The notes beneath the pieces are model-generated. The model did no database searches and was not told where the DNA came from. It saw only the letters and a list, made by a program, of their open reading frames with translations. A DNA stretch of 64,000 nucleotides from Bacilli bacterium (GTDB lineage Bacteria; Bacillota_I; Bacilli_A; RFN20; CAG-826), in NCBI GenBank assembly GCA_045601085.1, contig JAZRZD010000002.1, forward strand, positions 6,106 through 70,105, given 5' to 3'. Each line of letters begins with the position of its first letter. Positions within the stretch are counted from its first letter, which is position 1. The position numbers and the translations under genes were made by a program. Positions 1-64,000 of the stretch are shown here, one piece after another.

Positions 1-10
1 GTTATTAACG

Positions 11-1408
11 ATGTATGCATATCAAGGAGACTTATATCTTTACTTCTTTGCATCATCACCATTTACATTCGATGACGTTAGGATGGAATATTCCATCTCC
101 ACCACCCTTTCTGAAGATAGTACAACAATTATCGAAGATTGGCATGAACGTGGAGAAGCATTCCAATGCAGCGTTCACGATTACAATGGATCAGATAAGA
201 AATTTTACAAAGTTGTAGCTGAAGATTTCTATGATCATGATGTCGGAGATGTTCACCGTGTTAAAGTTAAAAAACTAAACATGTATCAAGGCGATGAATA
301 CCATTACATGTGCCGCAATTGTGACAATGCCGAATATTCATGGAAAGATGCAGCTCAAAACGAAGATCAAGTTTATACATATTATAAAGATAACTATTTA
401 ATAGTTAATGATGCTAAATATATCCAGCAACTAGTAAATACAAAGTATTCTACTGTTACTCAAACACAAGCTATCGAAGCTAGAGAAATAAATTGGTTAT
501 TCTTTACTTACGATTATTCCTCACTCGGCCCAAATTACCAGTTAGGAAAATTAAAAGAAATTGATATAGCTTACGAATATCTCAGCTATACAGCAACATA
601 CCGTGTAGATGGAGCACCATATGCCACTTTATATGCGGGTGGATACAAAGATCCAAACAATTTCTTTGATAGAAACGGTCATGGATCAAGAGAAGCAGAA
701 TTTACATTAAATAAATCAAATAGACTTGAGACTACAGTTACGCCGTCAACTAGAACAATCGATACAGTTACAGACCAAGCAACAATTTTCTTCTTCTGGA
801 ACATTACTCATAAAATCAATTATTCATATAACACGATTCAGGCATTAGATGATAATTCATTAAGTTCAATTGGAGACGCAGATTTTAAAAAATTCTGTGA
901 ATCCCAAAGAGATCACTACAAATGGGCTATTGATTTTAGAGAAGATAACCGTGTGTTACAAAAAACTGAAAACGATGTTCACGGCTTTGTTGAATGGTGG
1001 AAATCAACTCAAAAAGCCACCACTACTTGCCATCAAGCTTCTAGTGTTACAGCTACTAGATTTGTATTCGAAAACCAGGATGGAACTGCTGAATTAAATG
1101 CAATCATGAATCCTGTAGAGATTAGCGAAACTCTCGCTACTTCTCCAACTGTTTATACAACTGTCAGCTTTACATTAGGAAGCGAAGAAGCAACCAGAAA
1201 ATTCTGGATAATAGTTGGAATAATTGGAGGCATTCTTGGATTAGCTGGAATTATTTACTTAATTATTAAGCTAAAACGCAAAGGTGTCTTCAAGAAAAAA
1301 CCTAAAGAAAACGGAGGTAATAAAGATATGGCTTACAGAAGCAAATCATACAAACCTTATAATGCTAAAAAGGCTAAAAAAGGTTATAAACGTCGCAAAC
1401 GTTATTAA
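11..1408 (+). CDS. Phage membrane-anchored protein (possible adsorption/minor coat protein); may be 5'-truncated
   Basis: 465 aa ORF, C-terminal TM helix FWIIVGIIGGILGLAGIIYLII followed by a very basic tail. Confidence 0.6.
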   Translation: MYAYQGDLYLYFFASSPFTFDDVRMEYSISTTLSEDSTTIIEDWHERGEAFQCSVHDYNGSDKKFYKVVAEDFYDHDVGDVHRVKVKKLNMYQGDEYHYMCRNCDNAEYSWKDAAQNEDQVYTYYKDNYLIVNDAKYIQQLVNTKYSTVTQTQAIEAREINWLFFTYDYSSLGPNYQLGKLKEIDIAYEYLSYTATYRVDGAPYATLYAGGYKDPNNFFDRNGHGSREAEFTLNKSNRLETTVTPSTRTIDTVTDQATIFFFWNITHKINYSYNTIQALDDNSLSSIGDADFKKFCESQRDHYKWAIDFREDNRVLQKTENDVHGFVEWWKSTQKATTTCHQASSVTATRFVFENQDGTAELNAIMNPVEISETLATSPTVYTTVSFTLGSEEATRKFWIIVGIIGGILGLAGIIYLIIKLKRKGVFKKKPKENGGNKDMAYRSKSYKPYNAKKAKKGYKRRKRY

Positions 1409-1415
1409 TTAAAGG

Positions 1416-1775
1416 ATGTTCGGTGTTTTTAAAAAGCATCGCATTCTTAAGCTCATAGGTTTAACCTTTGGGCTTTTCCTTCTTTGGTATTTAGTATCTC
1501 CAGCAATTGATATTATCCGTGGCCAAGATGTCCAAATAACAGAATTAGTTGGAACATATGCTTATGGAACAGATCATATTGTTGAATTCTATACTGAGAC
1601 CATTGGAAAAATGGTAAGTGAAGGAGTTCCAACTGAATTTATGTATACATTAGATAAAGGAATAATCAGTTGCCATTCTGTTGGTGATAATCCTCATGAT
1701 TGGGAAATGAGAACTCTATCTAATGGAGCGATCTTCAATTGTTACGACTCCACTTACCTCTTTAAGAGGAATTAG
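1416..1775 (+). CDS. Small phage protein with N-terminal TM helix
   Basis: 119 aa ORF, hydrophobic LIGLTFGLFLLWYLV after basic N-terminus, AAGGA RBS. Confidence 0.65.
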   Translation: MFGVFKKHRILKLIGLTFGLFLLWYLVSPAIDIIRGQDVQITELVGTYAYGTDHIVEFYTETIGKMVSEGVPTEFMYTLDKGIISCHSVGDNPHDWEMRTLSNGAIFNCYDSTYLFKRN

Positions 1776-1776
1776 A

Positions 1777-4017
1777 ATGCAAGCTTTTAAAAGAATATTA
1801 AAGCATCTTATAGCTATTCTTATTATCTCTATTCCACTATTAGTCATTTATCTTAAAGAACCTTGGATGCTTCCAAGAATTATTGTTACTGGTCAATCAT
1901 TATTCAACAAAACTAAGTCATCAATATTGTTTTATATGAATAAGGAATATACAGCTCCTTATTTAATTGAAACAACTTGGAGCATTCCAGGAAGCGTTCA
2001 TATTATTCCAAACTTCAATTTTGATCTTTGGGGAAAATCAATAAAGAATTATTTCCAAATTTTGTTCTCTTATCAAAATTTTCTATCATGGACTTTAAGA
2101 ACCAGTGATGGATTAATTGCTTTATCAAGATTCTTAATGATTGCAATTTGCTTATTCTTGTTATTCTATCTTTTCTTTCAAGCTTATTTTGATGAAAATC
2201 AATTCGATTACACTAGAAAAAGCAAACCTTTGCAGTTCTATTTGAAGCTCAAGGAAGGATTCTTTACTAAAATTAAGAATGCCGTTGTTAGCTTCATTAA
2301 ATGGTTTAAATCATCTATTTATTTTTCAATTTTAATTACAATAATAATTTTCAATTTTGCATTGCCATTCTTAGTAATCGATCTTGTTTCTGAATATTTT
2401 TACATCTTTACAAGCTTTGATTTTGTTTCATTGTTAGACACAGTTTCTTCTGCAATTATAACAATTTACCAAGGCATAGCTTTCTTCCCATTGTTTATAA
2501 AAATTTTATTCATATTAGTTTTGATTAGAATTTTAACTTTGTTAAGAGCTAGAAGATTTATAGAAGGAAAATTAATTCCAAGAGATGAAAAGATGGTAAA
2601 TAACGATACTGGAGTTTTCACTTTGATCCTAGGAAAAATGCGAGGCGGTAAAACAACATTAGCAACTTCCATGGCCAGAATCATGAACACCATTTATCAC
2701 AAAAATGCTTACGAAAACATGACTCGAGTCTCATTAATGTTTCCAGATTTTCCATATATTGCTTTAGAAAAAGAAATTATTCGATTAGCTAAAAAGCGAA
2801 GGATAGTTAATATGGAACAAGCTGCAAAATATGTGATGAACATTTATAAAGCTGGTAACAGTAAACCATTTGTTCTATTCGGTTATGATGTTAGTAAGCA
2901 AAAAACATTCTTCTATGACGGTGCTTCTTCGTTAAGTTTAGAAGATGCATTAATAATTTATGCAGAAAGTTATTGGATCTACTTCCATGACGGTAACTTA
3001 ATTGCATCCAATTTCCCAATAAGAACAGATGACATTAAATTAGATAATGGCCATCTGATTTTGTGGGATTATGACTATTTTAGAAGAAAAAACAAAACAG
3101 AATTATGGAAACATTCTTCTTTATCTCACATCTTAGTTTTTGATTCTCTAAGAATGGGAAAGAAGATTGATTCGAAAAACATTTATAAAGATACAGCTGG
3201 ACCTATGGTTGCTGTTTCTACAGAATTCGGCAAAGAATATGGAAATATGGTTACTAATTTGGCCTATGATCCAAAAGATGATAAGGCAAATCCTAAAAAC
3301 GATTTATTGGATTATTCCTTAAAACTTGGCGGACATATGGCAAATATATGGCATACCAATTTCTTCAAATTTATTGCCGATGAACAAAGAAGCGGATCAT
3401 TATCTGCTAATTTAGTTGATGTAGCTCAATCAATATTTACAGCTGATAAAAAGAATCAAAAGGAAAAATGTGCCCTACACCTATTCGTGTATGAGCCGCT
3501 TATCTTAGATTGGATAATTTCAATTAGAGAAAGATTTTATACAAAGTATAGATTTGCAAGAGAGGATTCAACACTCTTGTTTTATCTTCTTAATCGCTTA
3601 GCTAATTATGCTTATGCAATTGAGTCATTTGTATATATGCGTTATGGATATAAACAAATTAATCTTCCTAGATGTACTTGTGATTCAACAGGAAACATTA
3701 AAGAAGGCGACATGGAGAAATTTTATATCATTAACTTCATTGATTATGCTGATAGATTCGAATCGGCTTGTATGAAGGATTTCTTAAATCAACACAAGAA
3801 AGATGCATACAGAGGATTCTTTGATCTACCAGAATATAAAAAGTTAATGCCAAATAAAGTTGAATGGTCGACTCAGGGAAGTTATCTAGTAAATGATTTA
3901 CTGGATCCAACTCGTAAATTTAGCGCAACTCTCTCTTCCAAGCATGGTAACGGCTCCAGGCGAACAAGTGTCGCGGACCGTTACCATCTTAGGAAAGGAG
4001 GCGCTAATAAGAGATGA
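1777..4017 (+). CDS. Zot/pI-like morphogenesis ATPase with N-terminal TM segments
   Basis: Walker A GKMRGGKTT after several hydrophobic helices; start moved to ATG 1777 (GAGGA RBS at 1766-1770) instead of track start 1723. Confidence 0.7.
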   Translation: MQAFKRILKHLIAILIISIPLLVIYLKEPWMLPRIIVTGQSLFNKTKSSILFYMNKEYTAPYLIETTWSIPGSVHIIPNFNFDLWGKSIKNYFQILFSYQNFLSWTLRTSDGLIALSRFLMIAICLFLLFYLFFQAYFDENQFDYTRKSKPLQFYLKLKEGFFTKIKNAVVSFIKWFKSSIYFSILITIIIFNFALPFLVIDLVSEYFYIFTSFDFVSLLDTVSSAIITIYQGIAFFPLFIKILFILVLIRILTLLRARRFIEGKLIPRDEKMVNNDTGVFTLILGKMRGGKTTLATSMARIMNTIYHKNAYENMTRVSLMFPDFPYIALEKEIIRLAKKRRIVNMEQAAKYVMNIYKAGNSKPFVLFGYDVSKQKTFFYDGASSLSLEDALIIYAESYWIYFHDGNLIASNFPIRTDDIKLDNGHLILWDYDYFRRKNKTELWKHSSLSHILVFDSLRMGKKIDSKNIYKDTAGPMVAVSTEFGKEYGNMVTNLAYDPKDDKANPKNDLLDYSLKLGGHMANIWHTNFFKFIADEQRSGSLSANLVDVAQSIFTADKKNQKEKCALHLFVYEPLILDWIISIRERFYTKYRFAREDSTLLFYLLNRLANYAYAIESFVYMRYGYKQINLPRCTCDSTGNIKEGDMEKFYIINFIDYADRFESACMKDFLNQHKKDAYRGFFDLPEYKKLMPNKVEWSTQGSYLVNDLLDPTRKFSATLSSKHGNGSRRTSVADRYHLRKGGANKR

Positions 4018-5318
4018 GTATGAATAACAATGAGAGCGGAGCGGGGCGTAATGGTAATACGCCCCCTAAAAAGTTCGAAACGACTTCCGTTTGTATCGAT
4101 TATCTAAAGATAAGAGTTACAGGGAATCGTGAAGAAGATAGGAGTAGATTTGAAAATTTATTCAAAATACTTCAAGTTTATGAATACGAAACGGAAAAGA
4201 GTAATGGACGTTATGGATACCAAACAATGTTAGGTTTATTTCCTGGATGTACATTCAACTATGGAGGCCATTTCACAAAAACTTCAAAAGGTGAAGATAC
4301 TTCACTGCTCGAAATGTCAGGAAAGGGCTGTAGAGAGTTTGAGGATAGATATTTCTCATTTAATCCAGATAGAGGAATCTTAACTAGAGAAGAAATTTTA
4401 AGATCTGGATGGATTGCCTTAATTGAAGAATGCAGTCGATTGGGTGGCGTAGCTACCAGAATTGATATACCAGTTGATGATATGTCTGGTGTATTAGAAA
4501 TTGCTGAAATTAAAGAAAAAATTTCAAAAAAAGAATATGCAACTAGAATGCGAAAGCTTTCTACCTCACTATCTCATGATGAGGAAGAACACCAAGAATC
4601 AGTTTTACAAGAACCTGATAAATTGCGTGATAGAGTGTCAACAGAAGACGCAAAAAGAACGGGTTATTCAGCTACTTTTGGCAATCGCGATCATTTACAA
4701 CTTTGCATTTATGACAAGGCTGCTGAACAACATAATAAAGGAAATTTTATGAATGTTGAAAAATGGATAAGATTCGAAGTTCGATATTATCATAAAAATG
4801 CGGAATTGTTGCTTCCACTACTTCTTGATAGTCTAAAGAAAAAGGATTTTCACAAATTTGCAGTTGCTCGATTAAAAGGAATCTTTGAATTTAAAGAATG
4901 TTTAGATAATAAAAATCGCGCGAAAAACAAATCCTGGTCAAAATGGGAAGAATTTACAAACGGTGTCGAAAAAGAATCTGGATTTTCCATAGTTCATGGT
5001 GTTCCGACTATTCAATCAAACGCTTTATGGCTCAAAAAGGATGCATCATTAGCACTTGGCAAACTAGTATCTTGCTTAGATGTGCCTTTAAGTGAAATGA
5101 TGGCAGCTTATGCGTTAGAGTTTATTCATAGAGCTGATAATTCACACCTACAAGCTATAAATCAATGGCGTAGAAGCAAAAACAAGGAACCATTTAGAAA
5201 TCTTAAGGAAGTTAAAAATTACATCATTTCCAAACCAGATTTTCCTGATGAAATTCACGAAGAAACAATAACAATGATTCTTGCGATTGGAAAACCAGAA
5301 AAAGATGATAAAGGATAA
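4014..5318 (+). CDS. Rolling-circle replication initiation factor (Rep_trans family)
   Basis: IDYLKI, LLEMSGKGCREFE, TRIDIPVDD, CIYDKAAEQ, WIRFEVRY motifs typical of Rep_trans. Confidence 0.85.
   Translation: MSMNNNESGAGRNGNTPPKKFETTSVCIDYLKIRVTGNREEDRSRFENLFKILQVYEYETEKSNGRYGYQTMLGLFPGCTFNYGGHFTKTSKGEDTSLLEMSGKGCREFEDRYFSFNPDRGILTREEILRSGWIALIEECSRLGGVATRIDIPVDDMSGVLEIAEIKEKISKKEYATRMRKLSTSLSHDEEEHQESVLQEPDKLRDRVSTEDAKRTGYSATFGNRDHLQLCIYDKAAEQHNKGNFMNVEKWIRFEVRYYHKNAELLLPLLLDSLKKKDFHKFAVARLKGIFEFKECLDNKNRAKNKSWSKWEEFTNGVEKESGFSIVHGVPTIQSNALWLKKDASLALGKLVSCLDVPLSEMMAAYALEFIHRADNSHLQAINQWRRSKNKEPFRNLKEVKNYIISKPDFPDEIHEETITMILAIGKPEKDDKG
4043..4065 (+). other. Candidate double-strand origin (nick-site hairpin)
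   Basis: Perfect 8-bp GC stem GGGGCGTA/TACGCCCC, loop ATGGTAA, T^AATA as in the pT181-family nick context. Confidence 0.55.
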
Positions 5319-5475
5319 TGAAATTGTTGTACTTACAAAGGATGATTTTATAAAACTTTCAAAAGAAAAACCTCTAATAGATGAAAAATCTATTCGAAAA
5401 TTAATGGTTCCTATATTAGCAGAAATGATTCGTGCTAAATATATATCTGATAAAAAGAAATCCTCAGATGGTTAA
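5305..5475 (+). CDS. Small hypothetical phage protein
   Basis: ATG overlapping the rep 3' end (MIKDNEIV...), co-oriented. Confidence 0.45.
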   Translation: MIKDNEIVVLTKDDFIKLSKEKPLIDEKSIRKLMVPILAEMIRAKYISDKKKSSDG

Positions 5476-5495
5476 AAAGCCAAATGAGGATTTTT

Positions 5496-5870
5496 TTAAT
5501 ATCTATTAAGATTTTTTATAATTTCATCGGTATTTGCTTTTATCTCTTTTTCGAGATCGCTAAGCTCATCAAGGATTTCAGAGTTAACAAGTTGAATGAA
5601 ATCATTATCATTAGTTCTTCTTTTGATATCTCTCGTTTTTTTAAAGCGCATTATTTTTTCAATTGCTTTATTTATATCGTTATAAAGGTAATCGCTTATA
5701 TAAGAATTATCAAAAAGGAAGTCATTATATTCATTCATTTTTTTAATGGATTTAGAAACTTTTTTGATCGTGTTGCTTCTGAGACAATACAGATTCATTA
5801 GATTGTCACAAAAAGCATTACGTCTAATTTCGAAGTCAAAATTAACATTCTCTAAATCATAATTTTTCAT
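5496..5870 (-). CDS. Hypothetical protein (phage accessory)
   Basis: GAAGGAG RBS before ATG at 5870 (MKNYDLE...), 124 aa. Confidence 0.6.
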   Translation of the reverse strand: MKNYDLENVNFDFEIRRNAFCDNLMNLYCLRSNTIKKVSKSIKKMNEYNDFLFDNSYISDYLYNDINKAIEKIMRFKKTRDIKRRTNDNDFIQLVNSEILDELSDLEKEIKANTDEIIKNLNRY

Positions 5871-6092
5871 ATAAGCTCCTTCTATTAATGGTAATTTTGA
5901 GCCTTTATTTGACTTAAATATCAATAAGGCTACCCTTCGGCTCTAGGGCGAAACGTACAGCTATCTATTACGGCCCATAGGTACTTGAATGCCGGGCGAA
6001 CACGAATACTTAGCGCCATCTACGAAGCCTTCTAGAACAGCTTAAAAATAGTATATCACGTGTTTAATAAAAGTGTTATATTTTTTTAATAA

Positions 6093-6278
6093 TTATTTAA
6101 TAAGACCATCTTTGATGAAAAGTTCATTTAAAACTCGCTTTTGCTTCATCGTTGGATTATATTTTCCATTTTCCCACCTATTTAATGTAACGAAACTTAC
6201 ACCTAATTGAGCTGCAAACTCTTCCTGAGTAAGAAAATGCTTTTCTCTATATTTTTTAATTAATTTTGCGAAATCCAT
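6093..6278 (-). CDS. XRE-family HTH regulator
   Basis: LTQEEFAAQLGVSFVTLNRWENGK HTH motif; start at MDFAK with AAGGA RBS. Confidence 0.85.
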   Translation of the reverse strand: MDFAKLIKKYREKHFLTQEEFAAQLGVSFVTLNRWENGKYNPTMKQKRVLNELFIKDGLIK

Positions 6279-6484
6279 ATTAAATCCTTGTATCAGTATT
6301 ATAACATTTGAATTGAGTGAAGAAAAAGCACCAATTACGGTGCTAATTTCTATCCAATGATCTTTCAAGTCTTTCTCTCTCTAATCTTCGAGCTTTAGCT
6401 CTTTCAAGATAAGGACCAAGATCATCATGGAAGGCATACAGATATTTATTTACATAAATACATTGGTACGCCTGATACTTCGTT

Positions 6485-6561
6485 TGGTGACCCATATCGG
6501 ATTCGAACCGATGAATGTATCCTTGAGAGGGATATGAGTTAAGCCTCTTCTCCAATGGGCC
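6485..6561 (-). tRNA. tRNA-Glu(CTC)
   Basis: Cloverleaf GGCCCAT...ATGGGTCACCA, anticodon loop CTCTCAA. Confidence 0.95.
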
Positions 6562-6576
6562 ATAAGAGTCATTGCT

Positions 6577-8238
6577 CTATAAAGAGGCAATAACTTTATC
6601 TATTCTTTTATCACATCTATCCTTAGAAAGGACTTTCATGACGTAATATAAGTTAGGGGAATTCTTCTTACCAGTTAAGGTAATTCTAAGCATCTCTGCT
6701 ACATCAGAGACACTTCCAATATATTTGTCTGATTCAAGCTTATATTCTTTACCACTACCAGCGTAGCCTAAAGAAGAAGCAATTTCTTTTAAATTATTAA
6801 ACCAGGATTGTTCATCTTGATCTAATGATAAATTCTCTTTAACTTTTAAGAGAGTTTCTTTAATTATCTCTTTAGAGAATTTCTCATTATATGGTTCTTT
6901 AACTATAGAATCATATTTATCATCATAGAAGAATGAGATAGAAGACACTAAGTCAGAGAGTTTTTCATAATCTTTTCTTGGTTTTTCTTTCTCTCTTTCA
7001 ATATTCATAATATCCATAAAATAGTTTTCATCTCTAGAGATAAGTTCTTTAAGTTCTGGATCATATTCATTAGCGTAATTCTTAGCTAAATATAATATTT
7101 CATATTTAGTTTTTCTCGCTAATATCTCTTTTGAAAAGAATTTTAATTTACCAATATCAAATAATGCACCTTCTCTAGAGAACTTTTCAAAAGAGAAATT
7201 AAATTCTTCCATATGGGAGAAATTATGAGCAAATATCCATTCTTCAAAATTAGAATTAGCAATGGTATATAAATACATTATTAATGCTTCTGTTGGATAA
7301 CCATCTTTAAGGAAGTATGATACTGCTGCTTCATTATCTAACCTTTTAGATAATTTACGTTTATTACCAGTAGTATCATCTACTTTCATAATTACAGGTA
7401 GATGAGCGTAGTTAGGAAGTTTCCAACCTAAAGTAGTAAATAATTCTACATGGATTGGTAAAGATGATATCCATTCTTCTCCTCTTATAACAGTGTTAGT
7501 TCTCATAAAGTGATCATCTACTGCGTGCGCAAAGTGATAGGTTGGAAGACCATCACTTTTTAAGATAACGATATCTTGATCATTTTCCACTCCATCAAGA
7601 GTGCCTCTAATTAAATCATAGAACTTAACTTTTCTTATATGGTTACCACTACTTTTAAATCTAATAACGTATTTCTCACCATTTTTAATCTTTTCTGCTT
7701 TTTCATCATTATTTAAGAATCTACATTTAGCGAACACTCCATAATAACCAGGAATAATTTTATTAGCTTCTTGTTTGCTTCTTATATCATCAAGAGCTTC
7801 TTGAGAACAAAAACAAGGATAGGCTCTACCAATAGAGATTAAGTATTTAATACATACTTTATAGATATACGCTCTATGGGATTGTTGATATGGGCCATAG
7901 TTACCTTCTTCATGATCACCAAAATATCCCTCAAATGGAGCGATATTAAAAGTATGTAATTGATCAAGTAGTTGTTTACCACTACCTTCAATTTCTCTTT
8001 TAGTGTCTGTATCCTCTAATCTAACAAAGAATACACCACCAGTTTGACTTGCGAATTTATGACATATCATACTGGTAAACAAACTACCAGTATGTAAGAA
8101 ACCTGTAGGAGAAGGAGCAAACCTTGTAACCAAGGCACCTTCTTTAAGGTTTCTTGGAGGGTATTTCTTCTCAAGGTCATCAATAGTTTCTTTAATATCA
8201 GGGAATATAAGTTCTGCAAGTTCTTTATCTGTAATCAT
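6577..8238 (-). CDS. gltX: Glutamate--tRNA ligase
   Basis: TRFAPSPTGFLHTGS (HIGH-like) and KLSKR motifs. Confidence 0.95.
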   Translation of the reverse strand: MITDKELAELIFPDIKETIDDLEKKYPPRNLKEGALVTRFAPSPTGFLHTGSLFTSMICHKFASQTGGVFFVRLEDTDTKREIEGSGKQLLDQLHTFNIAPFEGYFGDHEEGNYGPYQQSHRAYIYKVCIKYLISIGRAYPCFCSQEALDDIRSKQEANKIIPGYYGVFAKCRFLNNDEKAEKIKNGEKYVIRFKSSGNHIRKVKFYDLIRGTLDGVENDQDIVILKSDGLPTYHFAHAVDDHFMRTNTVIRGEEWISSLPIHVELFTTLGWKLPNYAHLPVIMKVDDTTGNKRKLSKRLDNEAAVSYFLKDGYPTEALIMYLYTIANSNFEEWIFAHNFSHMEEFNFSFEKFSREGALFDIGKLKFFSKEILARKTKYEILYLAKNYANEYDPELKELISRDENYFMDIMNIEREKEKPRKDYEKLSDLVSSISFFYDDKYDSIVKEPYNEKFSKEIIKETLLKVKENLSLDQDEQSWFNNLKEIASSLGYAGSGKEYKLESDKYIGSVSDVAEMLRITLTGKKNSPNLYYVMKVLSKDRCDKRIDKVIASL

Positions 8239-8337
8239 AATAAAATCTCCGTTAGTAATTATATTTCATTATTCATATTATTTCATTTAAATAAATATGA
8301 TTTATCAAATGTAACAATAAGATTGCCATTAAAAGTG

Positions 8338-8365
8338 TTGATAATACATATAGTTGTGATAACAT
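8338..8365 (+). promoter_or_regulatory. sigmaA-type promoter of sRNA 1
   Basis: TTGATA-N16-TAACAT with TGn extension; same pattern recurs at 8790, 8925, 9377 and 9612. Confidence 0.65.
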
Positions 8366-8368
8366 AGA

Positions 8369-8430
8369 GGTATCAAGGATCTAGGTGACCTTAAAAAGAA
8401 AGAGAGTGGGGGCAAACCACTCTCTTTTTT
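8369..8430 (+). ncRNA. Putative antitoxin sRNA 1
   Basis: Promoter, about 30 nt body, terminator AAGAGAGTGG-loop-CCACTCTCTT-T run; 5' end complementary to 3' UTR of the antisense peptide mRNA. Confidence 0.6.
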
Positions 8431-8460
8431 CATTTACATCAGGTGCCAAGGATCTAGGTT

Positions 8461-8553
8461 TTAGTATTTAATTAAAACTACTAATACAATTAACAGTACT
8501 AATATAAATACCGTTGTAGAGAGAAACTCTTTAATAAGAATCTCTCCTTTCAT
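8461..8553 (-). CDS. Putative type I toxin peptide 1 (MKGEILIKEFLSTTVFILVLLIVLVVLIKY)
   Basis: 30-aa single-TM peptide translated by hand; paralogues at 9046 and 9426 keep the C-terminal frame. Confidence 0.65.
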   Translation of the reverse strand: MKGEILIKEFLSTTVFILVLLIVLVVLIKY

Positions 8554-8557
8554 AAAT

Positions 8558-8593
8558 CTAGATTACCATGGCGCCCGGTAATCTCTTTAGCAT
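8558..8593 (-). CDS. Leader uORF (MLKRLPGAMVI)
   Basis: GGAGG RBS 7 nt before ATG; stop 4 nt before toxin ATG; equivalent uORF in unit 2. Confidence 0.45.
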   Translation of the reverse strand: MLKRLPGAMVI

Positions 8594-8820
8594 CCTTGTG
8601 CCTCCTTTTTGTAAACTATCCGAATTACTCCGGCAAAACAAAAGTTAACATATATAAAATATTTAATCAAATACCCATATAGCGTTCCATATTATAAATA
8701 ATATAGTTACTTATATATAAACTAATAATATAGTATTTATTATTTAAATATGGAAAAATTTTATTAAAAAATTATTCCATAATAAAGTATTGATAATTAT
8801 AGGATAGATGATATTATAAA

Positions 8821-8880
8821 GATGCCAAAGTGCTAGAAAAAATTAAAGAAAAGAGAGGGGTTGCAGCCACTCTCTTTTTC
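8821..8880 (+). ncRNA. Putative orphan sRNA 2
   Basis: TTGATA-N16-TATTAT promoter (8790-8817), diverged 5' seed, same terminator family, no peptide gene opposite. Confidence 0.5.
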
Positions 8881-8955
8881 ATTATCTATTAATAATTCTA
8901 GAGAGTAGCACCACTCAAAAAGTATTGATAAATGGTACCACTATGATAATATATA

Positions 8956-9016
8956 GGTATCAAGGATCTAGACAATCTAAAAAAGAAAGAGAGTGGTTGC
9001 ACCCACTCTCTTTTTT
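8956..9016 (+). ncRNA. Putative antitoxin sRNA 3
   Basis: Promoter 8925-8952, GGTATCAAGGATCTAG 5' end, shared bidirectional terminator. Confidence 0.6.
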
Positions 9017-9045
9017 CATTTACATCTGGCGTCAAGAATCTAGAC

Positions 9046-18411: not shown

Positions 18412-19105
18412 CTTGATTCACCTCAGAAAGTTTAAGAAGTTTGTCTTTCTTATTTTCTTTCATTGTGTAGGAATCATATTGATAAATAGGTATTCCTTTT
18501 AATCTAGCTAGGCCAAATATCTCATCAGATGCTGGACCATATACAATTATACCAGTTGGTTCAAGTGTATCCACTACTCGCATGACTTGATCCGCAAATA
18601 TATAACGATTATCAAGACGATTAGTAAATCCATGTGTACCAATGGCAATAAGTGTATGTTTAGGAAAAGCTTCTAAACAAGATAATGTTCTATTATCACC
18701 TATTCTAACATTTGGAATGATTTTAATTCCTTGATTTGCAAAATAATAGGTGATAGCTAGATTAAGATATATTTGACTCTTTTGAACCACTAAAGGCATA
18801 TTATCGTAAGGACTTGGATCAATACCTATAACCATTTGATATTGTTGTAGTTTTTCAACATATCTTATTGGATTATTTAAAATAGGGGTAAATCCAGCAT
18901 CATTACAATAAAAGCACATTGCAGTAATACTAGGGTCCACTACATCTTGTCTTCTATCCCACTGTATTATTTCTTTTGGAAGGTCAGTGGCAACCATCCA
19001 CTCTTCGATTATTGGAAACTCGTCGGTTTCAGTACGTCTAGTGCCATCGATGAGGTAAGCTAAATAGACGTCCCTAACATAGGGAGTTTTTGATTTTCTG
19101 AGCAT
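18401..19105 (-). CDS. DUF4417 family protein A
   Basis: FYCND...P..Y...L.....IG.DPSPY.NMP...GIKIIPNV pattern of DUF4417; paralogue at 30477. Confidence 0.8.
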   Translation of the reverse strand: MLRKSKTPYVRDVYLAYLIDGTRRTETDEFPIIEEWMVATDLPKEIIQWDRRQDVVDPSITAMCFYCNDAGFTPILNNPIRYVEKLQQYQMVIGIDPSPYDNMPLVVQKSQIYLNLAITYYFANQGIKIIPNVRIGDNRTLSCLEAFPKHTLIAIGTHGFTNRLDNRYIFADQVMRVVDTLEPTGIIVYGPASDEIFGLARLKGIPIYQYDSYTMKENKKDKLLKLSEVNQDER

Positions 19106-19145
19106 ATTTCGCTCCTTTCTGCACGTTTTTCGTGCTAATTAAAGC

Positions 19146-19219
19146 GAGATATGCTACTATTCATTTATCCGATGTGCTTCAGCATATCTCTAATCGTGAC
19201 CATTCGCACTGGTTACGAT
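19146..19219 (-). promoter_or_regulatory. Conserved double-hairpin leader upstream of DUF4417 A
   Basis: 10-bp stem with TGCGAA loop plus GAGATATGCT/AGCATATCTC stem; homologous to 30356-30428. Confidence 0.7.
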
Positions 19220-19284
19220 TTTTTTAGCTTTATTATTTTTTATTGGCGTTGCGCCTTCTCCTTTCTTGTTCCAAATCATGTCAT

Positions 19285-20049
19285 TTATTTCATAATAGTT
19301 CCCTCCCTTTTATGATTAATTTCTAAAGCATCAAAAAGAGATTGAGAAATGATTCCCAAGGTTAGAAATCTCCATGCCATAGCGGTGCCAGAAACATTCA
19401 ATTCTTCTGCAACAGCATAAATCATCTTCCAAATAAGTTTTCTTTGCCTTGCTCCCAACCTTTGTCCTGGCATAATTTCGGCATGCTTTTGCTTATAAAG
19501 CTTTCTAACGAATTGAGCCGGCATTAAAATATAAGAAGTATACTTATTCGCGTGATATTCCATCCAATCTTTTTGAGTTCTTCTTTTAACAATTAAATTT
19601 TTACCATCCAAAAGTTTTTCATCATTAATATATGTTTCTCCATCAAGGAGTGCTTTGTTAACATATAAATCGAACTGTGAATGTGCACTTTCGTGAATCA
19701 AAGTAAATCCAATAATATGTTCATCATTTTTGCAAGCTTCTAGGTCAACACAAATTGTTCCTTTTTCAAAAAATCTTAAATCAGGTTTATTCTCTTCATT
19801 CATGACCGGTACGACACCACTAGATATTGCTATCATCCCATATCTTGAATTATTTGGCGATAATCTTTGAAATTGAACCTTTATCTTTAAATAATTCTCA
19901 ATAAAATCATCTACATTTAATGCAAAAGGAACTTTGAAATAATCTTTCTTGTAATCTTTTAATTGAGCATAAGCAAAAGCTTCAAGTTCTTCATCTTTAA
20001 CTTGAAGTACACCATATTCGTTATAAGCATGCTTATCCCAAATAATCAT
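19285..20049 (-). CDS. ImmA/IrrE-family metallopeptidase
   Basis: FTLIHESAH HExxH, WMEYHANKYTSYILMP; adjacent to XRE gene. Confidence 0.85.
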   Translation of the reverse strand: MIIWDKHAYNEYGVLQVKDEELEAFAYAQLKDYKKDYFKVPFALNVDDFIENYLKIKVQFQRLSPNNSRYGMIAISSGVVPVMNEENKPDLRFFEKGTICVDLEACKNDEHIIGFTLIHESAHSQFDLYVNKALLDGETYINDEKLLDGKNLIVKRRTQKDWMEYHANKYTSYILMPAQFVRKLYKQKHAEIMPGQRLGARQRKLIWKMIYAVAEELNVSGTAMAWRFLTLGIISQSLFDALEINHKREGTIMK

Positions 20050-20432
20050 ATTACTTTTTTCCTTTCAATCATTTTGATGAATTCGTTCCATTGCTCATCT
20101 GTAACATTGTTTTCTTGGGCTTTTCTTAGCGCTTGTTGAGCAAGAGGAACATTCTGCAAATACTCTTTAACTTCAAGAGCAATTTTGTCTTTCGAAAGCA
20201 TAGATTCATCAGCTAATTTAGACATCAAAGATGCATCATTGGCATTCAACTCAAGCTTTTCAATAATCCTTTTGAGTAAATCTGGATATTTTTTGCTATT
20301 AGCAGGAAATGCTCGATTCCCGCTTTCTAAGTCACATAGAAAAGCTGGAGAAATGCCGAGTAATGATGCAAATCCGCGAATAGTTAATCCTTTTTCTTTT
20401 CTTTTTAACATTAGAAATTCTTTAAATTCCAT
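20046..20432 (-). CDS. XRE-family HTH repressor (ImmR-like)
   Basis: LTIRGFASLLGISPAFLCDLESGNR; start MEFKEF after AAGGAGG. Confidence 0.85.
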   Translation of the reverse strand: MEFKEFLMLKRKEKGLTIRGFASLLGISPAFLCDLESGNRAFPANSKKYPDLLKRIIEKLELNANDASLMSKLADESMLSKDKIALEVKEYLQNVPLAQQALRKAQENNVTDEQWNEFIKMIERKKVI

Positions 20433-20906
20433 TTTTACTACCTCCTTTTCTAGCGTATGTGTCGGCAATTGCTAACACTAATATTATTACACAATAAAAA
20501 ATGTTCTGCAACAAAATTGTCGGCAAAAAGCGAACAATCATTTTTTATTTATCTAACTAATGTGTTTTATTACACAGATTTTGGAGATACAAGGGTGTTA
20601 AAATGGAGATATCAATACTTCATTAACTTCCTATTAGCCTTTCCTTGGATTATAGGATAACCCTCTTGAAAAATTGCTATATTACACCTTTTAGTGTTAC
20701 TACATGATTGCGAGATACAAAAATTCAGCTACTCAGAGCTCGTCCTTTCGCTGAATTTGTTTTTCTATTTGGATTGAAAAGTATATTCTAATACAATTGA
20801 AACAGCTTAATAATTTTATATCGTTTTCCCACTGTTTGAAAGTGCAACCGGCTTTAAATTTATGCAACCAGTCGTTTTTCTACACACACTATATCACCAA
20901 TATGGC

Positions 20907-22706
20907 TCATTTGAAATAATCAATATGGCCCAAGATGCTAGTCCATGGAGCTACGTATTTCATTTTGTCATTTGTATCAACCATTCTAGCAAATGCATCA
21001 TATCTATCTTTGCCCCAATTGGTTCTTATTTCAAATTTATTAGCGCCAATATAACCACATGTGTTATTTTCGGAATACTTTTTCCAATCTAATCCATTAA
21101 TAGAAGGATTTCCGTTTTTACAGAAATTAGAAATTATTTGTTGCCACTTTCTTGATAATTCTACTTGAGCGTTTGTACCTTCACCGCTATCGCCATCAAA
21201 GTTACCGAAAGTATAGTAACAATCTACCGCGTGTGCAGCGCCTAAGTCTTTACAAGTTCCATCATAAGGAATATCAAAAGAATAAGCATACACATTACCA
21301 TTTCTAGCGATGTCTTTTAAACCTAAATAATAGTTAAATCCTTGTAACGAATAATCATTTGCAAATTGTTTCATTTTTGCATTATCAGTGGTAAAACCCT
21401 CATTATTTAATGCTTCTATATAATCATTTGCAGCACTAACAAATTCTTGAGAAGGTGTGAAATGATATTCATCTTCTCCCATACCACACACTAGTTCATA
21501 CATACTTCTACACATATTATCAAAGCTATATTTTGGGTCGCTTTCTATCACTGGTTTCATGACTAGTTTGTAATAGGCAAATTCATTAGTGGTTGAACCT
21601 GTTAATAATGTGATATCCGGATCAACATGGCTATTAAAAGAAGTAAACATATCAGTTGGAATTACTTCCCCATCTAATATGTAGTTATTGATATACAAAG
21701 AATTATTTGTTCGCCATTCATATAAATCTTGGAAAGGTAAATTTTGTATATCTTCAATAGTGTGTACATCAGGATGATCTTTCAAAAAAGCATAAGTTAG
21801 TGCTTCACTAGCTTTTAAGGTTGTACCTTGATTAATGCCACCACTCATGGCGATTACCTTACTAAATAAGTGGTCTTCTTTTTCTAGATAATGACAGTTA
21901 GGATCACTTTCCATAGTAAGCAAACAAAATACACTTCCACATCCAGCACTTTCTCCACAGATAGTTATGTTATTTGTGTCTCCACCAAAACTGGAGATAT
22001 TTTTCTTAATCCACTTTAAGGCTTGTACTTGATCTAATAGACCATTATTCGTAGAGTTCTTAAATTTCTCTCCATAATCGCTTAATACGTATTCACCTTT
22101 GTCATTTTTGATTCCAAGGTTAATCATACCCATAAAGTTAAGTCTATATTGAATATCCACAACAATTACATCAGGATTATAGTAAGAAAATAAACTTCCT
22201 TCATATATTGGGTCACTAGCCCCACCATTAACCCAACCTCCACCATGGATATAAACTAAAACAGGTTTATTGGTTTTATTATTATTTGAGGTATAAACGC
22301 ATAACGATAAACAATCAATGTCGCTTTGAGGATATTGACTAGCCTTTTCGCTTTCACTTCTAGCTTGCATTGCACTCTTGCCAAAGTAAAACGCTTGATA
22401 AACTTTGTCACTATCACTAGGAGCAACAGAACGCTCAAATCTATTAGGGATCTTCGCAAATGGGATTCCTTTCCAAGACTTAACATTAAGTGATTTATCT
22501 AATGTCCCAACAAATGTTCCATTGTTGCATTTAGCGGCTAAAGACTTATCATAATCGCCTTTTATTTCTTCATTTTCGTGATAAGTTGGTATTTCATATC
22601 TAACATTCCATTCAGCTTTTGTATGATAAATACTTTTTATCCCTGTGGAAGAACAACCAACAACCAAAAGTGGTAAAACAAATAAACTTATAATTTTATG
22701 TTTCAT
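20907..22706 (-). CDS. Type-B carboxylesterase lipoprotein
   Basis: Lipobox VVGC; WKGIPFA, HGGGW, GESAG nucleophile motif, HAVD. Confidence 0.9.
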   Translation of the reverse strand: MKHKIISLFVLPLLVVGCSSTGIKSIYHTKAEWNVRYEIPTYHENEEIKGDYDKSLAAKCNNGTFVGTLDKSLNVKSWKGIPFAKIPNRFERSVAPSDSDKVYQAFYFGKSAMQARSESEKASQYPQSDIDCLSLCVYTSNNNKTNKPVLVYIHGGGWVNGGASDPIYEGSLFSYYNPDVIVVDIQYRLNFMGMINLGIKNDKGEYVLSDYGEKFKNSTNNGLLDQVQALKWIKKNISSFGGDTNNITICGESAGCGSVFCLLTMESDPNCHYLEKEDHLFSKVIAMSGGINQGTTLKASEALTYAFLKDHPDVHTIEDIQNLPFQDLYEWRTNNSLYINNYILDGEVIPTDMFTSFNSHVDPDITLLTGSTTNEFAYYKLVMKPVIESDPKYSFDNMCRSMYELVCGMGEDEYHFTPSQEFVSAANDYIEALNNEGFTTDNAKMKQFANDYSLQGFNYYLGLKDIARNGNVYAYSFDIPYDGTCKDLGAAHAVDCYYTFGNFDGDSGEGTNAQVELSRKWQQIISNFCKNGNPSINGLDWKKYSENNTCGYIGANKFEIRTNWGKDRYDAFARMVDTNDKMKYVAPWTSILGHIDYFK

Positions 22707-22902
22707 ACAACTATTATCTTATAAAGATTTATAAAAGGGTAGAACAAAAATATCCAAAGGCTTTGCCTTTTTTAAAATCGCGAACTGAAATTTAAAGAAA
22801 GATTTAGATACAAAATATGCTAAAATTGATTCTAAAACGCTTAAAAAGGTATAAAAAAACCGATTTTGGATACAAATCGATTAGTTTAGTATAATGTCTT
22901 TA

Positions 22903-22969
22903 CGCAACGAAGTTAATAGTTTTTAAATCGAGCGCAACGAAGTTAATAGGTCGAACGCAACGAAGTTAA
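22903..22969. repeat. Three direct repeats CGCAACGAAGTTAA
   Basis: Exact 14-mers at 22903, 22933 and 22956. Confidence 0.9.
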
Positions 22970-23087
22970 CATATAAATTCGCCCTTTTAACTGTGGAAAA
23001 TTCTACAATATTTGTTTTTGCTAGTCAATCCCTATAATTTTTAATTATATTAACTTCATTGCATAAACATATTTAGTTGTAATAAGG

Positions 23088-23951
23088 TTAAATTTCGCCT
23101 TTCCTAACACTTTCTAATATTTCTGAATCAGCATTCTTTATTATTTCTACAAATTTACTTCCTAAAGATAAAAATAAATATTTGGTTTGAATATCAACAA
23201 CATAGAAAGGTGCATTCTTCTTATAGATAAGCGAATTCTCTTCCACATCATTTAATCTAAAAAATGTTCTGTTTAAAAAGCAATAATATATTCTCATCAC
23301 ATAATTGCAATCTGGCGAAGGAAAATTTGACATCGAAGAGAAAATTTGTTCCTTTCTTTCTTTATCAACTGCCGCTTTATCAAACTCATTAAATGCCACA
23401 TCAGCCCAATTCAAAATCAATTCATCATCATTATCTAAATCTGGAAAGCAACTTCTAACAAGGGCAGGAAAAGTATATTTAACAAAATCATTAAAAAATA
23501 ATGAATCAAAATCTCCTATATTTCCAATTTTTTCAAAGAATATTTTGTTTGTTCTAAATATACAAATAGTTGAGCATAAACAATCAACCCAGTTAAATAA
23601 TTGCTTTGATTTATCATACTTAAGTCTATCATTGCCAAAAGTCTTATCATTGATTACTAAGTTACAAATCTCTGAGATTCTTTTATGTTTAATCGCACTT
23701 GATGCAAAGACAGATTCTGTAAATGAATAATAAAGCTTAGCATTATCGCTATCTATATAACAATCCGAGCCAAATGAATTTCTATTTGCTTCCGCCGAAG
23801 AAATTTCTGTTGCAGAAGAAAAATTCTCGTTTTGATAGTTTTTAGGTCTCATCCATAAACCATCTTTCAATTCAAGAATAGGGTTCCAGCCATCCATTTT
23901 AAAGATTCGGTTAGAATTAGTTAATAAGTACCTACATTGAAAATAAAACAT
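23088..23951 (-). CDS. Hypothetical protein co-transcribed with R-M genes
   Basis: 287 aa ORF 2 nt downstream of the endonuclease stop. Confidence 0.7.
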   Translation of the reverse strand: MFYFQCRYLLTNSNRIFKMDGWNPILELKDGLWMRPKNYQNENFSSATEISSAEANRNSFGSDCYIDSDNAKLYYSFTESVFASSAIKHKRISEICNLVINDKTFGNDRLKYDKSKQLFNWVDCLCSTICIFRTNKIFFEKIGNIGDFDSLFFNDFVKYTFPALVRSCFPDLDNDDELILNWADVAFNEFDKAAVDKERKEQIFSSMSNFPSPDCNYVMRIYYCFLNRTFFRLNDVEENSLIYKKNAPFYVVDIQTKYLFLSLGSKFVEIIKNADSEILESVRKGEI

Positions 23952-23953
23952 AA

Positions 23954-25441
23954 CTACAATCCATAATAATCATTAACAAAATTGTTAATAACATTTGTAA
24001 TATTTTGGCCCATATATCTATTAGCTAAATTTTCAAAAAATGAAAAATCAATAAATCCAGTTTGCGATGCATTGTAACCACTATAACAATAATTAGCTAA
24101 AGCTTGAGCCGTAATTGCAACAATTGGAAAACCAACAATATCACCAGAAACACCATGGGCAAAGCGAGAAGATACAACAATACAATATTTAGACCTGTGA
24201 ATACGTAAGTGATTAGATAATCTCATAGGATTTAAAGATTGTGTTGATGTTCCCGATGTTTTCCCATCAACATTAATATTGTAGAACGAATCATCATCAT
24301 CTCTAACTGCACAAAGCAAATCAGTATCTCCTGATCCGCTAATAATAGAAACATTTTCAACTTGTTGGAATAATTCGAAGACTGGCTTTAATGCGTTTTC
24401 TAGATCTTTGCCATCTCTAGAACCATATTTTGATGCATGAACCATAGCATCAATAATCTCTGAAACTTCATTATTTCTTTCATATTGTTCAGAAACAACA
24501 CTTAGATATTTTAATGGTCTTGTTTGGTAAACGCCTAATATATAATCCTCTTGTGACAAAATATCTTTATCGGCAGGAGTTATTGGAGCTTCAAAAGCAC
24601 TAAATTTTTCAACCAATTTTTTTGCGATATCTCTCAAATCAGGATTTATCATTACATAACCACTACACTTTTTGCCAGAATCGTAAGCATCGTTTCTTTT
24701 TGTTCCACAATTACCATGATTAAAGTAATGTAAATATCCATCATTATAATTTTCATCTTTACGAATTTTTAGAACACCAAAATCCCTAAACATTCTAAAG
24801 AAATAATAGTTAAATTCATGAAAAACATTAGCAAAGACATCATCATAGTTGTCAACAGATTTGAATAATTGATTCTTTTGGAAAAAATTTAATTTTCTAA
24901 ATTCAAGAATGCTGTCAATTAATTCATCATAAAATTCACTATTAATTGTTTCAATAAATGGGACAAAATAGCAAAATTCATCTATATACATTTTTTCGCC
25001 TAGGCGCTTATCAGTTAGTAATTTTACAATAAGTCTACCAGCATTTATCTTAAAGCAAGATTGTGTATCACTGAATGGATGAGGATATTGCATAGAAAAC
25101 AGATTTATTAATGACATTTTTGCAATATTTTCCTCGCTTTCATCTCTCATCAAACTCGTTGCCATAGGAGAAGGAACTAGCTTATTTTTATATTCGGGTA
25201 AACTATATCCAAACATATAAAATTTGAGTTCGCTTAATCTTACGCCCATTGTGTTAGCTGATCCTTGCGAGCTTCTTCCCTTATATGTTCCGTTTGATTT
25301 TAGTTCTCTTAATAAGCGTGTTTTAGTAGTGTAATTATCTAAACGATTATTAGCATGTAAAAATTCAATCATCAATTCTGCAGAACTGATATTTTTTTGA
25401 AATATCCACTTGTGTTCCTTTGTCCTTATTAAATCAATCAT
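23954..25441 (-). CDS. Type IIS restriction endonuclease (HgaI-like)
   Basis: 495 aa, C-terminal PD-(D/E)XK-like GDTDLL...INVDGKT; follows two m5C MTases. Confidence 0.75.
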   Translation of the reverse strand: MIDLIRTKEHKWIFQKNISSAELMIEFLHANNRLDNYTTKTRLLRELKSNGTYKGRSSQGSANTMGVRLSELKFYMFGYSLPEYKNKLVPSPMATSLMRDESEENIAKMSLINLFSMQYPHPFSDTQSCFKINAGRLIVKLLTDKRLGEKMYIDEFCYFVPFIETINSEFYDELIDSILEFRKLNFFQKNQLFKSVDNYDDVFANVFHEFNYYFFRMFRDFGVLKIRKDENYNDGYLHYFNHGNCGTKRNDAYDSGKKCSGYVMINPDLRDIAKKLVEKFSAFEAPITPADKDILSQEDYILGVYQTRPLKYLSVVSEQYERNNEVSEIIDAMVHASKYGSRDGKDLENALKPVFELFQQVENVSIISGSGDTDLLCAVRDDDDSFYNINVDGKTSGTSTQSLNPMRLSNHLRIHRSKYCIVVSSRFAHGVSGDIVGFPIVAITAQALANYCYSGYNASQTGFIDFSFFENLANRYMGQNITNVINNFVNDYYGL

Positions 25442-26490
25442 TTCTTTCCTATCCCACTACATATCGCTTTTGCGAAATTTGGTGGTATAGCCTCCCCTAT
25501 TACTTGTCTAATAAAATTATCAGTAGCCCATTCGGGCAATTCCCAATCAGGATTGATTGATGAAACAATAAAAAGTTCTCTTAAAGTCAAAACTCTTGGA
25601 TCTGAGTAAGTTCCATCTTTTAACATTCTACCAGGATGTGCATTATTATGCCCACCTAAATTTCCACTATTCATAGCTCTAGCAGGAGATGGTTCATCCC
25701 ATTTCATTCTTTTGTATGTATTATGAAATCCTTTAATAGGATCTCCATTTGGCTTTTTGGGATAATAAACAGGGTTTTTTAACGCTGATTTTCCCTCCGG
25801 TGTATGCTTCATAGCAAGAATTTCTCGTTCATTATGAGTTTTAGCGAAATGCCACTTTAAACTGCTTGATTCACCTGGATTTAATGATGGTAGATTTCCA
25901 ATACATTCTCTCAACGTTATTTCTTTAGATTTTTTTGGATTAGACCAATTTAGATTTTTCTTCCATATTTTAATAAAACCACGGGGTCTACTTTGAGGCA
26001 CATTGTAATCTTTTGCGTTAAGAATGAATGATTCGATATTATATTTTTCAGAATACTTTATTTTACAAATTTCTTCTAATTTCTTTAATTCGCCATTAAA
26101 TGGAAAATACAACTTCAAAAACTTCGGAACATTTTCAATTAAAATATAATCGAAATCATTGTCATCGATAATATCGAAAACATAAAAAACCAAATAATTT
26201 CGTTTGTCTGTCGAATATTCCTTTTTGCCTAAACTGCTCATACCTTGACATGGAGGTGTGGCTAATAAAAACTTGCATTTTTCTTTTTTAATTTCATTAT
26301 TTACTTTTGTAAACACATCATCATTTGTGATATCACCCGAAAACATTTTGCAATCTGGATACAAAAATGAATGTAAATCACATCTCTTTGGTAAAAGTTC
26401 ACTTGCGACTTTGATATCTAAACCACAATCTTTTAGATATAATTCAGCAATACCAGCAGATGAAAATAAAGAAGCACCTTTAATTGGCAT
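25438..26490 (-). CDS. DNA (cytosine-5) methyltransferase M2
   Basis: SLFSSAGI, ATPPCQG, IENV, QSRPR, GEAIPP. Confidence 0.92.
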   Translation of the reverse strand: MPIKGASLFSSAGIAELYLKDCGLDIKVASELLPKRCDLHSFLYPDCKMFSGDITNDDVFTKVNNEIKKEKCKFLLATPPCQGMSSLGKKEYSTDKRNYLVFYVFDIIDDNDFDYILIENVPKFLKLYFPFNGELKKLEEICKIKYSEKYNIESFILNAKDYNVPQSRPRGFIKIWKKNLNWSNPKKSKEITLRECIGNLPSLNPGESSSLKWHFAKTHNEREILAMKHTPEGKSALKNPVYYPKKPNGDPIKGFHNTYKRMKWDEPSPARAMNSGNLGGHNNAHPGRMLKDGTYSDPRVLTLRELFIVSSINPDWELPEWATDNFIRQVIGEAIPPNFAKAICSGIGKK

Positions 26491-27550
26491 ATTTAATACC
26501 TCCCACAATTTTCATTACTAGTCTTGGAGGAATTCCTTCACCAACAATATATCTAATTTGTGATTCAGAAATATTTGCAGGCATATCAATGTCAGGATCA
26601 ATCGAAGACAAAATAAATAATTCTCTAGGAGTTAGAACTCTGGCATCAGAATATGTTCCATCAGATAATTCTCTACCAGGATGAACATTACTTTGCGAAG
26701 AAATACAATCATTTCGCATTGTTATAGTTGGAGCAGGAGCATCCCATTCAATTCTTTTAAAAGTAGCAGCAAATCCTTTCACTTTCTTTCCATTTTTATC
26801 TTTTGGATAGTAAATTTTGTTTTCAAATGCAGAATGTCCAGTAGGCGTATGTTTCATGCAAAGAATATGCTCATCAGTATGTTTTCTTGCATAATGATTT
26901 TTAATACCACTATCCTGTCCTGCTTCAATTGATGGCAAATCTCCAATTGCCTGCCTAACAGTAACAATTTTTTCAGTTTTTGGCATCTCCCAAATATTAC
27001 CTTTTTTCCACATTCTAATAATTCCTCTTTTTCTAGATTGAGGAACACCATAGTCTTCAGTGTTGAAAACATGGTAATCTATCTCATATTTTGCGCCAAA
27101 CTTATCATTAAGAATCTCTAATAGCGAAACATTTTCTTTATCTTTATATAAATATAACATCTCATAGAAACGAGTGACATTTTCAAACATAACAAATGTA
27201 GGCATTACTTTTTCAATAATTTCAACAGCATCAAAAACCAAATAATTTCTAAAATCATTTTTCATTGCTTCTAGATCTTTGTTTTTGCCTATTAAAGAAG
27301 CACCCTGACATGGAGGAGTTGCCATAATAAAATCTACTCCGGCCTTTAGTGCCTTATCTACTAAAATATCTTTAGTTTCTTTTTTTGTTATATCACCGCA
27401 GACAACATCTGTGTTTTTATTGTAGAACTTATAAAATTCACATCTCTTTGGTAAGAGTTCATTAGCGATAACAATATTGACATTTGTCTTTCCGAGACTC
27501 ATCTCTCCAATACCGCCACCACTAAAAAGCGACATTCCCTTAATTTTCAT
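26480..27550 (-). CDS. DNA (cytosine-5) methyltransferase M1
   Basis: SLFSGGGI, ATPPCQG, FENV, QSRKR, TITMRND.ISSQ.NVHPGR as recalled for M.HgaI; start MKIKG after GAGG. Confidence 0.92.
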   Translation of the reverse strand: MKIKGMSLFSGGGIGEMSLGKTNVNIVIANELLPKRCEFYKFYNKNTDVVCGDITKKETKDILVDKALKAGVDFIMATPPCQGASLIGKNKDLEAMKNDFRNYLVFDAVEIIEKVMPTFVMFENVTRFYEMLYLYKDKENVSLLEILNDKFGAKYEIDYHVFNTEDYGVPQSRKRGIIRMWKKGNIWEMPKTEKIVTVRQAIGDLPSIEAGQDSGIKNHYARKHTDEHILCMKHTPTGHSAFENKIYYPKDKNGKKVKGFAATFKRIEWDAPAPTITMRNDCISSQSNVHPGRELSDGTYSDARVLTPRELFILSSIDPDIDMPANISESQIRYIVGEGIPPRLVMKIVGGIKYAN

Positions 27551-27566
27551 ATCTTTCCTCAAACCC

Positions 27567-27616
27567 GACGTATGGGGTACGTCAGACATTATACACTATT
27601 TTTCGATAACTGTTAA
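27567..27616 (-). promoter_or_regulatory. R-M operon promoter with downstream palindrome
   Basis: TTAACA-N17-TATAAT followed by GACGTA-N5-TACGTC. Confidence 0.6.
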
Positions 27617-28227
27617 CGGAACTGCTTTAATTCAATTATAATTTTCTTTTTTATTGGAATATCGTAAATATTTCTCACAATCGCCATTTTAAGCAGATAA
27701 TCTATTGGGATTTTGAAAATTACACAAATTCTATGCAATGTTTCTATAGAAGGTAGTCTCAAGCCTTGTTCTATATCAAAAAGTGTTGTTCTATCGATTC
27801 CAACCATGTTTGCTAGTTCAGACTTATTATATTGATTTGTAACTCTTAAATATTCGATTTCTTTACCTAACAAAACCGGACTAATTTTTCCAAATAACGG
27901 ATCGCTTTCGTTATAAAAAACTGAATACCACTTTGGATATGCAGATTCAAAAGATTCATGAAGATGTTCAGGTGGCCTTTCATTTGGATTATGATATGCA
28001 AGATACTTTATCATTTCTCTTTCTTTTGGTGTTGTTAAGGCCATGAATTTTTTATCTAATTCAATTATCTTTTCAATTTCCATCTGCTCTTCAATTTTAA
28101 ATTCAAGCAAACGGCAATGATAGTTATAGACTCTTTCTTGAATTCGATAATGCGTTCTGTGGTGTCTAAGATATCTACTAAACCCCATTCTAGTCCTTGC
28201 AAATACAACTCCATCAAAAGTTCTCAT
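27613..28227 (-). CDS. Protein with C-terminal XRE HTH
   Basis: KSELANMVGIDRTTLFDIEQGLRLPS. Confidence 0.75.
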   Translation of the reverse strand: MRTFDGVVFARTRMGFSRYLRHHRTHYRIQERVYNYHCRLLEFKIEEQMEIEKIIELDKKFMALTTPKEREMIKYLAYHNPNERPPEHLHESFESAYPKWYSVFYNESDPLFGKISPVLLGKEIEYLRVTNQYNKSELANMVGIDRTTLFDIEQGLRLPSIETLHRICVIFKIPIDYLLKMAIVRNIYDIPIKKKIIIELKQFR

Positions 28228-28526
28228 AGGCTTTACTTATAGTAAATAATCCATAACAAATGAAAATCATCAAGTAATTTCATTTTTAAACCAAGGATGA
28301 CAGGATACGAACACTACAATTAACAATAAGGAAAAATGCCTTTTATATAATAAAAACTAAGATTTCAGAACCAGGGGTGACAGGATTTGATACCTGCTTA
28401 AGCCATTTTTTAAGTATTCAGAAATTGTTAAAAATTATAAAGGCAAAAATTGAAAAATAGCGATTTTTGATAAAAAAGTAACAAAAAAGGCACCTTTTTG
28501 AGGAAAAAGTGCCTCAGTTTAACTAA

Positions 28527-28603
28527 TGGTACGCCTAGTAGGACTCGAACCCACAACGTCCAGATTCGAAGTCTGGCATTCTATCCAGTTGAATTATAGG
28601 CGT
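28527..28603 (-). tRNA. tRNA-Arg(TCG)
   Basis: Cloverleaf ACGCCTA...TAGGCGTACCA, loop CTTCGAA. Confidence 0.93.
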
Positions 28604-28848
28604 ATGTATATATTATAAGGAAAAATAAAAACTTAAATCTTTTTAAAATTTAATTATCTTAGTAAGAATAATCACAAAATCAGTATTTGATAATTCAGAT
28701 GACCATAAAAATTCACTCGACCCCTATATAATAAAGCCATATTGTTCACTATTTAAAATATACATATCAAATCCAATAAAAAAAATATTTTGATTTACTG
28801 TTAACAAATCGTAGAAATATGATAAAATGTTTACAGAGGTAAAAGTAT

Positions 28849-29898
28849 ATGATTGAAAAGAAAATCAAATATTTCAGATTAAAAAATGGAATGACTGTAG
28901 AAGAACTTGCTGATGCAATTGGTTGTACAAAAGCCGCAATTTCATTGTATGAAAACGGGGAAAGAGAACCAAGTATTGATATTTGCAAAAAAATCGCTAA
29001 AGTTTTAAACATTCCATGGGTCGAATTGTTTTCAAGGGATGATGGAAAGCTTGTTTTTGATCATATAAGCTTTAGAAAAAAACAAAAAGCATCAAAAACT
29101 GATGTTGAACTATTAAAAACTGATGTTGAACAACAATGCTTTAACCGCATCTCTTTAATGAATATTGTTGGTGTTATTAACTATAAAGTTTTTAAACCTA
29201 AGAAATTATCTTTTGATAAAACTATAGGAGAAAATGCAAACTTAATTAGATCTTCTTTAGGAATACCATCTTCAGGTCCAATTTATTCTATTACAAATAT
29301 ATTAGAGCACTCTGGAATTATTGTTCTTTCATTTGAATGTGCAGAAGAAATAGATGGTATTAATGGCCTGGTCAATGGTATGCCTTACATATTCTTTAAT
29401 ACAAAAAATAAAACAATTGAAAGACAGCGATTCACTCTTATTCATGAGGTGTGCCACTTATTCTTTAATAATCTTGAAGACAATCGTGACGAAAAAGAAA
29501 TAGAAAAATACATTAATTTAGTCGCAGGGAATGTTTTGATTCCAGATAGTGACATTTACTCTATATTTGGAAGAACAAATAGAAACATAAGTATATATTT
29601 AAGAAATAATGTAGCTAAACAATACAAAATTGCGCCGTCATGTCTATTAAATAGACTTTTAGAAACTGGTGTAATTACAAAAACATATCATAGAAATTAT
29701 TTTATTTTTTTGAATAAAAACTGCGGGCGAAAAAACGAGAAGACTTTGTTAGATTTAATTAAAGATAATGAGAAGCCAACTATTTTTACACAACAAGTCT
29801 ACTTGGCTTTATCAGAGGAACTAATTTCTGCCTCAAAAGCAGCAGAATTTTTAAAGATTCCCCTATATGATGTTATGCAAAATATGAGGGTTGAATAA
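28849..29898 (+). CDS. XRE-HTH / ImmA-IrrE metallopeptidase fusion
   Basis: N-terminal HTH (MTVEELADAIGCTKAAISLYENG), RFTLIHEVCH HExxH. Confidence 0.88.
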   Translation: MIEKKIKYFRLKNGMTVEELADAIGCTKAAISLYENGEREPSIDICKKIAKVLNIPWVELFSRDDGKLVFDHISFRKKQKASKTDVELLKTDVEQQCFNRISLMNIVGVINYKVFKPKKLSFDKTIGENANLIRSSLGIPSSGPIYSITNILEHSGIIVLSFECAEEIDGINGLVNGMPYIFFNTKNKTIERQRFTLIHEVCHLFFNNLEDNRDEKEIEKYINLVAGNVLIPDSDIYSIFGRTNRNISIYLRNNVAKQYKIAPSCLLNRLLETGVITKTYHRNYFIFLNKNCGRKNEKTLLDLIKDNEKPTIFTQQVYLALSEELISASKAAEFLKIPLYDVMQNMRVE

Positions 29899-29899
29899 A

Positions 29900-30313
29900 A
29901 TGCAAAAATTCTTTTATTGCGATTCTTGTTTTTTAATAACATGTTTCCAAAATGGAAAACTTAATTCTTTATCGCAATATAAAGACTATTTTTATATATC
30001 CAATACGCAAATTATTGGTGAATTACTTAAACCACAAGAATTAGCAACCATTGTTAGAAAATCAATAAGTATTATTATGGACGATAGAGAAGAAATTGTT
30101 ACTAAAACAACGGAGTTTTATATAGAATTTGCGACCCTATCTTTTTATGATTGTCTATGCATGGCTTATGCTTTTTTAGATGGTTATTGTTTAATTACTG
30201 ATGATATAGCGTTACAAAAAAAATGCGCTATTTTGCATATTAATATTAAAACATCAAAAGATATCGAGAATATATATTTAAGCGGAGGTGATTTATGTGA
30301 GAATTTAAAATGA
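29900..30313 (+). CDS. PIN-domain protein
   Basis: YCDSCFL, LSFYDCLC.AYA, LITDD.AL acidic PIN pattern. Confidence 0.7.
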   Translation: MQKFFYCDSCFLITCFQNGKLNSLSQYKDYFYISNTQIIGELLKPQELATIVRKSISIIMDDREEIVTKTTEFYIEFATLSFYDCLCMAYAFLDGYCLITDDIALQKKCAILHINIKTSKDIENIYLSGGDLCENLK

Positions 30314-30355
30314 TAATTAGTAAAAGAGTAATTATAAAAAAGAGAAAGTAAAAAA

Positions 30356-30428
30356 ATCGTGACCAATGCGAATGGTCACGATAAGAGATATGCTGAAGCA
30401 CTCTCGGTAAGTATATAGTAGCATATCT
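30356..30428 (+). promoter_or_regulatory. Conserved double-hairpin leader upstream of DUF4417 B
   Basis: Perfect ATCGTGACCA/TGGTCACGAT stem and AGATATGCT/AGCATATCT stem. Confidence 0.7.
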
Positions 30429-30476
30429 AATTTTTGATTTGTATTTCCAATTTTGGAAGAAAGGTTAAATTTTATT

Positions 30477-31184
30477 ATGTTACACAAATCTAAGTCACCC
30501 TATATAAGGGACGTCTATCTTGCTTACCTCATCGATGGCGCTAGACGTACAAAAACGGATGAATTTCCGATAATCGAAGAGTGGATGGTTGCCACTGAGC
30601 CTCCAAAAGATATTATTCAGTGGGATAGGAGATGGGATGTTAAAGAGCCATCTAATATAGGAATGTCATTTTATTGTAATGATCCAACATTTCAACCAAT
30701 TTTATCCAATCCAAAAGCCTATACAGAAAAATTAAGGGAATATGAGCTCATAATCGGTGTTGATCCAAGTCCTTATGATAATATGCCACTTTGGGTCCAA
30801 AAAAGCCAAATAGGTTTAAATTTAGGTATTACATATTATTATGCATCTCAAGGGATTAAAGTTATTCCAAATGTTAGACTAGGCGATAATCGAACATTAT
30901 CATCATTAGAAGCTTACCCTCATAACACTTTAATAGCGATTGGCACTAACGGTTTCATCAAAAAAACACAAAATCGTCTTATTTTTGCTAAACAAGTACA
31001 GGTAATAGTAGATACACTAGAGCCATCCGGAATTTGTGTATATGGTCCTTTACACAATGAAATATTTGATTATGTAAGGCTAAAAGGAATTCCTATTTAT
31101 CATTATGAGTCCTATGCAATGAAAGAAAATGCTAAAGATAGGGAGCGTAAACTTTCTGAGTGTGATATAAATGAAAGGAAATAG
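30477..31184 (+). CDS. DUF4417 family protein B
   Basis: Aligns end to end with DUF4417 A; start moved to MLHKSK. Confidence 0.8.
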   Translation: MLHKSKSPYIRDVYLAYLIDGARRTKTDEFPIIEEWMVATEPPKDIIQWDRRWDVKEPSNIGMSFYCNDPTFQPILSNPKAYTEKLREYELIIGVDPSPYDNMPLWVQKSQIGLNLGITYYYASQGIKVIPNVRLGDNRTLSSLEAYPHNTLIAIGTNGFIKKTQNRLIFAKQVQVIVDTLEPSGICVYGPLHNEIFDYVRLKGIPIYHYESYAMKENAKDRERKLSECDINERK

Positions 31185-31716
31185 CCCATTATTCTCTAGT
31201 TTCACAGCCATTAGTGGTTTAGCAGGGATGTATAGTTCGTATTCTTCTTCGCCACTCAATGGAAATTCACAACCCTATCAAGTTAAATATTCTGTTTATG
31301 CTAAAATGATGAAAAAAGATATCGAACATGGAATTTATAATCCAAAAACTGGATACTCAAAAAATCCAACCGCTCGATATTTGGACTCGATGATTAATGG
31401 CAATTACATCAAAGACAAGCATTACAATAAGCAAATGCCATATGTAATTACTACTGATGGACTAGTAATAATTGGAAGTAGAAATGGTAATGGCAAAACA
31501 CCAAGCAAAACACCCACTCCACACCCAACATTAATCGGTGGGACCGATCCAAAGGTCAAAATGGCTGGAATAGTTGATATTCGTGGTGGGAAAATATATT
31601 CTTACAATAATCAAAGTGGCCATTATCGACCTAATCAGAAATCGATGAAATGGGCTGATGAAGCTTTCAAAAATTACCCTAAACACAATGATTTTAAAGG
31701 AGGAATCATTTTATGA
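31171..31716 (+). CDS. Putative polymorphic toxin B
   Basis: YV..DG..IG...HPTL.GG...V.MAG...I.GG.I..YNNQSGHYRP motif recalled from Rhs/polymorphic toxin tips; N-terminus MKGNSPLF. Confidence 0.65.
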   Translation: MKGNSPLFSSFTAISGLAGMYSSYSSSPLNGNSQPYQVKYSVYAKMMKKDIEHGIYNPKTGYSKNPTARYLDSMINGNYIKDKHYNKQMPYVITTDGLVIIGSRNGNGKTPSKTPTPHPTLIGGTDPKVKMAGIVDIRGGKIYSYNNQSGHYRPNQKSMKWADEAFKNYPKHNDFKGGIIL

Positions 31717-32174
31717 AGAAACAATATAATAACAATATCAATAAAGAATTATTTAGTATTAATTTTCAAGAAGATTTTTCTGAAGCCGAAGTTGAACGAC
31801 TATCAAAAATAGCGAGAGAATTAATTAATGGTTTTGGAGAACAAATAGTTTTTAATAATTGGTTTGAGTATTTAAAAGAATCAATTAATGACAAATATTC
31901 CGCATGGAACTTTATGGTTGCTTTTTATAATTTTGATGGTCACAATTTTAAAATTAAAGATCCATATCCATTCCTTGGATTGTTGTTCAATAAATTAAAC
32001 CTATCATTAAATAAAGAACCATCATCAGATGAAGAAGAATCGATATTTGATACTTTTGATTCGATATATGCTTCTCTCTTAACAAAATCTGGAATAGTTA
32101 CAAAAGACGATTATTTCTACATCAACTTATACAGTGATAATTTATTTCAAATAGCTGTCAAAGAAAATAAATAA
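31713..32174 (+). CDS. Putative immunity protein B
   Basis: Acidic 153-aa ORF with ATGA overlap on the toxin stop, AAAGGAGG RBS. Confidence 0.6.
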   Translation: MKKQYNNNINKELFSINFQEDFSEAEVERLSKIARELINGFGEQIVFNNWFEYLKESINDKYSAWNFMVAFYNFDGHNFKIKDPYPFLGLLFNKLNLSLNKEPSSDEEESIFDTFDSIYASLLTKSGIVTKDDYFYINLYSDNLFQIAVKENK

Positions 32175-32348
32175 GCACAAAGTTATTCAACAAAAGTATA
32201 TGCAAAAAATGCCCCAATTCTAATTATTTAGGAAAGGGGCATTTTAAATTTATAAATTGATATAACTCATAAATATATGCAATTTTTAAATAAAAAAGTT
32301 CCCATTAGTACCTTTCGATACAAAATTAGGGAACATATTCATTTAAGT

Positions 32349-32424
32349 TGGTGGATGCTGAGGGGATCGAACCCCCGACCTTCTGTACGTCAAACAGATG
32401 CTCTCCCAGCTGAGCTAAACATCC
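32349..32424 (-). tRNA. tRNA-Val(GAC)
   Basis: Cloverleaf, loop TTGACGT, CCA. Confidence 0.93.
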
Positions 32425-32430
32425 ATGGGT

Positions 32431-32507
32431 TGGTGCCAACTACAGGAATTGAACCTGCAACCTTCTGATTACGATTCAGTTGCTCTACCAGATTGAGCTA
32501 AGTCGGC
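32431..32507 (-). tRNA. tRNA-Thr(CGT)
   Basis: Cloverleaf, loop ATCGTAA, CCA. Confidence 0.88.
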
Positions 32508-32555
32508 AACTAAGTCGCTTAATTATATTAACTACTTTAACTATAATAATCAATA

Positions 32556-34088
32556 CTATATTTTATTCGCTGCTTTAGAAATGCTAACAAGACCGAATTT
32601 AAGATTTTCTTTTCGACAAATTCTTTGAATAGCGAATTTACCAGTAGAAGTCGCTAGAGGCAAACCTCCAGGAGACATAACCCATTGGCCTGCTAAATAA
32701 AGGTTTTTAATCCCTTTAATCATTCCTGATTGATTTAATATCATTGCCTTTTCAGTAAATAAGAAAGAATTAAATGCTCCACAAGTTGCATTTGTGTATC
32801 TATTTAACGTTTTAGGAGTAGCAACATCTAATAATTCAATCTTGCCTTTTAGTTCTGGTAATCTTGTTAGAATCCTACCCATTACTAACTTACCGATTTG
32901 TTGTTTCTTACGATTGTATTCAAATTTGTTTTGATAAAGATTTTCCCAATAATCATACACAGTAGCGTCTTGATCCACTAAGACTTGCACTACTGTTTTA
33001 TTGTTTTTAACATATGTTTCTTTATCATATGCATAACTTCTTAAAGATATGAAATTTGTGTATTGATTTCCAACATAGAAAGGTTCACATGGAAAAACAA
33101 ATGGAACAGGAAGTTCAGGCATATCTTTAACTACAAAAGACACTAAACAACATGATGGAGCACGATGTTTGTCTAAGTTATATATTCTTTTATCAAATTT
33201 AGGCACTGAATATTTATTATCTAATAATGAAGTTAAAACATAGTTTTCATCACACGCTGGAACAATATAATCACCTTTAATTTCGGTTCCATCTTCTAAA
33301 ATAACTCCAGTAGCTACTTTATTTTCAATTTTGATAGATTTGATAGGACAATTAGCTTTAAAAGTTCCCCCTAATTCTTCAAATCGATTTTTAATATTAG
33401 CAGCAAATTTTATTGATCCGCCTTTAGGGATGCCACCATTACCACAAACCATAGAACCATATGAGTAGAATAATTGATACATATTTCCACCACCAGGTTG
33501 AGCATATGTAATAGCGTTTCTAATCACTGGAGATTTAAATTTCTTACAATAACGTTCTTTAGAACATTTCATAGAACTTAGGAAAAAGAATAAACGTGGA
33601 ATAATATCAAAGATAAATCTACACATTCTTCTAAATGGAAGTTTGTTAGATGGATTTTCTAAAGGTAATTCAATTTCAGAAAATTGTTTTGTTGCTTTAA
33701 AGAAACGTTTTATCATACGTTTATCTTCAGGCGCAACTTCAATCCATTCTTTCTCTGCTTTTTCTAAATCAGTCCAAAATGTGACAGATTTGCCGTTAAA
33801 TTCGTATGTTCCCCAGCTTGGAAGATAGACAATATCATCAGTAGATTTAAACGCTCCAAGATTAAGCCAGTTCTTATATAAACAGGTACCTTCTTTAGTG
33901 CCATTAAGCCAATGTGTACAACCATCAATATAATGACCTTTTCTAGTCCAACCAGTACAAAGTCCGCCTGGGATTAAGTGTTTTTCAAAAATAATCGCAT
34001 GAAAACCATTCTGCTCAGCATATACACCTGCAGATAATCCAGCGATACCGCCCCCTATAATAAGTACTGTTTTTCTTTCTTTTAACAT
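32556..34088 (-). CDS. Phytoene dehydrogenase-like FAD-dependent oxidoreductase
   Basis: IIGGGIAGLSA, PGGLCTGW.RKG, NLYLAGQW..PGGLP. Confidence 0.85.
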   Translation of the reverse strand: MLKERKTVLIIGGGIAGLSAGVYAEQNGFHAIIFEKHLIPGGLCTGWTRKGHYIDGCTHWLNGTKEGTCLYKNWLNLGAFKSTDDIVYLPSWGTYEFNGKSVTFWTDLEKAEKEWIEVAPEDKRMIKRFFKATKQFSEIELPLENPSNKLPFRRMCRFIFDIIPRLFFFLSSMKCSKERYCKKFKSPVIRNAITYAQPGGGNMYQLFYSYGSMVCGNGGIPKGGSIKFAANIKNRFEELGGTFKANCPIKSIKIENKVATGVILEDGTEIKGDYIVPACDENYVLTSLLDNKYSVPKFDKRIYNLDKHRAPSCCLVSFVVKDMPELPVPFVFPCEPFYVGNQYTNFISLRSYAYDKETYVKNNKTVVQVLVDQDATVYDYWENLYQNKFEYNRKKQQIGKLVMGRILTRLPELKGKIELLDVATPKTLNRYTNATCGAFNSFLFTEKAMILNQSGMIKGIKNLYLAGQWVMSPGGLPLATSTGKFAIQRICRKENLKFGLVSISKAANKI

Positions 34089-34351
34089 TATTTACCCAAA
34101 ATATTACAGTTTTTCTAATTGCTAATACAACAAATATAAGACAATAAATGTTCTATTGTCATTATATTTTATCGCATATATAAAGTTTATTACACTCTTT
34201 TATTTAATCATTTTGTTGTAAACGCAACTGATTTTCCAGTTTTTTTGACTCATCTTTCTTTGAAGGAATTGATTGAATGATATGTAAAAGCATTTCAGCA
34301 TTATAGACATCGGTTAAAAAAAACAGGTTTTTATTAACCTGTAAATACTTT

Positions 34352-34437
34352 TGGTGCCCGCGGTCGGAGTCGAACCGACATGGCTCTTAACCGATGGATT
34401 TTGAGTCCATTGCGTCTACCAATTCCACCACGCGGGC
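34352..34437 (-). tRNA. tRNA-Leu(CAA)
   Basis: Cloverleaf with long variable arm, loop CTCAAAA. Confidence 0.95.
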
Positions 34438-34506
34438 ATATTAGCGATACAAATAATTTTATCTATCTTTCTTAATATAGACAACATATTTGTTATGCTA
34501 CAAATT

Positions 34507-34589
34507 TGGTGCAGTTGAGAGGATTTGAACCTCCATGATTTCTCACTAGAACCTGAATCTAGCGCGTCTACCAGTTCCGCCACAACTGC
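34507..34589 (-). tRNA. tRNA-Leu(CAG)
   Basis: Cloverleaf with long variable arm, loop TTCAGGT. Confidence 0.95.
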
Positions 34590-34597
34590 AAGAGATA

Positions 34598-36250
34598 TTA
34601 CTTAGTAATACCGCGTTTTAAATCTTCTTGTTCTTGCAGGTATCTAAAATTAACTTTACCAAGAGGAGTTAATGGGAGTTCTTTAACAAACTCAACCTCT
34701 TTTGGAACAGACCATTTAATTAAGTATTTTTGACATCTTTTTATAATGTCATGTCTCATACCTTCTTCATCTACAAAGCCAGCTACCACGAATAATTTAA
34801 TTGCGTGAATTAATACATTATCAGGAATTTGAATAGCGCAGCATTCTTTTACGCCAGGAATGGAACAAACAAAGTTTTCAACTTCGCTTGGGAATACTCC
34901 AACTCCAGAAACTTTAATTACTCTTTTCGCTCTTTGTTTAAAGAAGATAAATCCATCCTCATCAATGTAACCTAAGTCACCAGTGTGAAGATAACCATCT
35001 CTAAGAGCTTCTTTAGTAGCGTTTTCATCTTTATAATAACCAATCATAATTGCTTCAGATTTAAAGCAAATCTCTCCTATTTCATTAGGTTTTAACTTAT
35101 TACCAGCTTCGTCTAAAATGACAAATTCTGCACCAGAAATTGGATATCCTAAAGAATTTGGTTTATTGTGATCAAAATTATTTACACAGTTAACCGCAAC
35201 AGCTTCAGTTAAACCATATCCTTGAAATAATCTGCCTTTAGCGCCTTTTTCTTCAAGAACTTTATTGAAGTTTTCTTGTAATGCTAAAGACATACCATCT
35301 CCACCACAATAACAAATATGAATGTTCTTAAGATTTTTATTAGAAACAAAGTTAGGTTCATTGAGTAATTTTTCATACATATTTGGTACACCAATTAAGC
35401 AATTGATCCTTGTTTTATTTATAACTTCTACAACTTCTTTTGCGGAGAACTTAGGAACTAGTACACAAACCATTCCGTTAATAAAAGGTAAATGCATAGT
35501 CATACATAAACCAAAACCATGGAAGCTAGGTAAGACACTTAACATGCCTTGACCCACTAATTCTTCTTCTGATTCACAATATAGTTCATTGGTTCTTTCA
35601 TCGATATAGTTGAATGGTCTATTTGCTAAACAAATTGTCTTTGGATCGCCTGTTGTAGAACCGCTATGAAGGAGTACTGCAACACTACCGTCATCATGCT
35701 CTGTGTCTGTATTTAATTTATATGTCTTTTGCTTAGAAAGGTATGCAAAACCCCCAAATTTTCTATATTTACCAAGTTTTTTACGAATCTTTCCATTCAT
35801 AAAAATGTGATAGAAAAGTTTAGAGAAAATAGGTAAATCATCTTCTATTCTAGTTACTAAAGCTTGACCTGGGAATTCTCTATATCTTTCAACTTCTTTA
35901 GCAATTCTTTGTTCAAATAATATCGCTAATTTTGAATGAGTTTTTTTATAGATTTGGAGAATCTGATTATATGGAGTAAATGGATGCACCATATTAGCAA
36001 TAGCACCAATCTTATTAACTGCATAAAACATTACCAAACAATCAGGAATGTTAGGTTGAGCAATTAAAATAACATCGCCTTTTTTAATGTGATATTTATT
36101 CACTAATAAAGAAGCAGCGTTATCAATACGTTTAAGAAAACTTTTACCAGAAATCTTCTTACCTTTATAGTAAATTGCAGTAGCGTTAGGTCTTTCTAAA
36201 AGTTTCTTTTCTACAGCTTCAAATAATGTATAACCCTGATAATTATGCAT
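34598..36250 (-). CDS. Long-chain acyl-CoA ligase (class I adenylate-forming)
   Basis: LHSGSTTGDPK, QGYGLTE, LHTGDLG. Confidence 0.9.
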   Translation of the reverse strand: MHNYQGYTLFEAVEKKLLERPNATAIYYKGKKISGKSFLKRIDNAASLLVNKYHIKKGDVILIAQPNIPDCLVMFYAVNKIGAIANMVHPFTPYNQILQIYKKTHSKLAILFEQRIAKEVERYREFPGQALVTRIEDDLPIFSKLFYHIFMNGKIRKKLGKYRKFGGFAYLSKQKTYKLNTDTEHDDGSVAVLLHSGSTTGDPKTICLANRPFNYIDERTNELYCESEEELVGQGMLSVLPSFHGFGLCMTMHLPFINGMVCVLVPKFSAKEVVEVINKTRINCLIGVPNMYEKLLNEPNFVSNKNLKNIHICYCGGDGMSLALQENFNKVLEEKGAKGRLFQGYGLTEAVAVNCVNNFDHNKPNSLGYPISGAEFVILDEAGNKLKPNEIGEICFKSEAIMIGYYKDENATKEALRDGYLHTGDLGYIDEDGFIFFKQRAKRVIKVSGVGVFPSEVENFVCSIPGVKECCAIQIPDNVLIHAIKLFVVAGFVDEEGMRHDIIKRCQKYLIKWSVPKEVEFVKELPLTPLGKVNFRYLQEQEDLKRGITK

Positions 36251-37070
36251 AAATTGCTTTTAAAATAACCTCTATTAAGTTAAATATACCCATAAGAATT
36301 AAGTAATGTGATAGATAAATAAGAAGTGTATGTCTTCCTAAGAAGCATATAGGTCTTTCCCATTCATAACGTTTAAAGTGAGAAGATTTATCTTTATAAA
36401 AGAATCTCGCAATAATAGCACCTATAAAGAAGAATCCAATATATGGAAAAAGTGGCATCCAATCTGCTTGAGTAAATTCCCCTAATGGTTCCCATAGACT
36501 TGGAACATAAGCTTGAGGAGCGTTAGGAACAAAATTATATAAGATAGGAACAACCACAATTGAGAATAAGAAAATACCAATTGTTGCATATATTAATGCG
36601 TTATTTTTCTTATCTTGGAAGAAACAATAAAATAATGTAGACCAACCAAGCACCATAATAATGTTATGGTCCACTCTTACATTTTGCCCAGCAATACCCC
36701 AGGCTTGTAAGATATTACTGCCTACAGCAATAATTGCACCAAGACCTAAAGTTTCTGCAGCTCTTTTCCAGTTGTTTCTTGAAAAAGCGCATGATATTCC
36801 ACTAACTAAACAGAATAAACCAAGTATAATACATCGCACTATTGTTCTAGCAGGGCAGAACCAATACCAGTTCATGGCTTGATCCATGGCATTCCAAAAC
36901 TCATGGCCGGTTAATTCAAACCATGTAGCGGAGTGTAATAAAAAATTATTTAATAAATGGTCGACAAAAACAAAAATAATAAGGATTCCACGGAATAAAT
37001 CAATTTCGTGAACACGTTTATCAAATGCTGTTTGTTTTCTATTTGTTGTTACTTCTAATGAACTTTCCAC
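36243..37070 (-). CDS. DUF1624-like membrane acyltransferase
   Basis: HEIDLFRG, FCLVSGIS, DWMPLFPY, LGRHTLLIY. Confidence 0.75.
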   Translation of the reverse strand: MESSLEVTTNRKQTAFDKRVHEIDLFRGILIIFVFVDHLLNNFLLHSATWFELTGHEFWNAMDQAMNWYWFCPARTIVRCIILGLFCLVSGISCAFSRNNWKRAAETLGLGAIIAVGSNILQAWGIAGQNVRVDHNIIMVLGWSTLFYCFFQDKKNNALIYATIGIFLFSIVVVPILYNFVPNAPQAYVPSLWEPLGEFTQADWMPLFPYIGFFFIGAIIARFFYKDKSSHFKRYEWERPICFLGRHTLLIYLSHYLILMGIFNLIEVILKAIYA

Positions 37071-37127
37071 ATATGTTACTATACAATAAAATTGTAGAGT
37101 TTTATATATCTAAGTTTTTATAGCAAT

Positions 37128-38624
37128 TTAGAATTTAACATTTTCTTTTTCCACAACATCGTGTGCTCCACCTTCTTTAATAGAAGATTCAGAGACTAAT
37201 GTTAATGTGGCTTTTTCGTGCAATTCCTTGATGGATTTAGCACCACAGTTGCACATTGTGGATTTAACTTTATACATTGATAATTCAACATTTTCTTTAA
37301 GTGGGCCAGCGTAAGGAACATAAGAATCAACACCTTCCACAAATGTTAATTTATTAGCTTCGCCGTTATCATAACGTTGCCAGTTTCTTGCTCTAGCACT
37401 TCCTTCGCCCCAATATTCTTTATAGTAAACTCCATTGAGAAGAACTTTATTATTTGGAGCTTCATCAAATCTAGCAAAATATCTACCAAGCATTACAAAG
37501 TCAGCGCCCATTGCTAAAGCTAAAGTAATGTGATGATCATAAACAATGCCACCATCACTACAAATAGGAACATAAATTCCGGTTTCTTTAAAATATTCGT
37601 CTCTTTCTTTAGCAATTTCAATAACTGCGCTTGCTTGACCTCTACCAATACCTTTAGTTTCTCTGGTGATACAAATAGAACCACCACCGATACCTATTTT
37701 GACAAAGTCAGCACCTAAATCTGCCAAAAATTTAAATCCTTCTTTTGTAACAACATTTCCAGCGCCACATGGAATATTAGGATAATGTTCTTTGACCCAT
37801 TTTAATGTCTTTTCTTGCCAAGCAGAATATCCTTCGCTTGAATCAATACATAAGATATCTGCACCTGCTTCCACTAAAAGTGGGACTCTTGTTTCATAGT
37901 CACGAGTGTTAATACCAGCGCCAACAACATATCTTTTTTCTTCATCAAGAAGTTCATTTGGATATTTCTTATGATTTTCATAATCTTTTCTGAAGACCAA
38001 ATATAATAAATGATTGTCTTTATCAACGATTGGAAGTTGATTAATTTTGTTATCCCAGATGATATTGTTAGCTTCTTTTAAAGTTGTGTTTTCTTTACCC
38101 ACGATGAGTTGATCAAATGGAGTCATATATTTAGACACTAAATCAGATTCACTGACTTTACTTGGCCGATAATCTCTACTTGTAATAATGCCAAGAAGTT
38201 TGCCATTTTTACTGCCATCTTCAGTAACGGCAACTGTACTATGACCAATCTTAGCTTTTAATGCATTTAATTCTCCAATTGTTGCATTTGGTGTGATATT
38301 TGCGTTACTTTCTACAAATCCTGCTTTGTAAGCTTTTACTTTTTTAATCATTTCTGCTTGCTGTTCAGGAGTTTGATTTACATATATAAAAGAAATACCT
38401 CCTTCTCTAGCAAGAGCAACTGCAAGATCATTACCACTTACAGATTGCATAACTGCAGAAACAAGAGGAATATTCATTTTAATTTTTGTTTCTTCACCTT
38501 TTTTAAATCTCACTATTGGAGTGGATAAATCAACATTACCTGGAATAGATTTATCATCTGAATATCCAGGCATTAAAAGATATTCATTAAATGTATGAGA
38601 AACGTCATTAATAATCTTTGCCAT
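37128..38624 (-). CDS. guaB: IMP dehydrogenase
   Basis: [14 protein letters not shown] region, [12 protein letters not shown] catalytic Cys, CSDGG. Confidence 0.95.
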
Positions 38625-38698
38625 ATGGTTACCTCTTAGAAAAATATGTTATTTATATTATTCGTTTAAATATCAAATAGCAATAAATACTTATTTAA

Positions 38699-39378
38699 TT
38701 ATTTATTTCTAAACTTTTTTAAATAACATTTTTGTTCATCGCTAATTCGATAAGAATCAATTGCTTTTTGAATAGTTTTATTATGAACCCAAGGATCAAG
38801 AGTTTTATTTTCAATATAGGAAATAGTTGAATTCCATTGCTTTGTTAATGCGGTAGCAAAGAACCACGCGACCATCATTTTTACATAATATTCATCATTA
38901 TGAACATTAGCGACTAAATCTAAATATTTTTTATTAAAGTTGTCATCTAAAAAAATGACATCAGCATTTCAATGCCAAAACGACAAGTATATGTATGCTT
39001 TGATTTAATCCATTTTTTAATATTATCTAGGAGTTTAGCCTTATCTTTTGCTAACTTTTTAGGAGACATAATGTCGCATACCGCCCAGTTATCAACATAA
39101 GGAAGAAATGCATCAAGATTGTCAATAATTTCATCAATGTCTTTCATTTGAGAAATTAATAAAGCGTGTAACATGTTTTCATCATAAAACTTGTGAGGTA
39201 AGTCTTTTAAAAACAGTTTTGATTCCTCACGTTTAGAAAAAGATTTCGCAAACTCTCTTAAAACAGGCACCTTGACACCTAAAAACAAATTTGAATCAAT
39301 ACCAGGTGTTAACTTGCTTTGAAACACAGCGTATTCATGATTACTTAGTTTTAGTAGTTCTTTCTGTAAGTCATTCAT
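38699..39378 (-). pseudogene. DNA alkylation repair protein (AlkD-like), frameshifted
   Basis: DNWAVCD N-half stops at 38947; C-half (EYYVKMMVAWFFATAL...WVHNKTIQKAIDS) continues in another frame across a T7 tract. Confidence 0.8.
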
Positions 39379-39405
39379 ATATAATCCTATTTGTTTAAAA
39401 TTTTA

Positions 39406-39482
39406 TGGTCGGGAAGAAGGGATTCAAACCCTTGGCCTCTTGCACCCGAAACAAGCGCGCTATCAAACTGTGCCACTTCCCG
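39406..39482 (-). tRNA. tRNA-Pro(CGG), atypical
   Basis: CGGGAAG...CTTCCCGACCA, loop TTCGGGT; D-loop GA and T-loop TTTGAAT. Confidence 0.88.
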
Positions 39483-39484
39483 AC

Positions 39485-42400
39485 TTAAAATAATGACATT
39501 TGATCTGTTTCATCTAAATCATCAAGTACGCCTAATTCTTTAAGTGCATTGATATTAGAAGTTGTTAATTTAGTACGGGATTTTAGATCTTCAATAGAGT
39601 AAAAAGTTCCATCTTTTCTAGCTTCAGTAATAGAGAAAGCTACCGCTTCTCCTAAACCGTTTAATGTTCTAAATGGAGGGACTAGTGATTTAGTTTCTTT
39701 ATCCACTTTAAAGTTAAGATAATCACTTTGATACAAATCGATATTTCTAAATGAATATCCACGTTGAGTCATCTCAAGTGCAACATATAAACATTCAAGA
39801 ACATCTTCTTCTGTTGCAGAGATAGTTTCATTATTAAATCCTTTTGATTTTGCCTGCAATTCCTCAATTTTTGCAATGATTTCTTTCTCACCTTTAATCA
39901 TACTGGAGATATCAAATTTATCTGCCTTAATTGAGAAATAAGCAGCGTAATATGCTAATGGATGATACACCTTAAAGTATCCTGTTCTAAGAGCCATAAT
40001 GGTATATGCAGCAGCGTGAGCCTTAGGGAATAAGTACTTAATTTTATCAGCACTTTCCATCCACCATGCAGGAACATTATTTGCTTGCATTAATTCTTTT
40101 TGTTCAGGGGAAAGGAACTTATCTTTTTTACGGACAGTTTCCATAATCTTAAAGGCATTACCTTTTGATAATCCCATGCTTTGTAAATAAATCATAATGT
40201 CATCACGACATCCAATAATGCCATTAATATCTGTAACGCCTTGATCAATTAAATCTTCGGCATTGCCTGTCCATACATCAGTACCATGGCTTAAACCTTG
40301 AATAACCACTAATTGTTGGAATGTAGTAGGTTTGGTCTTTTCTATCATTTGTCTAACAAAGTTAGTACCGAATTCTGGAAGCGCTAAAGCGCCAGTTTTT
40401 TGGTTCATATAATTTCTTTTCATATTTAATGCATATGTTGATGTAAATAATGAAAATACTTTTCTATCATTTAACGGGATTTTAAATACATTTGTGCCAG
40501 TTAAGTCACAACAAAATTTAATTACTTGTGGTTCAAATTGACCTAATAAGTCAAACTTTAGAAGCATATCGTGCATCGAGTTAAAGTCAAAATGAGTTGT
40601 ACACCAATCAGAGTCTGCTTTATCTGCAGGATATTGAATTGGGGTAAATTCATTAACATCTCTATCTAAAGGAATAACAATAACTCCACCAGCGTGTTTA
40701 CCTGTAGAACGTTTAACATCAACACATCCAGCGGTCAAGAAATCTAATTTAGCTTTTGGAACACTATCTACAGGTATATTTTTAGCTTCTAAGTACTTTT
40801 TGACGGTGATTTTTGAAGAATCGAAAGCAGTTTTACCAATTGTGCCTGCTCTAAAAATATGATCTCTACCTAATAATTCACGACAGTAGTTATGAGCTTT
40901 TTGTTGATAGTCACCAGCAAAGTTAAGATCAATATCAGGTACTTTCTTTTCGCCCTCAGCGCCTAAGAATGTTTCAAAAGGAATGTCTTGTCCTTCGTTA
41001 ATCATCTTTTCTCCACAAACTGGACATACTTTATCAGGTAAATCATATCCAGATTTTGCTTCTGGGAATTCTTTATCAGACCATTCAAAATGATGACACT
41101 TTGGACATACATAATGTGGTCTAAGTGGATTAACTTCAGTAATACCACATAAGGTTGCTACAAATGATGAGCCAACACTACCACGGCTACCAGCAATGAA
41201 GCCGTCTTCATTAGCTTTCTTAACAATCATATGAGCATAGTAATAAACGACTGCGTATCCAGAATCAATGATTTTAGCGAGTTCAGTTTCACATCTTTCA
41301 ACAATTTCTGGATCAGGATTTTCTCCATATGTACGATGCATACTGTCTCTAGCAAGAGAAGCAAGAATATCGTTAACACCTTCAATATTTGGTGCAAAAG
41401 TCTGCTTTTTTGGAATAATTACTAATGGTTCAACCATATCAGCAATCGTATTTGAATTAGTAACAACAATCTCGAAAGCCTTATCTTTATCTAGGTATGA
41501 GAAAGCCTCCAACATTTCATTAGTAGTTCTAAAATGTTGGTTTGGAGATTCAATTTCACCGTATTTAACAATATCTTCATTTCTTGGTTTTAATGGGTGG
41601 TTTCCACCTCCAATAACTGGAGCACCAATAAAGATTTCTCTAAATATCTTTTCTTCTTTTTTAATATAGTGGACATCTCCTGTTGCCACTACTGGAATAT
41701 TTAACTCATCAGCACATTTAATAATATCTTCATGATATTGGATAATTCTTTCTTTAGTTAATTCATGTAGGTCATATAAGCAGGAATAGTTTTCTAATGG
41801 TTGAAGTTCTACATAATCATAGAAACTAATTGTTTCTTTTAATTTTTCTTCACAATCATACCTAGCGCTTCTAAATACCTCACCATTTAAACAAGCTGAA
41901 CCAATAATTAAGTTCTTTCTTCTTTTAACTAATTCACTTTTTGGAACTTTTGGTTGTCCTGCTAAATATTTAACATGACTTAGGGAAACTAATTCATATA
42001 AATCTCGTAAACCTGCTTTATTTTTAGCAATAGCAATACAGTGCCTACCTCTAATTTGTGTTAATAATTCAACATTCATTGGTAAAGAGGCTAACTCTTC
42101 ATGAGTCATATCATGATTCTTTTCAGTGAATAGATAAATCATCTGCATCCAGCAGTTACCTAATACTTCAGCATCGTAATCCGCTCTATGGGCACTATCT
42201 TTATCGTAATCAACTTTAAAGAACTTACATAAAGCGCCTAAGTTATGTGAACGTTTACCTGGAGTTAAGTATAAAAATAAGTTAAGTGTATCAATTACAG
42301 GATTATTTAATTCTGGACCACCATTACGTAATATTTCTTGCTTTAGTAAAGGATAGTCAAAGCTTGCGTTATGGGTAACAATAATTGCGTCTCCAATGAA

Positions 42401-43888
42401 GTCAATAATTTGATTCATTACTTCTTTAAATGACTTTGCATCTTTAAGCATGTCATCGTCAATTCCAGTAAGATCAACAATCTTATCAGAAAGTAGTTCT
42501 CCTGGATTGACCATAATATCTAATGAATCAACAATTCTTCCTGATTCATATTTTTGAGCACCAAATTCGATAATCTTATCGTATCTAGTTGATAGTCCAG
42601 TAGATTCTAAGTCAAGAACTACATATTTAGCATTATTTATTGGGGTTTTGCAGGGATTATAGATATATGTTGGTTTGTCTTCTACCAAATTAAATTCACA
42701 TCCATAGATAGCTTTAACACCACTTTTTTCACTAGCATGTTCAGCGGCTGGGAAAGCTTGAACAACAGCATGATCAGTAATTGCTAATGCTTTATGACCT
42801 AGAGCTTTTGCATAAGAAAATAAACTATCAGCATCTGCTAAACCATCTTGTGCAGACATATTAGTGTGGCAATGTAATTCAACTCTTTTAACTTCAGCTT
42901 CATCAGGAGCAATTACATCAGGTTCAATCAAGTTAATTAAATGTCCATAAATATAAAGTTCATTAGTGTATCTATCTACACCAACAACACCTCTAACTCT
43001 AACATTACTGCCTCTTTTAATATGTTTAATTTCTTCGGTACTATATTGGTTATTCTTAAAACGAATTCTAAAGTTAATACAAGCACCTTTTTCATCTACT
43101 AAACCATAACGAATACGAGCAGTATCGAGTTTAATGTTTTCTTCTTCAACCCAGAATACTTTAGCGGTTAAATCAATATTTCCACTATTAGAATCTAATG
43201 AATCAATAAATTCAACATGACGATAACCACCACGTTTATTTAATCTCATACGTTCACGGTCAATCTTTAGTTGTTTCATATTGTTTTCAATGATTTTAGA
43301 GATATCATCACCAACATCTTCAATAACCTTTTGATGATCTTCGTTATTCTTTTTAGCGACTTCTTCTAAATCAACTTTTGGTTCTATAGAAGCGCTTGCA
43401 GCTTCTTCTAAGACTTGTTTTTCTTCTTCAGACACTTTAGCGTATGGCTTAACTGTATCAATGATGACAAAGTCATAAGATAAGAATTTTAGATATTCTT
43501 TAAAATCATTAATTGCAGGAGAAAACTTTTCTTTTTCTTCTTCAGAAATGTAATCAATATGAATGTAATCATTCTTATCAGGAACAATCTTAAGATCTAA
43601 AGGCACACGATAAATGGATTGATACCAGTCATGTAATAATGCAACAACATTATCACTATCAGGGTGCTTACGATATGTGAATTGTAATGTGTATTTGTAA
43701 TTAATATTATTTAACGCTTCAATAAATTCATTTGCTAATTCATATTCCCAAGGTGTTTCTTTGAGGATAATCATGTTTATTGTGTCACGGTCAAAACGGT
43801 TTCTTCCAACCATATCAAAAGACATATCAAATCTTTCGATATTGTTAAGTTTGATGCTTTTTAGAAATCTTTCAATCTTATCATCCAT
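39485..43888 (-). CDS. polC: DNA polymerase III PolC
   Basis: ELHCHT PHP domain, VVLDLESTG exonuclease, GSRGSVGSS, VPDIDLNF. Confidence 0.97.
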   Translation of the reverse strand: MDDKIERFLKSIKLNNIERFDMSFDMVGRNRFDRDTINMIILKETPWEYELANEFIEALNNINYKYTLQFTYRKHPDSDNVVALLHDWYQSIYRVPLDLKIVPDKNDYIHIDYISEEEKEKFSPAINDFKEYLKFLSYDFVIIDTVKPYAKVSEEEKQVLEEAASASIEPKVDLEEVAKKNNEDHQKVIEDVGDDISKIIENNMKQLKIDRERMRLNKRGGYRHVEFIDSLDSNSGNIDLTAKVFWVEEENIKLDTARIRYGLVDEKGACINFRIRFKNNQYSTEEIKHIKRGSNVRVRGVVGVDRYTNELYIYGHLINLIEPDVIAPDEAEVKRVELHCHTNMSAQDGLADADSLFSYAKALGHKALAITDHAVVQAFPAAEHASEKSGVKAIYGCEFNLVEDKPTYIYNPCKTPINNAKYVVLDLESTGLSTRYDKIIEFGAQKYESGRIVDSLDIMVNPGELLSDKIVDLTGIDDDMLKDAKSFKEVMNQIIDFIGDAIIVTHNASFDYPLLKQEILRNGGPELNNPVIDTLNLFLYLTPGKRSHNLGALCKFFKVDYDKDSAHRADYDAEVLGNCWMQMIYLFTEKNHDMTHEELASLPMNVELLTQIRGRHCIAIAKNKAGLRDLYELVSLSHVKYLAGQPKVPKSELVKRRKNLIIGSACLNGEVFRSARYDCEEKLKETISFYDYVELQPLENYSCLYDLHELTKERIIQYHEDIIKCADELNIPVVATGDVHYIKKEEKIFREIFIGAPVIGGGNHPLKPRNEDIVKYGEIESPNQHFRTTNEMLEAFSYLDKDKAFEIVVTNSNTIADMVEPLVIIPKKQTFAPNIEGVNDILASLARDSMHRTYGENPDPEIVERCETELAKIIDSGYAVVYYYAHMIVKKANEDGFIAGSRGSVGSSFVATLCGITEVNPLRPHYVCPKCHHFEWSDKEFPEAKSGYDLPDKVCPVCGEKMINEGQDIPFETFLGAEGEKKVPDIDLNFAGDYQQKAHNYCRELLGRDHIFRAGTIGKTAFDSSKITVKKYLEAKNIPVDSVPKAKLDFLTAGCVDVKRSTGKHAGGVIVIPLDRDVNEFTPIQYPADKADSDWCTTHFDFNSMHDMLLKFDLLGQFEPQVIKFCCDLTGTNVFKIPLNDRKVFSLFTSTYALNMKRNYMNQKTGALALPEFGTNFVRQMIEKTKPTTFQQLVVIQGLSHGTDVWTGNAEDLIDQGVTDINGIIGCRDDIMIYLQSMGLSKGNAFKIMETVRKKDKFLSPEQKELMQANNVPAWWMESADKIKYLFPKAHAAAYTIMALRTGYFKVYHPLAYYAAYFSIKADKFDISSMIKGEKEIIAKIEELQAKSKGFNNETISATEEDVLECLYVALEMTQRGYSFRNIDLYQSDYLNFKVDKETKSLVPPFRTLNGLGEAVAFSITEARKDGTFYSIEDLKSRTKLTTSNINALKELGVLDDLDETDQMSLF

Positions 43889-43898
43889 GTCTTAATAC

Positions 43899-45227
43899 CT
43901 ACAAAATTAATGTGAATACATCTTTAAACAAGATAAGAATCATCAAACCAATAAGAAGAATCATTCCAATAGCAGAAGCAATAGCCTTAAATTTAGCAGG
44001 TACTTCTTTCTTTGTAATGGCTTCAATAACAATAACAAGTAAATGCCATCCATCAAGTCCTGGGAATGGGAATAAATTAAATATAGCGAGGTTAACAGAA
44101 ATTAATCCCCACATATAAATAAAGATTCTTACTCCATAGTTTCTTAAATAGTTAGACATTGTAAATCCAATACCCAAAATACCAGATGTATTCTTCCATC
44201 CATCTGGGGTTGTAAATATTGCTCCAAGTCCTCTAAATACTGCAGTTGCGGAATCTCCAAAATCAACGAATGTACCTGCAAGAGCTTCACCAAAAGTATT
44301 GTTATGTTCATATAAATAAGTCTTAACACCAATTGGTTCAAATTTACGCACATCATCTTGGTTAACAACATCAAGTTTAATAATGTGATCTGTAAAGATT
44401 GTTTCTTCCTCTTCTTTGATAAAAGATTGGAAATTTGCCTGCAAATATGCCACATTTTGATAAACAGAAGAATTTAAATCTAATGGGAAACCATAATCAG
44501 GAACCTTAATATCATGGTCTTCTTTATCTTTAACAGTGGTTGTTTTGAAATAATATAGACAGTGGTCATAATCACGTTCATTAAATGAGACATTTTCAGT
44601 TTTAAATACAACACAATAGTTATCAAAAAGAAGATTATCAGAAGAATCGTATAATTTAACTCCTGTGTCAAAAACTGCATATGCTTGGTTATTAGAATCA
44701 ACTTCACATTTAATTGCGTCAAATGATAATAAACCCGCTTCACTTGCAGGAGTATCATCCACTACTTCAACGACATTTAATCCCACAAATCCCTGTTGAG
44801 TAAAAAACATTTCTCCAACAAAGAATATTACTAGAGCAAGAAGAGCGTTCATGGTAACACCTGCTACCATAACTATTGCTCGAGCCCATTTAGGTTTATT
44901 ACATAATCTTCTTTCAGCAGGAACACTTTCTAATAAAAGAGTAGTTTCATCTTTTTCTTCATCACTATTATCGTCATCAGTAGGAGGATTTTCACCTGCC
45001 ATAGAAACATATCCCCCAAAAGGAATAGCTCTAATAGAAAAATATGTTTCACTATTTTCTTTTTTCTTATGCAATAATGCTGGACCAAACCCAATTGAGA
45101 ATTCATTACAAAATACTCCAAATGATTTAGCAGCGATTAAGTGACCTAATTCATGAACCACAATTAAAAGAGATAAACAGATGATGAATAAAATAATGAA
45201 TAGAATTGTGTATAACCAATCTGGCAT
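43899..45227 (-). CDS. rseP: RIP metalloprotease RseP
   Basis: VVHELGH, IPFGGYV, NLFPFPGLDG. Confidence 0.93.
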   Translation of the reverse strand: MPDWLYTILFIILFIICLSLLIVVHELGHLIAAKSFGVFCNEFSIGFGPALLHKKKENSETYFSIRAIPFGGYVSMAGENPPTDDDNSDEEKDETTLLLESVPAERRLCNKPKWARAIVMVAGVTMNALLALVIFFVGEMFFTQQGFVGLNVVEVVDDTPASEAGLLSFDAIKCEVDSNNQAYAVFDTGVKLYDSSDNLLFDNYCVVFKTENVSFNERDYDHCLYYFKTTTVKDKEDHDIKVPDYGFPLDLNSSVYQNVAYLQANFQSFIKEEEETIFTDHIIKLDVVNQDDVRKFEPIGVKTYLYEHNNTFGEALAGTFVDFGDSATAVFRGLGAIFTTPDGWKNTSGILGIGFTMSNYLRNYGVRIFIYMWGLISVNLAIFNLFPFPGLDGWHLLVIVIEAITKKEVPAKFKAIASAIGMILLIGLMILILFKDVFTLIL

Positions 45228-45229
45228 CT

Positions 45230-46387
45230 CTATCTCCCTAATTTTTCTACAAGCTTATGAGCGACTTGTCTTGTTAGTTTATCACATTTAATTATTTCTT
45301 CTATAGAAGGATTTATAATATTTTTGTTTTTCTTCATACAAATAGAAATAATTTCTTCTATATCTAAAAACTTAATTTTACCCTTCAAAAAGGCATATAC
45401 CGCTACTTCGTTTGCAGCGTTAAGTACTGCCCCATATGTCCCTTTTTCTTTAATAACTCTTTCTGCCCATTTAACAACAGGAAATCTATCATAATCAAAG
45501 TCTTTAAAAGTAAGATCAGTAAGCTTATGATAATCCTTCACTTTATAAGTCACAAAAGGACATAGTGTTTCAAATAATGCGTATTTGATAGGTTTTTTCA
45601 TATCAGGATGACATTTCTCTAAACGATATGAACCATCATTATATTTCACCAAAGAATGAACATAACTTTCTTTATGAAGTAATAAATCAATCTTATTATA
45701 TGGGTAGTTAAATAAATAATGTGCTTCGATTATTTCAAATGTTTTATTAACCATAGAAGCGCTATCTATAGTTATTTTGGCACCCATATTCCATGTAGGA
45801 TGCTTTAAAGCATCTTCAGCAGTTACATTATCTAAATCTTCTCTTTTACCATCTCTAAAAGCACCACCAGAAGCGGTAATAACTAATTTATCTACATTCT
45901 TATTTTCTACCTGTAAACATTTCGCTATAGCGACATGTTCACTATCTATTGGATAAAGTTTGCCGTGTCCTGCTTTAAGCATCTTATTAATAAGTTCGCC
46001 ACCAACGACTAAAGATTCTTTATTAGCAAGCGCAACTATTTTATCTAGTCTTAATGCTTCTACAGTAGGTAGTAATCCTACAAATCCTACAAGAGCGTTT
46101 ACCATCATTTCATATGGGCATTCTTTAACTAAAGAAATTAACCCATCATCGCCATAATAAAATTTAATATTTGGGTATTTTTTGCTGTATGTAATAAATT
46201 TTGATTTTTCTTTAACACAAACGTATTTACATTCAGGATGAGCTTTTAAAATATAAGAAATACATCTAGTTCTACTTCCAACTGAAAAACCTAAAAGTGT
46301 AAATCTATCTTTGTTATCTTTAATGACACTTAAAGTTTGGCTTCCAATACTACCAGAAGCCCCAAGTATTAATAGAGACCTTCTCAT
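45230..46387 (-). CDS. dxr: 1-deoxy-D-xylulose-5-phosphate reductoisomerase
   Basis: LGASGSIG, ANKESLV, PIDSEH, W.MGAKITIDSA. Confidence 0.95.
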   Translation of the reverse strand: MRRSLLILGASGSIGSQTLSVIKDNKDRFTLLGFSVGSRTRCISYILKAHPECKYVCVKEKSKFITYSKKYPNIKFYYGDDGLISLVKECPYEMMVNALVGFVGLLPTVEALRLDKIVALANKESLVVGGELINKMLKAGHGKLYPIDSEHVAIAKCLQVENKNVDKLVITASGGAFRDGKREDLDNVTAEDALKHPTWNMGAKITIDSASMVNKTFEIIEAHYLFNYPYNKIDLLLHKESYVHSLVKYNDGSYRLEKCHPDMKKPIKYALFETLCPFVTYKVKDYHKLTDLTFKDFDYDRFPVVKWAERVIKEKGTYGAVLNAANEVAVYAFLKGKIKFLDIEEIISICMKKNKNIINPSIEEIIKCDKLTRQVAHKLVEKLGR

Positions 46388-47403
46388 AATAATGATCCAA
46401 AAGTAATCGGACAATTCGTACAAATAGCGAATATGTTAATAAATATTGCACTTATAGCGGCAGTAAAGACCACACTATCAATACGGTCAAGGACACCACC
46501 ATGGCCAGGCAAAATATAGCCAAAGTCCTTAATGTTATATGTTCTTTTAATAGCGGAGAACGCTAAATCACCAATCACAGCAACAAAAGGAATAACTAAA
46601 GCGAGAATTAAAATTAAATACCAATGGTCTAAATCTAATATTCCAGGTAATATTGGATGATCCACTAAAGCGAGAATAAACCCTAATAAGAAACCAAGAA
46701 TTCCACCAATAATAATTCCACCGAAGAATCCTTCCCAAGATTTTTTAGGAGAAATACGCTCATTTAGACGGTGTTTTCCAAACAAAACGCCAACAAAATA
46801 CGCACCAGCATCGTTTAGTAATGCTGATGCAATTACAAATATCATTAATGTGGAATTTTCTAAATTATATGTAGTATTCCAATAAGTTAAAGAAGGATCG
46901 CTATAATAAGAAAGTGCGCTTGGGAAATATCTTAAATATAAGCAAGCTTGTATTCCAACAGCAATAATAAAGAAGCTAAAAAACATTACTGCAGCATCTT
47001 TAAATGAGAAGTCTTCTTTAAATATAGCGAACATTACTAAAATAAACGCCCCAACAAATGACACGCTTAAAGGCGCATATGGAGAAAGGAAATACGTAAA
47101 AATATGACCGCTATCAAGAGGTTCTCCACTAATCGCACATAATATAAATGGGAACAAAACGAATGTAACAACAAATATAAATGCAATAAATGAGTATAAA
47201 AGATTTGCTTTAGGGCGAATCATATTAATAATTTCATAACAAGCTAAGAAACATGCTGGAAGCATGAGCCCAAGAATAAAGAAATCACCAAGAAATATAC
47301 ATGGCAAAACTACTGCAATAGCAATTAATGCAGTAATAATTCTTGTATTCATCGATTTTTTAGTATCGTTAGAAAGTTCGTTTGGTTGTAACTTATTTTT
47401 CAT
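46384..47403 (-). CDS. cdsA: Phosphatidate cytidylyltransferase
   Basis: SPKKSWEG, GDLAFSAIKR, PGHGGVLDRIDS. Confidence 0.95.
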   Translation of the reverse strand: MKNKLQPNELSNDTKKSMNTRIITALIAIAVVLPCIFLGDFFILGLMLPACFLACYEIINMIRPKANLLYSFIAFIFVVTFVLFPFILCAISGEPLDSGHIFTYFLSPYAPLSVSFVGAFILVMFAIFKEDFSFKDAAVMFFSFFIIAVGIQACLYLRYFPSALSYYSDPSLTYWNTTYNLENSTLMIFVIASALLNDAGAYFVGVLFGKHRLNERISPKKSWEGFFGGIIIGGILGFLLGFILALVDHPILPGILDLDHWYLILILALVIPFVAVIGDLAFSAIKRTYNIKDFGYILPGHGGVLDRIDSVVFTAAISAIFINIFAICTNCPITFGSLL

Positions 47404-48121
47404 CAATGGCACCAAATCTACGATCACGATTTTCGTAGTCCTTTAAACATTTTCTAAGTTCTTCTTTTGTAAAATCTGGCCAATACGTATTTGGGAATAA
47501 GAATTCTGCATACGCTAATTGGTAAGGCATATAGTTAGAAGTACGAAGTTCTCCACTAGTTCTAATTAATAAATCAACTGGTGGTAAATCTTTTGTATAT
47601 AAGTAATCATTAAAGTTATCGATATTAAGAGAATCTATATCAATTTTGCCATCTTTTACATCTTGAGCAAATGCTTTAGCGGCTCTAACAATTTCTTGTT
47701 TACCACCATAATTTAAGCAGATATTGAATGTAAAATTCTTACAATCTTTAGTTTTATTAATAGCATCATTTACGGTTTTTTGTGAATGTTTTGGAAGTTT
47801 AGAAATATCTCCACTAACAATTACTCTAGAACCATCTTTAATAAGTCTAGCGATTTCACGTTTAAAGAAAATATCTAAGTAGTTGAACAAGTGGTTAATT
47901 TCATCTTTAGGACGATTCCAGTTTTCAGTGGAAAAAGCATATAAAGACATAACTTTAATATCTTGAGCTAAGCATTCTTCATAGATTTCAATAATACGGT
48001 CACATCCTGCTTTATGGCCTAAATGACGAGGCAAGTTTCTTTGTTTTGCCCATCTGCCATTTCCATCCATAATAAAGGCGACATGTTGAATCTTCTTTTT
48101 TTCCATATTTCGATTATACAA
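47393..48121 (-). CDS. uppS: Undecaprenyl diphosphate synthase
   Basis: IMDGNGRWA, FSTENW.RP, IRTSGE.R.SN. Confidence 0.95.
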   Translation of the reverse strand: MYNRNMEKKKIQHVAFIMDGNGRWAKQRNLPRHLGHKAGCDRIIEIYEECLAQDIKVMSLYAFSTENWNRPKDEINHLFNYLDIFFKREIARLIKDGSRVIVSGDISKLPKHSQKTVNDAINKTKDCKNFTFNICLNYGGKQEIVRAAKAFAQDVKDGKIDIDSLNIDNFNDYLYTKDLPPVDLLIRTSGELRTSNYMPYQLAYAEFLFPNTYWPDFTKEELRKCLKDYENRDRRFGAIDEK

Positions 48122-48182
48122 AAAATATCCCGCTTTTTCATTAAAAATGAATTAGAGGGATATATTATTTATAGGGATTTTA

Positions 48183-48728
48183 CTATAAAGTTGTAATTTC
48201 TTTTTCTTTTTCAGCTACGATAACATCAACTTGTTTAATTGCTTCATCAGTGACTTTTTGGATATCTTCTTCAATACGTTTTTGATAGTCTTCACTGACT
48301 GAATCATCATTCTTAACAAAGTCCATATAATCACGTCTTACATTACGGATAGAGACTTTTGCTTCTTCACCATATTTATGAGCTTGTTTAACAATCTCAT
48401 TTCTACGATCACCAGTTAATGCTGGAATGATTAATCTAATAACATTCCCTTCATTAATTGGATTAAGGCCTAAATCGCTTGCGTTTAACGCTGCAACGAT
48501 GCTTTTAACATCATCTTTAGAATATGGCTTAATTAATAATTGTCTTGGTTCTGGTACAGAAATTGAGCTAATTTGGTTGATTGGGGTTGGAGAACCATAA
48601 TAATCAACGTTGATGCTATTAAGCATAGCTGGAGAAGCTCTACCAGTTCTTAAAGTGGACAATGAGTTTCTTAATGAGTCAATTGATTTTGACATTGCCA
48701 CTTGGGCTTCTAATGCTGTTTCTTCCAT
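48183..48728 (-). CDS. frr: Ribosome recycling factor
   Basis: LRTGRASP, SIRNVRR. Confidence 0.95.
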   Translation of the reverse strand: MEETALEAQVAMSKSIDSLRNSLSTLRTGRASPAMLNSINVDYYGSPTPINQISSISVPEPRQLLIKPYSKDDVKSIVAALNASDLGLNPINEGNVIRLIIPALTGDRRNEIVKQAHKYGEEAKVSIRNVRRDYMDFVKNDDSVSEDYQKRIEEDIQKVTDEAIKQVDVIVAEKEKEITTL

Positions 48729-48730
48729 AA

Positions 48731-49447
48731 TTAATTTCCTTTCTTACAAGTGGTTCCCATTGTATCTCCATGAGCAACTTTAACATAGTTACTTGGATCT
48801 TTAGAAGAGAACACACGGATTTGTATATCAGTATTTTTTAAAATTTGCACTGCAGTTTGATCCATAACCATAATACCTTTTTCAATCATCTCATCAAAAG
48901 TAATTGTTGAGATAAATTGAGCATCACTATGTTTTGTAGGATCTTTATCATAAACACCATCAACACCATGTTTGCCCATTAAGATGGCTTCACATTTGGT
49001 TTCAACTGCTCTAGTGGCAGCGCCTGTATCTGTGGTGAAATATGGTTTACCAATTCCTCCGGCAAAGAAGCAAACTTTACCATCTGCTAAATCAGCGTTT
49101 GCTTCATCTGGATTATATTCTTTAACCCTATCTGAAACCTTGCCTAATGCGGAAAATACTGTAGTTTTGACGCCTTTTTGCTCTAAAGTTGAACTTACTG
49201 CTAAAGCGTTAATGACTGTTGAGAGCATACCCATGTAGTCACCACTTACTCTATCAAAACCAACCTTAGCTTGGACAGCACCACGGCAGATATTTCCTCC
49301 ACCAATAACGATACCAATTTCTACTCCTTCATTATGTAAAGAAGTGATTGTGTCTGCTAATCCAACAATAGTATCGCGGTCAAAGATATCAGCGCTATCG
49401 TTTGATAAGCCTTCTCCGGAAAATTTTAACAATACTCTTTTATACAT
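48731..49447 (-). CDS. pyrH: UMP kinase
   Basis: LLKFSGE, IGGGN, DYMGML, FTTDT. Confidence 0.95.
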   Translation of the reverse strand: MYKRVLLKFSGEGLSNDSADIFDRDTIVGLADTITSLHNEGVEIGIVIGGGNICRGAVQAKVGFDRVSGDYMGMLSTVINALAVSSTLEQKGVKTTVFSALGKVSDRVKEYNPDEANADLADGKVCFFAGGIGKPYFTTDTGAATRAVETKCEAILMGKHGVDGVYDKDPTKHSDAQFISTITFDEMIEKGIMVMDQTAVQILKNTDIQIRVFSSKDPSNYVKVAHGDTMGTTCKKGN

Positions 49448-49495
49448 AGTTTCTCCTATAAAAAAGGCATCAATAAAGATGCCTCTAGTTTTTAA

Positions 49496-50371
49496 TTACT
49501 TAATTTGACTCATTACTTCACTTGCGAAGTCATCGTTTCTTTTTTCAATGCCTTCACCAACTTGGTAACGAACAAATTTAATAATGCTTGCTTTCTTTTC
49601 GTCTAAGATTTGACCAATAGTCTTAGAATCATCTAATAAGAAGTTTTGTTTTGTTAAAGTCATTTCTGCGAAGTATTTATTGATTTTTCCTTCGAGAATT
49701 TTCTTTAACATTTCTTCTGGTTTATTAACTAATTTTGGATCATTCTTAGCGGTTTGAAGTTCGACTTCATATTCGTGTTCTTTTGCATCACTTGGAACAT
49801 CATCCATAGTAATGTATTGTGGGTTGTTAGCAGCAATATGCATTGCTAAACCTTTATTAAAGTCTGCATCATCAATGCTTGTAACAACTGCAACACCGAT
49901 TTTGCCACCCATATGAATGTAAGTAGTAACGTTTTGGCCTGCTGTTGGGGCAATGATATCAAATCTTCTTAAATCAAGTTTTTCACCCATTTTAACTGTT
50001 GCGGCAGTAAATAAGTCTTGACATAAAGCCTTACCTTCATCTAAGGAGCTTGGGTTGTTCTTTAATAAGATAGTGGCAACTTGATCCACGAAATCATGGA
50101 ATGCATCACCTTTAGAAACGAAGTCTGTTTCACAGTTAACTTCAACAACTATTGTACGACCACATTCTGCACAGGTTTTTGTTAATGAGAGACCTTCAGC
50201 TGCAATTCTGTCAGCTTTTTTAGCGGCTTTTGCTAAGCCTTTTTCTCTTAACCAGTCAGTAGCTTTGTCTAAATCATTATCAGAAGCCACTAAAGCACTA
50301 CGGCAATCCATCATGCCAGCGCCTGTTCTCTCACGGAGAATTTTAATTAATTCAACTAAACTCTCAGCCAT
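49496..50371 (-). CDS. tsf: Elongation factor Ts
   Basis: LRERTGAGMMDC, EVNCETDFV. Confidence 0.97.
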   Translation of the reverse strand: MAESLVELIKILRERTGAGMMDCRSALVASDNDLDKATDWLREKGLAKAAKKADRIAAEGLSLTKTCAECGRTIVVEVNCETDFVSKGDAFHDFVDQVATILLKNNPSSLDEGKALCQDLFTAATVKMGEKLDLRRFDIIAPTAGQNVTTYIHMGGKIGVAVVTSIDDADFNKGLAMHIAANNPQYITMDDVPSDAKEHEYEVELQTAKNDPKLVNKPEEMLKKILEGKINKYFAEMTLTKQNFLLDDSKTIGQILDEKKASIIKFVRYQVGEGIEKRNDDFASEVMSQIK

Positions 50372-50373
50372 GA

Positions 50374-51432
50374 TTATTTACCTTCCTCGGTGGCTTTCTT
50401 TGCTTTTGGGGCGGCTTTCTTTGCTGGTTTTTTTGCTGGTTCATCGTTAGAAGCAGCTTTAGCTTCTTTAGCGATTGCTTTTTCTTCTTCAGCAACAGCG
50501 TGTGCTTTATCTTGTGAAGCAGCTCTTAAAGCTTGTTCTCTTTCATAAGCTTCTTGTCTAGCTTTTCTTTCTTCACGAATCTTTCTTAATTTTTCTTCGT
50601 TATCACGTTCTGTTTGTTTAATAACATCTTTCATGGTAACGCTTTCGCCTTCATCTTTTGTATAAGCAACAACGGTTTGTCCACCTTTGCTTTCAACAAT
50701 AGCATCAGCGATAACTGCTAAGATTAATGAAACACTACGAATAGCGTCATCATTTGCAGGAATAACATAGTCAATATTGTCTGGGTTGCAGTTTGTATCA
50801 ACAATAGCAAACACAGGAATATTTAATTTCTTTGCTTCATTAACTGCATTGTGTTCTGTCATTGGATCAACAATGAAGATGGCATTAGGAACTTTTCTCA
50901 TTTCCTTAATACCTGCTAAGTTTTTGATAAGCTTTTCTTTTTCTTTTCTTAATGCAGCGGCTTCAGTTTTTGGTAATAAATCAAGTTCACCTTCTTCATC
51001 TTTTCTTTCGAGTTCTTTTAAGTAACGAATACGAGATTGAATGGTCTTGAAGTTGGTTAATGTACCACCTAACCATCTGTTTGTGATATAGAAACTACCA
51101 CTTCTTAATGCTTCAGCTTCAACAGCTTCTTTGCATTGATCTTTTGTACCTACGAATAAGACCTTACCACCGTTATCAACGATTTCTTTGAGGGCCTTGT
51201 AGGACTCTGTGATTTGATTTACTGTTTGTTGTAAATCGATGATGTAAACGTTGTTTCTAGCGCCATAGATGTATTTCTTCATCTTTGGGTTCCAACGTTT
51301 TGTTTGATGACCGAAATGAGCACCTGCTTCTAAAAGCTTTCTCATTGTAATGATTGGTGCATCAGGATCATGCATAACTGTCTCCATTGTGACAGCTTCG
51401 GAATTGACTTCCTTAATTTCTTCTTCGCTCAT
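50374..51432 (-). CDS. rpsB: 30S ribosomal protein S2
   Basis: LLEAGAHFGHQT.RWNPKM, RWLGG.LTN; extended charged C-tail. Confidence 0.97.
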   Translation of the reverse strand: MSEEEIKEVNSEAVTMETVMHDPDAPIITMRKLLEAGAHFGHQTKRWNPKMKKYIYGARNNVYIIDLQQTVNQITESYKALKEIVDNGGKVLFVGTKDQCKEAVEAEALRSGSFYITNRWLGGTLTNFKTIQSRIRYLKELERKDEEGELDLLPKTEAAALRKEKEKLIKNLAGIKEMRKVPNAIFIVDPMTEHNAVNEAKKLNIPVFAIVDTNCNPDNIDYVIPANDDAIRSVSLILAVIADAIVESKGGQTVVAYTKDEGESVTMKDVIKQTERDNEEKLRKIREERKARQEAYEREQALRAASQDKAHAVAEEEKAIAKEAKAASNDEPAKKPAKKAAPKAKKATEEGK

Positions 51433-51530
51433 TTTGAGCCTCCTTTAGTTTAGCCTCCACTATTTCTAACATCGACCCCTACTATGTAGGACCTTGGCAG
51501 ATGAATCCATAGTGTGTGTATTACTGCAAT
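51433..51530 (-). promoter_or_regulatory. rpsB leader (probable S2 autoregulatory RNA)
   Basis: ACACACAC...CTATG hairpins...GTGGAGG, as known for firmicute rpsB leaders. Confidence 0.5.
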
Positions 51531-51588
51531 TGCGCAGCGTGTATATATTAACAAAGTAAAATAGTTATGGCAACTATAATAAATATTA

Positions 51589-52491
51589 TTATTTCTTTTT
51601 TGCTCTAGGATGAGAGGCAAAATATGTTTCCTTCATTGCTTTGGTAGAAACATGAGTATAAACCTGGGTAGCGTCAATTGACTCATGACCAAGGAGTTCT
51701 TGGATGGTTCTTAAATCCGCTCCTGCTTCTAATAAATGAGTGGCAAATGAGTGACGGAAAATATGTGCGTGAAGGTGATAATTTAAAGAAGCTTTTTGTT
51801 CAATGTTAGACAATATTACATCAAGACCTTCCCTTGTTAGATTTTCTCCTTTATAATTTATAAATAAATTATTAGTTAACATTTCCGCTTTAACGAGAAG
51901 GAAGTTTCTACTTTCTTTTAAATACTTTTCAATGGATGCTTTTGCATCGTTAGAAATAGGGACAACTCTTTCTTTGTTACCTTTACCAATAATTCTTAAT
52001 GAACGATTTTTAAAATCAACATCTTGAAGCTTAAGATTTACTAATTCACTTGCTCTAATGCCTGAATAATATAGGGTTTTGATGATAGCTTGATCTCTAA
52101 GCATTAAATCATCATCTCTTTGTTCATTTTTAAAGAAAATTTCCTTTATTTGATCTTTGCTTAAGGCTCCTGGGAAACGCTTTTCTAGTTTAGGGGTGTC
52201 TACATATAAAAATGGATTATCTGAAATATAACCATTATTAAACAAAAACTTATAAAACTTCTTCAAACTACATAACTTTCTAGCGCATGTTCTTTTGCTA
52301 ACACCACTTGAAAGTTCTTTAGATAAAAATTTTCTTATAACACCTGCTTCGACATAGTCGAACAAAACATTAATTTCTCCTAAATATAAGAAAAATGACT
52401 TTATATCTGACGCATAAGAATCAATTGTTCTTGGAGAATAGTTACATTCGTTTTTTAAATAATCTAAAAACTCAGCAGTTGGTTTATTCAT
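51589..52491 (-). CDS. xerC: Tyrosine recombinase XerC-like
   Basis: SGIRASEL, GKGNKER, HIFRHSFATH, LGH, TQVY; position after topA. Confidence 0.85.
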   Translation of the reverse strand: MNKPTAEFLDYLKNECNYSPRTIDSYASDIKSFFLYLGEINVLFDYVEAGVIRKFLSKELSSGVSKRTCARKLCSLKKFYKFLFNNGYISDNPFLYVDTPKLEKRFPGALSKDQIKEIFFKNEQRDDDLMLRDQAIIKTLYYSGIRASELVNLKLQDVDFKNRSLRIIGKGNKERVVPISNDAKASIEKYLKESRNFLLVKAEMLTNNLFINYKGENLTREGLDVILSNIEQKASLNYHLHAHIFRHSFATHLLEAGADLRTIQELLGHESIDATQVYTHVSTKAMKETYFASHPRAKKK

Positions 52492-52536
52492 ATAAAAAGA
52501 ATAGCATCTTTCTTACGAAAGAAAAAAGGCGAAGTA

Positions 52537-54636
52537 TTATTTTCTTCCTTTTTTACTTATTTTTTCCATATGGTTACAAGTTGGGTAATTTGTGCAACCT
52601 AAGAAATAACCATATTTCCCTTTTTTCTTCACTAAATAACCATCACAATCAGGACATTTTTTAACGTAGTCTTTTTCTGTGTAGACTTGTTCTTCGGTTT
52701 CTGTATAGCGGCAAGTTGGGAATCCAGAACATGCAATAAATGTTTTCTTACCGGATTTGTCTTTTCGATAAACAAGAGGTTTACCACATACAGGACAATT
52801 TCTACCAACTTCTTTAACATCTTCCGCTGGTTTTTCTTCTTTTTGAATATATTTACAAGTTGGGTAATTACCACAACCAATAAATGTACCGTTTTTGCCT
52901 TGTTTAACCACTAAAGGAGCACCACAAATTGGGCACTTTTCTCCAGTTTCGATAGGATTATCCTTATACATAATTTCGGCAACTTTTCCATATTGCTCCA
53001 TAAATGGGACATAGAAATCATCAAGGATTTTATTTTTTGAAGCTTTGCCATCTTGTACTTTATCTAATTCATTTTCCATATCAGCGGTATATTTAGCATT
53101 TACGATATTTGGGAAATATTTGTGTAATACATAAGCAGTTTTTTTACCTTGATCAGTAATAGAAATCTCACCTTTATTTGAAATAATGTATTCACGTTTT
53201 TTAAGTAATTCAATTGTGCTTGCGTATGTAGAAGGTCTACCAATACCAGCTTCTTGCATTAACTTAACAATCTTAGCTTCTGTATATAATCCAGGGGCTT
53301 CTGTATATTTTTGTTCGCTTTCTTTATGAGCCACCAAAAATTCGTCATTTACATTAATTTGTGGGATATTTGCAGTGTATTCGTTATCTTTTTCATTATT
53401 AATAATGTTATAACCTAGGAATATATTTCTTTTAAATTCACACTTAAATTCATTGCCATTTATATTAAATTTAACCACTAAAACTTCATCTTTTTTAGGT
53501 TTGATGAAATATGCTAATGTGTGATTATAGATTAATTTATATAAGGCATATTGGTCTGGAGTTAAAAATGGTCTAACTACTTCTGGAGTTAAGTTCACCG
53601 ATGTAGGTCTAATAGCTTCATGAGCATCTTGTGCTCTTGAATCTTTTTTAAAACTCTTACCACTAGCAAGATATTCATTACCGTATTTATTTAAGATATA
53701 TTCACTGGCGCTTTTCATAAATGAACTAGATAATCTAGTAACATCAGTACGCATATAAGTAATTAAACCTGTATGCTCACCATTAATAGAAACACCTTCA
53801 TATAACATTTGAGCAATTTTCATTGTTCTAGATGCTGAAAAACCAAGTCGTGAGAAAGCTTCTTGTTGTAAAGTAGCAGTCATTAATGGTTCAGGCGCAT
53901 TTTTAAGTCTAATTTCTGTTTTTATATCACTGACTTTTAATGTATTACCAATATGAGTTAAGACATCTTGGGCTAGTTCTTTAGTTACTAATTCATCTTT
54001 GTTTTTAGAAATATAAGAAAGTTTAACTTCCTTACCATCTACTAAAATAGCAATATCAAAGTTCCAATATTCTTGTGGAACAAAGTTATCAATTTCTTCT
54101 TGATGATCAAGAATCATTTTTAATGTAGTTGATTGAACTCTTCCTGCAGATTTAGATCTAATCTTCTTTTTCATTAAATTAGATAATTTAAACCCAACGA
54201 TACGGTCAATAATTCTTCTAGTTTCTTGAGATTGAACAATATCAAAATCAATGGTTCTAGGATTTTTAATAGCTTCTAAGATTGAATCACGAGTAATTTC
54301 ATGGAATTCTAATCTTTTATTTTTCTTTTCATCAAGTTTTAAAGCTTGAGCAATATGCCATGCAATAGCTTCCCCTTCTCTATCAGGGTCGGTCGCAAGA
54401 ATAACTTCTTCGGCTTTCTTAGCTTCTACTGCCAAACTAGACACTAGGCTCTCTTTACCTTTTATTATTACGTACGTAGGCGCATATGCGTTATCAACAT
54501 CGACTCCTAAACCACCATTTGCCTTGGTTGATAGATCTCTAATATGGCCTTTAGATGCCACTACTTTATAATCACTTCCAAGGTATTTACCGATGGTCTG
54601 ACACTTGGTTGGAGATTCAACAATTACTAACTTCAT
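52537..54636 (-). CDS. topA: DNA topoisomerase I
   Basis: LVIVESP, DPDREGE, SAGRVQS, ITYMRTD, C-terminal Zn ribbons. Confidence 0.97.
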   Translation of the reverse strand: MKLVIVESPTKCQTIGKYLGSDYKVVASKGHIRDLSTKANGGLGVDVDNAYAPTYVIIKGKESLVSSLAVEAKKAEEVILATDPDREGEAIAWHIAQALKLDEKKNKRLEFHEITRDSILEAIKNPRTIDFDIVQSQETRRIIDRIVGFKLSNLMKKKIRSKSAGRVQSTTLKMILDHQEEIDNFVPQEYWNFDIAILVDGKEVKLSYISKNKDELVTKELAQDVLTHIGNTLKVSDIKTEIRLKNAPEPLMTATLQQEAFSRLGFSASRTMKIAQMLYEGVSINGEHTGLITYMRTDVTRLSSSFMKSASEYILNKYGNEYLASGKSFKKDSRAQDAHEAIRPTSVNLTPEVVRPFLTPDQYALYKLIYNHTLAYFIKPKKDEVLVVKFNINGNEFKCEFKRNIFLGYNIINNEKDNEYTANIPQINVNDEFLVAHKESEQKYTEAPGLYTEAKIVKLMQEAGIGRPSTYASTIELLKKREYIISNKGEISITDQGKKTAYVLHKYFPNIVNAKYTADMENELDKVQDGKASKNKILDDFYVPFMEQYGKVAEIMYKDNPIETGEKCPICGAPLVVKQGKNGTFIGCGNYPTCKYIQKEEKPAEDVKEVGRNCPVCGKPLVYRKDKSGKKTFIACSGFPTCRYTETEEQVYTEKDYVKKCPDCDGYLVKKKGKYGYFLGCTNYPTCNHMEKISKKGRK

Positions 54637-54728
54637 CCGGCTACCTCAACGTAAATATAATGCTTATAAAAATGCTTGTCAAACTGCTTTCTATATTAAA
54701 TAAAAATACTATTTATTTAAGAAAATTT

Positions 54729-55520
54729 TCATAAAGTTTCACTACTCAATTGGGACAATACATCGTCTCCAGATTCCACTAAAACTCCGCCTTCTCTTAT
54801 TAATCTATTACAGGCGCAATGCGCGTCAATACTATAAGGAACAACAAGTATTTCGTGCCCATATTCAAGAGCATAATTTACTGTTATCATTGTGCCACTT
54901 CTTTCATATGCTTCAGTCACTAATGTGCCTTTTGAACATGCCGCAATTAAACGATTTCTAAATGGGAAAGAACCTACTCCACTTATGTACTTATTTGGAT
55001 ATTCACTTATCAAAAGTCCATTATTTTTTATTTCTTGATATAAAGAATAGTTCTCTTCTGGATATACTCTATCAATACCACAACCAATGATTCCAATAGT
55101 CTTTCCACTGTTATCTAAACATGTTTGATGAGCTACTGCGTCTATTCCTAAAGCAAGACCAGAAACAATAATATAATCCTTACAAACATCCTTAACAATT
55201 TCTCTTGTAATGTTACTTCCATAAGGTGTTGCTTTTCTTGAACCAACAACACTTAAACATTTTTTATTGTCATCAAGAAGAGATATGTCTCCATAATAAA
55301 AAAGCACAAATGGTGGCTTATAGATATTCTTTAGATAAGCTGGGTAATTATCATCAAGAATTGTTAGATAATTTGCTTTAAGATTTTCAGCTTGTTTTTC
55401 TTCTTCTTCAAACTCAAAAGGTTCTCTATTTAGAATGGCTTCATATATCTTATCCCATTCCCCATTAAATCTAAGTGCTAAGAATAATAGTAATTCTCTT
55501 GCCGTATAATGTTTATACAT
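54729..55520 (-). CDS. dprA: DNA processing protein DprA
   Basis: PPFVLFYYG, VVGSR, VSGLALGID, FPFRNRLIA. Confidence 0.93.
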   Translation of the reverse strand: MYKHYTARELLLFLALRFNGEWDKIYEAILNREPFEFEEEEKQAENLKANYLTILDDNYPAYLKNIYKPPFVLFYYGDISLLDDNKKCLSVVGSRKATPYGSNITREIVKDVCKDYIIVSGLALGIDAVAHQTCLDNSGKTIGIIGCGIDRVYPEENYSLYQEIKNNGLLISEYPNKYISGVGSFPFRNRLIAACSKGTLVTEAYERSGTMITVNYALEYGHEILVVPYSIDAHCACNRLIREGGVLVESGDDVLSQLSSETL

Positions 55521-55564
55521 AAAAAATCCCCCTATATATACATGGGGGAAATTTTTAAAATTTT

Positions 55565-56188
55565 CTAAAACAATTTAACTTTTTTGTATTTTGCTTGTTT
55601 TACAGGTTTATATGAAAAGCGATGCAAACCTTCAACTGGACCATATTCATCTAATGCTTCTAAATGGTCTTTAGTGCCATATCCTTTATTATTTTTAATA
55701 TTATACATAGGATATTTCTTATCTAATTCATAACATTCATGATCTCTAGATACTTTCGCTAATATGGATGCGGCAGCAATATTTTTACTTCTAGCATCTC
55801 CTTTAACTAAAGAAGTAAATGGAATCCCGAGCTTAGAAATATCCATACAATCGGTTAGAACATAATCAGGAACAACATTTAATCCTTTAATCGCTCTTAT
55901 CATTGCTTCTCTAGAGGCATTTAAGATATTCATCTCATCTATTTCTTCGACAGTACAATATGCAATTGAATAACTAATAGCGTTTTCAATAATTATTTTA
56001 TAAGCTTCTTCTCTTTGTTTTTCTGTGAGTTTTTTAGAGTCATTAATTCTTTCATCATTAAAGTCTATTGGTAAAATAACTGCGGCAGCATAAACAGGGC
56101 CTAATAATGGGCCTCTACCAGCTTCATCCACACCACAAATAAGTTTTATTTTGTCTGAATAATATTCTTTTTCAATATCTAAACTCAT
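55565..56188 (-). CDS. rnhB: Ribonuclease HII
   Basis: GVDEAGRGPL.GPV, DSKKL, AAASILAKV. Confidence 0.95.
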   Translation of the reverse strand: MSLDIEKEYYSDKIKLICGVDEAGRGPLLGPVYAAAVILPIDFNDERINDSKKLTEKQREEAYKIIIENAISYSIAYCTVEEIDEMNILNASREAMIRAIKGLNVVPDYVLTDCMDISKLGIPFTSLVKGDARSKNIAAASILAKVSRDHECYELDKKYPMYNIKNNKGYGTKDHLEALDEYGPVEGLHRFSYKPVKQAKYKKVKLF

Positions 56189-57027
56189 ATACGATCATAA
56201 CTAACTCTACCTAATAGTCCATCTTTAAGTTCTTTAAGAAGTAGAGCTTCTGCCTTTAAAAGATCAAACTCTCCATCTTTAAGAAATAGCCCTCTTCTTT
56301 TAGCGATTTGAGAAAGAGTATTTGTGTAATCAGAAATCTCATCAATTTCAAATCTATCTTTAAGAATATTAGGATAATTTTCTTTTAAAAAAGGTAGCAA
56401 AACCTCAATTAAATCAGTATTTGGTAAAATAATTTCTTTTATAGAACCAATAAGGGCAACATTAATTGCTTTAGTTCTATCAGAGTAATTCATAGGTAAA
56501 ATTCCAGGAGTATCTAAGAGCAAGAAATCATTATTAATTTTGACCCATTGTTCCCCTCTAGTGTGTCCTGGTTTATTTTCAACACTAGCAACTTTTCTTC
56601 CCACTAAACAGTTAATTAAAGAAGATTTGCCAACGTTAGGAACACCCACAATTGCCACTCTAAGTGGTTGTGGTTTCATACCTTTTGCAATGTCTTTATC
56701 ATGTTTTGCTTTTCCAAGTTTTGAAATTACAGAAGTGATAATCTTTTTAGCGTTTTTATCATTTAATGAAAGAGTTAAAACATCATCAAAATCTTTTTTA
56801 AGATGATTCACTAACTTATTTGTGACTTCTAAATCCGCTAAATCAGCTTTATTTAAAACTAAAACTCTATTCTTATTAGAAATAAGTTTCTCTAAATCAT
56901 CATTAATAGAACTTATTGGCGCTCTAGCGTCTACTAGTTCAACAACAACATCTACTAACTTAAGTTTTAAAGTAAGCTCATCAAGAGCTTTTTTCATATG
57001 TCCTGGAAACCAATGTATTTCTGCCAT
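56185..57027 (-). CDS. rbgA: Ribosome biogenesis GTPase RbgA/YlqF
   Basis: IHWFPGHM, DARAP, NKADL, G.PNVGKSS, DTPG. Confidence 0.95.
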   Translation of the reverse strand: MAEIHWFPGHMKKALDELTLKLKLVDVVVELVDARAPISSINDDLEKLISNKNRVLVLNKADLADLEVTNKLVNHLKKDFDDVLTLSLNDKNAKKIITSVISKLGKAKHDKDIAKGMKPQPLRVAIVGVPNVGKSSLINCLVGRKVASVENKPGHTRGEQWVKINNDFLLLDTPGILPMNYSDRTKAINVALIGSIKEIILPNTDLIEVLLPFLKENYPNILKDRFEIDEISDYTNTLSQIAKRRGLFLKDGEFDLLKAEALLLKELKDGLLGRVSYDRI

Positions 57028-57029
57028 AA

Positions 57030-57725
57030 TTAATGCCTCTTATAATAAACTTTTTCTTGTGGAACTAAATCAACAATAACTGGTTTACCCTCATTTTTTT
57101 CTATTCTTCCATATCCATCAATGGAAATTAAAACACCATTGATATTTTCATAATATACAGGTGTGTATGTGCTACTAGATTCATAGGAATCTTCACTGTT
57201 GTACCAGTTATCTCCCATAACAAAATATTCACCATCTTGTAAAGTTAAGTCAAAATTACGAGGTTTGGATTCAATAACAGAAAATCCCCAATCAACATAG
57301 TTATAAGTGGTAACTTCATCATCTTTTGAGGTAACAGTAAGAGTAGCAACAAATTCTCCACCTTCAGTATGTGAAGAGAGAATTATATGTTCATTAGGAA
57401 AACCATATACTCTTTTGATTTTATATGCAGCATTTTCTTTTAATGTATTTTGACCTCCTGGAGTGTAACCCCCAATATAATCATCTAAATAATAGGTAAT
57501 AACAATATCAAATCTTGCAATATGATCTTTTGTATAGTTTGTAGTGTCCATCGTGCCGTAATTAGCCTTATCATAACCACCTAACAATGTTGGGTTCATT
57601 GACTGACCATCAACAAATATAAACTTATAACAGATATTTTGGAAAATCGTTACAACGGAAAAACATAATAAGGTAACCACACCTAAACAAACTACCGCCC
57701 AAAATACATTCAATAATTTTTTCAT
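57030..57725 (-). CDS. lepB: Signal peptidase I
   Basis: VDGQSMNPTL, IKRVYG, FVMGDN. Confidence 0.85.
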   Translation of the reverse strand: MKKLLNVFWAVVCLGVVTLLCFSVVTIFQNICYKFIFVDGQSMNPTLLGGYDKANYGTMDTTNYTKDHIARFDIVITYYLDDYIGGYTPGGQNTLKENAAYKIKRVYGFPNEHIILSSHTEGGEFVATLTVTSKDDEVTTYNYVDWGFSVIESKPRNFDLTLQDGEYFVMGDNWYNSEDSYESSSTYTPVYYENINGVLISIDGYGRIEKNEGKPVIVDLVPQEKVYYKRH

Positions 57726-57815
57726 TCATTGAATAATTATAATTATTAATTTTAATATTCGCAAAGCAAAAAGAAAAAGGACCTTAAGGTCCTTCTTCTA
57801 GTTAAAACTTCGAAA

Positions 57816-58163
57816 TTATAAAACTTCTTTAATACGAGCCGCTTTACCTGAGAGTTTTCTAATGTAAGTAATTTTGTTTCTTCTTACTTTACCCCTACGA
57901 GTAACTTCGATTGAAGCAATACTTGGGGAATGAATTGGGAATGTTCTTTCGACCCCAATTGCACCACTCATCTTACGGACAGTAAAAGTTTCACTAATGC
58001 CGCCGCCTCTACGTGAAATAACAACGCCTTGGAATACTTGAATTCTTGATTTGTTGTTTTCGATAATTCTCACAGAAACTTTAACTTCATCACCTGAAGA
58101 AAATTGTGGGAGATCTTTACGTAATTGGCTGGCTGTAACTTCATTAACTAAATTTGCGTTCAT
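57816..58163 (-). CDS. rplS: 50S ribosomal protein L19
   Basis: FQGVVI, FTVRK, GVERTF, RRGKVRR. Confidence 0.97.
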
Positions 58164-58316
58164 GACTTTACCTCCTTCAAACCTTTTCTCTTGGTGTTCA
58201 TTCTCATTTGACAGCGGAGCACCCGTAGCATGATAAATTTACATGCCCATATAGAATACAAACAAACGCTAAGTGTGTCAATAAATATTTATTTATATAG
58301 TGTTAAGCATTTTTAC

Positions 58317-58345
58317 TTGACACAATAATACAATCAATATAATAT
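58317..58345 (+). promoter_or_regulatory. rpsP operon promoter
   Basis: TTGACA-N17-TAATAT upstream of AAAGGAG RBS. Confidence 0.6.
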
Positions 58346-58371
58346 GATTTAGTCGTTAAAGGAGAAAAGTT

Positions 58372-58632
58372 ATGGCAGTTAAAATTAGATTAACAAGAAT
58401 TGGTCGTCACAATGACGCATTCTACCGTATCGTTGCAGCAGATTCTAGATTTGCTAGAGATGGCAGATATATCGAACAAATCGGTTATTATGATCCAGCT
58501 AAATCATTCGCAGACGCAACAATCGATAAGGATTTAGCAGCAAAATGGTTAAAATTAGGTGCTCAACCATCTGAAACCATTAAAGCTATGTTCAGAGCCC
58601 AAGGTATCACCGCTAAAAAGGAATCTAAATAA
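58372..58632 (+). CDS. rpsP: 30S ribosomal protein S16
   Basis: VKIRL.R.G, YRIVAADSR..RDG. Confidence 0.97.
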   Translation: MAVKIRLTRIGRHNDAFYRIVAADSRFARDGRYIEQIGYYDPAKSFADATIDKDLAAKWLKLGAQPSETIKAMFRAQGITAKKESK

Positions 58633-58892
58633 TGGATTTAGAAAAATTAATTCACTCTGTTATTGATTCTTTAGTAGATAAACCTGAGTCCTTATTTATT
58701 AGAATCGATGACAATGGCGAACACGATGTTAATATCGTAATCGCAAGTGAAGCATCCGATACCGCAAAATTAATTGGTAAACACGGCGCTGTTGCTAATG
58801 CAATTAGAGAAGTCTTGTCAGTTGCAGGCAAAAACGAAAAGAAATATTACCACATTAAATTCGACTCATTTGATACTGAAAAAGAGGATTAA
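58632..58892 (+). CDS. khpA: KH-domain RNA-binding protein
   Basis: LIGKHG..ANAIR; follows rpsP. Confidence 0.85.
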   Translation: MDLEKLIHSVIDSLVDKPESLFIRIDDNGEHDVNIVIASEASDTAKLIGKHGAVANAIREVLSVAGKNEKKYYHIKFDSFDTEKED

Positions 58893-58909
58893 TTCCTCTT
58901 TTTTGAATT

Positions 58910-59410
58910 ATGGAACAAGTACAAATTGGCTACATTATTGGATCTTTTAAAGTTGATGGAGAAGTTAAAGTAAACATCACTACAGATTTTTTTGATGAAC
59001 GTTATAAGATTAATAGCCCTATAACAGTTAAACAATACAATGAAACAAAAGAATTAATATTAGAAGATATTTATAAATCCGGCCAATTTGTAATTGCCAA
59101 ATTTAAAGAGATTAATTCTAAAGAAGAAGCAGACGCATTAAAAGGGGCAGTTCTTTTAGCAGAAAAAGATGCTTCTTTACTTAAAAAAGATGAATATTAC
59201 TTCTCAGATTTAATTGGTTGTAAGGTCATTAATCAAGAAGGAACAGAAATAGGAATAGTAAAACAAGTAGAAGAATATCCTGCACAACTCACCCTCAGAG
59301 TTAAAGGCAATTCAAAAGATATTCTTATTCCATTCGTAAAAGCTTTTATTAAGCAAGTTAACATTAAAGAAAAAACTATTAATGTTGAAACAATTGAGGG
59401 TATGATATGA
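58910..59410 (+). CDS. rimM: 16S rRNA processing protein RimM
   Basis: YYFSDLIG, LIPFV; operon position. Confidence 0.92.
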   Translation: MEQVQIGYIIGSFKVDGEVKVNITTDFFDERYKINSPITVKQYNETKELILEDIYKSGQFVIAKFKEINSKEEADALKGAVLLAEKDASLLKKDEYYFSDLIGCKVINQEGTEIGIVKQVEEYPAQLTLRVKGNSKDILIPFVKAFIKQVNIKEKTINVETIEGMI

Positions 59411-60177
59411 AGATTACAATTTTAACTTTATTTCCAGAAATGTTTGATGGGTTTTTAACTAACTCAATCATTAAAAGAGCAATCGCAAAATCCATTGTCG
59501 AAATAAAGATAGTTAACATAAGAGATTACACAAAAGATAAGAATCATAGAGTTGATAGCGCTCCTGTTGGAGGCGGCGCTGGTTTAATTATGAAATGCCA
59601 ACCAGTTATCGACGCTTTAAACGATGTAAAAACTGATTCTTCTCATACAATTTTGTTATCACCAAAAGGCGAAACATTTAAACAAGAAAAAGCAATAAAC
59701 CTTGCAAAACTCCAAGATATTGTAATTATTTGCGGTCATTACGAAGGTATTGATGAAAGAGTAAATAATTATGTAGATGAATTAATTTCTATTGGAGATT
59801 ATGTACTTACTGGGGGTGAAATTCCTTCAATGGCAATTGCTGATTCTATAATTCGTTTACTTGATGGCGCAATCGCAAATGAATCAACAGATGAAGAATC
59901 ATTTAATAACGGATTACTTGAATATCCTCAATATACAGAACCATATGATTATGATGGACATAAGGTTCCAGATATTCTATATTCAGGAAACCATGAAGCT
60001 ATTAAAAAATGGAGACAAAAAGAGTCTTTAAAAATTACAAAAGAACTTAGACCTGATTTATATAAAAATTATCCACTCACGAAAGCGGATAATAAATTAT
60101 TAGATGAACTTAACAAATCTGAAACTCCAAAGTGGGAATCAGACGCAATAGAAAAAGGTAAGAAGTTCAAACATTAA
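59407..60177 (+). CDS. trmD: tRNA (guanine-N1)-methyltransferase
   Basis: LTLFPEMF, CGHYEGIDER, SIGDYVLTGGE. Confidence 0.97.
   Translation: MKITILTLFPEMFDGFLTNSIIKRAIAKSIVEIKIVNIRDYTKDKNHRVDSAPVGGGAGLIMKCQPVIDALNDVKTDSSHTILLSPKGETFKQEKAINLAKLQDIVIICGHYEGIDERVNNYVDELISIGDYVLTGGEIPSMAIADSIIRLLDGAIANESTDEESFNNGLLEYPQYTEPYDYDGHKVPDILYSGNHEAIKKWRQKESLKITKELRPDLYKNYPLTKADNKLLDELNKSETPKWESDAIEKGKKFKH

Positions 60178-64000: not shown

Follow-up and report, generated by a model that had tools for sequence, protein, structure and literature searches.

Genes and features of the locus

The window analysed here comprises 64,000 nucleotides of a contig (C2) from a Bacilli bacterium (GCA_045601085.1, JAZRZD010000002.1:6106-70105), and coordinates refer to the window unless marked C2. 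Its left end holds the right half of an integrated mobile element of ~11.5-12 kb, which extends over C2 ~690-12,590 (window -5,400 to 6,484) and whose gene row begins at C2 ~690-1120, that is, 5.0-5.4 kb to the left of window position 1. The original prediction, made from the window sequence alone, had placed an inovirus-like prophage at 1-6480; this span takes in only half of the element, and the right boundary is set by a tRNA-Glu gene at 6485-6561 rather than at 6480. The features of the window part and of the adjoining host flank are as follows.

1-1408, plus strand: last 468 aa of a protein of 539 aa (gene C2 5894-7513, starting 211 nt to the left of the window)
1416-1775, plus strand: protein of 119 aa with a single TM helix at the N-terminus; next gene before the ATPase; no family match
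1777-4017, plus strand: membrane ATPase, 746 aa, a polytopic N-terminal membrane domain fused to a 450-aa P-loop domain
4014-5318, plus strand: Rep, apparent rolling-circle replication (RCR) initiator, 434 aa, Rol_Rep_N plus Rep_trans; its start overlaps the ATPase stop
5281-5475, plus strand: ORF of 64 aa after Rep; no homologue among the fetched loci
5496-5924, minus strand: ORF of 142 aa, no family match, in the slot of integrase or defence cargo in relatives
5954-5995, no strand: non-coding core of 42 nt, CGTACAGCTATCTATTACGGCCCATAGGTACTTGAATGCCGG, within a G+C-rich intergenic stretch (~5925-6045)
6093-6368, minus strand: XRE-type HTH regulator, 91 aa (HTH_3, 3.6e-12), at the tRNA-proximal end
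6485-6561, minus strand: tRNA-Glu(CUC), 3' end towards the element; presumed integration target and right boundary
6577-8238, minus strand: gltX, glutamyl-tRNA synthetase (tRNA-synt_1c, 1.4e-61); host flank, outside the element

A monoderm host with a reduced genome had been predicted, and the assembly bears this out: it amounts to 0.79 Mb at 75% completeness, and a PBP transpeptidase is absent from it and from eight of nine relatives in the host family. Since the host family lacks PBP transpeptidases, this small-genome gut bacterium is probably wall-less, with a single membrane as its sole barrier. Translation with code 4 (TGA = Trp) lengthened no core gene meaningfully, and table 11 fits.

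As already noted in the original prediction, no integrase is in view, either in the window part or in the 6.1 kb of contig to its left, and elsewhere in the assembly there are only weak partial matches (C13, C29 and C2:57.7-58.2 kb), none of them linked to the element. The core of this copy is intact and an integrase is not in view, so that it may be incapable of excision or may rely on a recombinase encoded elsewhere. The 3' end of the tRNA-Glu is not repeated in the contig or in the genome, and the left end of this copy probably lies beyond the contig start. Conjugation, VirB4 and mating-pore Pfam domains are absent from the 17 ORFs of the element, lysin or holin genes were not found in it, and a scan for promoters and terminators was uninformative.

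The membrane-anchored proteins

Rep, a 176-aa protein and the regulators are the only cytoplasmic proteins of the core; all the others are membrane-inserted. First in the row is the soluble 176-aa protein, with an acidic tail and a terminal ..PF, as in bacterial SSB; within its family the ending [DEN]x[PILM]PF is found in 7 of the 15 sequences read. Five of the membrane proteins are anchored at the N-terminus and one, which has a basic tail, at the C-terminus; these anchored proteins range from 119 to 550 aa. Ectodomains among them contain Big_2 (Ig-like) or Flg_new repeats and low-complexity linkers. PHROG matches were obtained for no module protein, here or in distant relatives.

Two of these proteins lie in the window, in agreement with the TM proteins that had been noted there. 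The first (1-1408, C-terminal TM helix and basic tail) consists of a signal peptide, a conserved ectodomain of ~440 aa, a single TM helix (residues 470-496) and a 43-aa tail rich in Lys, Arg and Tyr. An alignment of nine homologues shows the same layout, with a K/R-rich tail in all, and searches of Pfam, PHROGs and PDB profiles gave no match. The second (1416-1775, N-terminal TM helix) has 13 homologues of 109-149 aa, which always adjoin the ATPase on its upstream side.

A short coat protein, to be sought to the left according to the original prediction, was not found: genes are tightly packed, the smallest TM protein in the module has 119 aa, and the short (30-90 aa) single-TMD structural proteins expected of Inoviridae are absent from this element. 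Distant relatives do carry genes for single-TM proteins of 47-97 aa directly upstream of the ATPase. We also considered a hidden pVIII-like coat protein translated from an internal start in the 539-aa gene; a Met upstream of the TM helix is conserved, a Shine-Dalgarno sequence is not, and the candidate was rejected.

The membrane ATPase

The ATPase ORF (1723-4017) could encode 764 aa. Its likely start is the ATG at 1777, one nucleotide past the stop of the upstream gene and preceded by AAGAGGA (read from the sequence), which gives 746 aa, in line with the homologues (741-753 aa) and confirming the predicted length of ~750 aa. The membrane domain (residues ~21-290 of the 764-aa frame, window 1783-2592) contains at least five hydrophobic segments, and an AlphaFold2 (AF2) model places nine helices ahead of residue 292; the several-TM layout is the same in homologues. 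A Walker A motif (GKMRGGKT, residues 304-311, window 2632-2655) follows, then an invariant T500-E501 (3220-3225) and D553-E-Q555 (3379-3387). Invariant in the alignment are K310, R434, R477, E501, K504, N523 and D527. The family comprises 1,122 clusters at 50% identity and is present in ~10% of the genomes of the host's order.

A Zot-like ATPase with TM helices before the P-loop had been proposed. The arrangement holds, with at least five TM segments and then Walker A; the Zot-like label does not, the ATPase and 22 homologues being unmatched by Zot (PF05707) even at E <= 1. No match was obtained in Pfam, PHROGs, NCBIfam, PADLOC or PDB sequences, and a profile of 71 ATPase sequences found nothing in the PDB past the P-loop. 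FtsK_SpoIIIE (PF01580) likewise did not match the ATPase, and hhalign comparisons with alignments of 60 Zot sequences and 21 FtsK motors, at 9% probability each, do not discriminate. The AF2 model of residues 290-739 (pLDDT 92.8) has only weak neighbours in Foldseek (HerA, E 0.02; STIV2 B204, 0.05; Zot N-domain, 0.19; TM-score <= 0.33), and the Zot N-domain, 2r2a, is at rank 21 with probability 0.8 over 89 columns. With the full-length model (pLDDT 74), the search for similar folds produced no usable match. The B204 match raised the possibility of a tailless icosahedral virus with an internal membrane (PM2/PRD1 type), which is unlikely, as there is no soluble capsid candidate: every module protein bar the SSB-like one is membrane-anchored.

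According to Roux et al. (2019), inovirus pI proteins, which are assigned to the FtsK-HerA superfamily, have Zot as their closest Pfam domain and one or two TMDs at the N- or C-terminus, and most pI loci also encode other inovirus-type genes, for example a replication initiator (PMC6813254). Zot is not the closest domain of the ATPase described here, which has at least five hydrophobic segments instead of one or two TMDs; an initiator does accompany it, since the next gene downstream encodes Rep_trans, both here and in at least 12 relatives. Of the predicted inovirus-like prophage there remain, then, an integrated RCR element, a membrane-protein module and an inovirus-like gene order, and what is not supported is membership of Inoviridae, given the lack of a Zot match and the five or more TM segments. 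The same departures from the pI of Roux et al. (PMC6813254) count against the reading of the element as a genuine, if extremely divergent, member of Tubulavirales (a strict-sense inovirus or plectrovirus), its ATPase a pI homologue with an added polytopic N-domain and its particle a filament with single-stranded DNA. That reading, which we consider very unlikely, draws on the gene order and the split between membrane and cytoplasm, on 2r2a among the fold neighbours, on the small single-TM genes before the ATPase of distant relatives, on the use by inoviruses of both Rep types of the lineage (Rep_trans and G2P), and on a lemur-faeces inovirus with the same adjacent pair of Rep_trans and integrase genes. 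It is further weakened by the distance from Walker A to the acidic motifs (190-245 residues, whereas the Dulem virus 51 Zot family has ~100 in our own alignment), by the missing coat gene and unmatched inovirus PHROG families, and by a size of 12.5-14.8 kb, above the range of ~4 to ~11 kb given for those filamentous viruses of bacteria that have been characterised (10.64898/2026.09.15.751708).

Rep and the region downstream

The Rep_trans assignment of the original prediction is firm (PF02486, 4.6e-25, 88.8 bits, cut-off 29.6). Rep also matches Rol_Rep_N (PF18106, 4.1e-6, 27.4 bits, cut-off 23.7) and phrog_453, replication initiation protein (3.8e-17); with PF02486 above its gathering score and Rol_Rep_N at the N-terminus, it has the architecture of the pT181 RepC/RepD type. 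MOBT relaxases combine an N-terminal HTH with PF02486 (PMC6499999), whereas Rep has Rol_Rep_N in place of the HTH, which is absent from its N-terminus, and scores 53.4 bits against the NCBIfam MobT model (cut-off 600). Because of this combination of domains, Rep looks like a replication initiator rather than a relaxase. Its distant relatives are found in the inovirus Dulem virus 51, a streptococcal satellite and small Firmicutes plasmids.

Relatives have unrelated ORFs of 51-84 aa in place of the 64-aa ORF. The 42-nt core is identical at 41 of 42 positions in two relatives (L020/L021), at the same place after Rep, with diverged flanks and Rep proteins just 44% identical, and is a candidate replication origin or nick region. 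That the surrounding G+C-rich region might form a structured RNA or act as a single-strand origin was borne out neither by Rfam (no match) nor by folding (not significant, z -0.4 and +0.6). The HTH regulator has a paralogue of 66 aa (44% identical) at the opposite end of the gene row (C2 688-888, minus strand); in relatives, an HTH gene on the minus strand is located beside the integrase or upstream of the module.

Both Rep and the ATPase bear on the main rival reading, a non-viral integrative element for cell-to-cell DNA transfer in the style of the actinomycete AICEs (pSAM2 type), in which Rep would amplify the excised circle, the membrane ATPase would take the part of TraB, FtsK or a coupling protein and pump the DNA into the next cell, and the surface proteins would be adhesins or Spd-like spreading proteins. 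AICEs such as pSAM2 integrate at tRNA 3' ends and encode an integrase, an RCR Rep, one membrane-anchored ATPase, small membrane proteins and a repressor within 9-24 kb. The element shares these classes of function (tRNA 3'-end integration, tyrosine integrase, RCR Rep, N-anchored ATPase, membrane proteins, repressor, 11-15 kb). In Tn916, the ATPase gene orf21 precedes the Rep_trans gene orf20, an order mirrored here, and SSB-like proteins, of which the 176-aa protein would be one, are common on conjugative elements. The weak MobT similarity of Rep, the HerA/FtsK-type fold neighbours of the ATPase and the rarity of the element in the virus collections searched (IMG/VR, INPHARED) point the same way.

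We nevertheless regard AICE-like transfer as rather unlikely. Conjugation genes to the left, named beforehand as evidence that would tell against a prophage if joined to a VirB4/FtsK-type ATPase, were not found, and the FtsK_SpoIIIE HMM, run against all six frames of the genome, matched the host ftsK (C25) alone. VirB4, VirD4, TcpA, VirB6, VirB8 and cell-wall hydrolase domains are absent from the element and from the called genes of its relatives, and Rep lacks the HTH of MOBT and falls far below the MobT cut-off. Further, distant relatives have a phage Rep of the G2P type in place of Rep_trans, the search of plasmids described below gave no homologue, and the highly conserved ectodomain protein of ~540 aa with a basic cytoplasmic tail has no AICE counterpart.

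Relatives of the element

Synteny over a nine-gene core extends to at least 12 independent contigs (L003, L009-L011, L013, L014, L021, L051, L052 and L054-L056) and to the circular genomes. The order is the 176-aa protein, the N-anchored and 539-aa proteins, the ATPase and then Rep, and its recurrence in so many independent contigs takes the arrangement far beyond chance. Two relatives close into circles: one assembled with MEGAHIT (L022, k141) through an exact 141-bp terminal overlap, to 12,673 bp, and one from a separate JGI metagenome (L023) through a 36-bp overlap, to 12,511 bp; a third contig (L019) is another permutation of their gene set. These circles of 12.5-12.7 kb encode a tyrosine integrase. 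Terminal overlaps were not found in six other contigs of 12-15 kb, and the circular contigs could alternatively represent a plasmid state or tandem copies. As for integration, one relative (L017) has its integrase beside a tRNA-Glu, and 19-bp direct repeats that take in the tRNA 3' end lie 14.8 kb apart; six more copies adjoin tRNA 3' ends. The neighbouring tRNAs, in the same orientation, are tRNA-Glu (L020, L017), tRNA-Ala (L009, L011, L014) and tRNA-Thr (L004).

Across ~25-97% ATPase identity, the module invariably accompanies a replication initiator, of one of three types, and nothing else. In the distant L002 and L007, the Rep_trans slot is occupied by a Rep of the G2P/ORF2 filamentous-phage type (PF23343, 1.2e-13). 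Between copies with swapped Rep and flanks, the structural module is 86-87% identical in nucleotide sequence, and the slot after Rep is variable, holding an integrase or defence genes (McrBC, Dnd-like, BREX-like, GmrSD). A pattern scan of IMG/VR and a tblastn search of INPHARED gave one relative each, inside contigs of 84 and 57 kb, and no homologue was found among 72,556 plasmids.

This pattern disfavours a third rival, in which the element is an integrative RCR plasmid and its membrane module cargo of benefit to the host, engaged not in DNA export but, for example, in ATPase-driven export or remodelling of surface proteins or adhesins. The exclusive linkage to initiators and the persistence of the module across exchanges of Rep and flanks speak against it, as does the fact that the module is the conserved part, defence genes being located in the variable slot. 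We give it little credence, even though the module proteins are all orphans and their Big_2/Flg_new ectodomains and low-complexity linkers resemble surface adhesins.

A proposed virus-like lineage and its possible mode of assembly

The synteny, the circles, the integration at tRNA genes, the inovirus-like gene order, the initiator-type Rep and the fold neighbours of the ATPase, together with the SSB-like end of the 176-aa protein, the PBP-less host family and the precedent of IME1 (see below), lead us to favour, at about an even chance of being right, a lineage not described before: temperate, non-lytic, virus-like RCR elements that assemble at the membrane and follow an inovirus-like logic. 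Against this reading stand the ATPase, with no significant sequence or profile link to Zot and weak fold matches throughout, the missing coat-like gene and PHROG matches, the single finds within large contigs in IMG/VR and INPHARED, the other possible origins of the circular contigs, and the fact that no integrase is in view in this copy. In broader terms, as neither the ATPase nor any of the membrane proteins can be assigned to a described family, the element is most likely one of a widespread lineage, new to description, whose members are non-lytic and virus-like or else export DNA. More specifically, and more tentatively, the element may be a provirus of a new lineage, of family level or higher, of non-tailed, non-lytic viruses that infect Firmicutes of the gut and rumen, wall-less RF39-like lineages with reduced genomes among them; its virions would consist wholly of membrane-inserted proteins and would be extruded or budded by a new class of FtsK-HerA-type ATPase with its own polytopic conduit. 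Although the lineage comprises more than 1,000 clusters at 50% identity, its module proteins go unrecognised in the virus protein libraries searched.

For such a virus-like element, Rep would nick the origin, perhaps the 42-nt core after rep, and generate single-stranded circles, which the SSB-like 176-aa protein would coat. The ATPase, presumably as an oligomer whose N-terminal domain forms a membrane conduit, would then drive the DNA through the single cell membrane. Membrane proteins already inserted there would gather around the DNA, the basic tail of the 539-aa protein touching it, and would yield an extruded filament or a budded enveloped particle with no lysis. The ectodomains, one of them Ig-like (Big_2), would effect attachment.

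If particles are made, the elements would constitute a widespread and hitherto unrecognised group of chronic, non-lytic viruses in the gut and rumen virome, with uncultured, reduced-genome, probably wall-less Bacilli as hosts, and the ATPase could serve as a marker for finding them, as pI did for inoviruses. We know of no described phages of such bacteria. Should the module serve transfer instead, it would represent a conjugation-like system of Firmicutes with one ATPase and no T4SS. In either case, a large protein family that is missing from Pfam and PHROGs acquires a clear genomic context and testable motifs. Since relatives carry defence cargo, the elements are also vehicles of defence genes.

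Comparison with known systems

In Ff, the gene order is gIII-gVI-gI-gII. The large C-anchored protein, the small TM protein, the ATPase and Rep follow the same order, with the 539-aa protein in the position of gIII and the 119-aa protein in that of gVI. Like Inoviridae/Tubulavirales (Ff, CTXphi and the gut Dulem virus 51, PP511381), the elements are small circular replicons with an RCR initiator. They are temperate, many with an integrase, have their genes on one strand and lack lysis genes; the presumed structural proteins are all inserted in the membrane, and the ATPase has FtsK-HerA-like fold neighbours, albeit as weak matches. They differ in the ATPase (746 aa with at least five TM segments before the P-loop, against ~200-450 aa and one or two TMDs in pI), in the large anchored proteins (119-550 aa) without a 30-90-aa coat gene, and in a genome of 12.5-14.8 kb. 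At the level of PHROGs and Pfam, only the Rep, integrase and HTH families are shared.

The list of features agrees with that of AICEs. TraB has a clear FtsK_SpoIIIE domain and the ATPase of the element none; further, the hosts of the element are unicellular Firmicutes-type bacteria, and its membrane proteins have large conserved ectodomains. Like Tn916/ICESt3-type modules and IMEs that pair a MOBT relaxase with a coupling protein, it is integrated in Firmicutes and has a PF02486 gene right behind the gene for a membrane-anchored ATPase. Unlike these modules and IMEs, it has no T4SS genes and its ATPase has no FtsK, TcpA or VirD4 domain.

Plasmaviridae, represented by Acholeplasma virus L2 (L13696), resemble the elements in a circle of ~12 kb with nearly all genes on one strand, a temperate life style with a tyrosine integrase, integration at tRNA genes, a wall-less host of low G+C and large envelope-type proteins with signal peptides, and L2 is released non-lytically, by budding (PMC12662186). 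L2, however, replicates bidirectionally from DnaA-box origins with the host replisome and has no RCR Rep or polytopic membrane ATPase. Kinship was rejected: a BLASTP comparison of the full set of L2 ORFs with the element family returned the integrase and HTH repressor only, and the ATPase profile aligned with L2 ORF1 and ORF13 at less than 1% probability (hhalign).

The precedent mentioned above is IME1 of Dehalococcoides, which encodes a pI-like ATPase and TM proteins, is abundant in virus fractions and has been proposed to comprise budding or filamentous non-lytic viruses (bioRxiv 10.64898/2026.09.15.751708). Compared by description, IME1 is larger (21-28 kb), replicates by a primase-helicase instead of an RCR Rep and is reported only in Chloroflexota; its ATPase is recognisably pI-like by sequence (10.64898/2026.09.15.751708), whereas that of the element is not. 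The two are alike in having integrated and episomal forms, a tyrosine recombinase, a repressor on the opposite strand and no tailed-phage hallmark genes, and in the succession of an ATPase, related in IME1 to pI or packaging ATPases, and a row of TM and signal-peptide proteins.

Layout and extent of the element

The window covers contig positions 6106-70105. The source assembly measures 0.79 Mb in 34 contigs and is 75% complete; reading frames are long under genetic table 11, and nothing useful was gained with table 4. The original prediction had placed an inovirus-like prophage at window 1-6480, but the element, integrated beside a tRNA-Glu gene, is twice as long: its + strand gene row starts at position 1123 of the contig (JAZRZD010000002.1) and runs through genes for proteins of 176, 240, 550, 414, 164, 539 and 119 aa, named here by length, to the ATPase and Rep. 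The predicted transmembrane proteins do stand in a row, with the 240-, 550- (weak Big_2 match), 414-, 164- and 119-aa proteins anchored N-terminally and the 539-aa protein C-terminally.

Features of this copy, from left to right
Contig 688-888, - strand: XRE HTH gene preceding the + strand row
Contig 1123-1653, + strand: 176-aa gene, first of the module, soluble product (5 kb left of the window)
Window 1-1408, + strand: last 468 codons of the 539-aa gene
Window 1416-1775, + strand: 119-aa gene
Window 1723-4017, + strand: ATPase, 764-aa frame, likely start at ATG 1777
Window 4014-5318, + strand: Rep, 434-aa gene
Window 5281-5475, + strand: 64-aa ORF
Window 5496-5924, - strand: 142-aa ORF
Window 5954-5995 (12059-12100 of locus L001, contig 1-12700): 42-nt non-coding core after rep
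Window 6093-6368, - strand: 91-aa XRE HTH gene
Window 6343-6555, - strand: 70-aa ORF overlapping the tRNA-Glu gene
Window 6485-6561, - strand: tRNA-Glu(CUC), then gltX

The two XRE HTH genes are paralogous (44% identical), lie on the - strand and bracket the element. A 231-aa orphan ORF on the - strand, its start overlapped by the co-oriented left HTH gene, runs past the contig start, and the left boundary of this copy probably lies beyond that point. The predicted lack of an integrase holds both for the window part and for the contig DNA to its left. That leftward DNA contains no conjugation domain either, so the objection that conjugation genes there would raise does not apply. The 70-aa ORF is almost certainly spurious; its 'homologue' in locus L017 is the translated tRNA.

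A deeply divergent ATPase

The likely start of the ATPase, ATG 1777, is preceded by AAGAGGA, lies 1 nt past the upstream stop and gives a product of 746 aa, as in the homologues. Counting in the 764-aa frame, Walker A (GKMRGGKT) occupies residues 304-311, and the transmembrane helices predicted ahead of the P-loop are borne out by at least five hydrophobic segments at residues ~21-290, a region that AF2 modelled as nine helices. K310, R434, G443, R477, E501, K504, N523, D527 and S720 are invariant in 71 sequences, and D553, Q555 and R556 nearly so; these residues therefore define two acidic motifs past Walker A, VAVSTE at +190 and FIADEQ at +245 residues, whereas in Zot the spacing from Walker A to the acidic motif is much narrower.

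A search of 1.84 billion representatives brought up 1,122 clusters with E <= 1e-3, of which 563 reach E <= 1e-30; almost all of them measure 700-790 aa and align from end to end. The ATPase and its relatives matched nothing in Pfam, PHROGs, NCBIfam, PADLOC or the PDB sequences, and neither the family nor this type of element was found described in the open-access literature. Foldseek, run with a domain-only AF2 model (residues 290-739, pLDDT 92.8, pTM 0.88), gave weak matches, none at E <= 0.001, to HerA (E 0.02), the STIV2 B204 genome-packaging ATPase (E 0.05) and the Zot N-domain 2r2a (E 0.19), and a comparison of profiles assigned the same 9% probability to a Zot alignment and to FtsK motors. 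With no family match and scores of this order, the names FtsK, VirB4 and VirD4 were rejected, and so was the predicted 'Zot-like' label. We read the protein as an ASCE P-loop ATPase that has diverged deeply and probably falls inside or close to the FtsK-HerA superfamily, to which pI has also been assigned by Roux et al. (PMC6813254). Strict membership of the element in Tubulavirales is highly improbable, the ATPase departing from pI on two published points of definition.

Replication initiators and a candidate origin

Rep proved to be the initiator predicted, matching Rep_trans at 88.8 bits and also Rol_Rep_N. It carries no N-terminal HTH and scores 53 bits with the MobT model against a cut-off of 600; the MOBT relaxases of ICEs are marked by an HTH plus PF02486 architecture (PMC6499999). 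Its nearest matches are distant (23-29% identity) and comprise Dulem virus 51, a streptococcal satellite and small Firmicutes plasmids, the first being an inovirus that also carries Zot and an integrase. Among the loci with relatives of the element (given L numbers from L002 on), the slot after the ATPase is occupied by a G2P/ORF2-type initiator (PF23343, 1.2e-13) in L002 (11324-12388) and L007 (11926-13005), two distant relatives whose ATPases are 26-28% identical, and by an HTH_36 protein in L004. The replication modules that accompany the ATPase and membrane module are therefore interchangeable; Rep_trans and G2P/ORF2, both present in the lineage, are both Rep types of filamentous phages. 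A non-DNA function of the module is hard to square with a linkage to replication initiators that never varies, and we consider it very unlikely.

The 42-nt core is identical at 41 of 42 positions in L020 and L021, where it occupies the same place after rep, while the flanks have diverged and Rep is 44% identical. It has no Rfam match and no significant fold; we regard it as a candidate origin or nick region.

Circular forms, integration and cargo

Comparison of the relatives shows the lineage to be a discrete integrative element that recombines, targets tRNA genes and has a circular form of 12.5 kb and a rolling-circle (RCR) initiator. The core order (176-aa protein, N-anchored proteins, 164-aa protein, C-anchored protein of ~540 aa, protein of ~120 aa, ATPase, Rep) is kept in L003, L009-L011, L013, L014, L021, L051, L052 and L054-L056. 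Contigs of 12.5-12.8 kb from three assemblies share a single gene set in circularly permuted form: the two ends of L022 are identical over 141 bp, which is how a circle shows up in MEGAHIT output at k141, and it closes at 12,673 bp; L023 closes at 12,511 bp through a 36-bp overlap; and the contig break of L019 falls inside rep. These circles encode a tyrosine integrase after Rep, an ATPase 37% identical to that of this copy and recognisable homologues of the 176-, 164-, 539- and 119-aa proteins.

In the integrated copies Rep is directed toward the 3' end of a tRNA gene, which is tRNA-Glu in this copy, L020 and L017, tRNA-Ala in L009, L011 and L014, and tRNA-Thr in L004. The integrase of L017 adjoins the tRNA, and a 19-bp direct repeat (AAATGGTGACCTATACGGG), its two occurrences 14.8 kb apart, flanks the row from HTH to integrase (in the searched space, ~1e-5 such repeats are expected by chance). 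In roughly half of the copies, this one included, small ORFs or defence genes stand beside Rep instead of an integrase. The defence cargo lies between Rep and the tRNA or att end (L020/L021, 4.5-12.3 kb; L002, 12.9-20.3 kb; L007, 13.9-18.4 kb; L055, 13.9-22.2 kb) and includes McrBC with cytosine methylases, GmrSD with a type I methylase, Dnd-like genes (PAPS_reduct/Fer4, DUF4007, cysteine desulfurase) and a BrxC/PglY-like gene (BREX).

In this copy the structural module and the ATPase (L001 1855-10910) share 86-87% nucleotide identity over 8.3-8.9 kb with L055 and L056, copies from two other samples, whereas identity is either lost or down to ~67% in the 176-aa gene, the 3' part of rep and the flanks. 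This mosaic indicates a recombining mobile element whose replication and regulation modules have been exchanged. At the level of function classes the same list of parts is found in AICEs, yet the element lacks a TraB/FtsK domain, and a DNA-transfer element in the AICE style, the main rival reading, is possible but rather doubtful.

Membrane proteins and the 176-aa protein

Besides its signal peptide, the 539-aa protein has a C-terminal TM helix followed by a 43-aa tail rich in Lys, Arg and Tyr, and a K/R-rich tail comes after the TM helix in all nine aligned homologues. The stretch encoding this basic tail (window 1313-1408) contains GGAGG (1313-1317) and, in frame, an ATG at 1328. A separate peptide from this ATG is unsupported by conservation, because the Met is missing from eight of eight aligned homologues; what they do conserve is a tail rich in K and R. 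The element has large ectodomains and no short coat gene, and both points argue against a classical inovirus filament.

Homologues of the 176-aa protein occur in L003, L009, L014, L051, L055 and L056. Of 15 sequences read from this family, 7 have an acidic C-terminus that finishes with [DEN]x[PILM]PF, as ..DTPF, ..PLPF, ..NIPF, ..DMPF or ..KLPF. Such a terminus resembles the C-terminal tip of bacterial SSB; a profile search of the PDB with the family gave no match.

Host and distribution

Genomes of host-family relatives span 0.9-1.8 Mb. The PBP transpeptidase domain PF00905 was not found in the source genome or in eight of nine family relatives, several of them 94-99% complete; of six genomes from the order's other families, five had it (15 relatives compared in all). 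Because of this absence the host family, and with it the host, is probably wall-less.

Among named carriers, close ATPase homologues are found in 'Bacilli bacterium' MAGs from rumen and gut and in Candidatus Enteromonas, and MAGs of Christensenella, Clostridia and Erysipelotrichales contain distant ones. Within the order the ATPase family is present in 20 of 201 genomes and 14 of 52 genera, with stop codons in some copies. It appeared in one INPHARED record, in one IMG/VR contig (pattern scan) and in none of 72,556 plasmids.

Comparison with filamentous phages and other particle-forming elements

For the membrane module we favour a virus-like, non-lytic function in export or assembly, a reading with about an even chance of being right. 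The only cytoplasmic products are Rep, the SSB-like 176-aa protein and the regulators, and all other core products are membrane-inserted, as in filamentous phages. The module is also linked to phage-type initiators, its ATPase has HerA, B204 and Zot as nearest folds (weak matches), and a single membrane would be the sole barrier in a host that is probably wall-less. The Ff genes are ordered gIII-gVI-gI-gII, and the C-anchored large protein, small TM protein, ATPase and Rep of the element match this order, which further favours the virus-like reading. So does the comparable gene set of Dehalococcoides IME1, in which a pI- or packaging-related ATPase and TM proteins are tied to particles (bioRxiv 10.64898/2026.09.15.751708). 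The particle itself, if one is made, could be a filament or of the enveloped pleomorphic type known from plasmavirus L2 (PMC12662186).

Follow-up and report, generated by a model that had tools for sequence, protein, structure and literature searches.

A candidate type I toxin-antitoxin module with a toxin mRNA predicted to close on itself, from an uncultured Bacilli lineage

The tandem units and their parts

The window (the whole 64,000-nt stretch of DNA that was analysed) belongs to an incomplete metagenome-assembled genome from an uncultured small-genome Bacilli lineage, and carries three tandem copies of a small candidate toxin unit on its minus strand (Table 1). Units 1 and 2, the two intact copies, both from this single genome, are ~80% identical, and each comprises a GGAGG-N7-AUG signal with a mini-ORF of 10-11 codons, an ORF for a hydrophobic peptide of 23-30 aa, a 27-nt 3' UTR segment (T), and a convergent sRNA of ~65 nt that shares one bidirectional terminator with the toxin mRNA. 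A first-pass annotation of this DNA had assigned a GGAGG-led uORF to each mRNA. The strings that it quoted are all present, on the minus strand, and the mini-ORF is indeed found in units 1 and 2, but unit 3 lacks its start (AUA UAA), so the statement is true for two of the three units. Unit 3 has also lost the 5' arm of the SD hairpin through a 16-nt deletion, and T and the terminator are absent from it as well.

The 5' end of the unit 1 mRNA is placed from a minus-strand promoter, TTGATT-17-TAACTT with an extended -10 (TGT); TAACTT is a weak -10 when set against the consensus, and the promoter scan did not list it. The 3' end is placed at the intrinsic terminator. The sRNA promoters have an architecture matching that of the toxin mRNA promoter, and the 5' end of sRNA 1 (GGTATCAAGGATCTAG, 8369-8384 on the plus strand) lies 4 nt past a TTGATA-16-TAACAT promoter. 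The 5'-terminal hairpin of the mRNA, whose paired bases are unchanged between units 1 and 2, would protect the 5' end.

Peptides of 30 and 23 aa on a short mRNA (~243 nt by its predicted ends) lie within the range of type I toxins, which are hydrophobic peptides of 20-60 aa. The differences between the two hydrophobic cores are conservative (mostly V/I/L swaps, one V-to-A); the start codon of the unit 1 peptide ORF is uncertain, its AUG having no SD of its own. On the antisense side, the sequence offers promoter- and terminator-like sites, an overlap of ~40 nt and an 18-nt seed, as a type I antisense RNA would need. An rnc gene is found in the genome.

The family appears to be an orphan. With the unit as query, BLAST against 200 genomes of the taxonomic family recovered the copies in its own genome only (the genus is represented by one genome), and a peptide search of 200 family genomes gave chance matches within long ORFs. 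A leader pattern had no match in genome contigs, six chance matches in metagenome contigs and one, also by chance, in viral contigs (a giant virus). The peptide C-terminus, written as degenerate codons, had one chance match in genome contigs, inside an rRNA-methyltransferase-like gene, and none in viral contigs, and plasmid and phage collections yielded no relative. Covariance model R1 of the sRNA found generic terminators only in 400 family genomes, with no small hydrophobic ORF nearby; the whole-mRNA model R2 found terminator-sized matches only in 400 genomes of the order, the best of them between two protein genes. There were no phmmer matches to the peptide among 1.84 billion representative proteins, no match for the peptides in Pfam or NCBIfam, and no Rfam family at threshold for the sRNA (RatA scored 22.9 bits vs a threshold of 49, and the others were not near). 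The closest GltX relatives are at most 77% identical, and the array is absent upstream of gltX in those relatives' loci that reach there (three relatives; L036, L037); in L037 this space holds only tRNA-Gly and ~100 nt.

Table 1. Positions of the predicted parts of the three units and of the two cognate sRNAs
Feature	Position	Strand	Remarks
Unit 1 toxin mRNA	8392..8634	-	~243 nt, both ends predicted
5'-terminal hairpin, unit 1	8620..8633	-	CCGGA-GUAA-UUCGG; -5.4 kcal/mol
Leader site i, unit 1	8588..8616	-	GUUUACA...AGG..GC.CAAGGAU.CUA; 5' strand of fold A
Mini-ORF, unit 1	8558..8593	-	MLKRLPGAMVI + stop; AUG 8593, UAG 8560-8558
Local hairpin within mini-ORF, unit 1	8560..8584	-	AGAUUACCG / UGGUAAUCU; -10.3 kcal/mol
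Leader site ii (mini-ORF end), unit 1	8555..8577	-	CGGGCGCCAUGGUAAUCUAGAUU; 5' strand of fold B
Toxin-SD hairpin, unit 1	8520..8547	-	GGAGAG...CUCUCU; -13.4 kcal/mol
Candidate toxin ORF, unit 1	8461..8553	-	30 aa, MKGEILIKEFLSTTVFILVLLIVLVVLIKY; single hydrophobic helix
T (3' UTR segment), unit 1	8432..8458	-	CCUAGAUCCUUGGCACCUGAUGUAAAU; partner of site i, site ii and sRNA seed
Bidirectional intrinsic terminator, unit 1 mRNA and sRNA 1	8399..8427	both	mRNA stem 8427-8399, then U run; terminator-like on either strand
Unit 2 toxin mRNA	8980..9221	-	part set as in unit 1
GGAGG, unit 2	9192-9188	-	mini-ORF SD
Mini-ORF, unit 2	9180-9148	-	MKRGHLLTSR; GGAGG-N7-AUG
Local hairpin, unit 2	9172-9145	-	within mini-ORF region
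SD hairpin, unit 2	9133-9103	-	predicted fold
Peptide ORF, unit 2	9117-9046	-	23 aa, UUG start; single hydrophobic helix
T, unit 2	9045-9018	-	3' segment after stop
Terminator, unit 2	9013-8986	-	intrinsic
Unit 3, decayed copy	9375..9660	-	missing parts
sRNA 1, antitoxin candidate	8369..8433	+	promoter 8338-8365
sRNA 3, cognate of unit 2	8956..9020	+	promoter 8925-8952

Predicted folds of the toxin mRNA and pairing with the sRNA

Whole-mRNA folding (RNAfold z-scores of -5.3 for unit 1 and -5.4 for unit 2) predicts that the toxin mRNA closes on itself through T in both units. The favoured structure, fold A, pairs T with site i (nt 19-47), which in unit 1 spans the mini-ORF SD GGAGG (8605-8601) and AUG (8593-8591); the pairing probability is ~1.00 in unit 1 and 0.94-0.95 in unit 2. 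Fold A also includes an invariant outer helix, GUUUACA:UGUAAAU, and in it the body of the mini-ORF forms a local hairpin (-11.9 kcal/mol for the unit 2 equivalent; P ~0.95-1.0). A long-range helix is predicted in both units, and that of fold A appears in the RNAalifold consensus. Blocking T costs ~15 kcal/mol of intramolecular structure, which is the contribution of the closing helix.

The partner originally proposed for T was the end of the mini-ORF, and its complementarity to the segment after the peptide stop (CCUAGAUCCUUGGCACC, 8458-8442 on the minus strand of unit 1) is above chance. The resulting duplex of site ii with T, fold B, has energies of -23.5 (unit 1) and -27.0 kcal/mol (unit 2), reached by 2/2000 and 0/2000 dinucleotide shuffles of site ii, respectively; whole-leader shuffles matched the pairing with T in 22/2000 (unit 1) and 1/2000 cases (unit 2). 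What had been overlooked is the second leader site: site i pairs with T as well as site ii does in unit 1, and wins in the whole-molecule folds. Closure by fold-back is thus retained, but with the mini-ORF SD/AUG, not the mini-ORF end, as its usual partner.

Fold B would be the main fold-back in a hok/mok-like circuit, in which the toxin would need translation of the mini-ORF and the sRNA would compete with the fold-back; we consider this unlikely. In its favor, the duplex is strong and better than shuffles, and fold B is predicted whenever site i is occupied. Moreover, the balance between the folds in unit 2 depends on the assumed transcript ends: other ends flip it, and fold B becomes the MFE or dominant structure of that unit given longer 5' ends or 3' read-through. 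A modelled ribosome footprint on the SD/AUG site lets fold B take over in unit 2. With the ends adopted here, however, fold B is less stable than fold A by 6.2 (unit 1) and 2.3 kcal/mol (unit 2), and its probability is ~0 and at most 0.16. It would also preclude the local hairpin, with which the pairing of site ii and T is mutually exclusive and which has a compensatory change of its own (A71 to G with U55 to C).

Between the two intact units, 17 of the 22 pairs of fold A are unchanged, three compensatory and two lost; fold B has three pairs changed on both sides, and four unpaired cells among 20 inner pairs. These three pairs bear out the unit-specific covariation reported earlier for the mini-ORF end with the 3' segment. 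Two of the three compensatory changes per helix are common to folds A and B, T columns 191 and 196 having changed jointly with both site i and site ii, and the change at columns 81:178 is accounted for by fold B alone, which favors the hok/mok-like circuit. By hand alignment the local hairpin has two compensatory changes, one one-sided and none broken, and the 12 pairs compared in the toxin-SD hairpin include four compensatory, three one-sided and two lost. The RNA core has diverged by 13-33% between the units, yet pairing is kept in five helices, with seven pairs changed on both sides vs 0-3 in slid controls. Three compensatory changes per helix, from two copies, are suggestive and not proof.

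Pairing of the sRNA 5' end with the same 3' segment, also claimed from the outset, is reproduced. The seed of sRNA 1 (8369-8386) is a direct repeat of 8441-8458, and the cognate seed:T duplexes have energies of -28.1 (unit 1) and -26.9 kcal/mol (unit 2), the crossed pairs being weaker at -23.5 and -22.4 kcal/mol. Two compensatory changes support this pairing (UAGGU:ACCUA in unit 1 vs UAGAC:GUCUA in unit 2). T is the best seed site on the mRNA; there is none at the toxin initiation region, and the mini-ORF initiation region is not contacted by the sRNA. Because the 5' end of the sRNA and the leader strand or strands share one sense, sRNA binding must displace the intramolecular helix, and the competition that the first-pass annotation envisaged is predicted to be favorable, with a net gain after opening costs of -6.9 and -8.3 kcal/mol. 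On its own, seed binding would be apt to uncover the mini-ORF initiation site, an effect other than repression. Topology would prevent the seed and terminator duplexes from both forming fully in one complex.

The mini-ORF and competing readings of the locus

Our preferred reading, to which we give about even confidence, takes the locus for an orphan type I toxin-antitoxin module, laid out like par and with RNA logic like that of bsrG/SR4. The sequences, the complementarities and their excess over chance, the compensatory changes and the rnc gene are observed; we infer the transcript ends, folds, toxicity, decay and any role of mini-ORF translation. The ~243-nt toxin mRNA would begin with its terminal hairpin and have its toxin SD locked by a hairpin of 12-13 bp, and T, just past the stop codon, would pair with the leader to close the mRNA as a ring. 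The leader would offer T two alternative partners, both sharing the sense of the sRNA seed: site i, the favored one, whose pairing would half-bury the mini-ORF initiation site, and site ii, favored once site i is occupied. In the models, ribosome footprints move T from the first of these sites to the second and return it. The closing helix would leave the mRNA compact, probably stable and poorly translated, with the antitoxin site hidden. The ~65-nt sRNA could then contact the mRNA in two ways, by the 40-nt terminator overlap and by a pairing of its 5' seed with T that displaces the leader; the long sRNA:mRNA duplexes are expected substrates of RNase III and would lead to mRNA decay.

Where the mini-ORF fits in is less clear. 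GGAGG-N7-AUG, which heads the mini-ORF, is the modal signal for initiation in this genome (of 492 GGAGG, 159 have an ATG 5-9 nt downstream), so the mini-ORF is probably translated. GGAGG and AUG at the optimal 7-nt spacing occur in both intact units, for which we estimate a chance of ~0.002 per leader. The mini-ORF peptides are unrelated between the units, a 2-nt indel shifting the frame, and openness over 10 codons is uninformative as to coding: from base composition, ten open codons would be expected by chance in an estimated ~40% of cases. Our best guess is that ribosome loading on the mini-ORF stabilizes the mRNA or gates it; only in unit 1 could ribosomes reinitiate at the toxin AUG.

It is on coupling that the likeness to hok/mok drawn in the first-pass annotation is poorly supported, its fold-back part being upheld by prediction. 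The canonical start signal, the unit 1 mini-ORF stop (UAG) lying 4 nt upstream of the SD-less toxin AUG, and the known dependence of hok on mok translation (PMC4147584) would all suit coupled translation. In neither unit, however, does the mini-ORF overlap the toxin ORF, and in unit 2 a gap of 30 nt separates its stop from the UUG, the codon aligned to the unit 1 AUG being ACG, followed by an in-frame UAA. The modelled footprint of a terminating ribosome leaves the SD hairpin closed, and the toxin SD has P(unpaired) ~0.1 in all modelled states. Reading TGA as Trp would restore coupling in unit 2, with the mini-ORF stop then 3 nt before the UUG; it was rejected because translation table 4 lengthens ORFs by only 4%, and the genome is 87% coding under table 11. 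Finally, Sok pairs at mok, whereas the sRNA here is without pairing to the mini-ORF initiation region. Coupling of mini-ORF and toxin is thus weakly supported, and geometrically plausible in unit 1 only.

Just as unlikely as the hok/mok-like circuit, in our judgment, is that the mini-ORF is neither coding nor involved in coupling and the sRNA acts in the manner of RatA, through the ~40-nt terminator overlap only; GGAGG would then be a 5' ribosome-binding stabilizer or part of the closing helix, and the seed/T repeat accessory or a remnant. RatA provides the precedent, working purely by 3' overlap and RNase III (PMC4147584). The cofold MFE structure is a perfect intermolecular duplex of ~40 bp over the terminator overlap alone, which leaves fold A intact and gains ~30-35 kcal/mol, and the unrelated mini-ORF peptides and the ease with which ten codons stay open by chance also speak for this reading. 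Against it, seed and T retain their two compensatory changes and cognate preference, the terminator hairpins (-16 to -18 kcal/mol) would face a kinetic barrier to opening into a complete duplex, and a conserved GGAGG and AUG at 7-nt spacing is improbable by chance.

A ribosome-driven toggle, in which the leader holds two decoys of the antitoxin seed, seems to us slightly less probable again. At rest T would cover the mini-ORF start; an initiating ribosome would move T to the mini-ORF end, and a ribosome arriving there would return T to the start. Ribosomes would thereby enter one by one, the ring would remain shut throughout and the antitoxin site would at no time be exposed. As the third competitor, the sRNA would on binding both open the ring and make the mRNA a target of RNase III; were there no cleavage, it could even raise translation of the leader. 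Such a design has no description for any type I toxin-antitoxin system.

Least probable of all is that tandem duplication spread a short, repeated and partly palindromic motif (AUCUAGAU core), giving rise to the complementarities as by-products without regulatory function, in a locus that is perhaps decaying or no toxin-antitoxin system: unit 3 is clearly decayed, two sRNAs are orphan, the family was not found outside the source genome and the palindromic CUAG core inflates apparent complementarity, but pairing preserved in five helices despite the core divergence, seven double changes, duplex energies seldom matched by shuffles and conservative changes in the peptide core all argue otherwise.

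If the folds are real, the type I module of our preferred reading would bring together in one RNA the layout of par, the closing helix of bsrG/SR4 and the leader mini-ORF of hok/mok, with a new twist in that the antitoxin seed is mimicked by two alternative leader strands. Such a module would serve as a compact model of an mRNA that protects its own antitoxin site and, among type I systems of Gram-positive-type lineages, would be the first with a leader ORF. These points have limited weight, as they come from an orphan family in one incomplete metagenome-assembled genome, with two comparable copies known from sequence.

Comparison with known type I systems

In gene layout the locus resembles par (RNA I/RNA II, Fst) of Enterococcus faecalis pAD1 (PMC7472228). 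Both have convergent promoters and a common bidirectional intrinsic terminator, an oppositely read DNA direct repeat that gives complementarity beyond the overlap, a toxin SD hidden by an intramolecular stem-loop, and a structured, protected 5' end, the last two by prediction here. The terminator hairpins of par serve only in loop-loop initiation (PMC7472228), and its DRa/DRb repeats cover the toxin SD and start codon, so that RNA II blocks translation directly (PMC7472228); the present locus, unlike par, has a single repeat (8441-8458), downstream of the stop codon. Unlike Fst, the peptide is without a PXXXG(C) motif or a charged C-terminal tail, ends in ...VLIKY, and has no Pfam match.

From hok/mok/Sok of plasmid R1 come the other shared elements: a predicted 5'-3' fold-back of the fbi/tac type, which conceals an initiation site as well as the target of the antisense RNA, and, ahead of the toxin ORF, a leader ORF that has its own SD. 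Translation of hok requires that of mok, which overlaps it (PMC4147584, PMC9841398), whereas the mini-ORF here stops short of the toxin ORF, with coupling plausible for just one unit. The gene for Sok lies in the 5' leader, and its RNA pairs where mok translation initiates (PMC4147584, PMC9841398); the sRNA gene here, in contrast, lies at the 3' end, and its seed, of the same sense as the leader, would bind the 3' strand of the fold-back. The hosts of hok/Sok are Gram-negative, and its peptide is unrelated to the candidate toxin.

Mutually exclusive conformers or long-distance 5'-3' pairing occur in timP/TimR and AapA1/IsoA1 (PMC11228461, PMC6733600, PMC5416894), where, as predicted here, alternative mRNA folds set toxin translation and antitoxin access. 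The architectures are otherwise different: the antitoxins of those systems target the 5' initiation region, its vicinity or an activating structure, and are not aimed at a 3' UTR strand that the leader mimics, as proposed for the present sRNA.

The likeness in RNA logic is greatest to bsrG/SR4, from the SPbeta prophage of Bacillus subtilis (PMC3834814). In bsrG, 5' nt 1-35 pair with 3' nt 232-262 adjoining the terminator (helix P1), and binding of SR4 releases the 5' strand and leads to RNase III-dependent decay (PMC3834814). Here too a 5' part of the mRNA is predicted to pair with a 3' segment near the terminator while the toxin SD lies in a helix, and a convergent antitoxin would bind the 3' region and free the 5' strand; the peptide is likewise small and hydrophobic, and the lineage low-GC Gram-positive. 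RNase III-dependent decay is proposed by analogy, an rnc gene and the 3' complementarity being what is seen. There are differences. SR4 is ~180 nt long and antisense along ~123 nt, including part of the ORF (PMC3834814), whereas the overlap here covers the terminator only (~40 nt), falling short of the ORF, and T would be contacted by a separate direct-repeat seed; for bsrG, no leader mini-ORF and no second leader partner are described, and the peptides are unrelated. By analogy, then, bsrG/SR4 would be the closest precedent for the way in which the mRNA is predicted to close and to be opened by its antitoxin, followed by the fold-back of hok, with the genes themselves laid out as in par.

Organization and setting of the array

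No long ORF occurs in the candidate toxin-antitoxin region, whose minus strand carries three mutually related units, tandem copies of a candidate type I toxin gene. Units 1 and 2 share one order of elements: a promoter-like site upstream (TTGATT-17-TAACTT with an extended -10), a 5'-terminal hairpin, GGAGG and a short leader uORF (mini-ORF), an SD hairpin of 12-13 bp burying the second SD, the peptide ORF, T (a 27-nt 3' UTR segment following the peptide stop), and an intrinsic terminator. On the plus strand, a promoter (TTGATA-16-TAACAT/TAATAT) precedes an sRNA of ~65 nt, whose 3' end is the terminator common to the toxin mRNA, read in the opposite direction. The first 18 nt of the sRNA (the seed) are a direct repeat, in the DNA, of the T-encoding stretch, and hence complementary to T as RNA. 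The hydrophobic peptides (30 aa with an AUG start in unit 1, 23 aa with a UUG start in unit 2) have no match in Pfam or NCBIfam, and no Rfam family reaches threshold among the RNAs of the locus.

Features of the array and its surroundings (window coordinates)
Feature	Position	Strand	Remark
Candidate toxin-antitoxin region	8330-9710		between gltX and tRNA-Gly
gltX	6577-8238	-	flank of array
tRNA-Gly	9773-9843	+	flank of array
Unit 1	8392-8634	-	
Unit 2	8980-9221	-	
Unit 3	9375-9660	-	
sRNA 1	8369-8433	+	cognate to unit 1
Orphan sRNA gene	8822-8888	+	same sRNA family; toxin gene opposite absent
Orphan sRNA gene	9645-9708	+	same sRNA family; toxin gene opposite absent
Fifth promoter	9377-9404		reads straight into antisense of startless peptide 3
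RNase III gene	about 63064-63453	-	Pfam PF14622, 98.9 bits; in window

Across the toxin promoter, the 5' hairpin of the mRNA, and an AT-rich spacer of ~140 nt (8612-8770 versus 9199-9358), units 1 and 2 are 95%-100% identical, but the figure falls to 67%-87% in the transcribed toxin/sRNA core (8336-8611 versus 8923-9198). Either the spacer has been homogenised by gene conversion or the interacting RNA parts have diverged faster; the latter would perhaps separate the two toxin/sRNA pairs.

The assembly (0.79 Mb, 75% complete, 32% G+C) uses the standard code, which ORF statistics support. Aragorn output for the whole genome, filtered for Trp, Gly, selenocysteine, and suppressor tRNAs, contained tRNA-Gly(GCC) only; the missing tRNA-Trp probably reflects incompleteness of the assembly. 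In a relative with a GltX 72% identical, the order NUDIX, NERD, tRNA-Gly, gltX is kept, with tRNA-Gly about 100 nt upstream of gltX (locus L037, 4822-5001), and a 350-aa gene of that relative is absent here. Given this short spacing, the array is a ~1.4-kb insertion in the present lineage, between tRNA-Gly(GCC) and gltX (8238-9773). Searches for relatives of the RNAs or peptides were negative in 400 genomes from the same family and 400 from the order, in two pattern scans of 185,579 species genomes and one of the JGI metagenomes, and in IMG/VR and the plasmid and phage collections; nor did the peptides have a relative among 1.84 billion representative proteins.

Two predicted leader partners for the segment after the toxin stop

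The first-pass annotation had proposed that in each mRNA the end of the mini-ORF folds back onto T, with unit-specific co-variation, and that the sRNA 5' end targets the same segment. The strings it quoted are all in place, and the complementarity is strong (-23.5 kcal/mol in unit 1, -27.0 in unit 2), being matched by 2/2000 and 0/2000 dinucleotide shuffles of that leader part, respectively. Three pairs are altered on both sides in the two-sequence alignment of units 1 and 2, against none in slid controls, and the cognate sRNA duplexes with T reach -28.1 and -26.9 kcal/mol. The observation is confirmed for units 1 and 2, but the features do not extend to unit 3, a decayed copy that lacks the mini-ORF start and T.

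A second leader partner of T, absent from that annotation, spans nt 19-47 and contains the mini-ORF SD and AUG. Taken as a bare duplex, this SD/AUG site matches the mini-ORF end in unit 1 (-23.4 kcal/mol) and falls short of it in unit 2 (-17.9 kcal/mol). Folds of the whole mRNA favour it, because the mini-ORF body is then free to form a local hairpin (-10 to -12 kcal/mol). With the inferred transcript ends its pairing probability is 1.00 in unit 1 and 0.94-0.95 in unit 2, versus about 0 and at most 0.16 for the mini-ORF end, which costs 6.2 and 2.3 kcal/mol to force. The original interpretation is upheld in part: folding predicts a long-range helix between T and the leader, but the favoured partner is not the one first named. 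In unit 1 none of the pairs of ends tried raises the mini-ORF end above 0.03. The balance in unit 2 is not robust to the assumed ends: the mini-ORF end dominates if the 5' end lies at least 14 nt further upstream, or with 25 nt of terminator read-through.

The SD/AUG helix likewise retains three compensatory changes, two altered T positions have matching changes in both leader sites, and for the local hairpin, as for each long-range helix, one or more compensatory changes are explained by that helix alone. Both alternative folds keep an invariant outer helix (GUUUACA:UGUAAAU), and RNAalifold returns a hybrid in which distal T is paired to the SD/AUG site and its proximal CUAG portion to the stop region of the mini-ORF. 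A modelled ribosome footprint on the SD/AUG site moves T to the mini-ORF end, and one on the mini-ORF end returns it. Blocking T loses about 15 kcal/mol of structure, so that the toxin mRNA is expected from the models to close into a ring; every structural statement made here is a prediction drawn from two paralogous copies.

sRNA binding, the mini-ORF, and toxin initiation

Crossed seed:T pairs are weaker (-23.5 and -22.4 kcal/mol) than the cognate ones, with two compensatory changes at the unit-specific end; orphan sRNA seeds pair weakly with the T segments of units 1 and 2 (about -7 to -17 kcal/mol). The fold-back as modelled must be displaced from T for the sRNA to bind, in keeping with the competition first proposed, although the favoured leader strand differs; once opening costs are included, the net gain comes to -6.9 and -8.3 kcal/mol. 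In thermodynamic terms the best complex is instead a ~40 bp duplex across the terminator overlap that leaves the ring intact, and for topological reasons it and seed:T cannot both be complete. In sRNA 1 and sRNA 5 the seed is directly followed by GGUGACC (8384-8392, plus), which is complementary to GGUCACC (9165-9173, minus) within the 5' arm of the mini-ORF hairpin of unit 2; this duplex (-20.8 to -21.5 kcal/mol) could bring the units into contact at the leader.

Both mini-ORFs start with AUG 7 nt from GGAGG, the most frequent start signal in this genome, where ATG follows 5-9 nt after 159/492 GGAGG occurrences; it therefore has the look of a genuine initiation site, and the mini-ORF is likely translated when the site is open. 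Coupling to toxin translation is doubtful and the evidence thin. The mini-ORF peptides (MLKRLPGAMVI and MKRGHLLTSR) are unrelated, and their frame is shifted by a 2-nt indel. In unit 1 the toxin AUG, which has no SD of its own, lies 4 nt after the mini-ORF stop; in unit 2 an ACG stands at the aligned position, with a UAA in frame after it, and 30 nt separate the mini-ORF stop from the UUG start. Reading TGA as Trp, which would shorten this distance to 3 nt, is ruled out by the standard code. In the models the toxin SD is paired (P(unpaired) about 0.1) in free mRNA, with T blocked, with truncation before T, and with a footprint at the mini-ORF start or stop; since it is closed in every condition modelled, neither sRNA binding nor mini-ORF translation is predicted to open it.

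Comparison with known type I systems

With its convergent promoters, bidirectional terminator, direct repeat, and SD-hiding stem-loop, the locus has the gene layout of par, in which terminator loops serve only to nucleate binding (PMC7472228). The repeat, though, follows the stop codon rather than covering the initiation region as in par, and the peptide does not resemble Fst. Among the 24 families of T1TAdb, interaction outside the overlap occurs in Fst/RNAII and SprA1 only (PMC8594479). Fold-back combined with a leader ORF is reminiscent of hok/mok (PMC4147584, PMC9841398). Sok, however, pairs with the start region of mok and not with the 3' strand of the fold-back; a limited full-text search found no published description of leader ORFs in Gram-positive type I systems. 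The RNA logic is closest to that of bsrG/SR4, in which 5' nt 1-35 of bsrG pair with 3' nt 232-262, adjoining the terminator, and SR4, once bound, releases the 5' strand, lengthens the SD helix, and brings about RNase III-dependent decay (PMC3834814). SR4, in contrast, is a long RNA that is antisense throughout, and bsrG is not known to have a leader ORF. It is from bsrG/SR4 and RatA that we infer the outcome of sRNA binding here.

Follow-up and report, generated by a model that had tools for sequence, protein, structure and literature searches.

A two-hairpin element ahead of DUF4417 genes most likely encodes a ~60-base antisense RNA inside the mRNA leader

Each of the two DUF4417 genes in the window (the whole 64,000-nucleotide stretch analyzed here) is preceded by a double-hairpin element that, judged from its sequence, is most likely a small RNA gene of ~60 bases lying opposite DUF4417 and inside the leader of its mRNA. 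On balance we favor a model in which this sRNA gene and refolding of the leader would together form a countertranscript switch. The element looks like a so far unrecorded example of antisense-RNA control in uncultured, small-genome gut Bacilli. The initial annotation had left three interpretations side by side: a cis-regulatory RNA, an antisense RNA, and a DNA operator or recombination site. The antisense RNA and the cis-acting leader held up and are combined in the model; the operator or recombination site did not.

Copy B of the element reads, on the plus strand, ATCGTGACCA-ATGCGAA-TGGTCACGAT (hairpin 1, H1; 30356-30382), followed by AGATATGCT...AGCATATCT (hairpin 2; 30386-30428). Copy A has the reverse-complement arrangement, on the minus strand at ~19146-19220. 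The two copies are 81% complementary over 96 nt, with the two-hairpin core visibly closer, and they diverge in the upstream flank and in the 50 nt that separate the element from the ATG; the original observation that copy A keeps its stems while the flanks diverge was thus correct. The paired inverted repeats upstream of both DUF4417 genes are also real. Fold z-scores were -4.5 to -5.9 for both copies on both strands, none of 200 dinucleotide shuffles folded as well, and the element recurs ahead of DUF4417 homologues in other, related genomes and in metagenomes. The lone stem change in copy A (ATCGTAACCA/TGGTCACGAT) was confirmed as an A.C mismatch on the DUF4417-sense (mRNA) strand and a G.U pair on the opposite strand. 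A search of the 0.79-Mb assembly (31% G+C, 34 contigs) for further copies returned only these two, each ~50 nt upstream of one of the assembly's only two DUF4417 genes:

18401 to 19105, minus strand: DUF4417 gene A (PF14386, E = 1.1e-31)
30477 to 31184, plus strand: DUF4417 gene B (PF14386, E = 1.1e-24), the putative regulated gene

The encoded proteins are 234-235 aa long. Both cassettes have the same order: an XRE-type HTH and an ImmA/IrrE-like peptidase, the element, DUF4417, and two small overlapping genes. The XRE and peptidase parts are fused in cassette B (28849-29898) and split in cassette A (20468-20046 and 20049-19285); an extra 140-aa gene occurs in cassette B only. DUF4417 has been described as a phage-enriched domain of unknown function (bioRxiv 10.1101/2025.10.10.680097). 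We found no solved structure matching DUF4417 and no close relatives in IMG/VR, and searches of 50,697 phage records and 72,556 plasmids found no similar DNA. The named records with close DUF4417 relatives are gut or rumen metagenome-assembled genomes labelled Bacilli, Candidatus Enteromonas, Acholeplasmatales or Erysipelotrichaceae.

To place the element in a wider context, we compared the regions upstream of ~70 DUF4417 homologues from genomes and metagenomes. Most of them contain an A-run on the sense strand followed by a hairpin that sits 78-139 nt from the start codon, and the sequence of this hairpin is wholly different between lineages. On the antisense strand the A-run becomes a T-run that follows the hairpin, and it is found in the type-I loci and in most other architectures. 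A terminator scan called H1 of both copies as a Rho-independent terminator opposite DUF4417, with stems of 10-11 bp, 7-nt loops and T7 tails:

30350 to 30382, minus strand: intrinsic terminator of predicted sRNA B (H1 30356-30382, T-run 30350-30356)
19192 to 19226, plus strand: intrinsic terminator of predicted sRNA A (H1 19192-19220, containing the G.U that is A.C on the other strand; T-run 19219-19226)

Covariation was assessed in an alignment of 47 distinct sequences built with a covariance model (model R1). In H1, 99.4% of the cells were paired and 8 of the 11 pairs showed double changes, and pairing fell to 28-45% in slid controls. About 40 cells were G-U on the antisense strand only, their sense equivalent being an A.C mismatch. 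H1 was more stable in the antisense than in the sense direction in 40 of the 47 loci (mean -3.5 kcal/mol), a count to be read with the phylogenetic relatedness of the loci in mind, since counts across them are not independent. Given this G-U bias and antisense stability, the A.C/G.U asymmetry noted in copy A reflects a general rule. H1 therefore has both features of a terminator, a stem-loop followed by a U-tract, and a stem that has been maintained as RNA on the antisense strand.

Among aligned type-I copies the sole invariant block is A..TG.TA.TAT on the antisense strand, which takes the form TGCTACTAT or TG(C/T)TAATAT and corresponds to an extended -10 promoter. This promoter lies inside hairpin 2, at 31-33 nt from H1 in the type-I loci. 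The motif TGnTAnnAT is retained at the same place in most lineages whose sequence is otherwise unrelated (e.g., TGTTAAAAT, TGCTATCAT and TGGTATTAT), and two loci, L051 and L117, have a perfect TGCTATAAT as the extended -10. With the 5' end inferred ~7 nt past the -10 hexamer and the 3' end placed in the T-run, the predicted transcription units are:

30415 to 30423, minus strand: extended -10 promoter TGCTACTAT of sRNA B; all 29 aligned type-I loci have TGnTAnTAT without variation
19152 to 19160, plus strand: extended -10 promoter TGCTACTAT of sRNA A, with the same invariant motif
30350 to 30408, minus strand: predicted sRNA B, ~59 nt, comprising a 5' tail, the hairpin H2b, a linker, the H1 terminator and a U-tail (MFE -22.8 kcal/mol, z -6.7)
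19167 to 19226, plus strand: predicted sRNA A, ~60 nt (MFE -21.4 kcal/mol, z -6.0; 94.6 bits with model R1)
30385 to 30405, minus strand: H2b, the 5' hairpin of sRNA B, GAGAGUGC-UUCA-GCAU(A)UCUC
19171 to 19188, plus strand: H2b of sRNA A, GAUGUGC-UUCA-GCAUAUC, with the conserved G.U

H2b is built from one arm of hairpin 2 and from the GAAGCAC segment that had been taken for a conserved loop motif; in the sRNA this segment instead makes up the 5' arm of a separate hairpin. H2b has a near-invariant G.U pair (A.C in the sense direction), one of its pairs covaries, and the antisense strand forms the more stable hairpin in 35 of the 47 loci. In an orphan copy (L138, identical to L009), neither the outer hairpin-2 arm nor DUF4417 is present, yet a perfect TGATATAAT is retained along with H2b, H1 and the T-run. 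As the orphan retains exactly the promoter-hairpin-terminator unit, we take this unit to be the conserved core. With a predicted promoter of its own opposite the target mRNA, within that mRNA's leader, the RNA would by its arrangement be a countertranscript. The antisense reading is thus strongly supported by three features that all lie opposite DUF4417: the T-run terminator, the strand-specific G-U pairs and the invariant extended -10.

Two other promoter placements were considered. An antisense promoter just outside hairpin 2, in the AT-rich spacer past H3 (a hairpin of the sense leader described below), was dropped, as the spacer lacks the conservation seen for the TGnTAnTAT within hairpin 2; we abandoned along with it the idea that the whole of hairpin 2 lies inside the sRNA. 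On the sense strand, the same AT-rich heptamer can be read as a TATAGT hexamer with CTGAAG as its -35. This candidate has 15-nt spacing, lacks a TG motif and is variable at the first position of the hexamer, and the sense reading appears weaker than the antisense one.

Hairpin 2 behaves differently from H1. Its outer arms show double changes in 4 of 10 pairs, with 97.2% of cells paired, and its mismatches fall on both strands (~4 G.U in the antisense and 2 in the sense direction). Depending on the lineage, the arms are as short as 9 bp, separated by 27 nt, or as long as ~20 bp, with 14 nt between them. Because one arm precedes the predicted start of the sRNA, hairpin 2 is confined to the DUF4417-strand transcript, or to the DNA. 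The double hairpin is consequently not a functional unit on one strand, as first drawn: H1 belongs to the antisense sRNA, and hairpin 2 in that form belongs to the sense mRNA only.

In the sense leader, four segments follow one another: S1 (the 5' arm of hairpin 2), S2, S3, and S4 (the Shine-Dalgarno (SD) and AUG region of DUF4417). S3 combines hairpin 2's 3' arm with the sRNA promoter as read on the sense strand, and it can pair either with S1 or with the start region:

30386 to 30428, plus strand: hairpin 2 of copy B, S1 (30386-30394) paired with S3 (30420-30428), -11.6 kcal/mol
19146 to 19190, minus strand: hairpin 2 of copy A, S1 paired with S3, -15.4 kcal/mol
30418 to 30483, plus strand: predicted sequestering hairpin in the DUF4417-B leader, S3 (GUAGCAUA...) paired with the start region (UAUGUUAC); MFE -19.1 kcal/mol, z -5.3
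19099 to 19157, minus strand: predicted sequestering hairpin in the DUF4417-A leader, S3 (AGCAUAU, CUCGCUU) paired with the SD/AUG (GGAGCGA, AUAUGCU); MFE -23.7 kcal/mol, z -6.0

When we folded the part of the sense leader that begins with the 3' arm of hairpin 2 and ends at the start codon, nearly all loci gave one long hairpin, with H3 at its tip. In copy B the H3 apex lies at 30445-30458, the SD at 30459-30464 and the ATG at 30477-30479; in copy A the H3 apex is at 19121-19135 and the start codon at 19103-19105. H3 has at least 12 different stem sequences across loci. The partners in S3:S4 pairing likewise change with lineage, being CAUAGUAGC/GCUACUAUG in L135, GCAUGUCC/GGACAUGC in L149 and AUUUUAUCACGGUU/AACCGUGAUGAAU in L111, and in L117 a 14-bp duplex covers the SD. 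We ranked S3 complementarity in each locus against ~200 control windows of the same locus. For 27 of the 37 type-I loci and 13 of the 18 loci of unrelated architecture, the start region was among the top 5%, and for copy B the complementarity had p = 0.033 against local control windows. RNAalifold, applied to the leader from S3 to the start codon, did not find S3:S4 as a consensus helix, because the pairing registers differ between lineages. The support for the predicted S3:S4 pairing is therefore complementarity conserved sequence by sequence, and not column covariation. Together with the covariation of hairpin 2, this complementarity to the ribosome-binding site supports the cis-regulatory leader that had been among the original options.

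Several features suggest that sense-strand transcription enters the element. Upstream ORFs terminate at or within the A-run, and short ORFs (sORFs) led by a Shine-Dalgarno sequence cross H1. The two cassettes have the following sORFs:

30310 to 30351, plus strand: 13-codon sORF (MIISKRVIIKKRK), whose ATG shares bases with the upstream gene's stop codon (ATGA) and whose end is the start of the A-run
19190 to 19279, minus strand: 29-codon sORF that crosses the A-run and H1, with a TAG stop directly before S1

In ~15 loci, a 19-codon sORF with a strong Shine-Dalgarno sequence (e.g., MNKEQTKAKKIVTSANGHD) crosses H1, its stop codon lying immediately ahead of hairpin 2. The peptides encoded by the sORFs are short, basic and hydrophilic. 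A conserved peptide across H1 was rejected as a general feature, as the sORF is missing in some loci and its frame shifts with the length of the A-run; we regard it as accessory. The terminator scan found no sense-strand terminator inside either cassette, and a good promoter-like site lies upstream of cassette B, at 28801-28828.

From these observations we propose how the switch would operate. The whole cassette (XRE/ImmA, small ORF, leader, DUF4417, and the toxin-like and immunity-like genes) would be transcribed as one operon that runs through the element. Pairing of S1 with S3 would form hairpin 2 and leave the ribosome-binding site open, whereas pairing of S3 with S4 would form the long hairpin, with H3 at its tip, and hide the site. 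Complementarity between the predicted sRNA and the H1, S1 and S2 parts of the sense mRNA is perfect, so that binding of the sRNA would remove S1 and lock the closed form. Once S1 is taken by the sRNA, S3 would close on S4 and translation of DUF4417 would be turned off, and translation of the downstream overlapping genes would probably drop along with it. When the sRNA is absent, S1:S3 would form first, during transcription, and provide a window for translation. Repression might be increased further by RNase III cleavage of the sRNA-mRNA duplex and by collision of converging polymerases. The strand-asymmetric G.U in H2b would fit such a scheme, in that the sRNA hairpin would stay stable and the competing S1:S2 hairpin of the mRNA would be weakened.

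The energetics constrain this proposal. At equilibrium and without the sRNA, the S3:S4 fold is ~7-8 kcal/mol more stable than S1:S3, so the open form would have to be co-transcriptional and metastable. This kinetic open state is the weakest step of the model. When the part complementary to the sRNA was blocked in silico, accessibility of the SD/AUG was lower in 14 loci, higher in 2 and unchanged in 25 (n = 41).

We weighed the possibility that the antisense sRNA is real and acts without S1/S3/S4 refolding, by RNase III cleavage or destabilization of the mRNA, by transcriptional interference, or as a type I-like antitoxin or an RNA partner of the DUF4417 protein. The sRNA unit is indeed well supported independently of refolding, the orphan copy persists without a leader or DUF4417, the S3:S4 fold is preferred even before the sRNA is considered, and the sRNA is better conserved than DUF4417. 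However, this explanation leaves hairpin 2 and the complementarity between S3 and the start region, both of which recur across unrelated sequences, unaccounted for. Within the two cassettes we found no conserved target in trans: the sole strong site is the one in cis, and other sites differ between the copies. A specific partnership between protein and RNA is made less likely by the great differences among DUF4417 subfamilies that have the same sRNA. We consider an sRNA acting without refolding to be rather unlikely.

A purely sense, cis-regulatory leader, in which hairpins 1, 2 and 3 are sensed by a protein, a ribosome or a ligand and the antisense signals are incidental, seems to us improbable. 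Hairpin 2, H3 and S3:S4 are sense-strand structures with covariation or conserved complementarity, and a sense sORF runs through hairpin 1 in many loci, all of which such a leader would accommodate. It does not accommodate the restriction of the H1 G-U pairs and the T-run to the antisense strand, nor does it give the A-run ahead of H1 any role on the sense strand. The persistence of the extended -10 is equally hard to reconcile with it, TGnTAnTAT being invariant in type-I loci and TGnTAnnAT surviving in most other lineages amid changed surroundings, and the orphan copy has retained precisely the antisense unit.

Finally, it is very improbable that hairpin 2 is a DNA palindrome, either an XRE-repressor operator flanking the promoter or a recombination or cassette-boundary site: XRE/ImmA genes do lie directly upstream, the arms flank the -10 box, the mismatches of hairpin 2 fall on both strands, and the element stands at the junction of variable regulator modules and variable DUF4417 subfamilies, but the arms are identical in the two cassettes although their XRE proteins show next to no relationship (30% identity over 30 residues only), at least four unrelated gene families are found upstream of the same element, the variable arm length and spacing fit a hairpin and not a fixed dimer site, and no integrase or recombinase gene is associated with the element. 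An operator palindrome with fixed spacing that covaries with its cognate protein was accordingly not what we observed.

The countertranscript switch that we favor has precedents in architecture among plasmids. RNAII of pMV158 is ~50 nt long, a size class similar to that of the predicted sRNA. In the pMV158/pLS1 copG-rnaII-repB system, regulator and effector genes form an operon, and a tiny countertranscript on the opposite strand of the intergenic region inhibits translation of the downstream gene (PMC5717011). The likeness lies in an RNA with its own promoter and intrinsic terminator, here predicted, opposite a regulator-effector operon, in hosts of a similar phylum. Rfam or sequence relationship is absent, however, and the setting here is a chromosomal XRE/ImmA-DUF4417-toxin-like cassette and not a replicon. 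Moreover, since 70-130 nt separate the predicted upstream target from the start codon, the sRNA would have to act indirectly, via refolding.

Indirect control is found in the copB-copA-tap-repA system of R1 and the Inc RNA-repY-repZ systems of IncI/IncB plasmids, where the antisense gene overlaps the leader of a repressor-leader peptide-effector operon and the distal gene is controlled through a short leader ORF and through RNA folding that masks the ribosome-binding site of the effector (PMC5717011; PMC8053102). Many of our loci similarly have a short sORF across the region complementary to the sRNA. Unlike its plasmid counterparts, this sORF is not universal, no pseudoknot is evident, and the predicted RNA is not homologous to CopA or Inc RNA; direct translational coupling is also unlikely, because the sORF ends ~95 nt before the DUF4417 start. 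To our knowledge, the use of the sense copy of an sRNA promoter as an anti-RBS segment has no parallel in the R1/Inc systems. By analogy, then, the element resembles CopA/RNAII control in its predicted architecture and is neither homologous to those families nor a member of them.

A further comparison is with type I toxin-antitoxin systems such as hok/mok/sok, in which an antisense RNA of ~60 nt is encoded inside an mRNA leader and the folding of that mRNA governs its translation. Here the predicted sRNA does not overlap the regulated start codon, and the gene behind the leader encodes DUF4417, of 234-235 aa, in place of a small toxic membrane peptide.

The extent of conservation invites a bolder proposal. 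Identity of the element stays at ~85% in cases where that of the neighboring DUF4417 protein is down to ~25%, and this would be explained if the promoter, two or three helices and the start codon context share the same bases. We tentatively suggest, as a possibility with the odds against it, that one stretch of DNA serves as sRNA promoter, as the arm of an anti-sequestering helix and as an anti-RBS segment, in a type I-like, addiction-style gate that silences swappable toxin cassettes led by DUF4417. If true, this triple-use stretch would be an unrecognized control layer for polymorphic-toxin-like loci in genome-reduced gut Bacilli, and its multi-use coding would account for an element that is conserved better than every protein around it.

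We know of almost no RNA regulators in this uncultured, genome-reduced clade of gut and rumen Bacilli. If confirmed, the element would constitute a new antisense sRNA family, with a covariance model and dozens of natural compensatory variants, and would show the countertranscript logic of plasmid copy-number control reused to gate chromosomal XRE/ImmA-DUF4417-toxin-like cassettes. With so many natural variants, reporters could test the pairing scheme directly. The element may also offer a handle on DUF4417, as expressing a gene that is so tightly controlled by RNA probably carries a cost or is toxic.

Absence of covariation, or a match to a known element, would have spoken against the initial proposal of a novel element; covariation was found, and no known family matched. 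A search of the window with Rfam release 15 at the gathering threshold returned tRNAs only, and at E <= 10 it returned only tRNAs and sub-threshold terminator look-alikes. The best Rfam match within 30300-30500 was CyaR_RyeE on the minus strand, which scored 23.6 bits against a threshold of 47 and was driven by the terminator.

Searches with model R1 gave an overview of the element's distribution. It was present in 46 of 401 genomes of the order, in 16 of 71 genera, with 1-3 copies each, almost all of the matches coming from the window's own family. At the class level it was found in 11 of 399. These searches yielded 29 new loci. In 24 of them a DUF4417-superfamily gene lies behind the leader, representing at least four very divergent subfamilies; two others have another gene, of 170 aa, in one a toxin-like gene immediately follows the leader, and one is the orphan copy.

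Across several lineages, the first three codons of DUF4417 (ATG TTA CAC/CGA versus ATG TTA AAA/AGA) co-vary with the C or A of the sRNA -10 hexamer (TACTAT versus TAATAT). The N-terminus of the protein therefore seems to be under constraint from RNA pairing. A short palindrome, CCCTA..TAGGG, lies slightly further into both DUF4417 genes of the window, at codons 7-11 (P-Y-V/I-R-D), and is kept in many homologues; it may stem from constraint on the coding sequence, or it may be an additional RNA element.

Positions of the CCCTA..TAGGG palindrome in the window
19071-19085, codons 7-11 of one DUF4417 gene
30496-30513, codons 7-11 of the other DUF4417 gene

The region of the sRNA terminator is traversed by short sense-strand ORFs in the window and at loci L126, L128, L129, L131, L135, L139, L140, L054, L056, L058 and L115. 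At about 15 loci, an ORF of 19-23 codons with a strong SD (M..KAKKIVTSANGHD, then the stop) terminates exactly 5’ of hairpin 2, the helix of the sense mRNA. Both of the short ORFs in the window start at or just past the stop of the upstream gene. ORFs that cross the terminator region in this way may represent a leader ORF similar to tap or mok.

Short sense-strand ORFs in the window
30310-30351, + strand, 13 codons
19190-19279, - strand, 29 codons

An orphan sRNA unit (L138, identical to L009; genome G007, contig 2, ~50948-51034) has a perfect TGATATAAT, the 5’ hairpin H2b and the terminator, and lacks both the outer arm of hairpin 2 and an adjoining DUF4417 gene. At L127 (genome G330), the element and leader are followed ~130 nt downstream by a gene that starts MKGNSPLF and is not DUF4417. 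Locus L067 carries a second full copy (2803-2889; 89 bits) ~600 nt downstream of its own DUF4417 gene, so cassettes can lie in tandem. Two weak matches to R1, the covariance model of the element, in the window (8799-8885 and 8934-9021, + strand; E 0.16-0.5) probably share only the generic shape of promoter, hairpin and terminator.

Other DUF4417 genes have different upstream regions. In another lineage (L079-L086, L092, L110 and L119), whose upstream region is quite different in make-up, a ~26-nt box (TGTTAGAAAnTAGCGAACAnGTAAAC) occurs twice, once on either side of a GGGAGAAATCCC hairpin and T-run; the arrangement resembles a small terminator set between repeated operator sites. A third kind, at L049 and L072, contains two operator-like copies of TTATAGTCGACAAA, and no sRNA-like unit was found in these two regions.

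Cassette B (28849-32174) is flanked by tRNA-Arg on one side and by tRNA-Val and tRNA-Thr on the other (28527-28603 and 32349-32507), which fits the insertion of a small island between tRNA genes. Between the two cassettes, the - strand of 23088-28227 carries a gene group that is probably a restriction-modification cluster.

Genes between the two cassettes
25438-26508, - strand, C-5 cytosine methylase gene
26480-27589, - strand, C-5 cytosine methylase gene, tandem paralogue of the preceding
27613-28227, - strand, HTH gene
within 23088-28227, - strand, two unannotated genes (495 aa and 287 aa)
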